The notes below the pieces were generated by a model. It had not been told where the DNA came from. It ran no database searches and saw only the letters and a program-made list of their open reading frames with translations. A stretch of 64,000 nt of DNA. It comes from Basidiobolus meristosporus CBS 931.73 (Eukaryota; Fungi; Basidiobolomycota). The position numbers were made by a program, and so were the translations under genes. Location: contig MCFE01000422.1 in NCBI GenBank assembly GCA_002104905.1, positions 14,049 to 78,048 on the forward strand, read 5' to 3'. This document shows, in pieces, positions 1 to 64,000 of the stretch; positions within the stretch are counted from its first letter, which is position 1, and each line of letters starts with the position of its first letter.

Positions 1-520
1 TGCTGCAGATAACATCCCCACGCCGAACAGCATCGGCTGCTCCCGAACAATCTCACCTTTGATGGCTCCGGCCTCAAGGTCCTCCGATTCGCCCAAAGAG
101 CTCCAAACTCTACCCCCCATTCACATTCACGAGAAGGCCCCATTACATGTACCGAGCAGCCATCCCCTGACCACGCAATATCAGGAGAGTCAGCAGCTCG
201 AATGTGATTATCCACCCGATGATGACAAAAAGGTATTTTCATTCGTGGCCTTACCCGGGATTAACAGCAAAAAAAGACCAAGAAGAAAGTTCGATGAAAT
301 AGAACGGCTATACGGATGTAATTGGCAAGGATGCAACAAAAGCTACGGCACACTTAACCACCTAAACGCTCACGTCATGATGCAAAAGCACGGTTCCAAA
401 AGACTTCCGAACGGTAAGGGACAGTTAAACAAGGGTACCATTGACACATGCTAACCGGATCATGTAGAATTTAAGGAGTTGAGGAAGAACTGGAAAAAAC
501 AGAGAGACGACAGCAACTGA
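1..520 (+). CDS. CON7: Con7-like C2H2 zinc-finger transcription factor, 3' part (5' end outside window; intron 414-467)
   Basis: KRPRRKFDEIERLYGCNWQGCNKSYGTLNHLNAHVMMQKHG motif. Splicing GTAAGG(414)..TAG(467) restores KRLPN-EFKELRKNW, typical of this fungal family. Frame is open back to position 2. Confidence 0.8.
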
Positions 521-1932
521 CGGCTGAACCATAGTCATCTAGCTCTGTTGCTACATCCCTCAACAGATGTTTTACATACAACTACCTCTAACCACCTCTC
601 CTCTCATGTATATACTTAATGTGTACTTTTTCTCCGTGTACCTTAGATAAAACCATTGGTCAAGTTTTCTGTAAACATGATGTGACCCTGTTTGACTAAT
701 AGACCACGTACTGGCTTCCATAACCTAATGAATCACTCCCTCCCACAATTGATACATATCAAGCTAGGTGTAGATTAATGGAAGAGGGAAAATACTGATG
801 ATTGGCATCGCCGTTCCCCGGGGCTATGTAAATTTGACGTCATGATGAGGTAAACGCCGCACCAGGACTGGTAATTATGGAAATCAACATGTATTAACCT
901 TCGGGCTGCTTCCTAATGGAATTCTACCATCAGATCAGTCATTATCATGTCATATCAATCAAAGGTGGGTAGATATTGAATGGCCAACATGAAAGTGAGA
1001 CAGTGTATCTTGACGAGGGTGATATACATGGGGTTGATGTAAAGGTAATACAAGTGTCGTGGGATCGCTCATGGTCAACAGGGACTTTCAACGACAACTT
1101 TAATAATGGTGATCTAGACATACAAAGCATCGTGCGTCTATTAGTAAAGCTTCCAATCGAGCGCAGATGATGCACAAATTCGGAATATAGCATCATTTCC
1201 TGACTTGCCAAGGAAGGGATGCTTCCTCTGAGTTTGGGAATTCCCCAATCAACTGTTACCCATGACGACACCGCACACAAATCTCCCAAAATGCTGCGTG
1301 CATAAACCATCGCCCATATGAGTCACTTTGGGCCTTACGATGGTTGGTTGGTGTTCTCGATAATCCAAATAGTCAGGATGCTCGCGTTTTTGGTAGATAG
1401 TGGTATGATTCCGGACGTATTTGGTCGCTTTGGGGTGGATTATCCTAACAAATACCAAGATCTTAGTGTAGCGACATATCAGTAATGGCAAGGGCAAAGC
1501 CGATTCGTTACATACGAAAGCGTTAGATGTTTCATGCAACATCCAAATTCATTATTCTGGATCTCGAAGCATACATGACCTGGTCTTTTACCTTTTCCTT
1601 TTCTGGAGGAAGAACCCAACATGCACCATATGAGGTTAATCAGGGTTAAGAATCCCTAGATTGCTTGTAATAGTTTTAACCATACCAAGTTATATCAACG
1701 TTCAAATTGTTGAATGGGTTCCCGTTGAGTTTACTATTTGGAAGGGAGCTTCGGCAGGTTTGGACGGAATCACATGACTATGGGCAAACCAGAAAGGATA
1801 TCGTATTGTGGAGATTGGATGCGGCTAAATGGGAATGGGGTACGTTTTAGAGTATATACTGAGCACTGAGAAATTCCGTGTTGAGAGCAACTGGGTTTAT
1901 TTAACTTAGTTCATAACCGTTCATTTCCTTGT

Positions 1933-3897
1933 TTATTTTTTTACCAGGTCCAAATCCTTCTCCACCAATCTAGCACAGATGGGGTGATAGAAATTCTTGT
2001 GCTTGATGAAAGTCTCCTGTGCTAGTTGAGAGCCAGATGGGCATTTGTAAAGCGCTCTGTACAATGGGCGAGTGAACTTCATACGTCCTTGCTCAGTGAT
2101 AAACTGGACTACTTTTGGATAGATCTGTTGGTATTCCGCCTTCAAACACACCATTTGCCACTTGAATCGGATTTCAGAATTCTGAACTTCACTGAGTTGA
2201 TACACCTTATCCATGGATTCAAGGAGAGCATGGGGCATAGGTTGGGTCTCAAGAACCTTTTCTAAGAAGAATACCTTTTGGCTTGGGCTGAATTCTTTGA
2301 GGTCGTTGGGTGAGGGCTCAAATGGTGTCTCCCGGCTCTTGTCCCATTTCCCGGCGAGATGGGTGCAAGCATGCGCAAGACTCTGATCGAAGCTGTTGTC
2401 GACAGGGGGCATGCCTGGGGTATGAAGCCATGCCTTCCAGTCTACCTGATCAAGTAGATCCACTTTCTCTTGTCCGTGTGTCTTCTCCATATAGCTGTAG
2501 AGGAAGGTTTTCCATTCGTCGGTGGTAAGTGCTTTTCCGGCGAATTCACGAACATACGCTTTCATGTAAGGCTCGAAGACTTCAGGTCCTCCCAAATGTT
2601 GCTCTAAGTAGTACAGCAAATTGAAGCCCTTCTCATAGGGAACTCTTGAGAATGCATCGTCTGGGTCAACTCCTCTGAGTCTAGGACAAAGGCACGTAAG
2701 GGGGTTTTCATGACCAAAGAAGTCGATATCACCTCTGAGGCTGATGACTCCTTGTAAAGCTCCGAATTGTCGAGCAGGCTCACCACGCAAGCGACCGACA
2801 ATTTTACGTTCAATGAAGACAGTCCACCCTTCATTAAGCCAAAAGTTTTCCTAGATAATATTCATGTCAGTACGCAGCTTACAAAACAAACCGTAGAGTA
2901 GAATGAGTTACCCAGCTCTTTGTGGTGACCAAATTACCCATCCAACTAATAAAATGTTACTATTTTTTCAGTACTGAACCAACAGGTGAAAATATCCCTA
3001 CCTGTGGGCAATTTCATGGGCAACAACGTCCACAAGAGATCTGTCGCCAGCTAAGAGAGTGGGGGTAACGAATGTAAGGCATGGATTCTCCATTCCACCG
3101 TATGGGAAGGAGGAGGGCAACACCAACAAATCATATCTGCCCCATTCATATGGAGTCAACAATTGTTCTCCGACAGTAATAAAGTCCTCGGTATCCACAA
3201 ATTCCTCAGCACATTTTTTAACCATGCTTGGTTCACTCCAAACAGTAGTCCGTGGGCCAATTTCGATGCCTTCCAATTCTCCAACGACAAGGGCAATCAA
3301 ATATGATGGCATGGTGGTTTTCTGCTCAAACCTGTAGATGCGCGAGTCGCCAGATACCTCAGGTTCTTCGTTTAGACGAAGTGCACTCATCAAAGCACGA
3401 AGTGGAGCAGGGGTATCAATTCTGGCGGAATAAGTGATCTTGATACCTGGTGAATCTTGGCAAGGAACAAGACTACGCGCATGAATAGGCTGACATTGAG
3501 TGAAAAGATATGGATGCTTTTTGCCAACAGTTTGGCTTGGCTCCAACCATTGTAAAGCACCACTATCTTTGGTGGTTTCGTAGCAGACAGTTATTTGGAT
3601 TTTCTGGTTGGCTGAGGCTGGAGAGGCGAGGCTGATATGGAGGGCACGTCCGAATTTGGGATCTTGTTCACTCAAAGTATATTTCAAAGCTTTTTCAGGG
3701 TTCTCTCCTTCGTACACTCCGTTGATGACTAGGTGATTGGTATCAAGAATAACCTCGTTTACGTTATCAACCAGGGTCTTCAAGGTTACCAGTACATTGC
3801 CTACTAGACGCTGTTTACTGAAATCTACTTTCAGATCGAGCGCCAAGTGCTCAGTGACAACTTGGTCGATGTTTGCAAGAGTATTGGGATCTGACAT
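1933..3897 (-). CDS. LTA4H: Leukotriene A4 hydrolase-like M1 aminopeptidase (yeast Lap2 orthologue), 3 exons
   Basis: GGMEN motif and spliced HEIAHSW-x-GNLVT...ENFWLNEG zinc motif; VPYEKG; C-terminal QGRMKFTRPLYR. Confidence 0.96.
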
Positions 3898-4714
3898 ATT
3901 CAACAAGAAGTATATACCTCAGTAAACATGGAATTGACCACCTTATGTTGATATATGTTGACAGCTGAGACCGAAAAAGATTGATTACGTATTTGTCAAT
4001 AAATGACACAGAGTAGAAATTCCTCACATGATGAATATGGTAGACAATGCTGATGATATTCCCAAATAATCTGCCAGAAAAATGAAGGCCTATTGATTGG
4101 GATCCCAAGAATCGTGACAATTCCTTTTTAACACATCTCGAACATTGATGTTGGTTTCTATACTGCTGTGAGGCCTTTTTTGATATATCTGCAAGACTCA
4201 AATCCAAGTGAAATCGTCAAAATAGATCGCTGTACACATACATACACTACAATCAACATGACTCATCCTAGCGTACTGCAGGGATCTTCTTCCCCTTGAA
4301 CAATATTTGAATAGCCCTAATGCTCAATCTGAAGCGCTGATGCTTGTCTTGAATTTGATGGGCTTGTTCCCTTGTATGCCTCATTGGATCGATTGCTATC
4401 TCCTATATGGATGAGATTCTTGGGCTACAGTATGCCCTTGATGCCTGAACGCACCCTATGACAGAAGCTATTGTAGCATCAGATATTGAGCAGGCAGTTA
4501 TCATCAGTACATGGCAGTGGGGGTGTTGAATTATTTGAGCTATCCCAGAAATAACACCTGAATATGTGCAGATATTGTCTTAATATCCATGTAGCTGTAG
4601 TAGCTGTGTTGTTTCCAAGGGGTGACTGTGTTTTTCCAAGTTTCAACATATCTATTGCTTTTATGTAATCAATTCTTGTACCAGCAGGGCTATTGATAAT
4701 GGTATGGCCTATAA

Positions 4715-4900
4715 TGTTGTAAGAGTTTTGGAGATATTGGAAGTGACTTGGAGAACAAGTAGATGATGTGGTTTTCACTTAATGATATATTGAACGTAAA
4801 AGCAGCATTTTACTTTTACATGATGTTGGCAAGATAGACACGTACAATATGTTTGGGAAGGTCCCAAGAACATGTGTGCAAAGTTTGGGGCTGCTTGGAC
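4715..4900 (-). mobile_element. Partial LTR (3' half) of the copia family at 55.9-60.6 kb
   Basis: Starts TGTTGTAAGAG and aligns by eye to the reverse complement of LTR 55895-56243 up to GGGGCTGCTTGGAC. Confidence 0.9.
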
Positions 4901-5241
4901 TGTTGCAAGTGTTTTGGAGATATTGGAAGTGATTGGGAGAACAAGTAGATTATGTGGCTTTCACTTAATGATTTATTGAATATAAAAGTAGTATTTATAC
5001 TTTTACATGATCTTGGCAAAATAAACATGTAGAAAATGTTTGGAAAGGTCCCAAAAACATGTGTGCGAAGTTTCGGGCTGATTGGACAGCTTGCAGAAAT
5101 TTCATCTTCTAGGCACCTATTATTTGGTGAAATAATCCAAGTAAATCCCAACAAGGAATTTGGCCAGAATTCGTTAGGGTTTGTAGACTATGATCTAAGT
5201 GAACAAGTGAATATTTAGGTGTATTTACGAAATATACAACA
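4901..5241 (-). mobile_element. Full-length diverged LTR of the same copia family
   Basis: TGTTG...CAACA termini; shared blocks such as AAGTAAATCCCAACAAGGAATTTGG. TATAA flanks the 4715-5241 composite on both sides. Confidence 0.92.
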
Positions 5242-5820
5242 TATAAATCGTACGAGCATACAGACTCCCGATCACCCACCACATCAGCGAAGGACAATTT
5301 ATCAAACCACAACTCACAACTCCAAGGCTCTTATAATAGATTTAATGTATTCATCATAAAAAGAGTGTTGAAGTATGATAGGCCAAGTGCTTTGACAACA
5401 AAGAACACACAGGCCTCAAAGTTATTGCTGATTAAGTTTTATGAAGAAAATGGTACCCAGACTATACAAGCCCCCATTTTCACAGGATGCAATGGCAAGT
5501 CTGCTCAACAGAGTAGCGTTGGGCAGTTCTACTTTCTGCCATGACTAGTCAATGCGGCCAGAAGTGTAGCCTACCCTGGCAGTAGCTGAGCACCGTGACT
5601 TAGAAGTGAGTATTAAATCAATCCAATCCATATGTATGTACATAACAGGGCTAAAGCCCAGAGGTTTACTGGTTAATACTCAAGTGAGCTTGCTAATTGT
5701 CGCCTCAAGCTGATGGATAGTTATCATTTGGAGAAAATGTACGGGCCAGCTCATAAATACCATTTAACAGCTTCTTAAGAGGCTCACTGAAGCATATTAT
5801 GGACCAACTGTCAGAAGCAA

Positions 5821-6889
5821 TCAATGTCTATTGACTCCAGACTTTGAGAAGCCAAACCATTTACCAACACCGATGGTCAGTGTTCCACCAATGATGAGTA
5901 CTGTGCCAATAATGGAAACGGAATCAGGAACCTCCTTGAAGAGTAAGATTCCGAATAGAAAAGCAAATACGATGTCGAAGTTACGCATCAACATGATTGG
6001 TCCAGCAGGTGCAAGTTGGACCCCCTTGTTTTGCATACTTTGCCCGACAAATGCAGTAACTCCTATCACCAACAGGACAACCCAAGACAAGGCGGTGTTG
6101 GGCACTGACGACTCGGTAAGGAAGAAGGTGAAGAAGCCAGAGAACAAGATGCTGGAGCCGCCGAAATAAACGACGTGAGTCATGAAATGCGCAGTTTTGC
6201 CCATTTGACGTAACATGACCACCGAGATGGAGGACATAGTAGCGCCCAGCAACGACGCCCCAATTGCCCACTTACGTTTCTCCGCGTCAACATCATCAGA
6301 ATTCGGAAAGCCATCTCCAAAGAGGAAACTGGGTTTACCTATCAGGAGAAACCCGATCGTACAAAGCAAGCAAGCGATTGATTCGAATATCCCGTAGGGT
6401 TCCTTGAGAAAGATTCGGGCAAGCACAGCGGTCAAAACTGGGCTGATGAAAAACAATACTGAAATGATGGTCGAAATTAGGATCAAGACCAATCAGATAC
6501 CGCAGTGCGGAAAACTTACCTGTGGCGTCTGCAAGATACAGCTGAGTTATTGCGTAATAGTTCATGGCAAGCCCAATGGCACCGAAGAAGCCGCGGATGA
6601 ATAAAGCCCAGCGCAGGCCAGGGACACCAAAGGTTGGTACTTGGAGAACACGGCACATTATGATAGCAAGAACAAACTGGATGATGCTTCGGATGAACAC
6701 AATCTCCATCGAGGGGAACGCTTGGCCAGAGTACTTGACAAAGATGGCCATTACTGAGAAGAAAAAGGACGAAAAGCACATTGCGACCAATCCTGCAATC
6801 TCTGACTTGCGGTCATTAGGGCGAGGCAAAAAGCCTCCACTTGCTACCAGAAGCGGCGAATTTTCCGATGCTCCTTCCTCTACAGACAT
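5821..6889 (-). CDS. EamA/DMT-superfamily transporter (SLC35G-like), 2 exons (intron 6459-6519)
   Basis: About 10 hydrophobic helices. Motifs EIVFIRS..Q, LFIRGFFG, spliced ADATVLFFISPVLTAVLARIFLKE and DIVFAFLFGILLFKEVP. Confidence 0.9.
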
Positions 6890-7523
6890 GATTCAATGGA
6901 TGGGGGTTGGTTGGCGGGCTATTGGTTGGGCTTGCTCGTCTCTTATACTTCGATCTGCTGGAATGCCGGTAGATTATCATCATCGTTTCTCATCACTGAT
7001 CACGAAAGATCGATAACCGATAAATGATTATGGAGCATTGCCTCTCTTGGCACATGAGCAGAGTGATGTAGAGATTCAGGTAAAACATTGATCCAGCAGC
7101 ATGTATTCCTGATCGTGGTGGATGACATCCAATCATTCCCGAATGTCCAGCAGTCGCGCTACCGAATGGAGCTATCTCGCAGACTAATTGATAGAGTAGT
7201 CTATTCTTAATTGTGATTAGCTACCAATGAAATTTGTGCTGCGATAATAGTCTATTTGTCCACATGGTTGTCTTCCAGACTCTTGATTCAACCAGATTCC
7301 AAAAGAAGTTGTTTGCTAAGTTAGGGTTAAAATTGGTTGAAGCGGATCGTTAGTGGCCTTTCAATGACCTCAACTTTCCAAAGAATGGTCTTGATAGAAC
7401 GGCGTCAAAGATCCAGTATTTCTGAATATATAAGCAGGCTCCATGCAGACAGCTTGTTTCATTCTTTTTCTCGGTTCACCAGCTAGTCCTTGGTGGCTTT
7501 ATACTATAGTATCTTCTAGGAAC

Positions 7524-8864
7524 ATGCTTGACGCTGGGGCTATAGCTGCTGCCATTATTGGCCCTATATGGGTTATTCAAAGCGTTGTCATCGCAATCAT
7601 GCTGTGGAAGCGCAGACATTGCGAATTCATACGCTATAGATCACCCAAACTCACGATCCTCTCTATCTTCACAACCTGCCTGATACATATGGTCCTGGCG
7701 TTGCACTGGACGAACACATACGAGGTGCCATGCTTCGTAAACATGTGGGTTTTGCAACTTGGATATTACCTTGTTGACTGGGTCATCATCGTTAAATCCG
7801 TCAGACTTCTATTCATTTATAACCTGAGCGCGGCAAAACTGGCAACCACATTGAATGCGCCTGCTTCCCCGCCCTGGCCAAAACAAATCACCCAACAAAA
7901 GCGTGATTTCCTCAACCACTCCGAGATAGAGATGCCGGATATCTCTAGTATCTCTGCGGTCATTACCATTCCCAAGCCATCCGACCTCAGCAGTAATTGG
8001 TATCATCGGCACAAGAACCTAGGGACTCCAAAGTCATTGTTCAGGCTCATGTTTGGTGCACTGTTGGTGCACCTGATAGTGCTGGTTATTCAGCAAGCTT
8101 TGGGTTATAGTGTGAGTACCAGTTTCTACATCACGTCGGATCTATGCTTCGATAGGTGGGAGTGGATCTCCTTTCAGATCTTTTTGGGCTTCTATAGTTG
8201 TATATTTATTACTTTGTTGATCCAGTCCAAAGACATCAACGACGCATACGGCATCCGCTTGGAGCTGATCATTGTAACTATCGAGTCGCTGCTTTTCAAC
8301 GGAGTGTTTATTGTATACTTCTCTGTATCTCGCATCAGTTTGTCAAGAGAGTTGGCGATATCTATCGGGGCCTTTGTCTTCTCCAGCGTCTATTACTTCT
8401 TCATGGCCATCAAGCCCGCTTTGCAGGCATATGGATTTTTCCATGGTGGATCCTTCGGGGCCCAACCCCAGCCTTTAAAGCTTGACAATGAGTCGTTCGA
8501 ACTGGTGCTCAACAGTCCCGATTTATTCCAGCAGTTCAAGCTGTTTGCTGTAAAGGACTTCACAGTGGAGAACCTCCTATGCTACGAACAGTACCAGCAA
8601 TTACATCAGATTCCCCCGGAGTCAGGCTGCTTAAATAACGCGTTGGTGAAGTTTTTCGAGACATTCGTCCATGTTAATTCCAATCTTATGGTGAATCTCA
8701 CCTCCGCAACCCGGCACGAAATTGAAGACCTGGTCCAGAGACAGGAATGCCATCTGGGCATGTACGACTCGCTGTACCTCGAAGTGAAAGACCTGATGTT
8801 TCGCAATACCTTCCCACGATTTTTACTGAGCGACGAGAACTCCTCCAACCTGTACTACCCTTGA
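7524..8864 (+). CDS. Multi-pass (7TM-like) membrane protein with C-terminal RGS domain, intronless
   Basis: Hydrophobic N-terminal helices (IRYRSPKLT, PCFVNMW), then RGS signature LFQQFKLFAVKDFTVENLLCY...VNLTSATR...EVKDLMFRNTFPRF. Start chosen at ATG 7524; ORF is open from 7443. Confidence 0.85.
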   Translation: MLDAGAIAAAIIGPIWVIQSVVIAIMLWKRRHCEFIRYRSPKLTILSIFTTCLIHMVLALHWTNTYEVPCFVNMWVLQLGYYLVDWVIIVKSVRLLFIYNLSAAKLATTLNAPASPPWPKQITQQKRDFLNHSEIEMPDISSISAVITIPKPSDLSSNWYHRHKNLGTPKSLFRLMFGALLVHLIVLVIQQALGYSVSTSFYITSDLCFDRWEWISFQIFLGFYSCIFITLLIQSKDINDAYGIRLELIIVTIESLLFNGVFIVYFSVSRISLSRELAISIGAFVFSSVYYFFMAIKPALQAYGFFHGGSFGAQPQPLKLDNESFELVLNSPDLFQQFKLFAVKDFTVENLLCYEQYQQLHQIPPESGCLNNALVKFFETFVHVNSNLMVNLTSATRHEIEDLVQRQECHLGMYDSLYLEVKDLMFRNTFPRFLLSDENSSNLYYP

Positions 8865-10081
8865 GACCATGTTCGATTTAGGAGCAATTGATTTACTTCT
8901 GGATACGAGGAAGCTCAACCATACATTAGACGCCACCTCCAGATCCCTTCCAAATTGTCTATACCTCAACCACCCTACCCGACCAACTGTAAATTCTCTG
9001 ATACCCTTCCTTATCGTAAAATAAAATAGTGCTGCTAATGGTTTGTACAGTCACCGGAACAACGTCTTGACTTCACAAATCGCCCTAGAAAGCGTCATCA
9101 TCCCAATAAGGCAATCAAAGCCTACTTGAAATAAGCGGATCTAGAACCTCAGCGGGTCCAGGAAACCGCAAATTGATGAATGAGGTCAGATTTGGTAGCA
9201 GAAGCCAGCCTGCCAATCGAACAGACGCCCGCACTGGCATGGATCCCGTCGAACAAAGGCACTTCTATCCGAGGCTGCTTTCTTTATCAGGCACTCCAGT
9301 CGCCTTCGTGTAGATCACTTCTGTCTATTCCCATATATATGGACAGAGTCAGACCGATTTCCATTTCGATCGGTGGCAAATAGAATGAGATATCCAAGTG
9401 CGACCAGTACGACGTTTCTGGAACCCGATTGCCAATAAGACTAGGCTGCCAGTCTAGTACATTCTTTCCGTGGCCCACAAAGGTGGCAAGGTTCGAGAAT
9501 CGGACGCTAAAATCACTTAGAGTGATGTTCGGTGGCTCTTGCAGCCATGGCCAACTTTGAGCATGTCCCATTTTGAGGAATCCCCGAGTAACCAGCTATC
9601 CACTGTCATCCTCGCGTGATGCCAAGCTGCATGTTTCCTTGGTGGTCGGCTGTGTTATGTGCAATTGTCTGTATTACGACTGTGGCATAAATATATGCCC
9701 CCTGTCCCACTTCGGACGGGGCAATCTATCAAGATCGATCCTCAGTGGGACTTCGATATAGTTAGCAATCCATATAGCGTGCGTATGGAAGTTCCATGGG
9801 AGCCACAGTTTCTCGTCAAGTATACTGCGCAAATTGTGTGATTGCAACGAAAATTTTATTATTCGACATACTCGGTATTAAACAAGCGCGGAAACTACTT
9901 ATATCATCGCTTCCCACAAGTGTCCGCAGAATCGGTAAATCAGGCTGGAGATGACCAAGGAATTTGATATTCCATGTGGTTGACCACTGTCCCTGGGTAG
10001 TAATATAGCTTCACAGTGAATTGGTGATGATTGCAAGATGCCACCGATAAGGGGCGGTAAGGATTCACGCAAAACTATTCA

Positions 10082-11902
10082 CTAACTATACTGCCAGTGC
10101 TGTGATGCCCCGGCTCTAAGTGCCTCCTGGTATGAGGGCGGTAGGTCATCCTCGGTTTCCTGCGAGGGTGGAACTTCTTCGGCTTCATCCACCATATATC
10201 CTAGGTCGAGAGCGGAAGGTGCAGAAGGGATCGAGGGGCGACTATCCCGTGGAGTAGAGGTGCTTGCACTTGGCTCCACGGTGAGACTATCAAGTGGAGG
10301 TTTTTCCATCAAATGCATATGAGGAGCTGATGGCTCGGGATTGAAGGTAGCGTTTGGTGCGATGTTTTGGGAGGAATTCCGACGACTGTGGCCATTCCCA
10401 ACCATAATTTGCTCATGAGAGCTGGCTCTACTTAAGTCAAAGCTATTCTTGGACGTGCTCGGCTGTATGGAAGGCTCGGGGGCTAGCGTCTGATCTTGCC
10501 CTCCGGAGATATCGTACAGCTCCTGGTCCTCGGTCAGGTAAGGCAGAACCACAGTCCAATCTCCCTCTTCTTCGGCGGCATGACTTGTGTAATCAGTGAT
10601 GTCGGGAGTCACCTCGTCCTCTTCGAAAGATTCTCCCATAATGGGGTATGTGCCTACCACCAAGGGAAATTCATATTCCAATCTTTTTTTGTGAAATGTG
10701 CTAGGAACAAGGTCGACTTTCACATGAATCTCATATGAAAAAGATATAAGAGGTGATTTAATTGTTGTCGGAGGAAGAGAATGTGGAATACGAAGCTTGG
10801 CCTCCGCTGTAGTGGAAAGCGATGTGGAATCAACATTATATGCAAGGTCCTGAGCAAACACTACTGAAGCTTGCTTTTGCTCATATCTAGGAAGAATAAG
10901 GCGTGTTAAAGGATGGGTTGCGAGCCAAGGCGTTTCTAATTGCGGTTTACCCATTAGCCATGAACGAAGACAACTGGAGAAGCTTCACATGAATCCCATT
11001 TGCATCTCTTATCGGTTGAATATGGCTGATGCTGATTTTGACCGGAATTATCTCACCTAAAAGAGTTTAAATTCATCAGATGTTAACTTGCAATACAGCT
11101 GTATCTAAACCGAACCTTTTGTAAATGCTTTTTTTGGTATAAACACTTTAGCTTTGACTGGTCCCTTGCTCTTCCGGAAGGTTCCTAGTGTGAGAATCGC
11201 TTCTTTCGTTTCCTCGAGAGGCGTCAGGTAAATTGGGTCCTGGGAATCAACAAAATCGGATACAAGGACAGGGCAAACACATCGTGGTGAGAGCGCGGTA
11301 GGAATCCATGGCTTATGATGGGTAGCGCGAAGTGTGTATTGAATCGACCCTTTGTTTCCCTAGGAATTTAGTTAGGTTGTGTAAATGGAGGCAACGGATC
11401 CACCTTAAGGAAGATCGCATTTACTTACGAGATAGCACGTTGGCAAAGAGAAAGACGAAGAAGTTGCAGGGAGATGAAATTCAAAAGGGAACTTATGTTC
11501 CCCTATAGACAGATTTGTTGCGGTGTCCGAATTCCGGGTCCCAAACAATATAAGCTCAGTATTAAATAGGGTTACCGTTTGAGTTTCATTAAATTTACTA
11601 CAAATAGCGTGAATACGAGGCTAAAGAGGAGGATAAGTCAAGGCATACCGTTCAGTTAGTGACATCAGTGAAGTAGTGATCTCTCCGATAAATTGGAGAA
11701 TCACGTACTTTGTGGAAGTATTTCGTGACATTCTCAATACCACATTGCCTACATGTTCACGCCTTTTCATAAGCCAATTTCTATATCTCGGTGGTTACGA
11801 TGAGAAGAACGTACCGCATACTGCATCTCCTGGAAAATAGGTTCTCTCTTGGTCATCTAATTCAATGCTCAAACTTGAAGTGGAAGCCAGTGCCGATAGC
11901 AT
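10082..11902 (-). CDS. Alpha-arrestin (arrestin N/C domain) protein, multi-exon
   Basis: N-terminal IELDDQERTYFPGD, GSIQYTLRA, LPPTTIKSPLISFSYEIHVKV, FPLVVGTYP and a C-terminal PPSY motif. Exons joined by eye. Confidence 0.8.
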
Positions 11903-12340
11903 ATTTACAAAAACGAACAACCACAGACAATCTTATCTGGCTGTGAAATAGAATTTTATTCAACAATTTGAGCGAACGGGATTAAATGTATTCAAAAGTA
12001 TGGTCCTAAATTCGAAGATTCTCTTTTGTATATTATCCTAGTTCATGCTACGTCATACATGTGGGAGTTTTTCTGACTCTCAAACCATGTTTCGCTCAAG
12101 TGCTTTTAATCAATATTGGCTTTGTGTCTGGTACCCAGGCAATACAATCCGGTTCTCGGGAAGTCCAAGGGAATCTCTTTGGGCCTCCCAAAGAGATGTC
12201 TAACCGTTCGAAGCGACATCGGTGAATACTCGACTCTTAAATAAAAGCTTTATTCCTGAGGTTGCTGATGGGTAGCAATGTACAAAACCATCCAAGTGGT
12301 AAATCAATGCATGTGATTCACAAGTTCTCACTTGTAGGTG

Positions 12341-14240
12341 TTAAAATATATGAACAAAAAATGTATACCAGCTAATAGCGAGCAGAACCAATAGGACTCC
12401 TCCAAAGACGCGGTTCCAGTTAGACGTTTCGCCCTTCTTTTCTTCGATGTCTTTCTTGACTGTACCCTGGATATGCTCAGCACGCTTTTTGTCACTCATA
12501 TCCAAGATGGAATGCCAGGTGGTTTTGTTGGTGATCCAGATGAGAACGCTAAGGATCAATGCAACGATCCCAAGTGCAACATAAAATTTCATCACGCTAT
12601 CGTATTTGTCAGAGCCTCTGTCTTGAAGTCTTCCGGCAAAGATATCAAAGATCGTATTGCCAATGTTGTTGGCACTTTTGTAAACTCCGAAGGCAGTTCC
12701 AACGGCATCCTTATTCAGGACTAAAGGTATACCAGAGAGCACGCACACCGGTCCGATACTCAAGGAGATAGAGAAGACAAGCATCCCAATGATGGGGTGA
12801 ATTGACGTAAAGCCAAGTGTGTACATAGAAAAGAGGAATGTCAAGGATGACATTATGACTGTTGATGATATAATGGCATTTAGTATATTGCGATAATTAA
12901 ACTGGGGCCAGGAAATGTTACCTGACAGAGTTCTCTTTCCGAAGCCATCAAGAACATAACCCATGAATGGAGCAATGAAGATGGGAAGGAATTGGGCGAA
13001 ACTGGCATAAAAACTGGCATGTCCTTCGTCGACGTTGAAGCGCCTCATAACCAACTCACTAATGAGAAATTTAGTATAGAAATCATGTATTATTCTGTTT
13101 GAGCACACATACCTATTTATGTGAAGGAACGTGGTCCACCCACTACCGATTATGAAGTTCAACCAAATCATGATCCATACGATACCAGGGAAATAAAGAA
13201 GGCGTGAAAATTTGAACTCCTTCTTATTGCGAAGGCGCAACAACTCCTCGGAGTTTGTGCTCTCATTCGACGCCCTGACAATGATCACATACAGAATATT
13301 GATCAGCATGGAGAGGATGCACAGTACGGCGGATAGCTTGGGAGCAAAGAATGAGATATACGTTAATCGTTCAATGGAAATAAAATGAGATGTACCCAAA
13401 ATGCTGCCCCATAGAATCCGACTGCTTTGTTGAGGGGGACAGCAGTTACAAAGGCCAAGTATGAGGCCTGATAGAGATGTATTTAGCCATGTTTCTACAG
13501 TAAAGTAGGAGACTTGCTTTACCAATCGAGATGTTGCTATTTGAAGTCCAAGAGCTATAGCCAGTCCTTTTCCTCGGAACCAGTGACTTATAATTGTTTC
13601 CTGAATAATTACAATCGTGCCAGACCCGATCCTGCAATATAACAAATTAGAAAACCACGTAAGCATGTTTAGCCAAAAAAGTATTTTGATACCCATAAAG
13701 TATACGGCCAACAATCATTGTCGGGAAAGAAGAATATGAGGCTGAAAAGGCTACGAATACGTTTCCGAGAGCAATTAACGTTGTGGAAAGGATTGAGCCC
13801 ATGTTTGTGCCAAAGGCGTCAATAAACGCCCCACCAAGAATCGGCAGTACTGTATTGACTAGAGAGACGGAAGATTGAAGTACTCCATACTCAGAGTTGG
13901 ATATCCCTAGCTCCTTTACATAGAGGTGTCGAGTTAGCGATGTTTGTTTCTGAGACTGGTAACAAGTATTCTTACTTCTTTAATTGTGTTTTTCAAAGCA
14001 CCAAGCGTATGTGCGGCATAATGGCTACCCACTTGATCATAGTGAATAAAGTATCTAGTAGGTCATAAATAAAATACACTAACCTGAGAGGAGTAGAGCA
14101 CAAAGCAAGGCAATAGCTTTATATTTCCATGGTTTATCCTCAAAATTAGCTCCTTCCCCTAGCTGTCTATTACCGGAGGAACCGATAAGAGGCTGCGTTT
14201 CTGAAGACGTATTCGCCCGCTGACTTTCTGTGGAAGACAT
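12341..14240 (-). CDS. MFS transporter (MFSD1-like), multi-exon
   Basis: PWKYKAIALLCALLL, ILGGAFIDAFG, ISHWFRGKGLAIALGLQIA, VGTAFGVYKS; about 12 TM segments. Confidence 0.88.
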
Positions 14241-15440
14241 GGAAACCCACTTAAAACAGGGAAAAAAATAAGATAACGATGCTAACGAAAGCGAGGTATC
14301 ATTTTATAGTCAGTCAGTCTAGAATGAGCTTTAAGAAAACGGTTGAACTACCTATAGGGATAGGTATACTCGTCCTATGATTTGATAATGACCCAATATA
14401 TTGTCAATGCAGTTTATCAGATCGAGTACCAATCATCACTTCCTACACATCGCGGTGATTATCACCAATATGGAATATACGAATCAACATTCCTTCCAGC
14501 CATTCAACTCACTCCGAACAGCTCACTTTTAAGGAAAAAATCCAATTTGTGTGCATACCTGATCTTCCATCATACCCTGTGGCATAATGTACAACACCAC
14601 CTAGCCCATCGGACATCTACTAGACCCCTTTATGTTTTGTACCGGTGGGAGTAAAAAACCTATTGTTGGAGCAAAAACTTCAAATGGGCAAAATACGTTC
14701 CATGCTTTGACGTGAAAGCACAGAAGGCTCTCCGAATGTTATCAGATCTTGAATCTTCTCAGTCAAAATAGGCAATCTTTCATTCCGATCAACAATTATC
14801 AGATCCTCTAGCAATTATTGAGAAGGTATTTATCTACTTTAAATTATAATAGTATACAATATACGCATTTACAACATTTGGATGTGGTGTCGAAGAAGGT
14901 TACATCGTAAGGGATAAGCCTTAATGAGACTTGATTATTAAGCTAGACAATCTGTTACTTGGTAGATATTTATTCCGTCATTATGAGATCTTGCGGTAGG
15001 TAACTCTTGCTCCTTTCAACAGCTCAGTTGCTGGGAAGCATGGATCAAAGCGAACAGGTATGGATGCTTTCGTCATGATTTCCTAAACACGCCCAAATGC
15101 AGAAAACATCGCCAATATATGGGTCAGCTCTCAGATCGATTGACCTCCACATTACTACACGGTCATATGTTGTAAAAAGAGTAACCGTTGCTGTTCATGC
15201 GATTTTCCAGCCGTTATTCATTTAATAAAAATATAATGAGTAGCTCACAGATGCATTGAAAATTAATATAAAAAAGGATCACTCGTGAGGTGATGAGGCT
15301 AAAGCGTGGAAGAGAAATGAACTACAGTCTAAAGCAGATTAAAATCTATTCTAATTGATGTCGTTTGGTGGGGGGGGAAGGGATTTGTAACCCGCTGGCA
15401 TGAAAACCAAATCAACCAAAAGTAATCCCTGAATGGTGTA

Positions 15441-16921
15441 TTATACAGCAGCAGCAGTAGCTGCAGTAGGCTCCTCATCACCATTAGATGTAGCCTCGGT
15501 AATCTTGGCACTTTTAGATTTCTTGTAATTGTGGGTCTCGCATTGATGGCAAGTTTCATTCTTTCGACAGCATTGCTTGCAGGATTGGAATGGGCACTTG
15601 ACAGAAGCTACATTCTTGCAATGGCTACAAAGTCCCTCTCTAATCTTCTTTGGCTTGGGGTTCTTTTTTGGAGATTCGTTATCCAATGGCTTTCTCTTTA
15701 ACGACTGGTCGTCCTCGTTAGCGGCTTCGGGGGCTTTCACTGTTGGCTCGCTTTTGGGCTCAGGAAGTGGAGGTCGGAAATAAGGCTGACACAACCAATG
15801 AGGAATATTTAGAGTTCCGTCTTCATTAGTAGTAATCTCACTAGGAGTATTCTTGGCAGTTTCTTCCAATCGTCGTTTCAACTCTTGAACAATCTTTTCG
15901 AACTCTTCAATGGTTTTAACCTTTCCTAATTGCTCGCGCATATCCGTATGGATATGAAGACAGGGGCGGAAGATTTTGAATAAATGGGGGCGAATCATGT
16001 GGGTCTTTGTGGGAATCTCCTTGCAGATATCAAGATACTCTTGCGCCATTTGCCATACAGGTAACAGTTTTCCAGAAAACAATGCTGGGTTGTATAAATT
16101 TCCTTCAGCAGACATAACTCCATTGGCACCAGTATAGTCTAGACATTTCTGAACGTCTTCGTGGTATAAAATATTGCCATTGGCAAAAACGGGAACAGAA
16201 ACAGCCTCACGGACAAGTTTGATTTGCTCCCAGTCAGCCAAACCTGTCTTGTGGCCCTTTTGCTCACGCAAACGCCCATGAACAGTAAGAAGCTGAGCAC
16301 CTGCATCAACCAACATTTTAGCGTACTCAATGGTCTTGTTTACATCCGGGAAGATTCGGATTTTGCAAGTGACGGGAATTGAGAGCTCTTTGTGTAGCAG
16401 GGAAACTATTGAAAGAGTTAGTAATCCTATTAAAGAAAAGCATAATATATAGCAATACATACCCATTCGTTTCAGCAGATCCCAGTCTTCCATCAAAAAT
16501 GACCCATAGTGTCCCCTTTTGGCAATATGCTGAGGACAACCAATATTTAGATCAACGGCGTCACACTTGTCTTGAACCAAAAGGGCTGCCTTGAGTAGAG
16601 TTTCCGGGTCATTGGCACAAAATTGCACTACTAACGGACGGTCTTGGGGGCTGGTAGTGAATTGTTCGTCTCGATAGTGCTGACTCTCTGAAAAAAGTCT
16701 AGCATGGAACATGGGTGTATAGCAAAGGTCTGCGCCATATCTACGGCTAAGTACACGCCAGGCCTGCCGATCAGAGAATACAGGTTAAACCTATGAAGTA
16801 CTGTGGCTTCCTATAAGAAATATACCTCTTCAGATTGATCTACCATCGGAGCAACAACATATTTTGCACTCTTCAGGGATTTCTCCCAAAATTCGAAACC
16901 GGTTGGCTTTTGAATGGTCAT
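15441..16921 (-). CDS. DUS1: tRNA-dihydrouridine(16/17) synthase
   Basis: [80 protein letters not shown]; Cys-rich C-terminus. Confidence 0.94.
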
Positions 16922-17726
16922 CCTGGACGTTGATACCTAGTGAGGGGGCTCCACAAGAGATGGGATTTATGTATATTTCAGAAATACTGCACTTGGAAAA
17001 AAAAGCATGATACTGGTCATGAGATTCCAAAATCATTGGTGAGTATTTGTATTCCAGAATCCCCAAAAAAAGTGGAAGGTTTGGACCAATTACTACATAA
17101 AGGAATACTGGAAGATATTCGACCAGATTGATTGCGGATGGATACTCAAGAGTAGATTTAACGTTAACTGATTTCAAATCTGGATAGTTTAAATGGCGTA
17201 GATCAGCAGTCATTATAAACCATCTCTACCCGCACCTTGACAAGTCGGATGGTTTGAGGCATTGTGTGAAAGTCAATGGTCTCCCAGTTAGAAGCCATTT
17301 GTAATTGGAGCTAATTCCTACGCTCCGATCACATTGGTTGGCTTTTCCTTTCTAAATAAAGTCATAATGAATGATACTTAGGGTTAGATCTTCTTGTGTG
17401 AGATTAATTTCCAATTGATGGAAGCTATTTTCCACCTCGCTTGTGCTTCTATCTTCAGATATCACGTGCGCAGGAAACCTGGACCACCAATGATTAGGGT
17501 CATGCTACTGCTGGCTATTAAGCATGTCGTTGGAAGTACATGTATTATTGTTAATTTACCATATATTCTTGCCTCACAGCAAAGCCTCTAAGCCCAACTA
17601 TATTTTAATAGAGTTACAAATTCATAGCCTGGACGCATACAACTAACTAGAGCAGCGTATAGTTGGCAAAGCATATCCTTAAAGTGGGTGACTTGAGCCT
17701 AAACACATTTTTTCGAAGTGAACAAT

Positions 17727-18662
17727 ATGTTATCCAAGGAAACGAATTTACAAACTGATCGGTACTTCTACAACGCAACGATTTCTAAATCATTCTCAAG
17801 GGACTAGTATTTACTTCAACCTATTGTAGTCATTTCGATTTGACTATTGTTCAGCAGCCAGATAATGGATGCGCTTGTGGAGATGACACTAGAGACCGCG
17901 TACCCCTTGATCCTCCTTTTATTGTCCAATTGGTAATACGTGATGGGCATGGAAATGAATTACCTTGGTAATGTCTGCATTGGCTAAACTTATATCGGTG
18001 CCTTTATGCCTTTCTTTGCCTGACTTTAGATAATTCGATATTCTATACTCCTCTGCACATTGAGATACTAATGCGGGCATTGCTTAATTGTTTATATCCT
18101 TTTGCATGGACATCGACATACCTTGTAGTGGAGAAGATATTCCCTTTCTGGTGGCTCACGTTAGCTTGTGGTCAGAAGATGGCTCTGAGCCTCGTGATAT
18201 TATTCAAAGCGCAGAGGGAGCCACTAGATTGTTGTTGGGATCTTCCGCCTCCTCCGTAAACACCTGTGCTGATCCAGAGTCCGAGCTGAGGCAGGCCTCA
18301 TACTTTGTCTTTGGTGATCTTTCTGTGCGTGTTAGCGGAAAATATCGACTAGGAGTATCCTTAGCCAACATCAAAGGGTAAGACCATGACACAATTCCGG
18401 TTTGTTAGATTGACTAATAACTTAGTGCCAATAGAAACCTGCTAATGCGACAGGGTCCAACTACAACTATAGCCTCGGTGCTCTCGGAAGCATTTGTAGT
18501 CAAGGAGAAGTACGAGTATACCGGGTTTGGAGGTTTGTTGTCATTTCGTTCGAATTAGTATTCGATTTATTAAAGCCAAGCCTGTTGCCAGAGCCAACGC
18601 CAATAACCATTCGATTGGCCTCACAAGGTGTAAGATCATTAGCTGGATTTAGAGCACAATAG
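17727..18662 (+). CDS. Compact velvet-domain protein, about 5 exons
   Basis: Spliced FDLTIVQQPDNGCACGDDTRDRVPLDPPFIVQL, FVFGDLSVRVSGKYRLGVSL and SEAFVV..GFGEPTPITIRLASQGV match the velvet-domain blocks. Confidence 0.82.
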
Positions 18663-19846
18663 CCCTCTAGTCCAGCACCAAATTCTTAATAAATTCTAAC
18701 AGTAGACGCCTTTTACATAATTGCCAAGCCTTTGAAGTCAAGTCGATTCCTGCGCAAGTAACAATGGTTAATCAACATTTGGTAATTGGTGGTAAATTGG
18801 TTGAGCTTATATTTATTATCTATTAATCGGTGGCCAAGCAATCATGGTTCAGTGCTCATCAGTATAGATTTGTATCTGATCTGTAATAAAACCCCGTGCT
18901 GTAAACATATGTTGGCATCTTGTATTTACCAAAGCAACCGAGTATGATCGAGGCATTCATTTAGTACACTACTATCATTGCTTGGCAATCACCCAAGTCC
19001 CCTGATTGAAAAACAAGGGCCGAAGGAGATCCAAGTCTGCATTACGTAATAGAGGTGCGGCAGTCAACTGAAATGAAACCTCTGGAATATCTGGAACGCG
19101 TAGCTTTATTATGTGTTACTCGAGATTCGCTTCGCTTTCGGCAAAGCCTAAGCATGGCAATTATAATCGAATAAACATTGAAACGGCAGTTGATCCAAGT
19201 AATAATAGCAATAGAACCCCAGAGATCGATGAGGTGTTTCGAAATCTCACCTCAAGGAAAGGTAATCCAATCATTTCGACGAATCACTGGTAACTGATTG
19301 GCTTCATGTGATTAGCACCAATGTCATACAATCATTCAACAAACTGTAACCATTGACCAGAGCACATTGCCCTGAAATCCTGGCTTCAGTGGTAATTTCT
19401 TGGCTAGTCGTGGGATGAGGTAAGCGTTTTGCTGCCCCTCTGTAGATTTCATTGTGCAAAATATATGATTATCCATATTGACATAATGGGAGATGCGTGG
19501 TGAATATGGTATGAGTATGTGATCACAGGTTACTCTGTGAAACAGACAGTCTGATAACTAAGATCAAACGTTGATCGATAGAGACACATTGGTCAGTATC
19601 CCATTCATGTATCGAGACAATCCTAACTGTCAAAGGATTGACGAGAATATATTTACCAGGTTGCTCCAGGATGCGAACTTGCTTGATCGTTTCTTTTTTT
19701 TCGTGCACATCATCTCTAACATCGACTCAAACTGTCTGGGAGTGGAATCATCTAACAATACGTTTTATTCACCCTGCCGATTTCCTTGAATGGAGGCTTT
19801 GCTATAATTGATATCCTTAATCCAGCCTTTGCCTCATAGCTTCAAC

Positions 19847-20556
19847 ATGGTTTCTATACTTCGAGGTTACCCTATTCCCATTGTAGTTATTCTGCTTCAA
19901 TGTGTGATATTCGGGTACATTTCGTTCGTTTATTACAAAGAGCTACCCGACCCTGTCCCTACACGATTCTCCAATCAGGAGGGGACTAGCTTCCAGACGA
20001 AACACAAATTCTTCTCCATACATATCACAATCTTCTACTTAATCACCTTTATCTTTATGTTTGCTGGGGTCATAGTGGCTACCAGACTGCCTGCAAAACA
20101 TCTCAAAGTCCCCGGAAAAGAGAATTGGCTTGGTATTCAGGAGCGAGAGAAAATAGTCAAAGTCCTCACTTCCAAATATTGTCTGTGGATCACTGTTTTC
20201 ACAGCCCAGTTTCTTTTAGAGCTGAATACACTTCTGTATGAGGTAAGCCCAGCACCCACTTTGGTCTTAAGCTAAATCACCTAAACCACTTCCTGAACTC
20301 TAGCTATCGCTTAGGAAGAGTAATGAGCTATTCTGGTTTTTTTGGGTATTTCTATGTATATATTTAGTCGAAATCATCATCACTACTTTGATTGGATATT
20401 TCAAGATACGCTCAATAGGAAATCTGCAAGAAATCGAGGACTTTCAGCCATCTTTTTTTATTTAATTTCAAAGTGGACGTCCTACATATCAGATGTCGCG
20501 CTTCCAAGCATCAAACATTTTGTAAATTCTTCACGAGAATACTTTATTCTTCATGA
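19847..20556 (+). CDS. DUF1648-like membrane protein (intron starting about 20243)
   Basis: TM helix followed by YYKELPDPVPTRFSNQEG, then RLPAKHLKVPGKENWL; second exon adds ELFWFFWVFLCIYLV. The 3' end is uncertain. Confidence 0.6.
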
Positions 20557-21701
20557 CAGTCAAAGTCCTTGCTGCCTATCCCTCACTTCAAAGTTGTTGT
20601 GTATATCCCCAAAAGTGGCTTCACACCCCCTAATTTATTGTGATTTTGTAGCCGTATCTTGGCCACTATCACATTTCTATTAAAAAGCTAATAAATGTTG
20701 GCGTAGACTTGAACGATAACACCCATCCGCAAAATGATGTGCTATTGTTGGGGTGGTGCACTGGTAATGCTGTAGGATGTACAAAAGTAGGTTACATCCA
20801 CTAGAATGAAGCTAATAGCCTATAACTGTGTAGGTGATTTCCATTCGAGCGTTTTCTGAGGACATACTTGCCCAGTGTGGTATGGGGCTATTCAATACTT
20901 ATTGTAGATATATCGAATCTTATCTCAAGTACTATTACACACATGGTCATTCCCAGTAGGATGCAAGAACGATACATACGACGAATCTATTGATTACAGC
21001 TGCCATCGTGCATTGCAACCGAATTACTCAATTGTTTATTCCTAACAATGATCCAAGGTAGCTTCGTTAAAGCAACGTAACGTTTTAAAATAATAGTTTA
21101 GAACATGAAACGAAAATTGCTTACAAGCTGAGATGGTGAGGCTTTGTTTCATATTCACCAACGCCAATATACTCCTTGCTCCTGAACCTCGTCAGGGTTT
21201 TGCCTTTGCTGACTATTAGGTACCTGATTTTGGGCGAAAGGTAATGCAATTTATGCTCTAGTTGAACGTGTATGCAAAATCCTAACTGGATACTAGCGTA
21301 TTAATACGTTGGAGTAACTCTCCAACAGTACTATATGTTCTTATGCTATAATACTTTCAACGTGCAGTGCTCCGCAGTTGGAAGCATGTAACTATATGCA
21401 AATGCATACAGTCGAATCATATACGGATATGATACATGAAATGGAGTTACGGCAAGCAACAGTTGTATCAGAATGAGTGCCTCAGCTTTTTCCGAGTACT
21501 TTTGTGAGCCTGCTAAAATCATAATTGTTTCTAGAGAAGTAATATATTACTATCTTTAGGTAACAATATTTCTCTTGGTTGTCCTTCAGTAGTCCCTTGG
21601 GTACCAAGTTTGATTTACTAGAGAGGTCTCGACGTGTTCATAAATTCAAAATAGAGTTTCGTAAATCCCTTGTGGCTGGTCATTGTTAACACCGTTCCAA
21701 A

Positions 21702-23008
21702 ATGCTCATACAGTTTTCTCATTTGCTCAAGAATTCAACTTCAAGATCGGGTACAGTCTTCCCAACTAGCTGCTCGAAAGCAGATATTGATGATACCAAT
21801 TCCGCCGCAATTATTTCGTCAAAGAGCTCACCAACTTTAATTAGCGATAGTAGCTCAAGTTGTAGTGATTCAGATATAGAATCGATAGACCTAAATAGCA
21901 GTTTCCTGCTCGCTCCGAGCATCGTACCAACACCAGGTTTTCTAGAAACAGCGACCTTCACAGAAAAGACAGACTCCTTGCCTACTACAGAATTTTACTC
22001 AGATTCGGAATTTTGGAGCTGTGTTATCAAGGATTACCCCTTGATGTTAACTCGTTACCGTTACAAGGTTGCCCATAAGATTTATCGTGGAATCCCTAAA
22101 GAACATAGAGGATTGGTTTGGCAGACAATGTCACAATCAAGGACTACGTATCTAGATACTTTGTATCTACAATTACTCGAAGAAAAATCCCCTTTTGAAG
22201 CCGACATACAACTGGACTTACCAAGAACATTTCCGCGGCTAGAGATGTTTCAAAAGAAAGCGGGGGAAGGACAGACACGTCTGTTTAATGTGTTGAAGGC
22301 GTATTCTGTTTACGATCCAGAGATTGGCTATGCACAAGGTCTTGGCTATATTGTGGCAGTCCTACTTATTCATGTAAGTTAAACAGAACAGTGTATTCTA
22401 TTCACTCAAATAACACGAAGCGGTAGATGACCGAAAGCGAGGCCTTTAGCGTATTCGTAAGGTACGTAATTCGAAACTATCTTTTGGCTAGAAAACAACC
22501 TCACAAAAGCCTTATTTACATCAACAGACTCATGCAATCTCTGGATCTTAGAGAAATGTTTCTTGTGGATTTGGAAAAATTAGAGTGTAGAAACTATCAA
22601 TTCCGGTGTCTGCTAACAAGCCATTTTCCAAAACTTGTAAAACACCTTGACACGTACAACGTTCGCACTGCGATGTACACAACCTCCTGGTTCCTGACTC
22701 TCTTTACCAATCTCCTTCCGCTCCCAGTAATATTTCGTATGTTAGACGTGATGCTGTTGGAAGGGATAACAGTTACAGTGATGCGTATGGGGCTAGCACT
22801 AATCCATCAAAATTCACAAAAGTTGTTGAACTTGAAGGATTATCACGAATTAATGAATGTGCTAACAAACACTATGTTTGACTTCCCAACAGACAAGGTT
22901 GAGGAGCTCATACAGGCCATCCAGTTGTTTACCAGTGTTACTGAGGAAGAGTTGAGTACACTATCCAGGCGCCATAGATTATTAAGGAACGTATTCATCA
23001 AGCGATAA
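21702..23008 (+). CDS. TBC-domain Rab GTPase-activating protein (Gyp5/EVI5-like), multi-exon
   Basis: GIPKEHRGLVW, IQLDLPRTFP (IxxDxxR), YDPEIGYAQG (YxQ), MYTTSWFLTLF. Confidence 0.9.
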
Positions 23009-23501
23009 ATCATCAAGATACGGTATACATTGGACGCCCAACTTGAAATGCTATTTTTGGAGTACTTAGAATTTTACCCAACGTCTATTGGCAGCTCTCG
23101 GACATCCCTATTTTTATACACTATCAAGCAAGCGAAATTCAAAGATCCCGATGGCTACTAGCCTCGTGTGCAATAAATCAAATTAACCAGTAATTTTCCA
23201 TTTCTTGATGCACGCTATATGCTATCAGAAATGTCACTCCTTTGGAGATAATAGCAAAACAAATGCCTAAAATTCCTATTGTCAATGGTAAAAGCCTGTT
23301 ATCTGATTTGAGTGGATCGTTTTGAAACCATCTACTTTTGGAATGAATCAATTGGCTACAATATGTACAAGGCGGTTTACCCACAAATCAAGCTGACTAT
23401 TTCCTTGTTTGCCTGGAGAGAACGGCTCTATATTTAGTGCTGGCCTGGGATTTGTTCAACTATATATAAGCAGTCTTTGCACTTAACAACGCTTGAAAAA
23501 G

Positions 23502-24386
23502 ATGAAGTCGATTGAATACTTCATATGGCTGTGGATAACCCTAATTCCCACTTTGGCCCTGCTCCTGCAAAACCCCCCATCAAAGGATAATCTGCGCCCT
23601 GAAGATATAGTGATTGTAATGGCATGGGACGAAAAAGTACAACAATCATGGTTGCCACGATCTCTAAATAACAAACGGCTGTATGCCGATCGTCATGGAT
23701 ATGAGTACCTTATGACCAACGTGACCAGCCATGCAAATGGAAAAGCCCCTGTAAGTTGAGATAAATTGCACATCTTCTTGTCCCCCCACTAATGGTCCAT
23801 GTTTTATTAGAGCTGGTACAAAATCGAGGCGTTGTACAACGCGTTTAGGCAACACCCAGACAAGCAATGGTTCTGGTGGCTAGATATAGATACACTGATT
23901 ATGGAATTAGATGTGCGAGTAGAAGATCTATTAGCGAAGGAGATAGAACAAACCTCGACAAGCACGAAGGATATCTTGATTTCGTGGGATTGTTTTGGGT
24001 TAACTATGGGAAGCTTCATGTTACGTAACACCGACTGGAACAGACGGCTGTTGTTTAGAATGAAGGAATCATTGCCCCCAGGTAGTGACAAAGTCATGTT
24101 TGGAGAACAGCGCTACCTTCAGTCAATCTTCAACCTGGGTGAAGATATGGCAGAGAAGTTTTACTTCATCCCGCCAAGGAAAATCTCCGCTGCATTACAA
24201 CGACCCTGCGAACTATACGACAAAAATTCTCGTGAAATTTACGACTTTCAGCGGGGCGATTTTCTGATCCACTTCTCCGGATGTGGTGCAGAAGGCTGCG
24301 AAACCGCTCTAGACTTTTACTGGAATGGTATCACTTACCAAATGAACGTCACCTCTCCCCACTGGAATAAACACCCAGATATTTGA
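23502..24386 (+). CDS. Glycosyltransferase family 34 (Mnn10/Gma12-like), 2 exons
   Basis: N-terminal signal-anchor; NKRLYADRHGYEY, WFWWLDIDTLIM (DxD), GSFMLRN..W, EQRYL, GDFLIHFSGC. Confidence 0.88.
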
Positions 24387-24683
24387 TTGCAGAATACTCC
24401 CCAGCGTGATCCGCTGATTAGCACTCATACATCCATACATATCAAATACATGTATATCAATACAATTTATTGCTGATCATTTGAGTTCATGAAGTGGCTA
24501 CTGTTTCAAAGAAGCCATCCTGATGTATAAGTCGACTAAATTGTGTAGTTGAACGCTGTTCTAACAAGCTGAGACTAAAAGAAATGTTTCACTTGAGCGG
24601 AATTCAACTGTATATTCCTTAAAACAATGGAGCCTTTGTACCAAAATCCCCTTATGCAAACAGAATTACTGATGCGTGTGAAT

Positions 24684-25135
24684 TTAGCAGCATGCATCGA
24701 AGCAACAACAAAGACATGCACCAAGAGCACTATTGAAGGGAAAAGGTGAGAACATGGCTAACAAATGCATAAAAAAGTGGATTTGCTTACCATCCTAAAC
24801 ATAACCCATCATTCTGTTGCTGTGCTGGCTGTTGAACAACAACAGTTTGTGGTTGTTGCTGTGGTGGATAGTAGCCTTCGGTGTAATAGAAAGGGTGAGT
24901 TACGGAACCTGCATTAGAAAGTTCACAAAAATCCTATACCTTGTGGTGGTGGAGTGTAGTGAGCGCCACCTTGATAATGAGCAGCTTGTCCAGCGTCTCC
25001 ATAATAGCCTTGGGCAGGTGGCTGAGGATAGGGAGAATATTGAGGTTGACCAGGTTGACCGTATTGCGGCTGACCGTACTGTTGTTGTCCATATTGTGGC
25101 TGGGCACCATAGGGTTGGTATCCTTTATCACCCAT
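24684..25135 (-). CDS. CYSTM-type tail-anchored Cys-rich protein, 3 exons
   Basis: Q/P/Y/G-rich N-terminus; spliced C-terminus DGLCLGCALGACLCCCFDACC*. Confidence 0.85.
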
Positions 25136-26311
25136 GATTAGAAATTACCGATTACGAAGTTAAAATGTAGAAGCGAAGCGAAAGGATGAAGAAAGTGACA
25201 ACTTTCAGACAAGGATAATTTATATTAGATGGTAAGTAAAACTGTATCAAGATAAGGACAATGAGGCTATGGAAACAAAACAATCGATAGATACTAGCTA
25301 TTTATACATAATTTCCCCGACATATGTCTGTAGTGGCCCATCCGTTTCAGCAGTAAGTAAATTATAGCTTTGGATGAAACTGATGATTTTTTGTCGAATG
25401 TACGATAATCATTTATATCCACAATATATCACACTTATCAATAGCTCATGAATATGATAATTTACACAGAGCACGCTGCTTTCAGCTTCGTTGATTGGTT
25501 CATATTTATATGCTTCTGTAATAAGAAGTCTCCGGCAGGATTAATAATGAGGAGCAGCAGCAGCATGGAGAAGCAATATATACAATACAAATAATAGGTA
25601 TATCGGGTGAATGATTCGAATCCATGCCATGCTCCTGTTCACATATCGGGAAATAATTAAGGACTACTATGTTTGTAGAAATAGCCTATCCAATTCTAAT
25701 ATTAAGGTGGATAAAATAAGAAGCAGCCTCCAATTCGATGCCAAGCTTTCAATATCTTTCATGATGGACTGTCTTGCTGGTAGTGAGACATGTACATCTC
25801 TTCTTTTTAGAATAAGATGCAAACTCCTCCCACCTAACAGATTCAGCGATAGTACAAGTCTTGGCTCAACATCACTCATTTGGAGCCGAAACATCAGACA
25901 AAGTATCACCAAAAAAAAATTGTCACAATGGAACTGTTTCAACGTGGGCAAATAAAACGGCCAGACCATTGATTGGCTAATGATGTACATTCCAGAAATT
26001 CTTTTGATATTGTCATTCATTGATTTCTTTTGAATCAGTTTAATATACTTCATAAATTCAATGATCATCGCTTCGTATAATGTTGTGGTTTAACTGGATA
26101 ATCATCTATATATATAGATGCACTGCTGTCGTACATAAAATCAGGTTTATCGTATTGCACCATGCCGACCTAACAAATTATTTAATCACGTACTTGTGCA
26201 TTACTTTAAGTGCAATCCATATATATACGAGCCAAGAAATTTTTTTTTTCCAGTATTCGTGGGTAAAAGTATGTCTCAGCAAATGAATAATGGCGAACCT
26301 ATTCTGCTTCA

Positions 26312-27262
26312 ATGCCACCGAAAAAAAGGTAAAAGCTGAAGTACGCTATAGGTCTGGTGTACGCAACCGACTCATTACTTGGTTTTAAGACTAGAGGCTG
26401 AGCCGAAAACGCGCGTAGTATCGCGTGCTAATTTATATGACGACAGCAGTAGTGATGAGGAAATGCTGGTGGAGGATACCCAGGAGAATGAGGCGTTCCA
26501 GGCATTGATGGCAAAATCTTTCTCTTTAGAGGGTAAGGGCATCATTGCATGGCTTATGTGTAAACGATCTAACACCTGGTCTACGTAATAGCTCAACAAA
26601 ATTCTGTGCCTGAAGAGAAACCTGAGGAGGAGGAGGAGGAGGAGGAGCCTGAGGAGATTGGTACGAGTGTATAGACCACATCATGGTCAGGAATATGCCT
26701 GTGATTAGTAACCTCTCTACAGTTTTCCGACTATTCAATACGCCCAAGATTGAAAAGGTTAAGCTAGCAGTACCCGAACCCGAGCCTATAGTATTCCCTA
26801 CAAGACCCGAATCCGACGACGAATTTGAGTAATATAGTCATATTCAGATATGCAGTATACGTCCCAATTCTAACCAATACCACATAGAGTTACTGATGAA
26901 ATGAAACTGCAATTCGAGTCTGTTGCTATAACTAGTGGGCAAATCATCGAGGAATCAAAGCTCCCCTGGGTGAATATCGAAATTCATCTCCATTTGACGA
27001 ATATGTTCTAATGGATAGCTTCATTCAGGAGCGACAATTCTTTTTGCACAAGGTCATTGAGGTACCCTTGAAAACACCAAAGCGTAAGCGCATTCGTAAA
27101 AGCAAAGCAAAGAAAGAATGGGAGAAGAAGGTCGCGCAAGGTCTCGCCAAGCCGCTACCCCCCAAGCCTCAACAAGATGATTATAGTCGTGGATATCATT
27201 TCAACAGATTTGACAGAAAGTCTCTTCCACACAATCCTAGATTCAACAAGTTTAAGCGCTGA
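26312..27262 (+). CDS. Fungal protein resembling DUF2011, multi-exon
   Basis: Acidic N-terminus, VFRLF, RPES, FESVAITSGQIIEESKLPW, HKV and basic KRKRIRKSK. Family assignment is from memory of the motif pattern. Confidence 0.55.
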
Positions 27263-27737
27263 TTGCTATCATGGTTGAATCAAACAAACGTGAAATATCA
27301 CCACAATCACTAGCCCGAGTACTGACGAGTACTTAATTTCTGTAATTCCTTGTTTATATTTCCCTAACAGTTGTTGAAGATGCACTATACCAGTGGTATT
27401 CTTATACACGATCCTTAAGCTTTGCTTACCGAAGATCTCAATAAAGCGCATATTCCTCGTCTTTCGCAGAGTTGCCAATCAGTGCCATTTCTTAAGGCGT
27501 AAGTATCAGCGGTCTCGGTTAGTCGTGGCATTATGTCGAGGGGATTTTCATGCTGAAAACCACATCTTTGGATAGTTGAAATCAATTTCTTCACCGCCTC
27601 AATATATTTGATCTCTAACAGATCGGAAGTTGGGTAATTTATTAAATGACTGTTTCCTATTAACATAAAAAGAGTGTATAACACATTGATCAAGGGGATT
27701 TAATGAGGGAATATGTTCAAGATCCAAGTTCAGCGTT

Positions 27738-28376
27738 TTAGAGCAGCTGGTTAACTAACAAGGATTTCACCATCGTATATGCCCAGGTCGCGCCATTATC
27801 AGTTGGTGTTGATAAGATTCTGACCGATTCCTCGCTATTTTGAGGATAGGGATTGGATCCGGTAATTCTCCCATAATTGGGATTGGGCTTGTTGCCAGGA
27901 ACCGCCTTGAGGCCATGGATTAGGATCTCCCTCTCCTTGGTGAATGTTGCGTCTTTCTGGCTTCCCTTCTTCTTGTAGGTGTAAGTCATCTGTAGTCGGA
28001 AATGATCGTTCACTTGATACGGATACTGAATGCTTTCGGGAATAAGCCACTCGGCCAGTTGTGTGGGTTTGGATTTCAACGGCTCGGCAGGTTGGGCAGG
28101 TCCAAATATGTCAACAAGGGGAGTCTTTCCAAATTCATCATAAAGCTTTAATGTTACAACAGGTGGGCCAACTAGGTCAGGCTCATTGGTGGTGTGCACT
28201 TCAATATACATATAATCGCCAGCATTATAGACTGGGCGTAGGGATAAATAGTCAAACTCGATACCAGCTAAACATGAAGGATTAGAATGATATTTACGAA
28301 TCAAGAGTACATTCCAAGAAGACTTACCGAGTACATTACAAACGCCAAGGAGCATGAGAACGCATTTTTTCAACAT
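27738..28376 (-). CDS. Hypothetical secreted protein, 2 exons
   Basis: Signal-peptide-like MLKKCVLMLLGVCNVLA formed by a GTAAGT..TAG intron; long open second exon; no family recognised. Confidence 0.6.
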   Translation of the reverse strand: MLKKCVLMLLGVCNVLGKSSWNVLLIRKYHSNPSCLAGIEFDYLSLRPVYNAGDYMYIEVHTTNEPDLVGPPVVTLKLYDEFGKTPLVDIFGPAQPAEPLKSKPTQLAEWLIPESIQYPYQVNDHFRLQMTYTYKKKGSQKDATFTKEREILIHGLKAVPGNKPNPNYGRITGSNPYPQNSEESVRILSTPTDNGATWAYTMVKSLLVNQLL

Positions 28377-29505
28377 TTTCAATAAACTTGATGAGACTGA
28401 GAGACAGTATAAGAGCGAATCAAACTCAATAATAGTACAATTGGAATCGTGACCATCCCAGACTTTATAGCATTGTGGTGGGCGTTAAATGGCGAGTCTA
28501 GACAGGCAAATTCATTAAATCGACAAAAGAAGTCCAGACTTCGTATCGATCAAGTGAAATAGAGTTTGTGTAACATTATTCGAGTACTAATGAAATTGGA
28601 CCCATAATGGAGAAAGGTTTCTTATTCAGAAGGTCAGTCACCATAAGCATTGGTAATAGCAATTCATAAGTATATACTGAACGGACCCTCTTTGTATCCA
28701 TGCACTGAATATAGTTGTGAGAAGTAAGGCGTTGGTAGATATTGATGCCCACCACTAGGAAGCAACAGGAGCTCATGTTTGATAACTTGAATGAATATCT
28801 TTTGTTATTACTCCCGTGAATGAATGACCCAGAGTCTTGGCCATATTTGTTCAATTGTAGCATTTCTTACGCCATGAGGTAACCGTGTGGGATATTTATT
28901 CAGAAGCCATTCGTATGATGCCCTCAGCCTACACAGCCGGAATCAGAAAACCTCATTATGCCTGTTCTGGACTTGGTCTCGTTTTTACCTAGGGTCAATG
29001 CCCAACCAAAAATAGTGAAATGATGAACTGCTTAATTAATTTGCTATAATTAAGGATACGGACTGGATTAATTTTTCCATATATCTCAATGATTCGGCTA
29101 CCACCTGTAGACACACATACGAGAACGATTCGTCATGGCTGAGGTGGAATCCTAGCTTCGCAGCAAGCTGCAGTCGTGGAATTGCACTTTAATCGTAGAT
29201 ATATTCAACATGTTATGTTTGATTTCTAATGGATAGATCTATATTTCCTATTTTATCTACTTCGAAAATGCCTTAAATCTTGGGTTAGGATCATAGACAG
29301 ATGTCTGTCCTTACACATCAATGGATTTAAAAATAGGCATACACTCACCATCATGTATTCATAAGTGAAATGAGAGGAATTGCGGCCACCGATATTACCA
29401 CCGGAAATTGCGGCTCGTTGTTAGAGCCATTTTGCATATCGCTTTCTTATCAACGTATTTTACAGACAAATCATTTCAACGATTGGCGACTGAGAGTTCC
29501 AACGT

Positions 29506-31596
29506 ATGCTAGAAGATATCCCCACCTTCGATGAGGCTATCAAAATACTTCAAAGCGCCTATAGTAGCGAAATTAGCTGTAAGTTACTCCTTAACATCGT
29601 TGGGTGACAGTGGTACTAAACCTCCACGTGTCGGAATCATCAAACAGCCAAAAACAAACTGATCGAAGACTTAAAGGCAGAAATACTCTCCAAGAATGAT
29701 TGCATCCGCGAGCTTGAAGAGAATGTAAAGGTGTCGGGGATGCCCCACAGCGATAAACACTCATTAAAAAAGGATAGATTTCCTTTCAAGAAGGCACTGG
29801 TTTCGTCAAAGGAAAGGGAAACACAAACAATGAACATGTCCGAGGTTCTCGCTGTTGTGTTTGAAAATGTGGAGTGCGTTTTTGAGAGGTTACCTTCAAC
29901 TAGTACGAAGGGAAAATCAACTTCCGAACAACAACAGTAAGCCAACAATCAGACTCGTACCAAGCACCAGTTAACCTTTGTATGAATGGGCACTAGAATT
30001 CGAGGCGGATTATTAAGGATACAGCTACTGTATGACTCTCTAGAGCGAGATTATCAAAAGCTAGTCAGCAAATACGACCATCTCTATATTTCCTTTGAAG
30101 AATTGAAAAGGCTTCATTATACTAAGAAAGCTAAATGGGAAGAATTCAAAGTACAACTGCAAGACAGAAAGAACTCTTCCATTATAAGCGTAGAAAAGGA
30201 ACATAATGGTAGTTGGTGTTATCCAGTTCAAGTATGTTTTGTTAATTTGTACTCAAGCCTGTTCTATCCTAGGTGTGAGTACTCTGCAAAAGATGTCCAT
30301 AGCTGAGACTCCCAAAAATCCTGCTACTGTTGGCTCGAATGCCAGTGAAAGGTATCTCGCATCAGTTACATACACTTCCGTAAATAGCGCTGATGTTGGG
30401 AATATTGTCAGTGGGGCGGTTTCTTCTGCTTCTAACGAACAGCCTGCGATAAATGATACTCTTCTTGAAGATGATAGCGATATTGCACTTCAAGAATCAA
30501 TTGTCTATCCATATACCTTGCCCAACTCTGAAGGAGCCGAGTCTAATGCGCAAATGTGTACAACAATGCCAGAAAACGAATCCAAAAATAGCGATGTTTA
30601 CGCGACTAAGAGATCATTCAACAAGAGCAAACCACGAAACTTATCGATTGCAGATTCTAAATCCGAAATTCAGCATCAAAAACTTAATCCAACACAGCAC
30701 CGATCCGCATCTGATGCCGATTCTGATGTAACCGACTTGGATGTCTGTGATGATACTCAATTAGTGACAGCCAACGAAAGTGATTTCACTGATTCAGAAG
30801 CAAGTTGCATGGCTACATCCATCACAAATGATTCAAATGAGCGAAGTTACTCTTCTCATCAGGGGAACCGATCTCCACTATTTCTTAACGCCTCTGTTGA
30901 TGACGAACATGTCCCGACCCAAATTGTAGAACATAGTCAGGATCTCAAGGATACCCCTCTGAATTCTGACGAGCCTGATATCGCCAATTTTTTTAGCACG
31001 CCTAATTCCCAGTCAAAAAGACGGAAACTATTGTCGCTGAACAATCGATTAACCCGAGACGGTCATACCGGGGCCCCAGAACGGACGCCATCTCAGAATG
31101 AAGGCAACTTAACAAAAGACCGGATCACGAGAAAGAAATTGTCCCCAAACCACAGCGACAATAAGTAATGAATACAAACCACATCGGTTCTGTGTGTTGG
31201 ATGGCTAATTTTTCCAGTCTATCTTCAAGTTCTCCGGCTCTCAAGTACTCCGAGGTTGTTCGAAACAAGGATCAGCGGAAAAAAATGCATGGAAACGATT
31301 GCTCTTGTTGTAAAAAGGTTTGACCCACTGGAAATCGAAATGGTGTTGAATTTAGGTGGCTAACATGATTCGAATTTTCGAAGTTCTACGAAGTTACTGG
31401 CTCACTCCCCATTCCCGATGAGCTAGGTCTCCCAAGTAACCAGACTACAACTATGGAGCAGCGATTGAATCGTGTATCTCGCCACCGCTACGTTTATAAG
31501 CCACCGGACACTCCAACCGACTTTTGGGACGTGGATTTCCCAAGCACACAAGCAATTGAAAAAGCTCGAAAGTCCTCCAGTCGAAAGCTTAAATAG
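29506..31596 (+). CDS. SAE2: Sae2/CtIP/Ctp1 DNA end-resection factor, multi-exon
   Basis: N-terminal coiled coil, long acidic/Ser-rich disordered middle, C-terminal VRNKDQRKKMHGNDCSCCK and VSRHRYVYKPPDTPTDFWDVDFPSTQ. Start is approximate. Confidence 0.85.
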
Positions 31597-33063
31597 TCAT
31601 GTGAAACATTGTCAAGCAATAATTGTTCTCATGGTAACCATTGTACCACAGTCCATCCATTTTTAGATGATTGGAACGATAGTTCCAGGTAGCCGTAAAA
31701 CCCTAAATGTTATTTTGGCCAGTTTTTTGTAGAAAGTCAAGTGGACTAGATTGAGCCGAGTTTGTAGAAATAGATAATTTAACCTCAACAACATAGTGTA
31801 TTAAATTTGCGCTTGAAAGTGATGTCTACGGATGATGGTTTTGATATCGCGATCAGGAAACCGGTGTTCAGTCTTGCCCAAACGTTGGCACTGAAGACCA
31901 TCATCACTATTATAGAAATCAAGGTTCATATAGATATCACTAAAGCAATTTAAGATATAAGCATGCGCCCAACTACAGAGATATGCGAAAACCGGGCTTC
32001 AGTTCTACTCTAGATGCGACAATATAAATAGCCAATAGTTACTTTGGGCCGCGCTCGCCAAAGCAAAATTCATATAGACCAATGTAAGCTACCATGATTG
32101 TTTGTCGTGGAGTGATGATCTGTTGGTAAAAGCCCCTCAGCTTCGACTCATCCTCACTGGCCATCAATTTACCATTTTTATGCCGAGTGAACTTCAGTAG
32201 GTAGGGTAGGGATGAGGAACTGGTGCCGATTTGTGACTTGTTGGCACCTCATCAACTCCACCAATATCATTTCACTTATGATTTGTTATGTAAACTTGGC
32301 TGTCCCTATTAACTTCATATTATGTACCTCATCTCGTTACCCCTTAAAATGCCATGCCTTAAATTCCCAAAATAGCACAGGCATGCTTCGGGTAAATATA
32401 CATTCCTATTCCCCATCCTTCAGATATGATGATATGCTTGTGGAAATTTTGTGGACATAGGACAAGTCAGATCCGAGTGCATTGATTCGGGTGGGATAAA
32501 TGTGCCGCGACATGATGCTGGCAAAACTTGCCTGGCATACATCTGTTAGGTTTATGAAGGTGGTGTTCCCATGAGAATATGTCGTATTAGCAGCCGAAAT
32601 CTCCCGGCAGTAGCTGCGGAGTTGGGCAGAGTTGATCATCAGATGAAAATTTGGTGAGGTAAGAGGGATCCACAAAGGCCACACTATCGTGTTTTCGCCT
32701 TTAATAGGGAACTATTCCTATTCACATTGTATCAGCCCAAATTCAAATGGGCTGGCTCGTCCTCTGATCAAAGCTAATTACATGCCTTTCAAGACAAGGA
32801 AATACGTCAAATCGAGATTTTCAATCGAGGTGTGCTATGCATGCACAGCTCGGAACACGCGATGCCAATTTGGGAGAATACCTAATCCGGTCGAAGGGGA
32901 TCCGTAGCAAAATAGTGGGGTATAAACCCCTGGTAGTAATACCGCTAATAAGAAAGGTGCTAAGCATGCATTCTTAGGGTTCACTGCTCAGTAAATAAAT
33001 ATACCTGGCCCGCCTCCAGGTGTCGATACCTAGTTGCCTTTCCTTTTTTTCTCCGGTACTGCC

Positions 33064-34017
33064 ATGTCCATCACAGCCAGATTTATTGCCGCTTCTGCCA
33101 ACGAGGCTGACAAGCCAACTGGTGCTAATTTGTATGCTCGCTGTGCTTTTGCTGGTGCCGTGTGTTGTGGTATTACTCACGGCGCCCTTACCCCTGTGGA
33201 TGTCGTGAAGACTAGAATCCAGCTTGAACCGACTGTTTACAACAAGGGTATGATCGCTGGTTTCCGTCAAATCATCAAGAATGAAGGAGCGGGTACCTTG
33301 TTGACCGGATTCGGGCCCACTTTCTCGGGATATTTCATGCAAGGAGCATTCAAATTCGGTGGATACGAGTTCTGGAAGAAAACTTTTATTGATATTCTTG
33401 GACTCGAAACTGCCTCCGATAATCGTACTGCCATCTACCTCGCCTCTGCAGCCATTGCCGAGTTCTTTGCTGATATTGCTCTTTGCCCAATGGAGGCTAC
33501 TCGTATTCGTCTGGTGTCCCAGCCTACATTTGCTTCGGGGCTTGTTTCTGGCTTCACCAGACTCTTAAAAGAAGAGGGCGTCATTCGTGGTTTCTACTCT
33601 GGTTTTGGCCCCATTTGCTTCAAGCAAATTCCCTACAACATGACCAAGTTCGTTATGTATGAGCGTACTTCTGAAGCCATTTACAAGACCATCGGTACCC
33701 CCAAGGACCAATTGAGCACCGGCACTCATACTGGTATTAATCTTGGCTCTGGTCTTATTGCTGGTATTTGCGCTGCTATTGTGTCACAGCCTGCCGATAC
33801 TCTTCTTTCCAAGATCAACAAACAGAAAGGAGCCGAAGGCTCAATTACTAGCCGCTTGATCGCTCTATCCAAGGAACTGGGTGTCAAGGGACTCTTCATA
33901 GGTCTTGGACCTCGTATTGTCATGGTTGGTAGCTTGACAGCACTTCAATTTGCCATCTATGGTGACATCAAAAGAATGCTTGGTGCTACTCAGACTATCG
34001 AGATTTCCAAGAACTAA
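33064..34017 (+). CDS. MIR1: Mitochondrial phosphate carrier, intronless
   Basis: [67 protein letters not shown]. Confidence 0.95.
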
Positions 34018-34460
34018 ATGGGTTCTGTTGCATTTGCATGCAATTGGTCAACACAATTTATTCATTATCCTAATCACGTGGCCTCCAATACAACCTAACT
34101 GGGAACCACAATTTATTGTAAAACCCTCCCCTCAATATTCGGTTACGCGTAATAAATCCACTTTCCATCCCACAAATAACTTGGCCGTCATGAATTGATA
34201 TCATCAGGGACGGAACGCATGACCATCCATGAGATTCCGTGCCCTGATGTGATGCGCTCAAAGCAAATGGCTATTTTCGAGTTGGTTGGTTGGTCGGGCC
34301 TACGTATTTTTTTGCTGGCAGCCTTTAATAATATCACGGTGGGTACAGGAATCTATCTATGATTGTGGTGACCCCAATTGAATTTGAAAACTTTACATAT
34401 TAATCGATACAAGTTACATGGCATGATATGACCCATTTGTAAAGAGAATGGCGACAAAGC

Positions 34461-34883
34461 CTACTCCGGTTTTTTCATGCTCAACACGATGTGGATGGCC
34501 GAATTGACGCGTGGGTTGGTTTTGAGATCCTCTTCCTGTGAAAATAACAACCGATCAGTATTCAATGGTGGGAGGGGATTTTAGGGGAGAGATACCTCGT
34601 CTTCGGGGATGAGATCATCCACCAATTTTACACTGGAAGTGGTGCAGTCCATAGTCACTTGATCGTGCAGCACATCCTGTAACGTAGTTGCCAACAAGAT
34701 GGCTTTGCCTACTGCTTTACCCAGACCATGTATGGTCACTGTAGGCACTTTTTGCTCTAGTAACAGGAGCTTCATGCGTTGCAGCTGAGAACCAAAGGAT
34801 TGTTTACTTGATACATATATATCTGTGCTAAGAGTAGCGGGGCGTTGTGGAGCTCTCTTGCGCAATGAGTAGCTTTTCGACAT
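34461..34883 (-). CDS. POP7: RNase P/MRP subunit Rpp20/Pop7 (Alba-like), 2 exons
   Basis: RKRAPQRP..DIYVSSK, TIHGLGKAVGKAI, TSSVKLVDDLIP; spliced tail RVNSAIHIVL. Confidence 0.85.
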
Positions 34884-35265
34884 TACTGGAAGATGTATTG
34901 TATTGTATTCGGCGCGCAGTTTTGCCCGTGGTATTTTATTACTTATAGTCCCACTAAACTTCGACCGATTTTTTTTCGTAGCAAAATATTTCGCTCACCT
35001 CTCGGAAATACGCGAATTCTGGAACTGGGATGATTTACCCTAAATTCGATCTTAAAATGGTGAATGCCGGAATGGGCTGGAGATCATAAACGAGGGAATG
35101 CCAATTGTTCCATCAATACTACAAGGACAGTAAAAAATTCTATTTCCTTGGTAGTAGTCCCAAGTGATACAGTAGTCATATAAATGGTAGATAGACTGAG
35201 CTGGCGGCTCAGAAGTTTATTTGAACGCGGATATTCTATGACTGCGAAGTATGAGAAACAATGGA

Positions 35266-35466
35266 CTAGATTTTGAAGCCGTGGCTACGAAGACATTCCT
35301 TATGGGCTTCGATGAATTTTAGGCAATTCTCTTCGCCATTCTCAAAAACGCACTGATCGCGTGCTTTCTTAGTCTCGGGACAGGCACAGCATGGCTTCAA
35401 TTTCTTCTCCTGTGGTTGCTCTGGGGTGGTGCTTGTGGGCTGAGTGGTTTGGGTCTCGGTAGTCAT
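35266..35466 (-). CDS. COX17: Mitochondrial copper chaperone
   Basis: [16 protein letters not shown]...C...[15 protein letters not shown]. Confidence 0.97.
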
Positions 35467-36306
35467 GTTATGCAGTAAGGTTTACTCTGAGGTCGTGGTA
35501 TGAAAAGAACAATGAAAAGGTATGCAAATGAGTTTTAGCAAACCAAGTCGATCTTATGTACTGAAATTTTCTTTACCCCATTTCGATCCATTTCCAATTA
35601 CTGCGACATCGTATTATTAATCGGGGATTTCAGGTCCGCTAAGCGCATGTGTAACTAGCCCAATGATTTTCAATGATTAGCACATCAACCTTTTTTGCCA
35701 GAGGTATTTGGATTTCATCATCTCTGTGCCATCCAAAAATCGAGGTTGGGGTACAGGATGCTGTCCTCCATCGTGATACTATCCTTATATATCCAAATTC
35801 ACCTACCCGTCATATCCTAGCGAAATCTAGAGTGTACGCATTGCTAAAATGTCAGTTGAGGGGTTGAATTGGGCAAACTGCGGTCATGGAGATGTACCAA
35901 CAAATAATTCAAATATCTATTGATGTATGAACACCCGTATTTATATTCACGTACTGAACATCTTGGAATCGTTGCACATGCTTCAAATGTCTTTTTGGTA
36001 GGGTGTATTCAGAAAGAGATTGAAATATAGCATCGAAATTTCTCCGGGATGCCTGCGTAGAAACAGAAGGATAATGAAAAACCGAGTCAAAGTATGTAAG
36101 CCGAGAGCGGCTCGCGGGTATGCCAGTATCAGTTAAAGGGGGTCTTGCAAGACCAATCTCGCCTCATTTGGAACTGTGGAGCGTGTTTGGGCACTCGACA
36201 TCGTTTTTGGAGGATGTCCAGGATTTTATTTCATTAATGAAGCACAACTTGTGTATCATAAAAACCAACTTGAGTTGTTATGTGTGTCTATTGGCTTCAA
36301 TATCAT

Positions 36307-39300
36307 TCATTCGATAACCTTCCACTAATATTGATCAGTATCTCTTTGTTCGAATGTTCAGATATATTTAGTAACAAAAAACCTACTTGAAGGATGCTGC
36401 CATCCATCCCTCCAATGGAAAGCACATGCTCACCGTTGCAAGAAAAGGACACGTTGGTGACGAAGGAAGAGTGTCCTTTGTAGATCTTGCCAGGGGTCTA
36501 AGAAATAAATCATGGTCAGTTCGTGCTATGTAAAGGGTTATATCAATTTTGCTTCTGATTCTCTTACATTTGCTTTGTATGCAGGATACACATGTAGGTT
36601 GACTTGTGAACGGGTATTTGCACTCACCAATAAATTTCCTCTTGGGTTTCTCGATACCGCGTAGATCTATTCAGAAAATTACTTGGTTCAGAGATTCAAT
36701 GGGTGAATACAGCATCTGAATACTTACATCTCGTCCGTTCATCCAGGATTCTTGAATACCTATGGTTGGCCATCCAATGGGGCATTCAAAGGTGCTCCAC
36801 TCTACATCTGACAGCTTAGATGGATGCTTTTCTTGCTCACAAGATGGGAGCTTCCCTTCATTATCACATGATCGCTTAGCCGTGAGTACGCCAACAGCAC
36901 ATAATCTCTTCAATCTACTCACAAAACAACAGCTCCGAATCTATGCTATTTGACTGCAAATATTGAGAGTCACTTGACCAGTCCATTCGAATAACTCTGC
37001 TCGAGTGTCCCTAAAGAGAAGCAGCATAGTTTAAAGTTACCGACTAGACTCATTCGGTCACCTAGAGGGTGCGTTTCTGCGAAAAAATCAAACCTGGCAG
37101 GTGCCGAGGAGTTTCCAATTCTTTGTCAAGTATACATCGATCCCGTTATCCATCGAGAATGCTCCAATCGCAAGGAATTCGCCATTTGGTGAGTACTTGA
37201 CAACATGTTGCCAATTATCCAACGTCCCAGGGTTTCTTGGTTTGATCTCATGCAACTTGGTGAGTTCTTGCGAATCCAAAATAAACACCTTTGTAGTTGT
37301 GAAGAATCTGTCGTTCAGTATGTACTGACCTAGCATGATGTTCAGGGGATATGTACCTGATCTGTAACGGCAGTTACCGCTATTTGGGTTGCATCGGGAT
37401 GAACGGAGATTGAGCGGAGCGAAGTGCCTAAGTTAACTTTACGAATCTGGACTGGATGTGTGAATGTGAATCTGAAATATACAGCATTGTTGAAGACTTT
37501 ACCATCCTTTTCTTTGACATATCCCAACGCGCAACTACTTGATCGTCAGAGCACGTGAAAAATTCTGGCGCGTCTGGATGTACAGCCAAACCCCATAGTT
37601 CTTGCATGCGGAAGCTATCATGTGCCTGAATGAAGTAATTATCCATCATGCAAGTTAGCCCAAGGTGAGCCTATTGCTGAGTTTAGATTCACCAAAAGCT
37701 AACCATAGAAATCGGCTCTACGCTAGCTGGTTTGGTCAGTTCTATTTGATAGATGGCTGAATCTTCAGTGCCCACCACTAGTGTTTTCTCCGTGTATCTT
37801 GTCAAAGCACGTACACTCTTCTTGACTCCTTCCCATACGATCTGTGAGGACTGGTCAGACACTTGATGTTTTATAATTCTCCCATCCTTTCCGCTACTAT
37901 AAAAAACGCCACTTGTCTCCCCAGCGGACAGAACAAAAATTGCTCCCTTGATACAAATAGTTAGTTTGCATTCTGGCAAAGCATCCAGGCTATCTCCTTA
38001 CTTTGTGGGCCTTGCTTTTGACGTTGATGACTTGGCGTTTCGTGATGTCCCAGGAGTAGATATCTCCGTCCATACACCCAGTAATGAGCGTTCCTTTATC
38101 AATATACGCGGCACTCAGTATGGTCTAATGCACAAAGATTGACTTTCGTAATGAGAATCAAATTATTTACGAGGATGTGTATAGCAGTATCAAACCTGAA
38201 TCTTCCCCTTTGGCCCGAAAATACCTCGTTTGCTGCTCAATGTCCGAGTTTTGTCGTCAAGATACCAGAATTTAAGATGCTTCACACCAAAGATGACGAA
38301 CTCGGTCCTGTTGAATGGGTTAAACAATATATCCAAGACCTAATGTTGAATGGTTAATGTTGAGACAGCTCTTTACACTGGGTGATGCATCATACCAGAT
38401 CAGAATGACCGCTGGTAGAGACGAACGGCTCGGCGCTGGATTCCCAGTCAAAGACTTCGATCTAATGAAATATGTGGGTATATACCGCCTCGCTTTGGAA
38501 ATTCCCTGGGTCCATCTCTTACCGTATGATCCTTATCTTTACAGACAGCAACCAAGAATTTTCCGTCTGGGGAAAAGGCAATGGCCACAACCCCCTTGTA
38601 TACGGTTCCAGGTCCACATTTTAGTGTAGCCACAGGAGGCTGCTCCGGCTCATCTGCCTTCCAAACATGAACCTTCACACCACCCTCCGGGTCAATCACC
38701 GAAGCAACATCACCAGTTGCAATGTAGGCCCCAGAAGGGTGTACCGCTATACTGATCACATCATCGTTGTGTCCAGTGAAGAAGCGTTGTGTATTTGTAC
38801 TGGGATCGTAGATGATTCCCACCGAGCCAGCGAAATATGCAAGACGTGGAGATCCATCATGCCCAGCCAAAGTATGGATATTGTTGCGGCAGTCACGGGT
38901 GCGATATCCGTACACATGGTCCAGCTGAAGCGATTCTCTGGGTAGGCTATCGGCCAACGGGACAAATTGGCTGGGTGGATAAATGGCTCCTGTCCATGGA
39001 CGATTAGCCTGAAGCCGGTTAGAATGGTATCTTCTACTTGACCAAAGATGCGCTACTTACAGCAGTGTTACTGAGGCCATCAGAAAGTGTTGCATTCTTT
39101 TCTAGAACAGATATTCAAAATTAGCCATCTCAGCTTCTTCTATAAACCTCTCTTTGAATACTTACTATCCCCTTCAACCAAGCGAAGACCAAAGTGCAAC
39201 TTTCCCTCCTACACGTAGGGTATGAATGGAACATTAGCATCATAACCAGTGTGCACCTCAACTTTCGAAAAAGTCGTACAGATGTTTACCTCGCTTTCAC

Positions 39301-39777
39301 TGATAGGGACCCACTTTCTAATTGGAGTTTCCAACGTTAACTCGGAGAAATCGTATTCCACCTCTCCCAAAGGGTCATCCGAAGAAAGAAAATCATGGTC
39401 CAGCAAAGTGAATTTAACCTTCCCTAACTGTGAGTCCAAACGCCAACATAAAGCCTAAAAAAGTCTCTGGACCGACCTTGGAGTCCCCTTCTGTCAGGAA
39501 CAACTTGAACGTGGAGTTCCATACCGGATTCAGATTTGCGTGGATGATTTTCGACTGAACTCGCTGGCCATTTTTCCCTTGGCCCACCGTAATAATTACA
39601 TAAGGGTCGGAGGAGCCTGAACAATTATGTTAAATGGTACCCGTTTATTACAATACGCTCAGTTCAAGCTCTGGAAGAGGTGTCGAACTAACCAGTATCT
39701 TCATCCATAGGGGCCAATCCCTTGGCTTCGAATAACTTGACTTCTAAATAAGTTATCTTTTCACTCTGGACCACCAT
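36307..39777 (-). CDS. C2-domain plus HELP/WD40 (echinoderm microtubule-associated protein-like, EML) protein, many exons
   Basis: N-terminal C2 (LEVKLFEAKGLAPMD, NLNPVWNSTF, LLDHDFLSSDDPLGEV); HELP motif LQLDHVYGYRTRDCRNN, FFTGHNDDVISIAVHP, ELWGLAVHP; C-terminal YKGHSSFVTNVSFS..VLSIGGMDGSILQWKV. Confidence 0.85.
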
Positions 39778-40135
39778 TTGGTTGTATATCAAGGTATCAC
39801 CTTAAAAGCGCTACTCAGTATTGTCCAGAAATTAGCACCTCTACACTGCCAAATTGACGTCACATGAAACAAATCTCGTGGTTAACTAATGCCATAATTC
39901 AGCCACCATTTACCTCAATTCAGAGGCACTGCACTGATTCCCGCTTCGCACAGGTGAAGAAAATGTGGTTTGAACACCGCAACATTGCCAAGAGAAGACC
40001 AAAGTACACTTTAAAGATGGGAATCAGGGAGCAAACTATATGGCTGTGAATTGCGCATGATAGGATGATTGTTCCAGACTGATATTTATTATTGCATGTG
40101 CTAAAGCGTATTGATGAACAGAATCAAGAAGAAAC

Positions 40136-41330
40136 CTATTGTGATTGAGTGGCGGAAGCAAAGGCGCTTAGCACACTCTTCGCTTTACCAGAGCGAATCG
40201 CTTCGCGTGCTAGCGCCACACCCTCCTTAAAGTCGGCGGCCTTTTCGTCTAATACAAGCAACGCAGAGGTGTTGATCAGAATGAAATCCAGGATTGGTCC
40301 CTCATATTTGTTATCCAGAATCTCATTCAAAATCTTGGCATTGTATGTAGAATCGCCGCCGGCCACTAAACTTAGGCTGTGTCGGGGCAGCCCGAAATCG
40401 TCTGGGGATATCTTTCTCTCGGTGATTTCGCCATTCGAGAGCTCCCACAACTTTAATATTTTTTAAGGCAATCAATATGTGTAAATCAAGAAACAAGTGG
40501 ATCCAGGACTTACATGTGTTTCCAATTCAGGACTGATCTCATCCAATCCCTCGGATCCGTTGACTACAAAGGCTTTTTCTACGCCCATCAGGTTCAAAGC
40601 CTCTGCAATAAGGTGGCCAAGCTGGTATGAGTGTACACCTAGAACAATCCTGGATGGTTTGGCTGGGCTGCTTAATGGGCCGAGGATGTTGAAGATAGTG
40701 GGAACTCCGATTTCCTTTCTTGTAGAGGAGATCTGTCTCATGGCAGGGTGATAGACTTGCGAGAACAAGAAGCAGAAATTGGTCGAGTCAATGATTTCCG
40801 GAACCCTAGGAGGGGTAACATTTTCTAGGACACAGGATAGAGACTCTAGCAAATCGGCTGAGCCAGAACTCGACGAGGAGGCTCTGTTTCCATGCTGTAA
40901 GACGAGAACGAGCTGGTTGAGTACTTAAGGTTTGGGGGCAGGTTTCATAGGAGCATACCTTGGCGACCTTGCTTCCTGCACCAGCAGCGATAATGGCGGC
41001 GGAGGTGGACACATTAAAGGTGTTGTGACCGTCACCTCCTGTGCCTACAATATCTACTACGGAAGAAGACAGTTGAGGGTGTGAGGAAAAGTCGACATAC
41101 AAGGCATGGTCACGCATCACGGTAGCACATGCAGCCACAATTTCAGGTTGACAGTCAAATTGTTGTAGACGTAAGGAAACCAGGAAAGCTGACATCTGTG
41201 CAGGAGTAGCCCTATGTTCCATAATTTCGGTAATGGCAGCCTTTGCCATTTCCGGAGTAAAGGCCTCAGGATTAAGAACTATGGTCTTAATGATGGCTTG
41301 TGTAGCATTGTTTGGAGAAGCAGTTGCCAT
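40136..41330 (-). CDS. TRP4: Anthranilate phosphoribosyltransferase, multi-exon
   Basis: VDIVGTGGDGHNTFNVST, HGNRASSSSSGSADLL, YHPAMR..RKEIGVPTIFNILGPL, GLDEISP. Confidence 0.96.
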
Positions 41331-44300
41331 TCTAAAATATTTCTGTTGCAAATATCAATAACAAGAAAGAATTAAACCTAAAGACTTCACTAAGTGAACG
41401 AAGAGAATATTAATGTCCTTATAAAAAAACAAGTATGAACCGGCTGAGCTTCTGTTGCGAGCAAAAGGACAACACTGTTTAAAGTTATAGTCTGCTTCTT
41501 CTCAAACCCAGGCTATTAAAGCCAATCAACACGAACACAATTCATTGTCGTTAGTGCAACTATCAGATTTAACAAATCCAGTCTACATAGAACACTGGGT
41601 GTCATCATTGCAAGAAATGACTCATAATGGTTCCTGCCACCAAACAGGCCAATCTTATTTGATTAGTTGATTTATAGAAATTGAATGTGATAGGGGTCAG
41701 ATCAAAAGCTAAATGCACAATTGTAGCGGGGCAAGCCTTCATGCCCAAGTGATCCAGCCGCCAGCATAAATGATAGGGTATTTGACATCCAGCATTGGGT
41801 CCAAGATTAAATTCGGTCAAGATTCGCATCGATCCACAATGACTCAACCTCCATTATTGTGACTCTATCTGGCACTTCGCACACGATGGGAAGCCCCGGT
41901 CATTCGACATCGAGTATACCATCAGGAAAGATGGAATTTGTGGTGCCAGCATTCGGCTTGGTGGTGGACAACACCATCACATTGAGGGAGCACAATGATG
42001 GAAATTGTAAGATATAACATGAGAATAGATGTTGAGTGGCTATCCCTCATGGAATACCATGTATGGATCCAATAGTGTTAGGGCAACCAGATTCGAGATT
42101 AGATTTGATATACTATGGCTTACTTTTCTAAACACCAATTGATGGTTGAACCAACGGAGGTTTGATATCATTGGTATGTGCTTAGCTTTTAATCACAATC
42201 ACCTCCACGGCTCGATAATATGAATCATGTGTACATAAAATACGCGTATACCATTGGACATAGTGGTCGTAAATGACATATTCACAGGCTCAATCATGCG
42301 AAGAGAAATAGAAACAGAGTTCAACCGGCGGTCCATGTTACAAATTGCAGGACATAGTTCGGAACCTCGCGGCTCTGAGACCTTATTCTGCAGACTATGG
42401 CTCAGTCTACAGATACTTGGCTAATATACATTTGCGATCTCCATAAAGCATATTTGCACTATGCGAATTCTCAACGCCGGCGGGTAGCAAGTATACCATT
42501 GGATTTCTAGCCTACTCCAACTAGTAGTCCAGATACTAACAGAGCGCGTCATACTATATTTAATTATATGGAAATGCCATATAGGACCTTCCGTTTAGGA
42601 ACAAAACGGCTCATTCTTTGACAACAGGAAAGTAAAACTGTAAATAACATGTGTCGACTCAGACTTTACAAGCGGTATGCTACAGAACCTCATGACAATG
42701 AATAAACTTGTAAACTTGCAAACTTGCGAACGTTTCAGTCAGATGGTGTCTATCTGGATCCTAGGCCTAATTTTCTATAACTAACCTCGCAACAGCAGCC
42801 AGTAAATGAGGGTAGACACGCCATGCTGCCTTTGGTGTTTGGTTAGGGTTTTGGCTAATAACGAAGCTTCATCTCCTTACAACTGGTACATGAAACTAAG
42901 AGACCATTTAAATTCACATCTATTGACATGGCTGCATTCCAGGTGATAACTATATTGTACTGGTTCTCGGACACTATGTTCTAGAACGGCTGATACTCGG
43001 TACAAGAGTTCCACCGGATTTTTAGCACACCTGCTTTGATTCTGACCTTGGTATGAGTGGTAAAAATGGGGCTGCGCATGTGGGTACGGTAACACAGCCG
43101 AGGGAAATAGGTATACATATTCACACCTAACATATGGGTACGAACACGACTGGCACAGGTAAGAATAGGGCAATCAAAGCGCTCATATTTGTAATAGGAG
43201 TCGTGTCCGGGTAAACCAACAATGACAATGATGATATGTTTTTGTCTACTCATGGTCTAGACCGAGACCGTGAGGTTGTTGCTGGTATGTGGAGGACACT
43301 CTTTGAGGCATGTCTAATTTTAGTAACCCAGATACGGATTCTTCGGGCATTTGTGACGTACCCTAGCAGGAAAGCATTGCCAATTGGACTGGTAGCAATT
43401 TAGATTAGAGGTTTGGGGAATCCCGCTTGGATGACGAATAGAACCAAGATCAAACAGTCAACATGAAATTGATTTCATAAAATTGGCTTGACATAAAAGG
43501 TAAGCAGTCATTCACACAGTACCTGACTCCCACTGACCACATGAATTCCATGGCAACACCAGTCAAATCCATCTCCATTGGATTGGTGACCAGGAGAATT
43601 AGATGCTCTATCGCATCAAGACATTCTGAAGTAATACCTTAGATAACTACCATGCTCCACACTTGTATCTATACCTGGCTTCGATTCAATCCAGGCCCCA
43701 TTCAATCATCATGGGCCAATCGCTGGACTACGACCACAGTCAAGGGGATTTGAGGTTATTTGAGGTAATGTGGTGTGCGTATTTCGTGATAGTATGGCAA
43801 TTTGTTGGACCATTAATCCTCTGATAATTGGACTCTTGAAAGGAATGGAATCAGTATACTGGTTCTCGTGTAAGTTGTACCAGCCAGAGTAGCGCACAAG
43901 CAGATAGCAGAATATTGAATTGGTGAAAACGGGCCTAGGAAAAGGAGAATATTTCGTAGAAGGAAATATTACCTCCAATTCCTCCATCCGTACCACCTTC
44001 ACAGACCGTTCATCGACTGTATAGCAGGTTTGATTCATGCAATCATGCTCGGTCAAAACCTTGGTGAAGTCAGTAACAAACAGTATTTTAGGTTCATATA
44101 TACATCTCCGCTTCCCGGTATCTATTTAGCACATAGCGATCGAGTCTAGATTATTGAACATTGCATATGCTTGCATCGTCTGGGCTTCTAGATTCAATCT
44201 TCGTTTCATTATGTGCGGATTGACGCTTTGTGTACAACTCGACGCCTCTCGAATCTTATGCGATTACAAGGTGCCACCTTCAGACATCTGGGGGCCGCTT

Positions 44301-45098
44301 CGCAAAGAAATGGATTGTTCTACTGTTTGAAGCACTTGCTGTATCGCCCAGCGCAATATTATTTGGCTAAATACTGGGATAGCCTGTAGGATGATTGGTT
44401 TTTCTTGCCAATGAAGAGTGACGATATCAGGTGTAACCCTCTGGGTCCCATGTGTAATGATGGAAAAATGTAGTAAAATAGGTTTAATGAGGTGTACTGT
44501 ACAGCGTAACACTGACAGTTCTGAAAAGTAGGTTGAGGGTTTCTATTCTCACTATATTATAATAAAAATGTGCACATTACGTTCCCTTGATCTTGTCGAG
44601 AAATAATCAACTATAGAAATGGGGTTTGTGTCTTTCATCCAATTATCTATTATCTGGCAGAAACGGGCTTTGGCTTGCGAAGTCTCCTTTGCAACAGTCG
44701 AATAGAAAACAATGCGTACTAATGGATATTCATGTTTCACTCTGTACCAAGGTATGCCAGGAGTTAATTAAATTCAATTCATGCCTGTTTATCCTATTTG
44801 GGCCATCCTCCGATGAATACAGCGGTCTTCCTCATTTCTTGGTCAATACTAAGTTTTAATTATTTTACAGGCTGTGGAAATTACAGGAAATACGATGCAC
44901 TTTGGCTAATAAGGGTTTTAAATAAATTCACATTATAAAGATTTCACGGTTCATAGAGAAAACGAATCTGAGAGACGCCAAAATTGGATATTCCGATAGC
45001 TTCTGCTGGATACTTCATCTTGAGATGACGAAGGAGGTATTACATTAGCTGGAAGACTGTCCCGGGTATTCCAGGGTGCTTTTGCATCACACTGCGGC

Positions 45099-46196
45099 CT
45101 AGTAGGACGCCAATACTTGGGTCATTGTGACTTTGTTCCGGTACTCTTCATGCTCCTCTTCGTCGAGTGTTATTATAGGGCTACTATCGGTTGGAAAAAA
45201 GCTATCATCGTGATTGTTAGGATTCTTCGACATTTCAAAGGAGTCCTCCCAATCCTCTTTCCCACCAAATGCGCTGGATTTCTTGGTCCACCGCCGGTAC
45301 ATCTTATAGAGTATCGGGTCCATGAGGAAAGCAAGAAAGTTGAAAACACCAGGTGAGCTGGAGGTCAATGTCATGATAAAGTCAATAGTATAGTTGTGCT
45401 TCGCTGGCGTGAACGAGTACAGGGTCTTGACAATAGTGAAAGTGTATGTTAATATTGGTACCATGGGATAACCAATAATCCTCTTGACAGCGCGGTGCAC
45501 TTTCTTTGATGTTTCCTGAGCTCGGCGCTCCATTGCACACTTGGTATAACCAGGTGTAATGGAGTTGTTTTCATGTGTCAGCGACTTGAGTAATTTGTTT
45601 TTTCCTTGGTACAGCTTTCTGGCTACTATAAATACTACTATAAGGCAGAAGAGTACTCCGATAATCATCCAAAAGAACATGCTGGCAAACTCCCATATTA
45701 ATTCCTCAACAGAACCGCGGTTGTAAAACCAGCAAGCGTCGGTAGGCACATCATAGCCATATTTGTTGAGTACTAGCGGTATTGCGCTGCAAGCCGTTGA
45801 GAGAATCAAAGTGGCAATGATGTAGAACTTCTGTAGGTTTTGTGTAATGCGATTGAAAACAAAAACCAACAGGAGATTCAGAGCGATGCAGGCTGAGAAT
45901 GCTACAAGCATTATGGAGCCAAAGATGTAGAGGAAAAATGTTAGTTTGCAGCTTAAGTCTAAGTATTGGTTGTGCGGCAGATTTGCTGATGCCAGGACAG
46001 TAATGACCAATAACAGGTCGGCATAGCACATGCAGAGCTGTAATCTGAAGGACACTCTATTTGCATCTTTGGGAAATTTGCGAGTCAAGTATATTACTGC
46101 CAAAATTACAGTAAGTGAGCAAACAGCTGACAGTGGACAACACACTTTGATCAATGTGGCCAGAACCTTGTGTTGCTCGGGCGTTAGTTCTCCCAT
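45099..46196 (-). CDS. GPCR-like 7TM protein (cAMP-receptor/Git3-like), intronless
   Basis: Seven hydrophobic segments; RVSFRL, CIALNL, YGY..TDACWF, W....FW, RIIGYPMVP, GVFNFLAFLMDP. Confidence 0.78.
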   Translation of the reverse strand: MGELTPEQHKVLATLIKVCCPLSAVCSLTVILAVIYLTRKFPKDANRVSFRLQLCMCYADLLLVITVLASANLPHNQYLDLSCKLTFFLYIFGSIMLVAFSACIALNLLLVFVFNRITQNLQKFYIIATLILSTACSAIPLVLNKYGYDVPTDACWFYNRGSVEELIWEFASMFFWMIIGVLFCLIVVFIVARKLYQGKNKLLKSLTHENNSITPGYTKCAMERRAQETSKKVHRAVKRIIGYPMVPILTYTFTIVKTLYSFTPAKHNYTIDFIMTLTSSSPGVFNFLAFLMDPILYKMYRRWTKKSSAFGGKEDWEDSFEMSKNPNNHDDSFFPTDSSPIITLDEEEHEEYRNKVTMTQVLASY

Positions 46197-47408
46197 AATT
46201 AATGCCCCTGTTCTTGTGAGTAGGCGTAAGCAAAGACAAGTAGCTTAGAAAAAGAGGGTATAGTGGTCAGATATGGGCAGAAGAATGAAGCAGTGATCCT
46301 TGGGATGAAGGCAGGTATTATATATATAGGGGGGTTCCCCGGGTAATATCATCATGCTAGTTTGATGTGGGCCCGCTCTTTCTTAAACAATTCTATTAAG
46401 TCGTAGAGGTGTGACACGAGATTTTTCGAGGTCACAAGCTTGTTTGGGTGGATATTGTACCCGAGGTTGTAATTGGAGTAATATGCCATTTGGCTCGTTC
46501 ATCAGCCAAAGGAATAGAGATTTGGCCAAGACCAGGATAGGACGATGACTATTCATTTTACACTAATGTTGTTGTATGCCTAAAAGCGACGAACTAATTA
46601 GCTCCATTAATTCTCACGGAGCCTCTTTGTTGTCCCACAGTCGTATCGCTAAAGAGAAACGAGAAAATAATTTTGCCATTTATAGCTTTCCGCTTTTCAA
46701 GTTTCCTCATTGATGGCATTGTAGTATATGGGAATGGGGTTGCAACAATCATCTGTCACAAGTTTGCTTAACCACATGATCGAAAATCTTAGCCGAGCTG
46801 AATTTGCTGATTCCTACCTGCTGGGGTAAAGTCGAATATCTATTCCATTAATGATGTGCCTAGTCTTCCATCAAGATTGCTCAGCAGGTCACAGCATAAA
46901 GAGACAGCTTCTTTTTATACAGAGCCGGCTCAGCCTGATCCTGAGCCTCTATACTAGAATTCTGGACTCGGGAATATTATTAAACAAATGGCTGAACGAA
47001 TCGACGGGAAAATATATTAAATGATTGATGGCTCACTTCTATCACTGGGAGGGATTTGCGGAATACAATTGCACTCTGAGGAATGGAAAGAGACGGCGAC
47101 TTGCTCAGTGCACTAGGGATGCCTTGTGTTATGATTAATTCTTCACAGTATTCGCCGTACAAATAATCGGCTCATATAAAAGTTTACTAACAAAGCAAAG
47201 TCTGTCCAAAGCGGTGCATAAAGGGAAAGAGATGCGCGATCTTAAACCGACAGATTTATTAATATAATCGAAATGGAAGCTAGGTGGTTATCCAGAAAAC
47301 ACCATACATCATAGTCCTGCTATATCCATGAAGGGATTGCACCGGCCCTTCCAGGTAGTATCCGTCTAGGAGCATGCTTTATAAACTCCATAAATGTGTA
47401 GACCCCCT

Positions 47409-48200
47409 TTAAATGGTCTTGATTGACCTAATGTTTAATTTGGCGCGTTTCTTATGCTGGCCATGGAATGGTCTATGTCTGGCTCCTGTATGCTGGGAAT
47501 GCTTGTTGCCGAATAAACCACCTCTTAGAGGTATTGGGATGGCACCACCAACCTCCATATCCTTCCCATCTTCTCTGCTTGTGGAGGTAGGCTGTCCATG
47601 AACATTCGCTGAGATTCCAACTTGACCGATCACTAAGTAGGGGACCGCTTTATCGGTAATTTTTGCGAATACTTGAGTCCAGTAGTTTCCATCTTCGCTA
47701 AACCCAACACCCAGATGTGTAAATTGTGGATTAAGAATATTTTGACGATGGCCTTTTAAAAAAATTAATGCGGGTCTTCGATTAATGGTTAATCGCAACT
47801 AACCAGGAGAGTGCATCCAGCTATCCATAACTTTTTCATCGTCTTCAAATCCTTCAGCCACATTCTCCCCGATGTTAGCCCAAGCTACATCTACCGCTTC
47901 AATGCGTACTTCTAATGGCCTTCCAGGCTCGTCATGAGTCATCTTCCTGGTTTGTGCTTGGTAATCTGTATGGCGTTGTGCACATTCAACTAGTCTCCTA
48001 ATGGCATGGCTTAATACCTCATACGCAAGATAAGCTTGGACAGCGAAATTCATGTAGACTTACTTATCTAATGCTAACGGTGCTGCGCCAGACTTTTTGC
48101 GTTCAGCATTTACCAATTCTAGCTGCTGCTGTGGATCGCCGAAAGCTGAACCCAGGAAAAGAAAGTAGATGAATACTTGAACGGCGATGTATAGATGCAT
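47409..48200 (-). CDS. Secreted CAP/SCP-domain protein, 3 exons
   Basis: Signal peptide MHLYIAVQVF..AFG, LELVNAERKKSG, AQRHTDYQA..MTH, GENVA, WMHSPG-HRQNIL..FTHLGVG, YWTQVF. Confidence 0.87.
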
Positions 48201-51200
48201 AGATGTGATGTTCAGGTAGTATGCGAGTGAGGTGCCTTAGTGCGTCCTCACTAGCTTTTATATTGCTTCTGACAAAATTAATATATCTAAATAAGAGATC
48301 TTTTGATTGATGCAAGACGAAGTGCAGTAACCCTCTCGTGTTATTATGAAAAGTTGCAATTCAACCTTCGTTCCTGAATTATGACATCAAAATCCAGCTA
48401 GTTCTTCAAAAGAGCATTGGTGTAGAAGAAATATTTGAGGGCTTTATCAAGGTGCGTTAAGGGATCATCAGTCGATTTGCAGAATGCTGCATAATTCCAC
48501 ATGTGGCATCGAAGCGCATGAGTTTCAAATAAGGATGAGATGCAGATTAACAGCTGCGAAAGTCATCAATATATTCTCTACATGCAATGCTAAGGAGGGT
48601 GACAAATCAGTACTTTGAACAGAAGTCAAGTGGGAACTCATTCGTTGTAAAATAAGTGTCGTAAGTAGATTTGTATGCATGATTCACACAAAACTGTATT
48701 GATCCATGAAGGGGATTTTTGTTGCCAGTTTATGACTTTGGGGTTCATATCTGTTGCAAAATTTTGTGTTACACCTGGTCATGAATTTAGGCCTCTTGTA
48801 GATATACTGCAGACTCTTTTAATGCTCCTAATTGCTTTCAAGTTCCGTTTCTACTTGCTACTCACAGATCATTCCCATATTGGATATAACCTCCAAGACC
48901 CCACCTCGACTTGTTTAAAAGCTGTCTTTTCCTAAACATACATGACTCCGTCAAATTCTTCGTTGCCCACAACACTGGTTTCCCCAGATAACAGTAGATG
49001 ATGATCCATACCAGAAGGTGCCATTCCTGAACTCCAACTATCCAACTGCACACAAATATGCAGCTTTCACATTTGTTAGTTATAGTTTATCAGGATTCTC
49101 CGACTCGTCTAAATAGGTCTAAACCTTGCACATTGCTTTTTCAGTCATTCTCAATACATACTTATCAGTATTTTTACAAAGTTCTCTTATATATATTAGT
49201 ATATTATTTGAGCTCAAGAAAGCAACAAGTAAATGCCATGCAAATCTTCTAGTCCTTTAAATCACCTACATCACTCCTAGTCATCTTCCAGTGTAGTAAA
49301 CATATTTTACATACTAGACTTATTCCACTGTGCCATTGATCATAGAGCCAGATGGTGCTGTCTATTTTGTTATCAATGTATTATATTGATATTGGGATCA
49401 TATATAAGTCATTTTTGTCATGACCTGGCATGACAGGCACTCAATGGCCCTCTGCGGCATTATGATCAGCCAGAATGATGGAACAAGTCCACTATCCTTG
49501 TGCTACTAAAGTAATTTGGAAGCAAAAATCATGCTTTCTCTTATATCATCTTTTAGGTGAAACTTCTCAGAATGCATTAATTAATGAGAACTTGCATGTC
49601 TACTGTCTTATACATCTGATTAACGCAAACGTAAGTTAACTTCATTTATAATAGTCTGGCAAAAAATAGCTCTGTAGCTAACATCATGGCACTTTACCAT
49701 AATATATGGAATGTCGCGTCTGTTACAAATAATCATGGTGGCACCTAATTATTTATGTAATACTTTTATGCTTGATTAGTATCTGGGAAGCAAATTTAGA
49801 CTCGGAATTAATTTGGTTTAGGAAATACTACAAAGATAGATTTATATCAAAGTGTTCTCAATGACATTATACATTGCACGTCCATCGCATAGCTTTCCAA
49901 AAGAGGTGAAAACCTCCTTTTATTCTCCTTATCATCAAATTACTTTAGAGTTCGAGCTCTACTTGCTTAATTGTTAGTCATCAGCATTTCACAACCGGAA
50001 GAATTATCAAGAGCAACATGGCAGCTCGATTCCAAACGAATTGTCCAAGTCACACTGCTACAACTGTTCCGAGAGTTGGCTATAGAGAGCCAAGATCGTT
50101 CTTGTTAAGCCACATTGGACCGAAAACTGAAGCTTATAATTAACTCTCTATGAAACTGTAAACGCCCACTTATTTTCCTGGTGAAGAAACCTAGCACCCA
50201 AAAGCATTAGGCACTAAGTTATAGCCATAGGGAGGAAAAAAGGGTATTTTACAGCTTGACAAGAATATATGCAATTGATTTACCCAGTGATATGAGACCT
50301 AGAATATCAAGTCAAAAATGAGGTTTCATACATGACCTATTTGCCAGAAGTAGAGGTGTAAGTATGCGGAAGGATCAGGATCCGTGACAGGTTTCCCGTA
50401 TCGTTGGTATATATTTAACAAAGTGGGCGAGTCAATTATATGGTATATAGCTGTTCGCTGTTTAATCAAGAGCGCAAATGACCAGGTGATTTTATGAAGG
50501 AGACTACCGTAGAAATGAGTCATGCTTATTTCGAACTTTGTTCTTCAAAGGTTATTAATAGGAGTGTCCCAGGTGATTCGGGCGTTCATGGACTGAGAAA
50601 CACCATCACCCGTGTCACCCTTTCCTAAAACGGAATTTGATAATGCCATGCCGAACTTACTACCCTGGAGTTTCATATACCCACATGGCGCTCCTTACCT
50701 GGTGTATGCCATCGCTCATTCCCATTCACATTGTTAATGAAAACTATGTCCAAAGAGCACCAACACCTATGCGTCTCCGGAGCACTGGTTCCTGGTCATG
50801 GCAGGATCTGAAGTTTTCCGGTACGACAGACTTGAACCCCATCCCTGTATGCTACCAGGTAATTGTACACGCACATCAGCCAGGCTGATCCTCGTAGGAG
50901 TTTTTGCAATGAAAACGTGTCTGAAGAGGGTTGAATTGGTATACCATTAGCTTAATAAGGCAAGCGGAGTACTAACATGCCATCAACATGATTGTTGCAA
51001 TACGAGCAAACCAGATCTCGCTGATACGCTAATAAGTTTCGCACATATTAGAGTTTGAAGAACCAAAGCCTGTAGAGCAGCTCTGTACGCTGCTGAATTG
51101 GGACGATGTGATTGGCTTCGAGAGAGACAATTCTATTGATCAGTGACTGAGTACGATGGAGTATCTGTTACAAATAATACGGAATAGGAGTAGTGCTTGT

Positions 51201-51418
51201 CATACCCGATGGGACTTGATCCCAACAGTACGCGGAACCAGGAATTCAGACTGAAGTCAACATTGGTGAAAGATATAAATACGAGGGACGCAGAGAGGAG
51301 TTCCTCATACCAATGGAAAAAGCCAGTTCCCCTCAAGCACCATCCATTCTACCGAGAGATAACTATTCTGGTGAAACTACTTCTGGCTAGTTTAACTGTC
51401 CATCGAAAGCTATGAAAT

Positions 51419-54151
51419 ATGTCTTCCAAGTCTAAGAATGACATTATCCTTGTCCCTGAAGGTTACTCTATGGCCGACTGCATCCTGGGAGAGCTCCAAT
51501 GTTACTCTGTTCAGCCACTTGCATGGAGTGACATTGAGTTTCTACAGACAAGTTATGGGAAAAACACTGTGGCAGAAAAAAAGCCAGTTCGATGGTACGC
51601 TATAGTCTTTCATGCCTTGATACATCCTTTCAATATTCTTCTGGTCATCCTGGCCATTTTCTCCGGGGCTACTGGAGAGATCGATACCACCATCATCATG
51701 ATTGTGATGGTAGCATTGAGCGTTGTCCTTCGATCTGTACAGGAATTCAAGTCGGAGGTGGCCGCCCAGAGTTTGAAGGAAATGGTAAACAACAAATGTA
51801 CCGTTATCCGCAAATATGCCGCCCCCGATACTAGAGATCCTCTCCTTGAAGATTTACTCAAAATTGAGCGCGGTGAGGTTGCTGAGTACGAAATCCCGTT
51901 TGAGGATATCGTTCCTGGAGATTGCATCAAGTTAAGGGCTGGTGACCTGGTCCCGGCTGATTTGCAGTTGATCTTATCCAAGGATCTTTTCATCTCGCAA
52001 GCATCGTTGACTGGAGAGGCAATGCCAGTAGAGAAATCCTCATCCGGCTTTATCCTCCCAACAAACCCGAGCACCCCTGCTGACTCTGGCGAAGATATTT
52101 ATGGCTTGTCACGGCCCGATATGTGTTTCATGGGGACCAGTGTGGTCAGTGGAACTGCCATTGGTATAGTGAAAACCATTGGAACCAATACGGTGTTTGG
52201 AGTAATGGCGAAGCAGTTGATTGCACAGCGTCCAATTAATGCCTTTCAGAAAGGGATTCGAAGGATCAGTTACCTGTTTATTGGGATCATGCTCATTATG
52301 CTACCATTGGTCTTTGTCATATCAGGGATTACTAGCCATGATTGGTTGCAAGCAGCCCTCTTTGCTGCATCAGTTGCAGTTGGACTGACACCAGAAATGC
52401 TACCAATGATTGTCAATGCAAACCTGGCCCGAGGAGCATTAGTTCTGTCGAAGAAGAAGTGCATAGTCAAGAAGTTGGATTCCATTGTCAATATGGGCAG
52501 CATTGATGTGCTTTGTACTGATAAAACTGGCACATTGACGGAGGACAAGGTCTCGCTTGTGAAGCATCTAAATAGCAGTGGCCAACCCTCACTTTTCCCT
52601 CTAGAACTCGCATTCCTCAATTCAAACTTCCAAACCGGCCTGAAGAACTTGTTGGATTTTGCCGTCATCGAATACTACAATAAGAAGCCTAGTCTCTCAT
52701 TGGGCGAGTATTCCAAAGTGGATGAGATTCCGTTCGATTTCGTTCGACGCAAGATGTCCGTAGTGATTAGAGACCGGTCCAACATGGATCATCTGTTGAT
52801 TACGAAAGGTGCAGTTGATGAGATGCTGGCTTCATGCTCCCGGATCTTTGTGGGGAGCCAACCCAACTCTGACGAAGCAAGAGGTGGTATCACTTTACCC
52901 ACGGATAGTATCATTGACCTCACTGACGACCATCGGAGCGAGTTGCAGGCTTTGAATCATGAGCTAAACGATGATGGTCTTCGTGTGATAGCCGTTGCCT
53001 ACCGTGTTCTGGACAGGGATTATAAGGACCTCACTACTGCCCAAGAAACAAAGATGATATTTGCAGGATATATTGCCTTCCTCGATCCGCCCAAGCCAAG
53101 CACTGCCGTTGCGATCCGCGAGCTGCGTGAATATGGGGTGACAATTAAAGTTTTGACGGGGGATGCCGCTGCCGTTTGTCGCAAGGTTTGCCAAGAGATT
53201 CAACTTCCAGTCAACTCCATTGTGACCACAACTGATCTTGAGGATGTCAGCGAGGAGCGATTCACCGAAATTGTAGAAGAGGGAACAATTTTCGCAAAGC
53301 TCACACCGATTCAGAAGGCTCAGGTAATCCGAGCGCTAAAGAAGAAAGGTCATGTTGTGGGGTTCCTGGGTGATGGTATCAACGATGCACCTGCTTTGAG
53401 GGAGAGTGATTGTGGGATATCGGTTGATACCGGAACCGACATTGCAAAGGAATCCGCAGATATCATTTTGTTGGAGAAGGATTTGATGGTCTTGGTTGAC
53501 GGAGTAATCCGAGGACGTATCACTTACGGGAACACTATCAAGTACATCAAGATGGCTATTTCATCGAACTTTGGCAACGTGTTCAGCATGTTGGTGGCAT
53601 CTATCTGGCTTCCATTTCTACCAATGCTTCCGATCCAGGTGCTAGTGCAAAACCTACTCTATGATATTTCCCAGATTGCTATCCCATGGGACAGGATGGA
53701 TCAGGATTTCTTGAACACTCCGAAATCCTGGTCAGCCAAAGGGATTATTCGGTTCATGGCCTTCATTGGGCCTATTTCATCGATCTTTGATGTGACAACC
53801 TTCATTTACATGTGGTTTTATTTTGGTTGCACCACCCCGGATGATCAAGCCCTCTTCCAATCTGGTTGGTTTGTGATTGGCCTACTCACCCAAACCCTGA
53901 TTGTACACATGATTCGAACTCCGCTGATTCCATTCATTCAGAGTCGTGCCTCACTCCCACTACTGTTATCCACATTTGCTGTTATGGTCATTGGGTTCAT
54001 AATTCCATTTACTCCCCTGAAACAGGCACTTTCCATGGTAACGCTGCCAGGAATGTACTATCCTTACTTGTTTTCGGCACTACTTGCTTATTGCTTGCTC
54101 ACCCAACTCATCAAAGCTATATATATTTGGTACTTCCGGACTTGGTTGTAA
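51419..54151 (+). CDS. mgtA: Mg2+-transporting P-type ATPase, MgtA/MgtB-like (P3B), intronless
   Basis: LTGE, AVGLTPEMLPMIV, DKTGT, KGA, FLDPPK, TGD, GDGINDAPAL, TYGNTIKYIKMAISSNFGNVFS, LFQSGWFVIGLLTQTLIVHMIRT. Confidence 0.93.
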   Translation: MSSKSKNDIILVPEGYSMADCILGELQCYSVQPLAWSDIEFLQTSYGKNTVAEKKPVRWYAIVFHALIHPFNILLVILAIFSGATGEIDTTIIMIVMVALSVVLRSVQEFKSEVAAQSLKEMVNNKCTVIRKYAAPDTRDPLLEDLLKIERGEVAEYEIPFEDIVPGDCIKLRAGDLVPADLQLILSKDLFISQASLTGEAMPVEKSSSGFILPTNPSTPADSGEDIYGLSRPDMCFMGTSVVSGTAIGIVKTIGTNTVFGVMAKQLIAQRPINAFQKGIRRISYLFIGIMLIMLPLVFVISGITSHDWLQAALFAASVAVGLTPEMLPMIVNANLARGALVLSKKKCIVKKLDSIVNMGSIDVLCTDKTGTLTEDKVSLVKHLNSSGQPSLFPLELAFLNSNFQTGLKNLLDFAVIEYYNKKPSLSLGEYSKVDEIPFDFVRRKMSVVIRDRSNMDHLLITKGAVDEMLASCSRIFVGSQPNSDEARGGITLPTDSIIDLTDDHRSELQALNHELNDDGLRVIAVAYRVLDRDYKDLTTAQETKMIFAGYIAFLDPPKPSTAVAIRELREYGVTIKVLTGDAAAVCRKVCQEIQLPVNSIVTTTDLEDVSEERFTEIVEEGTIFAKLTPIQKAQVIRALKKKGHVVGFLGDGINDAPALRESDCGISVDTGTDIAKESADIILLEKDLMVLVDGVIRGRITYGNTIKYIKMAISSNFGNVFSMLVASIWLPFLPMLPIQVLVQNLLYDISQIAIPWDRMDQDFLNTPKSWSAKGIIRFMAFIGPISSIFDVTTFIYMWFYFGCTTPDDQALFQSGWFVIGLLTQTLIVHMIRTPLIPFIQSRASLPLLLSTFAVMVIGFIIPFTPLKQALSMVTLPGMYYPYLFSALLAYCLLTQLIKAIYIWYFRTWL

Positions 54152-54487
54152 TAATCAGTGAAAATAATCCCTGATAAAGTTGATTCGCTCCAATTGGTGG
54201 TCTTTTCAAGAGGTCTTGGGCTAATCTTTTGCTGGGAAATTGGTACGCTTAAACTATATGACTTAAAAACATGAAAACAAACGATCTTTATGGAAAAATG
54301 GATGTGCTAGATTACGGTTATCCAAAGTGTCAGGTAGCTGAATAGCCACCGGATTAATTCACTTCTTCAATTAATAACTCAGTAAAAAGGTATACTCATA
54401 TCCAATGAGCTTTTAGACTATACCAACATCTATGAAGCAAAGGGGCAATTGCCAATGCTTAGGTTTAAACATCTCTTAGGGGGTGAC

Positions 54488-54837
54488 TGTTGTAAGAGTC
54501 TTGGAGATATTGGAAGTAATTTGGGAGAACAAGTAGATTATGTGCTTTTCACTTAATGATTTATTCAATGTAAAAGTAGTATTTATACTTTTACACGATC
54601 TTGGCATAACAAATACATAGAATAGGTTTAGAAAGGTCCCAAGAGCATGTGTGCAAAGTCTGGGGCTGTTTAGACAACTTATCTAATTTTCATGCTCTGG
54701 GTACCTGATATTTTGTTGAAAATATTCTAAGTAAATCCCAACAAGGAATTTGGTCAGTATTCTCTCAGATTTGTAGGTAATGATCCAAGTGACCAAGTTA
54801 GGTGAATATTTTGATGGAATTGAAAACTTTCACAACA
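54488..54837 (-). mobile_element. Solo LTR of the copia family
   Basis: TGTTG..CAACA termini; colinear with the reverse complement of 55895-56243. Flanks GTGAC and CTCAC are not a clean TSD. Confidence 0.92.
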
Positions 54838-54871
54838 CTCACACTCAACTGAATGTTCATACTGACTAGTC

Positions 54872-54912
54872 TTGGGGGGGAGCCAGTCACAAACAAGTGA
54901 AATCCTTATATC
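54872..54912 (-). mobile_element. Degenerate 3'-end fragment of a non-LTR unit (unit 0)
   Basis: TTGGGGGGGAGCCAGTCACAAACAAGTGAAATCCTTATATCA aligns with the unit D end TTAGGGGGGGGGAGACAGTCACCAACAGGTGAAATCTTTATTTCA. Confidence 0.6.
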
Positions 54913-54916
54913 AGAG

Positions 54917-55894
54917 TTAGGGGGAATGATAATCACCAAAGGGTGAAATCTTTATTTAAATCATAAATAAAGAAGCCAAGTTTGAATATGAGTATCTGGA
55001 ATGCAGAAAGCCTACAGGTTAAACTTTGACTATACTGTTTCCCAAATATCCTCAATATCAAAGTCTAGAGGAGAATGTAGCAAGACTGCTTGTTCACTGC
55101 AGTATTTCTTAAGGAAGTTTGTGACTTGAGGTGAAGGAGAGTTTTTCAACAAGCTGGTAAATCTTTTGAGGAGTTCTTTTTCCAGAGAGAATGGTACACA
55201 GAGAGGAATTTCTAAATGATGTTTGAATGTATGCACTGAGAGCTCCCAATCCAGAATATTTTAGACTTCTACTGTTAATCTTCAACAATATTCTTGTCAA
55301 GAATAACTTCTAAGAGATCCCTGGCAATGTACTGAATGTCAATAATCTTAGGCATATGGACACATAGGCCTTTGAGGTAGTTTCTGTGTTCTGATATTGG
55401 GAAACAGCCAGAATTTCTGAAATAGCAAACAGCCCAGTTGGCTGTGGGAGGAGTATCAGGGCTGACAGGGAATCTTCTTCTGGCTTTAGAGTCCACTGAC
55501 TTAGTGGACTGTCTTGATGGAAGGGCAGCTGGTTTTGGATGAGCTTGAAGTGCTTGGAAGTAGGACTGAGTACAGGTAGCAGAAGTTCCTGGTTGTTGAG
55601 GGTTTTCAGATTGACTGGATGAAGAGCTGCTTGAGGAGTTGCAAGGTAAGGAAGAAGCTGAAAGTAAAGTGGAGAGTGCTGGGTGAAGTTCAGAATGAGT
55701 TTTGAAAAGAATTTGGAACCAAGATTTCAAGATTGCATTTTCAGCTTCAAGAAGAGAAATTCTTTGTTCAAGGTAAGAAGTCTGTAAAGAGTGAAAGTTG
55801 GATAAAAACATAAAAGAAGTAAATAGTAAGTAGAAAGGAGTAGTTGGGCTGGGAGGGTTGCAAAATAGGAAAGAAGAAAAAAGAGGGTTAGGGT
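54917..55894 (-). mobile_element. Unit A: about 1 kb non-autonomous non-LTR unit carrying only an ORF1-like gene
   Basis: Shared 3' module at 54917-54978; GGGTTAGGG at its 5' end; no RT sequence between the ORF and the 3' module. Confidence 0.7.
55030..55811 (-). pseudogene. LINE ORF1-like pseudogene (coiled coil plus putative RNA-binding domain)
   Basis: LEQRISLLEAENAILK heptads, low-complexity linker, ISEHRNYLKGLCVHMPKIIDIQYIARDLLEVIL. Continues after a frameshift/stop into the 55030-55236 frame. ORF1 identity is inferred. Confidence 0.55.
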
Positions 55895-56243
55895 TGTTGT
55901 AAAAATTTGTATTTCCACCTAAATATTCACCTAACTTAGTCACTTAGATCATCACCTTCAAATCCTAGAGAATACTGACCAAATTCCTTGTTGGGATTTA
56001 CTTGGAATATTTTCACCAAAATGCCAGGTACCCAGAACATGAAAATTCTCAAAGTTGTCCAAACAGCCCCAAACTTTGCACACATGTTCTTGGGACCTTC
56101 CTTAACCTATTCTACGTGTTTGTAGTGCCAAGACCATGTAAAAGTATAAATACTACTTTTACATTCAATAAATCATTAAGTGAAAACCACATAATCTACT
56201 TGTTTTCCAAATCACTTCCAATATCTCCAAGACTCTTACAACA

Positions 56244-56255
56244 GGTTATGAGCCC
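56244..56255 (+). other. Primer-binding site GGTTATGAGCCC
   Basis: Immediately follows the 5' LTR. Complementary to the anticodon stem-loop of initiator tRNA-Met, the half-tRNA priming type known for copia and Ty5. Confidence 0.8.
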
Positions 56256-56274
56256 TGAGCTGTCACTCTCTGCA

Positions 56275-59200
56275 ATGTCTACTACTGCTATTACTGGAAT
56301 TTTTCCCTCTGCTGAAAAGCTGGATGGATCTAACTACCAAGTGTAGAAGGTGAAGATGAAGATGCTGCTACAAGAAAGAGGCCTTTGGGATATTGTCATG
56401 GGAGAAGAATGCCACCCTAAAAACGTGGGAGAGGAAGCATTAAAGTACCAGAAGAAAGAACAAAGTGTCTTTAACTGCATTTGCCTTAATGTTAAGGACA
56501 AATTGCTAATTCAATGCTCAAGAGCAAAAACGGCAAAGAATGCCTGGAAAGCATTAGAAGACACCTACCAGTCATGTTCAGCTGCCAAGCAGATGTATCT
56601 GAGACAAAAATTCTTTACTACAAAGATGCTGCCAGGAGAAGAAATGAAAAATCTAATTAACAGAATTACCCTGCTGGTAGATGAGATGGAATATGTGGGT
56701 GTAACAACTACTGATGAGGATGTGATAGTTACCATCCTGAATAGCCTGACAGACAAGTTTCAGGGCCTTGTATCAGCCCTAGAGTCCAGAACTGAAGATT
56801 TGACATTAAATTACGTATATGGAAGGCTCCTGGATGAAGAATTAAAAAAATCAAGCGCCAATAAGAAGGAAGAAGAAAATGCTTTAATAAGCAATGATAA
56901 CCAACAAAGGAGGTACCCAAAACCCTACAAAGGCAACAGCAACCTATTTTGCAACTACTGCAAAAGGAAAGGATACACATCAGACCGGTGTCTCAAGCAG
57001 AGAGATTATCAGCAAAAGAAGCCTGAATATGGAAATGCTGCAACAACTGAAGATAGACTATTCATATCTGCACTAAATATGACCACAAACAAGGATTCTC
57101 AGATGTGGTATTTTGACTCTGGAGCTTCTCAACACTTTACACACCAAAAAGAACTTTTTACCCAATATCAAGAAATTCAAATTAAGAAGGTTTTTATGGG
57201 TGACGATAGAACACTTGATGCAGTGGGAGAAGGAACTATCCAAGTAAACCTTAGAAGCAGTGAAGGAAGCCATACACTGACCTTTAAAGAAGTACTCTAT
57301 GTACCAGAAATAGCCAAGAACCTACTATCTGTAAGCAAGGCCACAGCAGAAGGACTCAGTTTCAGTTTTGACAATTCTGGATGCAGGATCACTGATCAAA
57401 ATGGTGCCCATATTGCTTTGGGCATCAGAGATCAGAATCTATACAAGTTGACTTATATTCCATCATACTTGGAAGCCAATATAAGTAACTTAAATGAAGA
57501 AACACCAATGCTTTGGCACAGGAGATTTGGACACATCAATTTTGATTATTTGTGTAAAATGATCAAAGATCAGCTAGTTTCTGGAGTGAAAATTGATCCC
57601 CCAGCTAATTTGGAGCACTGTGAAGCCTGCATATATGGGAAACAAGCCAGACAACTGTTCAAGAGCTCTGGGTTAATCAAAACTAAGAAAAAATTAGATC
57701 TGATTCACCCAGATCTGTGTGGACCTATGCAAAATTTATCCTTAGGCGGGATGAAGTATTTAATCACTTTTATTAATGATTATACAAGATACACATGGGT
57801 CTACTTCATGGAGAGAAAGGAGGAAGCTCTGTCTAAGTTCAGGGAGTTTAAAGCCATGGTGGAGAGAGAAACTGGTGAAAAAATCAAGAAAATACGCTCT
57901 GACAATGGTGGAGAATATACCTCAAAACTCTTCATCCACTTCTGCAAAATTCATGGGATAAAGCAAGAGACTACTGTACCATACTCCCCATAGCAAAATG
58001 GAGTAGCAGAACAAGCTAACAGATCAATAATTGATATGGCAAGATCTATGATCCATGATCAAAAATTATCCTATGATTTTTGGGCAAAATCAGTTGCCAC
58101 TGCTGTATATCTTAAAAATAGGAGTTATAACAGAATACTTTGTGATTCTACTCCATTTGAAGCATGGTATGGATACCAACCAAGTGCAGAACATCTAAGA
58201 ATATTTGGGTGTACAGCATATGCCAAAAAACTGGCTGGAAATCAGTCAAAATTTGAGCCAAAAAGTGTAAAATGCATATTTTTGGGCTACTGCAATGAGA
58301 GTAAGACATACAGACTCTACATTACCAAAGCAAAGAAGCTGATCAAGTCCAGGGATGTGTTGTTTGATGAAAATTCAAAATTTTCACAAAAAATGACATC
58401 AGATGATGACAAAAATTTGATCTCAAGTCCACCAATTGTCAGGATTGAATCAGAGCAAAACAATGAAAATTTTTTCACTCCAGAGGACTCTACAACTGTG
58501 GTTCAGCCAGAATCAGTGCCCAGGAATATCCCAGAAGTGATCATTCCAATGTCAAATGCCCTGAGATCCAATCAGGCAAGAAATAGCCCAAATTACTATA
58601 TTAATGAGGGTACAAACTTAGCCTATGCCTATTCAGTCCATATTGATGAGCCCCAGACTGTAAAAGAGGCCCTAAATAGCCCTCAGACAAAGTTTTGGAG
58701 ATCTGCAATGACTGAGGAATATCAGGCACTGATGGAAAATCAAACTTGGGACTTAGTCAAATTACCAATCAACCAAAAATCAGTTGGATGCAGATGGGTC
58801 TTCAAGACAAAATACAAGGCTGATGGTACAATTGAAAGATACAAAGCAAGACTTGTAGCCAAAGGATACTCTCAAACAAAAGGACTTGACTATACTGAGA
58901 CCTTTGCACCGGTAGCCAAGTTTAATTCCATCAGATTAATATTGGCTATTGCAGCCAAATATAAGTTTTTTATTCATCAAATGGATGTAAAAACTGCATT
59001 TTTGAATAAAGAACTTGATGAGGACGTGTATATGGACCAGCCAGATGGGTTTGTTGACCAAGATAACCCCCATTTGGTCTGCAAGCTTAAAAAGTCACTA
59101 TATGGTCTCAAACAATCACTGAGAGCCTGGAATTGCAAGATAGATTCTTATTTGGAATCTTTGAGTTTCAAAAGAAGTAATGCTGACTATAGTATATACT

Positions 59201-60219
59201 ATAAGCCAGATAGAGCAAATCCAGTTCTATTAGCTCTATATGTGGATGATCTTATTATAGCCACCAATAACCTAGAAACATTAGAAGAGACTAAATCCAA
59301 CCTATCTAAGGAGTTCAAGATGTCCAATCTAGGAGAACTTAGTTACTACTTAGGGATTAAGTTCTCCATAGACAGAAGTACCCAGACTATTACCCTAAGC
59401 CAATCCAAGTATATTCAAGATATACTAAAGAAGTACAAAATGGAAGACTGTAAACTGGCAGCTACCCCAATGGAGACAAACCTTAACTTGGTCAAAACTC
59501 AACCAAATCAAGAGAGCTTGGTGCCATCTGAAAGCCCTGACTTTCCTTATTAATCTATGGTTGGCATTCTGATGTATATCATGCTTGGAACACGTCCAGA
59601 TATCTCATATTCAGTGGGAGTTGTCAGCCAACATAATCACAATTATGGATCTGATCATATTGCAGCAGTTAAGCGGATTTTTAGATACCTAAAAGAAACT
59701 GCTGATATCTGCTTAAGATACACTTATAAGGATTCAGAGCAGGATCTTGTGGGATACTCTGATGCTGATTGGGGATGAAATTTGGAAGACAGATGATCCA
59801 CCACAGGATACACCTTTCTTTACTGTAAAGGAGCAATTTCACGGAATTCAAGAAAGCAACTAACCGTAGCACTTTCTACTACAGAGGCAGAGTATATGGT
59901 AGCCTGTGAAGCTACAAAAGAAGCAATGTGGTCAAGAAAGCTCCTTACAGATTTAGACCTATGTCAAAAAACGCCTATTACTTTATTTCAAGATAATCAA
60001 GGATGTATACAATTAGGTAGAAATTCAACTTTTCATGCTAGAACCAAGCACATAGATATTAGACATCATTTCACAAGTGAAGCTATAGAGAATAACTTAG
60101 TTAGCGTAGTTTACTGTCCTACAGATGAAATGATTGCAGACATATTTACCAAACCATTAGCTAGAGACAAGTTTGAATATCTTAGGTCAAAGTTAGGACT
60201 AGTCAGTATGAACATTTAG
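56275..60219 (+). pseudogene. Copia gag-pol polyprotein in one frame with 5 premature stops
   Basis: KLDGSNY, WYFDSGASQH, GAG-pre-integrase LWHRRFGH, RSDNGGEY, YKARLVAKG, HQMDVKTAFL, LYVDD, RTKHIDIRHHF. Stops at 56344, 57991, 59551, 59776 and 59794. Confidence 0.96.
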
Positions 60220-60220
60220 C

Positions 60221-60230
60221 TGAGTGGGAG
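60221..60230 (+). other. Polypurine tract TGAGTGGGAG
   Basis: Purine-rich tract abutting the 3' LTR start at 60231. Confidence 0.75.
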
Positions 60231-60581
60231 TGTTGTAAAAATTTGTATTTCCACCTAAATATTCACCTAACTTAGTCACTTAGATCATCACCTTCAAATC
60301 CTAGAGAATACTGACCAAATTCCTTGTTGGGATTTACTTGGAATATTTTCACCAAAATGCCAGGTACCCAGAACATGAAAACTAACCCTAAGTTGTCCAA
60401 ACAGCCCCAAGCTTTGCACACATGTTCTTGGGACCTTCCTTAACCTATTCTACGTGTTTGTAATGCCAAGACCATGTAAAAGTATAAATACTACTTTTAC
60501 ATTCAATAAATCATTAAGTGAAAACCACATAATCTACTTGTTCTCTAAATCACTTCCAATATCTCCAAGACTCTTACAACA

Positions 60582-60807
60582 AGGGTTAGGGGGAGGAAAG
60601 TCACCAAGTGGTGAAATCTTTATTAACTTATATCTAGTATTTAAAGAAGCCAAGTTAATCTGAAGTTATTCCTAGAAAGCTAGGCCTGAGAGATATCTTC
60701 CTGGTAAGCCAGGTCTGAGAGTTGAGAAGCTGAGTGATATTGTATTTCCTAGTTAGATAGGTCTGAGAGAGATTTTCTGGAAAGTAAGGTCTGAATAGTG
60801 AGAATCT
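60582..60807 (-). mobile_element. Unit B: short 5'-truncated non-LTR unit
   Basis: Shared 3' module (GGGTTAGGGGG..TCACCAAGTGGTGAAATCTTTATT..AAAGAAGCCA) plus about 150 bp of internally repetitive body. Confidence 0.65.
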
Positions 60808-61567
60808 GGGTTAGGGGGAGGGAAAGTCAATATGATGGTGAAATCTTTATTTGAGTCAGGAACTAATCAAAGTACAAATAAAGAAGCCAATCAAGTAGTC
60901 TAGAACCTCTCTAATAAGTAATCTAACTTATGTTTTGTTTCATCTCAAATGTTCATTTCAATAAAGTAAAGCTCATCATGGGCAAATATAAAATTCAAGG
61001 GTTCTAGAGTAAGTACAATTGCATATGTTTCTGAGCAATATAATCCAAGACTGAAACCCAGCCTGGGATTAGATGTAGTAGGAAAGGTGTGTGGACTTGT
61101 AAGTAGCTCTGCCTCATAGATCTTAGATGGTCCTGAGCCAGTAGTCTTGGTTTCTCAGCTTTTCGAAGTTTTGAAGCAAGCTCTGCTACTACAGCAGAGC
61201 CAACCAGGGTGTGCCAGCAAGAAGATTTCAGGGAGGAGTTAGATTGAAGCCATTGTTTGATGGAGGGGTTATGTGATTTCTGAAGTTTGACTAGGAAGGA
61301 AGCATGGAGATAGACCATTTGGATTTGATATGTGTAGAACCCAAAGGCTCCATTAGTTGCATGGATATAGGGAGATATTGGAAGATAAGGTACTAAGGAT
61401 CTGATACACTGATGGAGAAATTTATCCAGGTGGTGAAGTTCTCTGGAGGTGAGGGGTATAATGTGGAGACCAAATTCAAGTACTGGCAGTACATACTTGT
61501 TGTACATCAACATTTAAAACTTGGCCAATTTCACTCCATTAGAAAATCTAGTATCCTAACTGATTTT
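60808..61567 (-). mobile_element. Unit C: 5'-truncated LINE with the C-terminal part of an ORF2 (61004-61513)
   Basis: Shared 3' module. Peptide aligns with the unit D C-terminus: VLPVLEFGL/VFPVLEFGL, CIRSLVPYLP/CITSLVPHLP, GAFGF, SCWHTL/SCWRTI, HTPF. Confidence 0.85.
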
Positions 61568-61849
61568 CCCTAACCCAAACATAACTAATCCCTGTTATGA
61601 TTTATTTTATCACTTCTCAGAATCTGTTTTTAGCTGTCACACTTGATCAATATTCAAGTGGTCATTACATCCTCAACTGATCTGCTAAGCCTTTACAAAG
61701 GATTAGTCATCTGAGATCCATCCAACCACTTAGTAGTTGCTAAGACATCAGCTGATTAATGATGCAATTTCTCATTTATCTTATGCACCTATCAACACCC
61801 AAACTGAAATAGATTTCAGTTAGTCCAGTCTCTTGGCACTTACTAATTC

Positions 61850-64000
61850 TTAGGGTTAGGGGGGGGGAGACAGTCACCAACAGGTGAAATCTTTATTTCA
61901 GTTGAAACAAAGAAGCCAGAGCTACTGTTGTAGCTTTGATACAAGAGTGTGTAGCTGAGGGGAATTTGTAGGTAAGTTAATAAGAAGTGATGATAGTTCT
62001 TCAGTGCTCAAGACACTGTTCAGTGGGAAGGGGGGTAGCAAGAGAGGTAAGAATGACTTGTGAACAACATTAATGAGGGGAATGTGATAAGGATTGATAT
62101 TCATCATAAAGGGAGTGTGCTGCTGCAGATATTGCTGCCAAAGGTCTGTCAAGTACTTCAGGTAGGCCAGCTTGGGTTTTTCTGACTGAAGAATATAGTG
62201 AGCAAACTTCTTGACTTCAGGATCTCCGAGTATAGTTCTCCAGCAGGAGCCAGGTGTTGTGTGGTGTGTTCTCTTCCAGGCCTTAATCAGTGGGTTGTTG
62301 CAGTTGTGAAGTCTGAGGTATAATCTGGTTCTAAGGTAGAGAAGTCTGATCTTATAGGGCATAAACCCAAAAGCACCAAGAATAGCATGTCTGTAGGGGC
62401 ATTCAGGCAAATGAGGCACCAAGGAGGTAATGCACCATACTGCAAGCTTGTCAAGCTTAGTGCAGTCTCTAGAAGTAAGAGAGAGAAGTGGTAAGCCAAA
62501 TTCCAGGACAGGGAAGACAAACTGCTTGAGTAGAAGGAGGCAGCTGGGAGCTGAAGTTGTAGGAGGAGTAACAGCCAGTAGCTTGTGGAGTGCCTGTCTT
62601 GCCAGGATAATTCTCTTCTTCAGGTGTGCTCCAGAGTCTAGTCCAGTAGGAAGGAAAGGAAAGCCAAGATATGTAGCAGAAACCTGAGCAGGTAGAGTGG
62701 AGTTCTCCAAGTTGATGGGAGAGCCCAAAGGTACTGTCTTTGCAATGGAAAGCTGGAGATTATTCTTCTGCAGATACTGGTGGATGGTCTGGGAGTCTTG
62801 TTGCACATTGGAGGAGGATATTCTGATGTCATCAGCAAAGAGAGTAACCAGGCAGTCAGCTGAGAGTCTTGGGAAATCATTCAGGAAGATGGCAAACAGT
62901 ATAGGACCAAGCACAGAGCCTTGAACCACTCCATTAGGAACTGAGAACACAGCTGATTGCTCACTTGGGTGCAGAATTCTTGCTTGTGGATCCAGAAACA
63001 GAGACCTGACAAGGAGGGTGAGAGAGGTACTGGAGAAGCATTGCAACTTGGACCAAAGCAGATTTCTGTCAACTGAATCAAAGGCCTTAGTTATATCAAA
63101 CAGAACAGAGGGATACTTGCACTGGAGAGAGTGATCTTGGCTAAGTATGACTGCATATTCCAAGGAGAGGCCAGGAACAAAGCCAAACTGTGCAGGATGA
63201 AACTTGAGGGAGTCAGAGTAGAGCTCCTGAGCAAGAAGAAGCTCAAACACCTTTCTGCAGGTGGGCAGCAGAGATATTGGCCTGTAGGAGCTAGGATCCA
63301 GGTGCTTTCCTTTACCCTTGTACAGTGGCAGAACATTTGCAAAGGACCATTCCTCAGGAGTAGAAAGCTGGGCTGAGCATTGCTGAAACAGTGGAAGCAG
63401 AAGTGCAGACATGGCCTTGGTACTAGTCTTCAGAAGCTCATAGGAGATTGTGTCCACACCTGGAGCAGTAGAGTTGGGAAGCCTCTTCAGCACATTATGG
63501 ATTCTCCTTTGATCAAGTGCAAGTGGGATGGGCAGAGTCTTGAAGTCAGGATGAAAGCTAGGAGTTGAGTACTGCTTTGTAGAGAAGAAGATGTTAGCCA
63601 GCTGTTCTGTTGAAGGTAACTTCCTGGAAGAGGGCCTCATTGCCCTGTAGAGTCTTGATACTGTTCTTGTTATAGAGTTGGAAGATTGCAGAGGCAAAGA
63701 ACTCATAATATGATCCCAGAGCTGAGTATGCAGAGTGTGGTGAATTGCCTTGGAGTGGTGTATTGCTGTCAGGAGGAGTTTCTCTGTTTTTGGGTTAGGG
63801 AAGCTCAGGTAGCTTTGTTGCAGGGCTGAAACAATGGATTCCCATTTTCTTGAGGTAACAGCAGTAGTCTTGCATGGCAGTGAGAGGGAGGCAGACACCA
63901 GAATCAGATGCTTCACAAAGAGCCAGGCAAAGTTGAGATCATCTGGCAGAGAAAGTAGCAAACTGGCAAGCTTCAAGTAGTTCCCAAAGTCTTTCTTCTG
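61850..64000 (-). mobile_element. Unit D: LINE-type non-LTR retrotransposon with intact ORF2, 5' part outside window
   Basis: Begins TTAGGGTTAGGGGGGGGG plus the shared 3' module; 3' UTR of about 70 bp; ORF is open to the window edge. Confidence 0.93.
61922..64000 (-). CDS. Non-LTR reverse transcriptase (ORF2), partial
   Basis: APGVDTI, YRPISLL, QFGF, FDITKAFDSV, GVVQGSVLGPILF, FADD, YLGF. No stops from 64000 to 61922. Confidence 0.95.
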   Translation of the reverse strand, partial: QKKDFGNYLKLASLLLSLPDDLNFAWLFVKHLILVSASLSLPCKTTAVTSRKWESIVSALQQSYLSFPNPKTEKLLLTAIHHSKAIHHTLHTQLWDHIMSSLPLQSSNSITRTVSRLYRAMRPSSRKLPSTEQLANIFFSTKQYSTPSFHPDFKTLPIPLALDQRRIHNVLKRLPNSTAPGVDTISYELLKTSTKAMSALLLPLFQQCSAQLSTPEEWSFANVLPLYKGKGKHLDPSSYRPISLLPTCRKVFELLLAQELYSDSLKFHPAQFGFVPGLSLEYAVILSQDHSLQCKYPSVLFDITKAFDSVDRNLLWSKLQCFSSTSLTLLVRSLFLDPQARILHPSEQSAVFSVPNGVVQGSVLGPILFAIFLNDFPRLSADCLVTLFADDIRISSSNVQQDSQTIHQYLQKNNLQLSIAKTVPLGSPINLENSTLPAQVSATYLGFPFLPTGLDSGAHLKKRIILARQALHKLLAVTPPTTSAPSCLLLLKQFVFPVLEFGLPLLSLTSRDCTKLDKLAVWCITSLVPHLPECPYRHAILGAFGFMPYKIRLLYLRTRLYLRLHNCNNPLIKAWKRTHHTTPGSCWRTILGDPEVKKFAHYILQSEKPKLAYLKYLTDLWQQYLQQHTPFMMNINPYHIPLINVVHKSFLPLLLPPFPLNSVLSTEELSSLLINLPTNSPQLHTLVSKLQQ

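Follow-up and report, generated by a model that had tools for sequence, protein, structure and literature searches.

Probable addition of telomeric non-LTR retroelements to eroded chromosome ends in the fungus Basidiobolus meristosporus

The window that we analysed is a stretch of 64,000 nt from Basidiobolus meristosporus CBS 931.73 (GCA_002104905.1, MCFE01000422.1, positions 14,049 to 78,048, forward strand). Its right edge is the contig end. The last ordinary gene, which is context and lies outside the system described here, encodes a P-type cation ATPase (51419–54151, + strand; intact 910-aa ORF; E1-E2_ATPase 5.9e-34, Cation_ATPase_C 1e-19) and ends where a first-pass annotation of this DNA had ordinary genes stop. 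Positions 54872–64000 are occupied by five retroelement units, all 5′-truncated, all on the minus strand and arranged head-to-tail. Reading the sequence confirmed the junctions and the 3′ modules of the four clear units and of the degenerate fifth, as annotated. The units are of four kinds: two LINE lineages with an APE-type endonuclease and a reverse transcriptase (RT), an ORF1-only element, a piece of a short non-coding element (here termed a SINE) and a 45-bp remnant. The stack is interrupted by one copia element and one unrelated repeat.

The stack begins where a copia remnant in reverse orientation ends (54487–54871, minus strand; an LTR and the last internal bases, by comparison with the copia element at 55895–60581). 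The remnant is 82–84% identical to LTR copies elsewhere in the window. Since it is cut at 54871, the stack was probably seeded on an end that had broken or eroded inside a copia element. The joint at 54871/54872 holds only TT and G7 (TTGGGGGGG, 54872–54880, + strand) and no full telomere repeat; it leads into the diverged module of unit 1, the degenerate 45-bp 3′ end of a family-A-like LINE (54872–54916, minus strand). Unit 2 (54917–55889, minus strand; junction GTTAGGGGG at 54916–54924, + strand) is an ORF1-only (Gag-only) telomeric element of family D, 88–91% identical to other copies. It is 5′-truncated and decayed, and its ORF1-like frame (55015–55811) has two stops and a frame break.

The junction of units 2 and 3 reads GGGTTAGGGT (55886–55894), copia, AGGGTTAGGGGG (60582–60593). 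The copia LTR retrotransposon (55895–60581, + strand; Retrotran_gag_2, rve, RVT_2) sits inside the inter-unit telomere repeat and is flanked by a 5-bp target duplication, AGGGT, the left copy of which (55890–55894) lies within the (TTAGGG)2 junction. Hence, the junction before insertion was GGGTTAGGGTTAGGGGG. The LTRs are 97.4% identical and the gag-integrase and RT frames contain stops. This element is a later invader and not a component of the system.

Unit 3 (60582–60807, minus strand; 19 matches at 90–92%) is the 3′-terminal ~222 bp of family C, the "SINE", and starts with the right copy of AGGGT, followed by TTAGGGGG and the module. Unit 4 (60808–61497, minus strand; junction GGGTTAGGGGG at 60808–60818, + strand) is the 3′-terminal 690 bp of a family B LINE, 93% identical to other copies. 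The last 169 codons of its ORF2 remain open (61004–61513, the C-terminal part), with 40% amino acid identity to residues 718–885 of the family-A ORF2 and 62% to P0003. The annotation had drawn this unit as far as 61849. The 690 bp are indeed LINE; the remainder (61498–61849), which separates unit 4 from the next telomere repeat, is 352 bp of a dispersed repeat unrelated to it that is found in both orientations in other subtelomeres (L016, L008, L004, L028, L006). It most likely represents what is left of a further invader that end erosion later trimmed. Unit 5 (61850–64000, minus strand; RVT_1 1.6e-25; junction TTAGGGTTAGGGGGGGGG at 61850–61867, + strand) is a family A LINE, 99.3% identical to a full-length copy, and runs from TTAGGGTTAG plus G9 through the 3′ module into ORF2 (RT and part of the linker). 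The contig end cuts it 2139 bp from its own 3′ end; the assembly of MCFE01000422.1 stops inside this unit and the telomere of the contig is not assembled. The units are not all LINEs: units 1, 4 and 5 are, and unit 2 (family D) and unit 3 (family C) are of other kinds.

On the + strand the units share a start of (G)GGTTA and a G-run, the telomere repeat running into G's that had been described before, and then the 3′ module. A 14-mer, GTGAAATCTTTATT, stands 20–27 nt after each junction. Its four exact matches in the 64 kb lie on the + strand, within 54943–61897, and the degenerate unit has a copy with two mismatches at 54897. The window contains 6 copies of TTAGGGGG where 1.4 are expected, and 0 of 100 shuffles reach 6. 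Plain TTAGGG is at chance level in the window (32 against 29 expected), so the signal is the junction plus the module and not the hexamer. No A or T runs were found at the 3′ ends of the units, which agrees with the earlier report of missing poly(A) tails. The predicted module folds (z-scores −2.5 to −5.7) comprise two stem-loops, UCUUUAUUU...AAAUAAAGA and UCACC-loop-GGUGA, and a predicted RNA-sense tail of single-stranded pyrimidines that ends in C4–10 UAA(CCC). The module is invariant across families whose ORF2 proteins share only 40% identity.

The system is a consortium of at least three LINE lineages, two ORF1-only families (D and E) and one short non-coding element. The LINEs consist of ORF1, an in-frame UGA and ORF2, with an N-terminal APE-type endonuclease and an RT, after which no further Pfam domain follows; their 5′ region contains tandem repeats of variable copy number. 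Among solved structures the RT is closest to L1 ORF2p; library sequences from outside its own lineage reach no more than 41% identity, and that over the RT alone. Family A is the youngest LINE family in the system, with an uninterrupted 922-codon ORF2 in 16 of 30 loci (99% identity), which points to recent activity. Families D and E encode an ORF1-like protein only and carry the same 3′ module as the LINEs. The family D frame is 31% identical to family-A ORF1 (E 2e-12), and one copy (L052) has an intact 266-aa ORF that ends ~70 nt before the 3′ end, and no ORF2. Family C is ~527 bp long and non-coding. In a full-length copy (L012), GGTTCAAATCC looks B-box-like and TAGCCTTGTGG A-box-like by eye; ARAGORN and Rfam call no tRNA. 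Rfam detected no ribozyme in 26 kb of stacks. A relative with 80% amino acid identity occurs on a metagenome contig from a different sample; it shares the module together with CCCCCCTAACCC, and downstream of it lies a family-D-like unit.

Of 947 first-look candidates genome-wide, 40 were scored; these are long copies of family A, 99% identical, and 37 are "+". All 30 "+" copies on contigs of known size, which reach 267 kb, are found no more than 8.6 kb from the right contig end, their 3′ end facing inward, as expected from the proposal that copies are terminal and polarised. The exception is a long copy in contig C781, which is inverted and at least 10 kb from both contig ends. Because 99%-identical repeats break assemblies, lying at the end of a contig counts for little by itself. 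However, 8 of 12 sampled right ends carry a terminal (TTAGGG)n tract of 192–233 bp, joined directly to a 5′-truncated family-A copy. The first repeat at these capped ends is often irregular, as in de novo healing. Counts of (TTAGGG)5 are 7145 forward and 73 reverse, so the telomere is on the right, where it had been placed at first pass. On the question of whether TERT is retained, the genome has a match to its RNA-binding domain above cut-off (PF12009, Telomerase_RBD).

With end-confined copies (C781 excepted), uniform orientation in head-to-tail arrays, variable 5′ truncation and telomere-repeat junctions, these elements belong to the functional class of telomere-specific non-LTR retrotransposons. 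We favour, with some reserve, the explanation that positions 54872–64000 form the inner portion of a stack at a chromosome end, assembled by several telomere-dedicated non-LTR retroelements that act as a consortium and prime on nearly naked ends. The ORF2 protein would bind the shared 3′ module, and the C-run/UAACCC tail would pair with a G-strand 3′ end stripped of nearly all repeats, either an eroded or broken chromosome end or the end of a freshly made cDNA. The RT would copy the RNA outward, and telomerase would then re-cap the new end. ORF1-only and non-coding elements would be mobilised in trans. Because the very tip is still telomerase repeat, the elements would build a layer beneath the cap.

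The case for nearly naked primer ends comes from 71 distinct junctions, left after removal of duplicates. TTA precedes a G-run of 4–10 in 64 of them; full repeats upstream number zero in 45, one in 15 and two in four, and the host repeat is wholly absent in 22 (~30%). Terminal tracts have ~33 repeats, and random nicking in them would be expected to leave ~15 on average. Tracts of 0–2 repeats, together with the junctions that have none, therefore argue against random nicking in normal telomeres and favour nearly naked ends.

A less probable reading is that the same consortium depends on its endonuclease, as TRAS does: the APE domain would nick the TTAGGG strand of telomeric duplexes at TTA^GGG, also in the 1–3-repeat joints of existing stacks, and the nick would prime reverse transcription from the C-run. 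The start exactly after TTA in those 64 junctions fits such a nick. The domain itself is a weak Exo_endo_phos_2 match in family A; in P0003 the match clears the cut-off. Its APE fold is confidently predicted (pLDDT 87), with the TRAS1 endonuclease (1wdu) as the top Foldseek match and APE1 and the L1 endonuclease scoring nearly as high. N8, Y93, D126, N128, D171, S200, D201 and H202 are kept, and two lineages that are no more than 40% identical both conserve catalytic residues. This conservation suggests that the domain is used, and a pure free-end mechanism needs none. On the other hand, the metal-binding Glu of (Q)ET, kept in 18 of 20 aligning distant relatives, is Asp in this lineage, and the loop from GDxN to the next Asp is shortened. 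Insertion at inner joints would also fit the loose age order of stacks such as C573, where copies are not simply ordered with the youngest outermost. Yet no unit is ever split by another, whereas the copia split is clean and has a target duplication; the 22 junctions above offer no repeat for recognition, and tracts proximal to units never exceed two full repeats.

It is quite improbable that the stacks arose mostly by recombination (unequal exchange or break-induced replication between subtelomeres), with retrotransposition only long ago. The units out of age order would fit this history, as would a joint between full-length family C and family A, CTTGG/TTA/G-run, that recurs in at least seven loci, and the telomere-bearing contigs, many of which look like variants of each other (e.g., C21 and C22). 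However, truncation points and outer flanks vary between loci, with eight different truncation points among terminal copies, and the 99% identity of family A copies, most with intact ORFs, implies recent copying through RNA. The reading as an ordinary dispersed LINE, with its contig-end position an assembly artefact and its TTAGGG-like bases chance or a weak target preference, is helped by the scoring of only 40 of 947 candidates, the contig breaks common in repeats and the lack of plain TTAGGG enrichment in the window, but it is close to refuted by the single orientation relative to the contig end in 30 of 30 copies, real terminal tracts of ~200 bp at eight ends, a module with TTAGGGGG far above chance, and the fact that each sampled unit adjoins another unit or a short telomere tract.

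Reverse transcription primed on nearly naked ends can be compared with several known systems. TRAS and SART of Bombyx mori likewise have two ORFs and an N-terminal APE-type endonuclease with an RT, are restricted to telomere repeats and coexist with a telomerase gene; TRAS also shares the polarity, with the G-rich strand as primer. In TRAS and SART the 3′ end is poly(A), which must be long for initiation to be accurate (PMC7265360), whereas the tail here is a C-run and UAACCC with no A-runs. Their insertion sites lie deep in long tracts, at a single defined bond, and three repeats are the minimum, in contrast to the 0–2-repeat tracts here, and the ORF1 of our system differs in lacking C-terminal CCHC knuckles. 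TRAS and SART belong to the R1 clade, and the likeness here is one of architecture and endonuclease fold.

HeT-A, TART and TAHRE of Drosophila, which belong to the Jockey clade, also form head-to-tail terminal arrays with 3′ ends inward and variable 5′ truncation, and attach to ends without telomerase repeats. HeT-A is Gag-only, like families D and E, and relies on RT-encoding partners. In contrast to Drosophila, which has lost telomerase and has oligo(A) joints, we find the TERT domain match, ~200 bp of terminal (TTAGGG)n, joints of C-run and UAACCC and a short non-coding partner.

MoTeR (Magnaporthe), FoTeR (Fusarium) and Cnl1 (Cryptococcus) are likewise fungal, lie in subtelomeric arrays among short TTAGGG-type tracts, have 5′ tandem repeats of variable copy number and are associated with dynamic chromosome ends (PMC12857005; bioRxiv 10.1101/2021.08.11.455996). 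They are of the CRE clade, with a single ORF and a restriction-enzyme-like (REL) endonuclease C-terminal to the RT (motif CCHC...RHD...E...PD; PMC12857005), unlike the ORF1 and the ORF2 with N-terminal APE-type domain described here. In the Penelope-like elements Athena and Coprina, stretches of reverse-complement telomeric repeat at the 3′ end serve for attachment to G-rich overhangs that are exposed (PMC8557442), as the first-pass annotation proposed for the elements here; in DNA such a repeat stands at their 3′ end too. However, Athena/Coprina have no endonuclease, a PLE/TERT-like RT and hammerhead ribozymes, as opposed to a LINE-type RT, an APE-type domain and no ribozyme in the 26 kb scanned.

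Non-insect APE-type LINEs in telomeric repeats are known from Chlorella (Zepp) and anole (Tx1-1_ACar; PMC10088271). Both are L1-like, as is the RT here by its nearest solved structure. Judged from their descriptions, each of them is a single family, whereas the consortium here comprises several families, Gag-only and non-coding partners among them. Work of Morrish and colleagues in 2007 reportedly found endonuclease-independent L1 insertion at dysfunctional telomeres. There, too, a LINE RT is primed on a deprotected chromosome end with the same polarity; that is a rare laboratory event of a poly(A) element in repair-deficient cells, whereas here we see what looks like a dedicated, tail-adapted natural system. 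A literature search found no publication on a Basidiobolus telomere-tailed LINE system. Judged from its sequence, it would be new as a fungal telomeric LINE system with an APE-type domain, since the known fungal ones carry a REL endonuclease.

The elements of Basidiobolus thus resemble the telomere retrotransposons of fly and silkworm, yet are built from different parts, and they seem to work alongside telomerase, being copied onto chromosome ends that have worn down. More tentatively, two reverse transcriptases may share the upkeep of these ends: wherever repeats have been lost or a chromosome has broken, LINE RNPs whose tail resembles a telomerase template would extend the naked 3′ end nick-free, and telomerase would re-cap it. 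If this is true, telomerase telomeres and the retrotransposon telomeres of the Drosophila type would have a living intermediate in this system.

The retroelements at the right end of the window belong to what we consider a real and well-supported consortium of telomere-dedicated elements: a LINE, Gag-only elements and a short non-coding element, all with tails complementary to the telomere repeat. The window corresponds to C727:14049–78048. Every retroelement unit from 54872 to the window end, where the contig also stops, lies on the minus strand. Read on the plus strand, a unit opens with a short stretch resembling the telomere repeat, which leads into a G-run, and 20–27 nt further on follows the 14-mer GTGAAATCTTTATT, an invariant part of a 3'-terminal module common to all families. 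This 14-mer has four exact matches in the 64 kb, on a single strand and all within the last 9 kb. The window contains six occurrences of TTAGGGGG (1.4 expected); plain TTAGGG occurs there at chance level, without enrichment, and every unit of the stack lacks a poly(A) tail. A one-mismatch copy of the 14-mer in the gene-rich part of the window (44934–44947, minus strand) is probably due to chance, since 12.6 matches with up to three mismatches are expected.

The last ordinary gene, an intact P-type ATPase ORF, ends at 54151. The stack itself is founded on the remnant of a reverse-oriented copia element (54487–54871), which is cut off at 54871. The outer LTR end of this remnant adjoins TCTTAGGGGGTGAC at 54474–54486, which could be the stump of a still older unit invaded by the reverse copia, or chance. 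At the joint with the remnant there is only TT and G7, leading into a decayed, family-A-like 3' end of 45 bp (54872–54916). Next come a family D unit (54917–55889) and a second copia element (55895–60581; 55890–60586 including flanks), which sits exactly in the (TTAGGG)2 sequence that joins two units and has an AGGGT target duplication, LTRs of 97.4% identity and broken frames. Further outward lie the 3'-terminal ~222 bp of family C, a non-coding element (60582–60807), and the last 690 bp of the LINE family B (60808–61497), in which 169 ORF2 codons are open (62% identical to the related LINE protein P0003 and 40% to family A). An unrelated repeat of 352 bp (61498–61849) separates this truncated LINE from the next telomere repeat; it recurs in other subtelomeres, reversed at loci L016, L008 and L006 and forward at L004 and L028. 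The outermost unit belongs to family A (61850–64000), is 99.3% identical to a full-length copy and is cut by the contig end. The units described in the first-pass annotation are therefore real, but they are not uniform: they form a mixed population of elements, and one "unit" is a composite.

From inside to outside the identities in the window are about 82%, 90.5%, 90.9%, 91.3% and 99.0%, so here they rise outward. We do not claim "youngest outermost" as a general order, as there are exceptions within families elsewhere (e.g., 99.2, 97.8 and 98.7 for family A in contig C573). Overall, 41 pairs are concordant with this order and 21 discordant, a count that is confounded by family.

Scoring covered 40 out of 947 first-look candidates in the genome; this gives a minimum of 40 copies of family A at 99% identity, of which 37 are on the plus strand. 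For 30 plus-strand copies on contigs of known size (up to 267 kb), the matched 2.15 kb ends 0–8.6 kb from the right contig end. Mapping the copies had been proposed as a check on end enrichment and polarity, and for the scored copies of family A both are borne out, with exceptions on three contigs. On two of these (C1312 and C217) the copies are on the minus strand and fit a telomere on the left. On the third (C781:57146–59290), a near-full family A copy has the opposite orientation to all the rest. Both contig ends are at least 10 kb away from it, and older LINE fragments follow on its 3' side; an internal stack, the fusion or inversion of an end, or a misjoin could account for it.

In the whole genome (TTAGGG)5 occurs 7145 times in forward and 73 times in reverse orientation; hence, in nearly all telomere-bearing contigs the G-strand end is on the right, which is where the first-pass annotation had placed the telomere of this stack. 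CCCTAA is almost never found at left ends. Terminal (TTAGGG)n, which the same annotation had suggested looking for to the right of this stack, is present in the genome as 192–233 bp of repeat at 8 of 12 sampled right contig ends. Seven of these eight tracts join a family A copy directly, at seven different truncation positions, and the eighth joint (L031, on C482) could not be assigned a position on the reference copy of family A. De novo capping would be expected to leave what is seen at terminal joints: the first repeat is often irregular, and one joint has an additional A-run. Whether the genome retains TERT had also been raised: a Telomerase_RBD match above cut-off on C935 suggests that it does, and the consortium thus apparently coexists with telomerase in this fungus.

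At about 29 overlapping matches per ~200-bp tract, the repeat count implies ~250 telomeric ends among 1366 contigs. Many small chromosomes could explain this, as could many variants of identical ends left unmerged, or a convention of the assembly. The many telomeres also prompted the idea of a ciliate-like macronuclear genome, which we reject: the in-frame stops of the copia element at 55895–60581 fall at sites where copia relatives presumably carry Gln or Arg, and they look like ordinary mutation (CAG, CAA or CGA to stop), not like a variant genetic code. A figure of ~250 telomere tracts fits old microscopy reports on Basidiobolus, in which small chromosomes number from about 60 up to many hundreds (PMC3281927).

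Full-length family A is ~4.6 kb long (contig C573; loci L028 and L052) and comprises a 5' leader of variable length, an ORF1 of 511 aa, a single in-frame UGA and an ORF2 of 922 aa that is uninterrupted at 16 of 30 loci. The actual 5' terminus of the element is CTCTTTAAATTAGTCAA. An internal (CCCTAA)2 and a length-variable stretch with GGAT-type repeats (139 vs. 238 bp) lie in the leader (L052:2269–2424, L002:495–750), which may derive from an earlier unit that was captured and now acts as promoter. In ORF1 a Cys4 motif at the N-terminus is accompanied by a coiled coil and, at the C-terminus, by a conserved domain; searches with ORF1 against PDB and Pfam returned coiled-coil noise only. Both ORFs are in one frame, with one UGA between them (L028:4290–4360, L007, L017 and, on a metagenome contig, L055:1440–1475). 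Because a second lineage, with only 40% protein identity, has exactly the same context (UCU GCC UGA CUA), and because an 80%-identical relative keeps the in-frame UGA (there followed by CUU), we infer a candidate programmed read-through site, by which ORF2 would be made.

Families D and E, 42–45% identical to each other, code for an ORF1-like protein only. It has 266 aa and 30% identity to the coiled coil and C-terminal domain of the family A ORF1 (E 1e-17), and with its stop codon about 70–145 nt from the 3' end there is no space for an ORF2. The 5' region of family D (L052:5988–6394) is made of tandem ~118-bp repeats with CCCTAACCC in each, an array reminiscent of MoTeR and FoTeR, in which 5' tandem repeats differ in copy number. 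Family C is non-coding and ~527 bp long. By eye, B-box-like and A-box-like motifs can be seen in its head; ARAGORN and Rfam made no tRNA call in this family, and an Rfam scan of the stacks gave no credible match to ribozymes or tRNA.

ORF2 matches RVT_1 (2.6e-25) and, weakly, Exo_endo_phos_2. Among solved structures human L1 ORF2p is the closest to it (6e-13), with R2 at only 0.09, and the protein atlas yielded nothing but generic APE+RT clusters. A phmmer search of PDB with the endonuclease alone gave no match. The N-terminal 245 residues are predicted to adopt an APE fold (pLDDT 87, pTM 0.84), a model that required a 26-row alignment, as prediction from the single sequence reached pLDDT 40. 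The TRAS1 endonuclease (1wdu) ranks first among structures, with APE1 and the L1 endonuclease nearly equal. In the alignment N8, Y93, G125-D126-x-N128, D171 and S200-D201-H202 are retained, and the loop after GDxN is shortened. Where the ETW/QET motif has its Glu, both lineages here have Asp (Asp33). Of the 20 more distant relatives alignable at this position, 18 have the Glu.

All families share the order of their 3' ends: GGCTTCTTTATTT, a variable stretch, AAATAAAGATTTCACC, a loop, GGTGAC, TTTCC(C)T, C4-10 and TAA(CCC). Every representative folds in the same way (z-scores of −2.5 to −5.7): two hairpins come first, and the pyrimidine tail after them is single-stranded. The RNAalifold consensus agrees. 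Covariation (one compensatory pair and one G-U) is weak and adds little, as the stems are otherwise nearly invariant. Our main argument is that the module is conserved across families whose proteins are 40% identical; it is therefore probably the recognition site of the RT, held in common with the non-autonomous partners.

How the elements attach to chromosome ends can be judged from 71 distinct 3' junctions (three duplicates removed). TTA directly precedes a G-run of 4–10 in 64 of them. Full TTAGGG units further upstream number zero in 45 junctions, one in 15 and two in 4. The host repeat is wholly absent from 22 of the 71, which are joined via TTA or less to a truncated element, to a full-length family C 5' end or to other DNA. 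Terminal tracts have ~33 repeats; those under units never have more than two. In long tracts SART1 nicks at a random repeat (PMC7265360), which would here leave ~15 repeats under each unit. Because of these short tracts, and because the window stack starts on a copia element cut in two and not on a telomere tract, we favor priming at free ends, which we hold to be probable on balance. Endonuclease-dependent targeting seems less likely to us. Against priming at free ends stand the conservation of the endonuclease, which may be aimed at the joints with 1–3 repeats, and an age order that in other stacks is not strictly outward.

Under free-end priming, transcripts of families A, B, D and C would end in ...CCCCCCUAA(CCC)n, a tail able to pair with the telomere. 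The ORF2 protein, together with the 3' module RNA, would extend a single-stranded ...TTAGGGTTA-3' end. Priming would take place on ends stripped of nearly all repeats, or the RT would jump onto the tail of the next RNA, and the UAA(CCC) at the joints would be supplied by the element RNA. One joint is recurrent, with differing outer flanks: the full-length 5' end of family C (…CTTGG) is followed by TTA and the family A G-run (L012, L016, L018, L020, L029, L002 and L052). It is possible that this joint arose through repeated template jumps, or that a read-through transcript of the LINE and family C was copied as a unit.

Library searches returned only about five close proteins (49–97% identity), the others having at most 41% identity in the RT alone. 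The 80%-identical relative of family A lies on a 4.6-kb metagenome contig from a separate sample (ENA ERZ23872178, NODE_15981; L055), with ORF1, endonuclease and RT in the same order as in family A. An identical 3' module is followed there by CCCCCCTAACCC and, about 190 bp downstream, by a decayed family-D-like 3' end, so that this contig is also head-to-tail. A second contig, from another run (SRR13100619; L056), stops at ...CTCCCCCCCTA. The system is therefore not confined to one assembly, and the presence of the 80%-identical relative in other public samples points to a related organism with the same system.

Systems of this kind are already known, and the variant found here is undescribed in the literature searched, where a full-text search on Basidiobolus telomere retrotransposons returned only unrelated work. 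The known fungal telomeric LINEs (MoTeR, FoTeR and Cnl1) fall into a single CRE-related clade, in which the RT is followed by a restriction-enzyme-like endonuclease (PMC12857005); Cnl1 builds massive subtelomeric arrays (bioRxiv 10.1101/2021.08.11.455996). Telomeric LINEs of the APE type are TRAS/SART (R1), Zepp and Tx1-1_ACar (L1-like) and the Drosophila trio (Jockey) (PMC10088271), and other target-specific APE elements belong mainly to the Tx1 and R1 clades (PMC4640811). In Athena and Coprina, endonuclease-less Penelope-like elements, a 3' reverse-complement telomere repeat for attachment to the G-overhang is a hallmark (PMC8557442). The Basidiobolus system shares an APE-type LINE with the silkworm, a telomere-complement tail in place of poly(A) with the Penelope-like elements and a Gag-only partner with Drosophila HeT-A. 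It fails to show one defining feature of each known group, yet operates like a blend of them.

Few lineages are known to have telomere-dedicated retroelements, and each is instructive about how chromosome ends are maintained. Here, an APE-type LINE, a telomere-complement tail, a Gag-only partner and a short non-coding partner, which elsewhere are found separately, are combined in an early-diverging fungus that has apparently kept telomerase. The priming step of the consortium is one that we infer; pairing of the tail with the overhang would be a case of convergent evolution in an unrelated RT lineage. With many copies intact and 99% identical, the system is young and apparently active. Hence, whether retroelements and telomerase share end maintenance, or exchange it, would be testable in a culturable organism.
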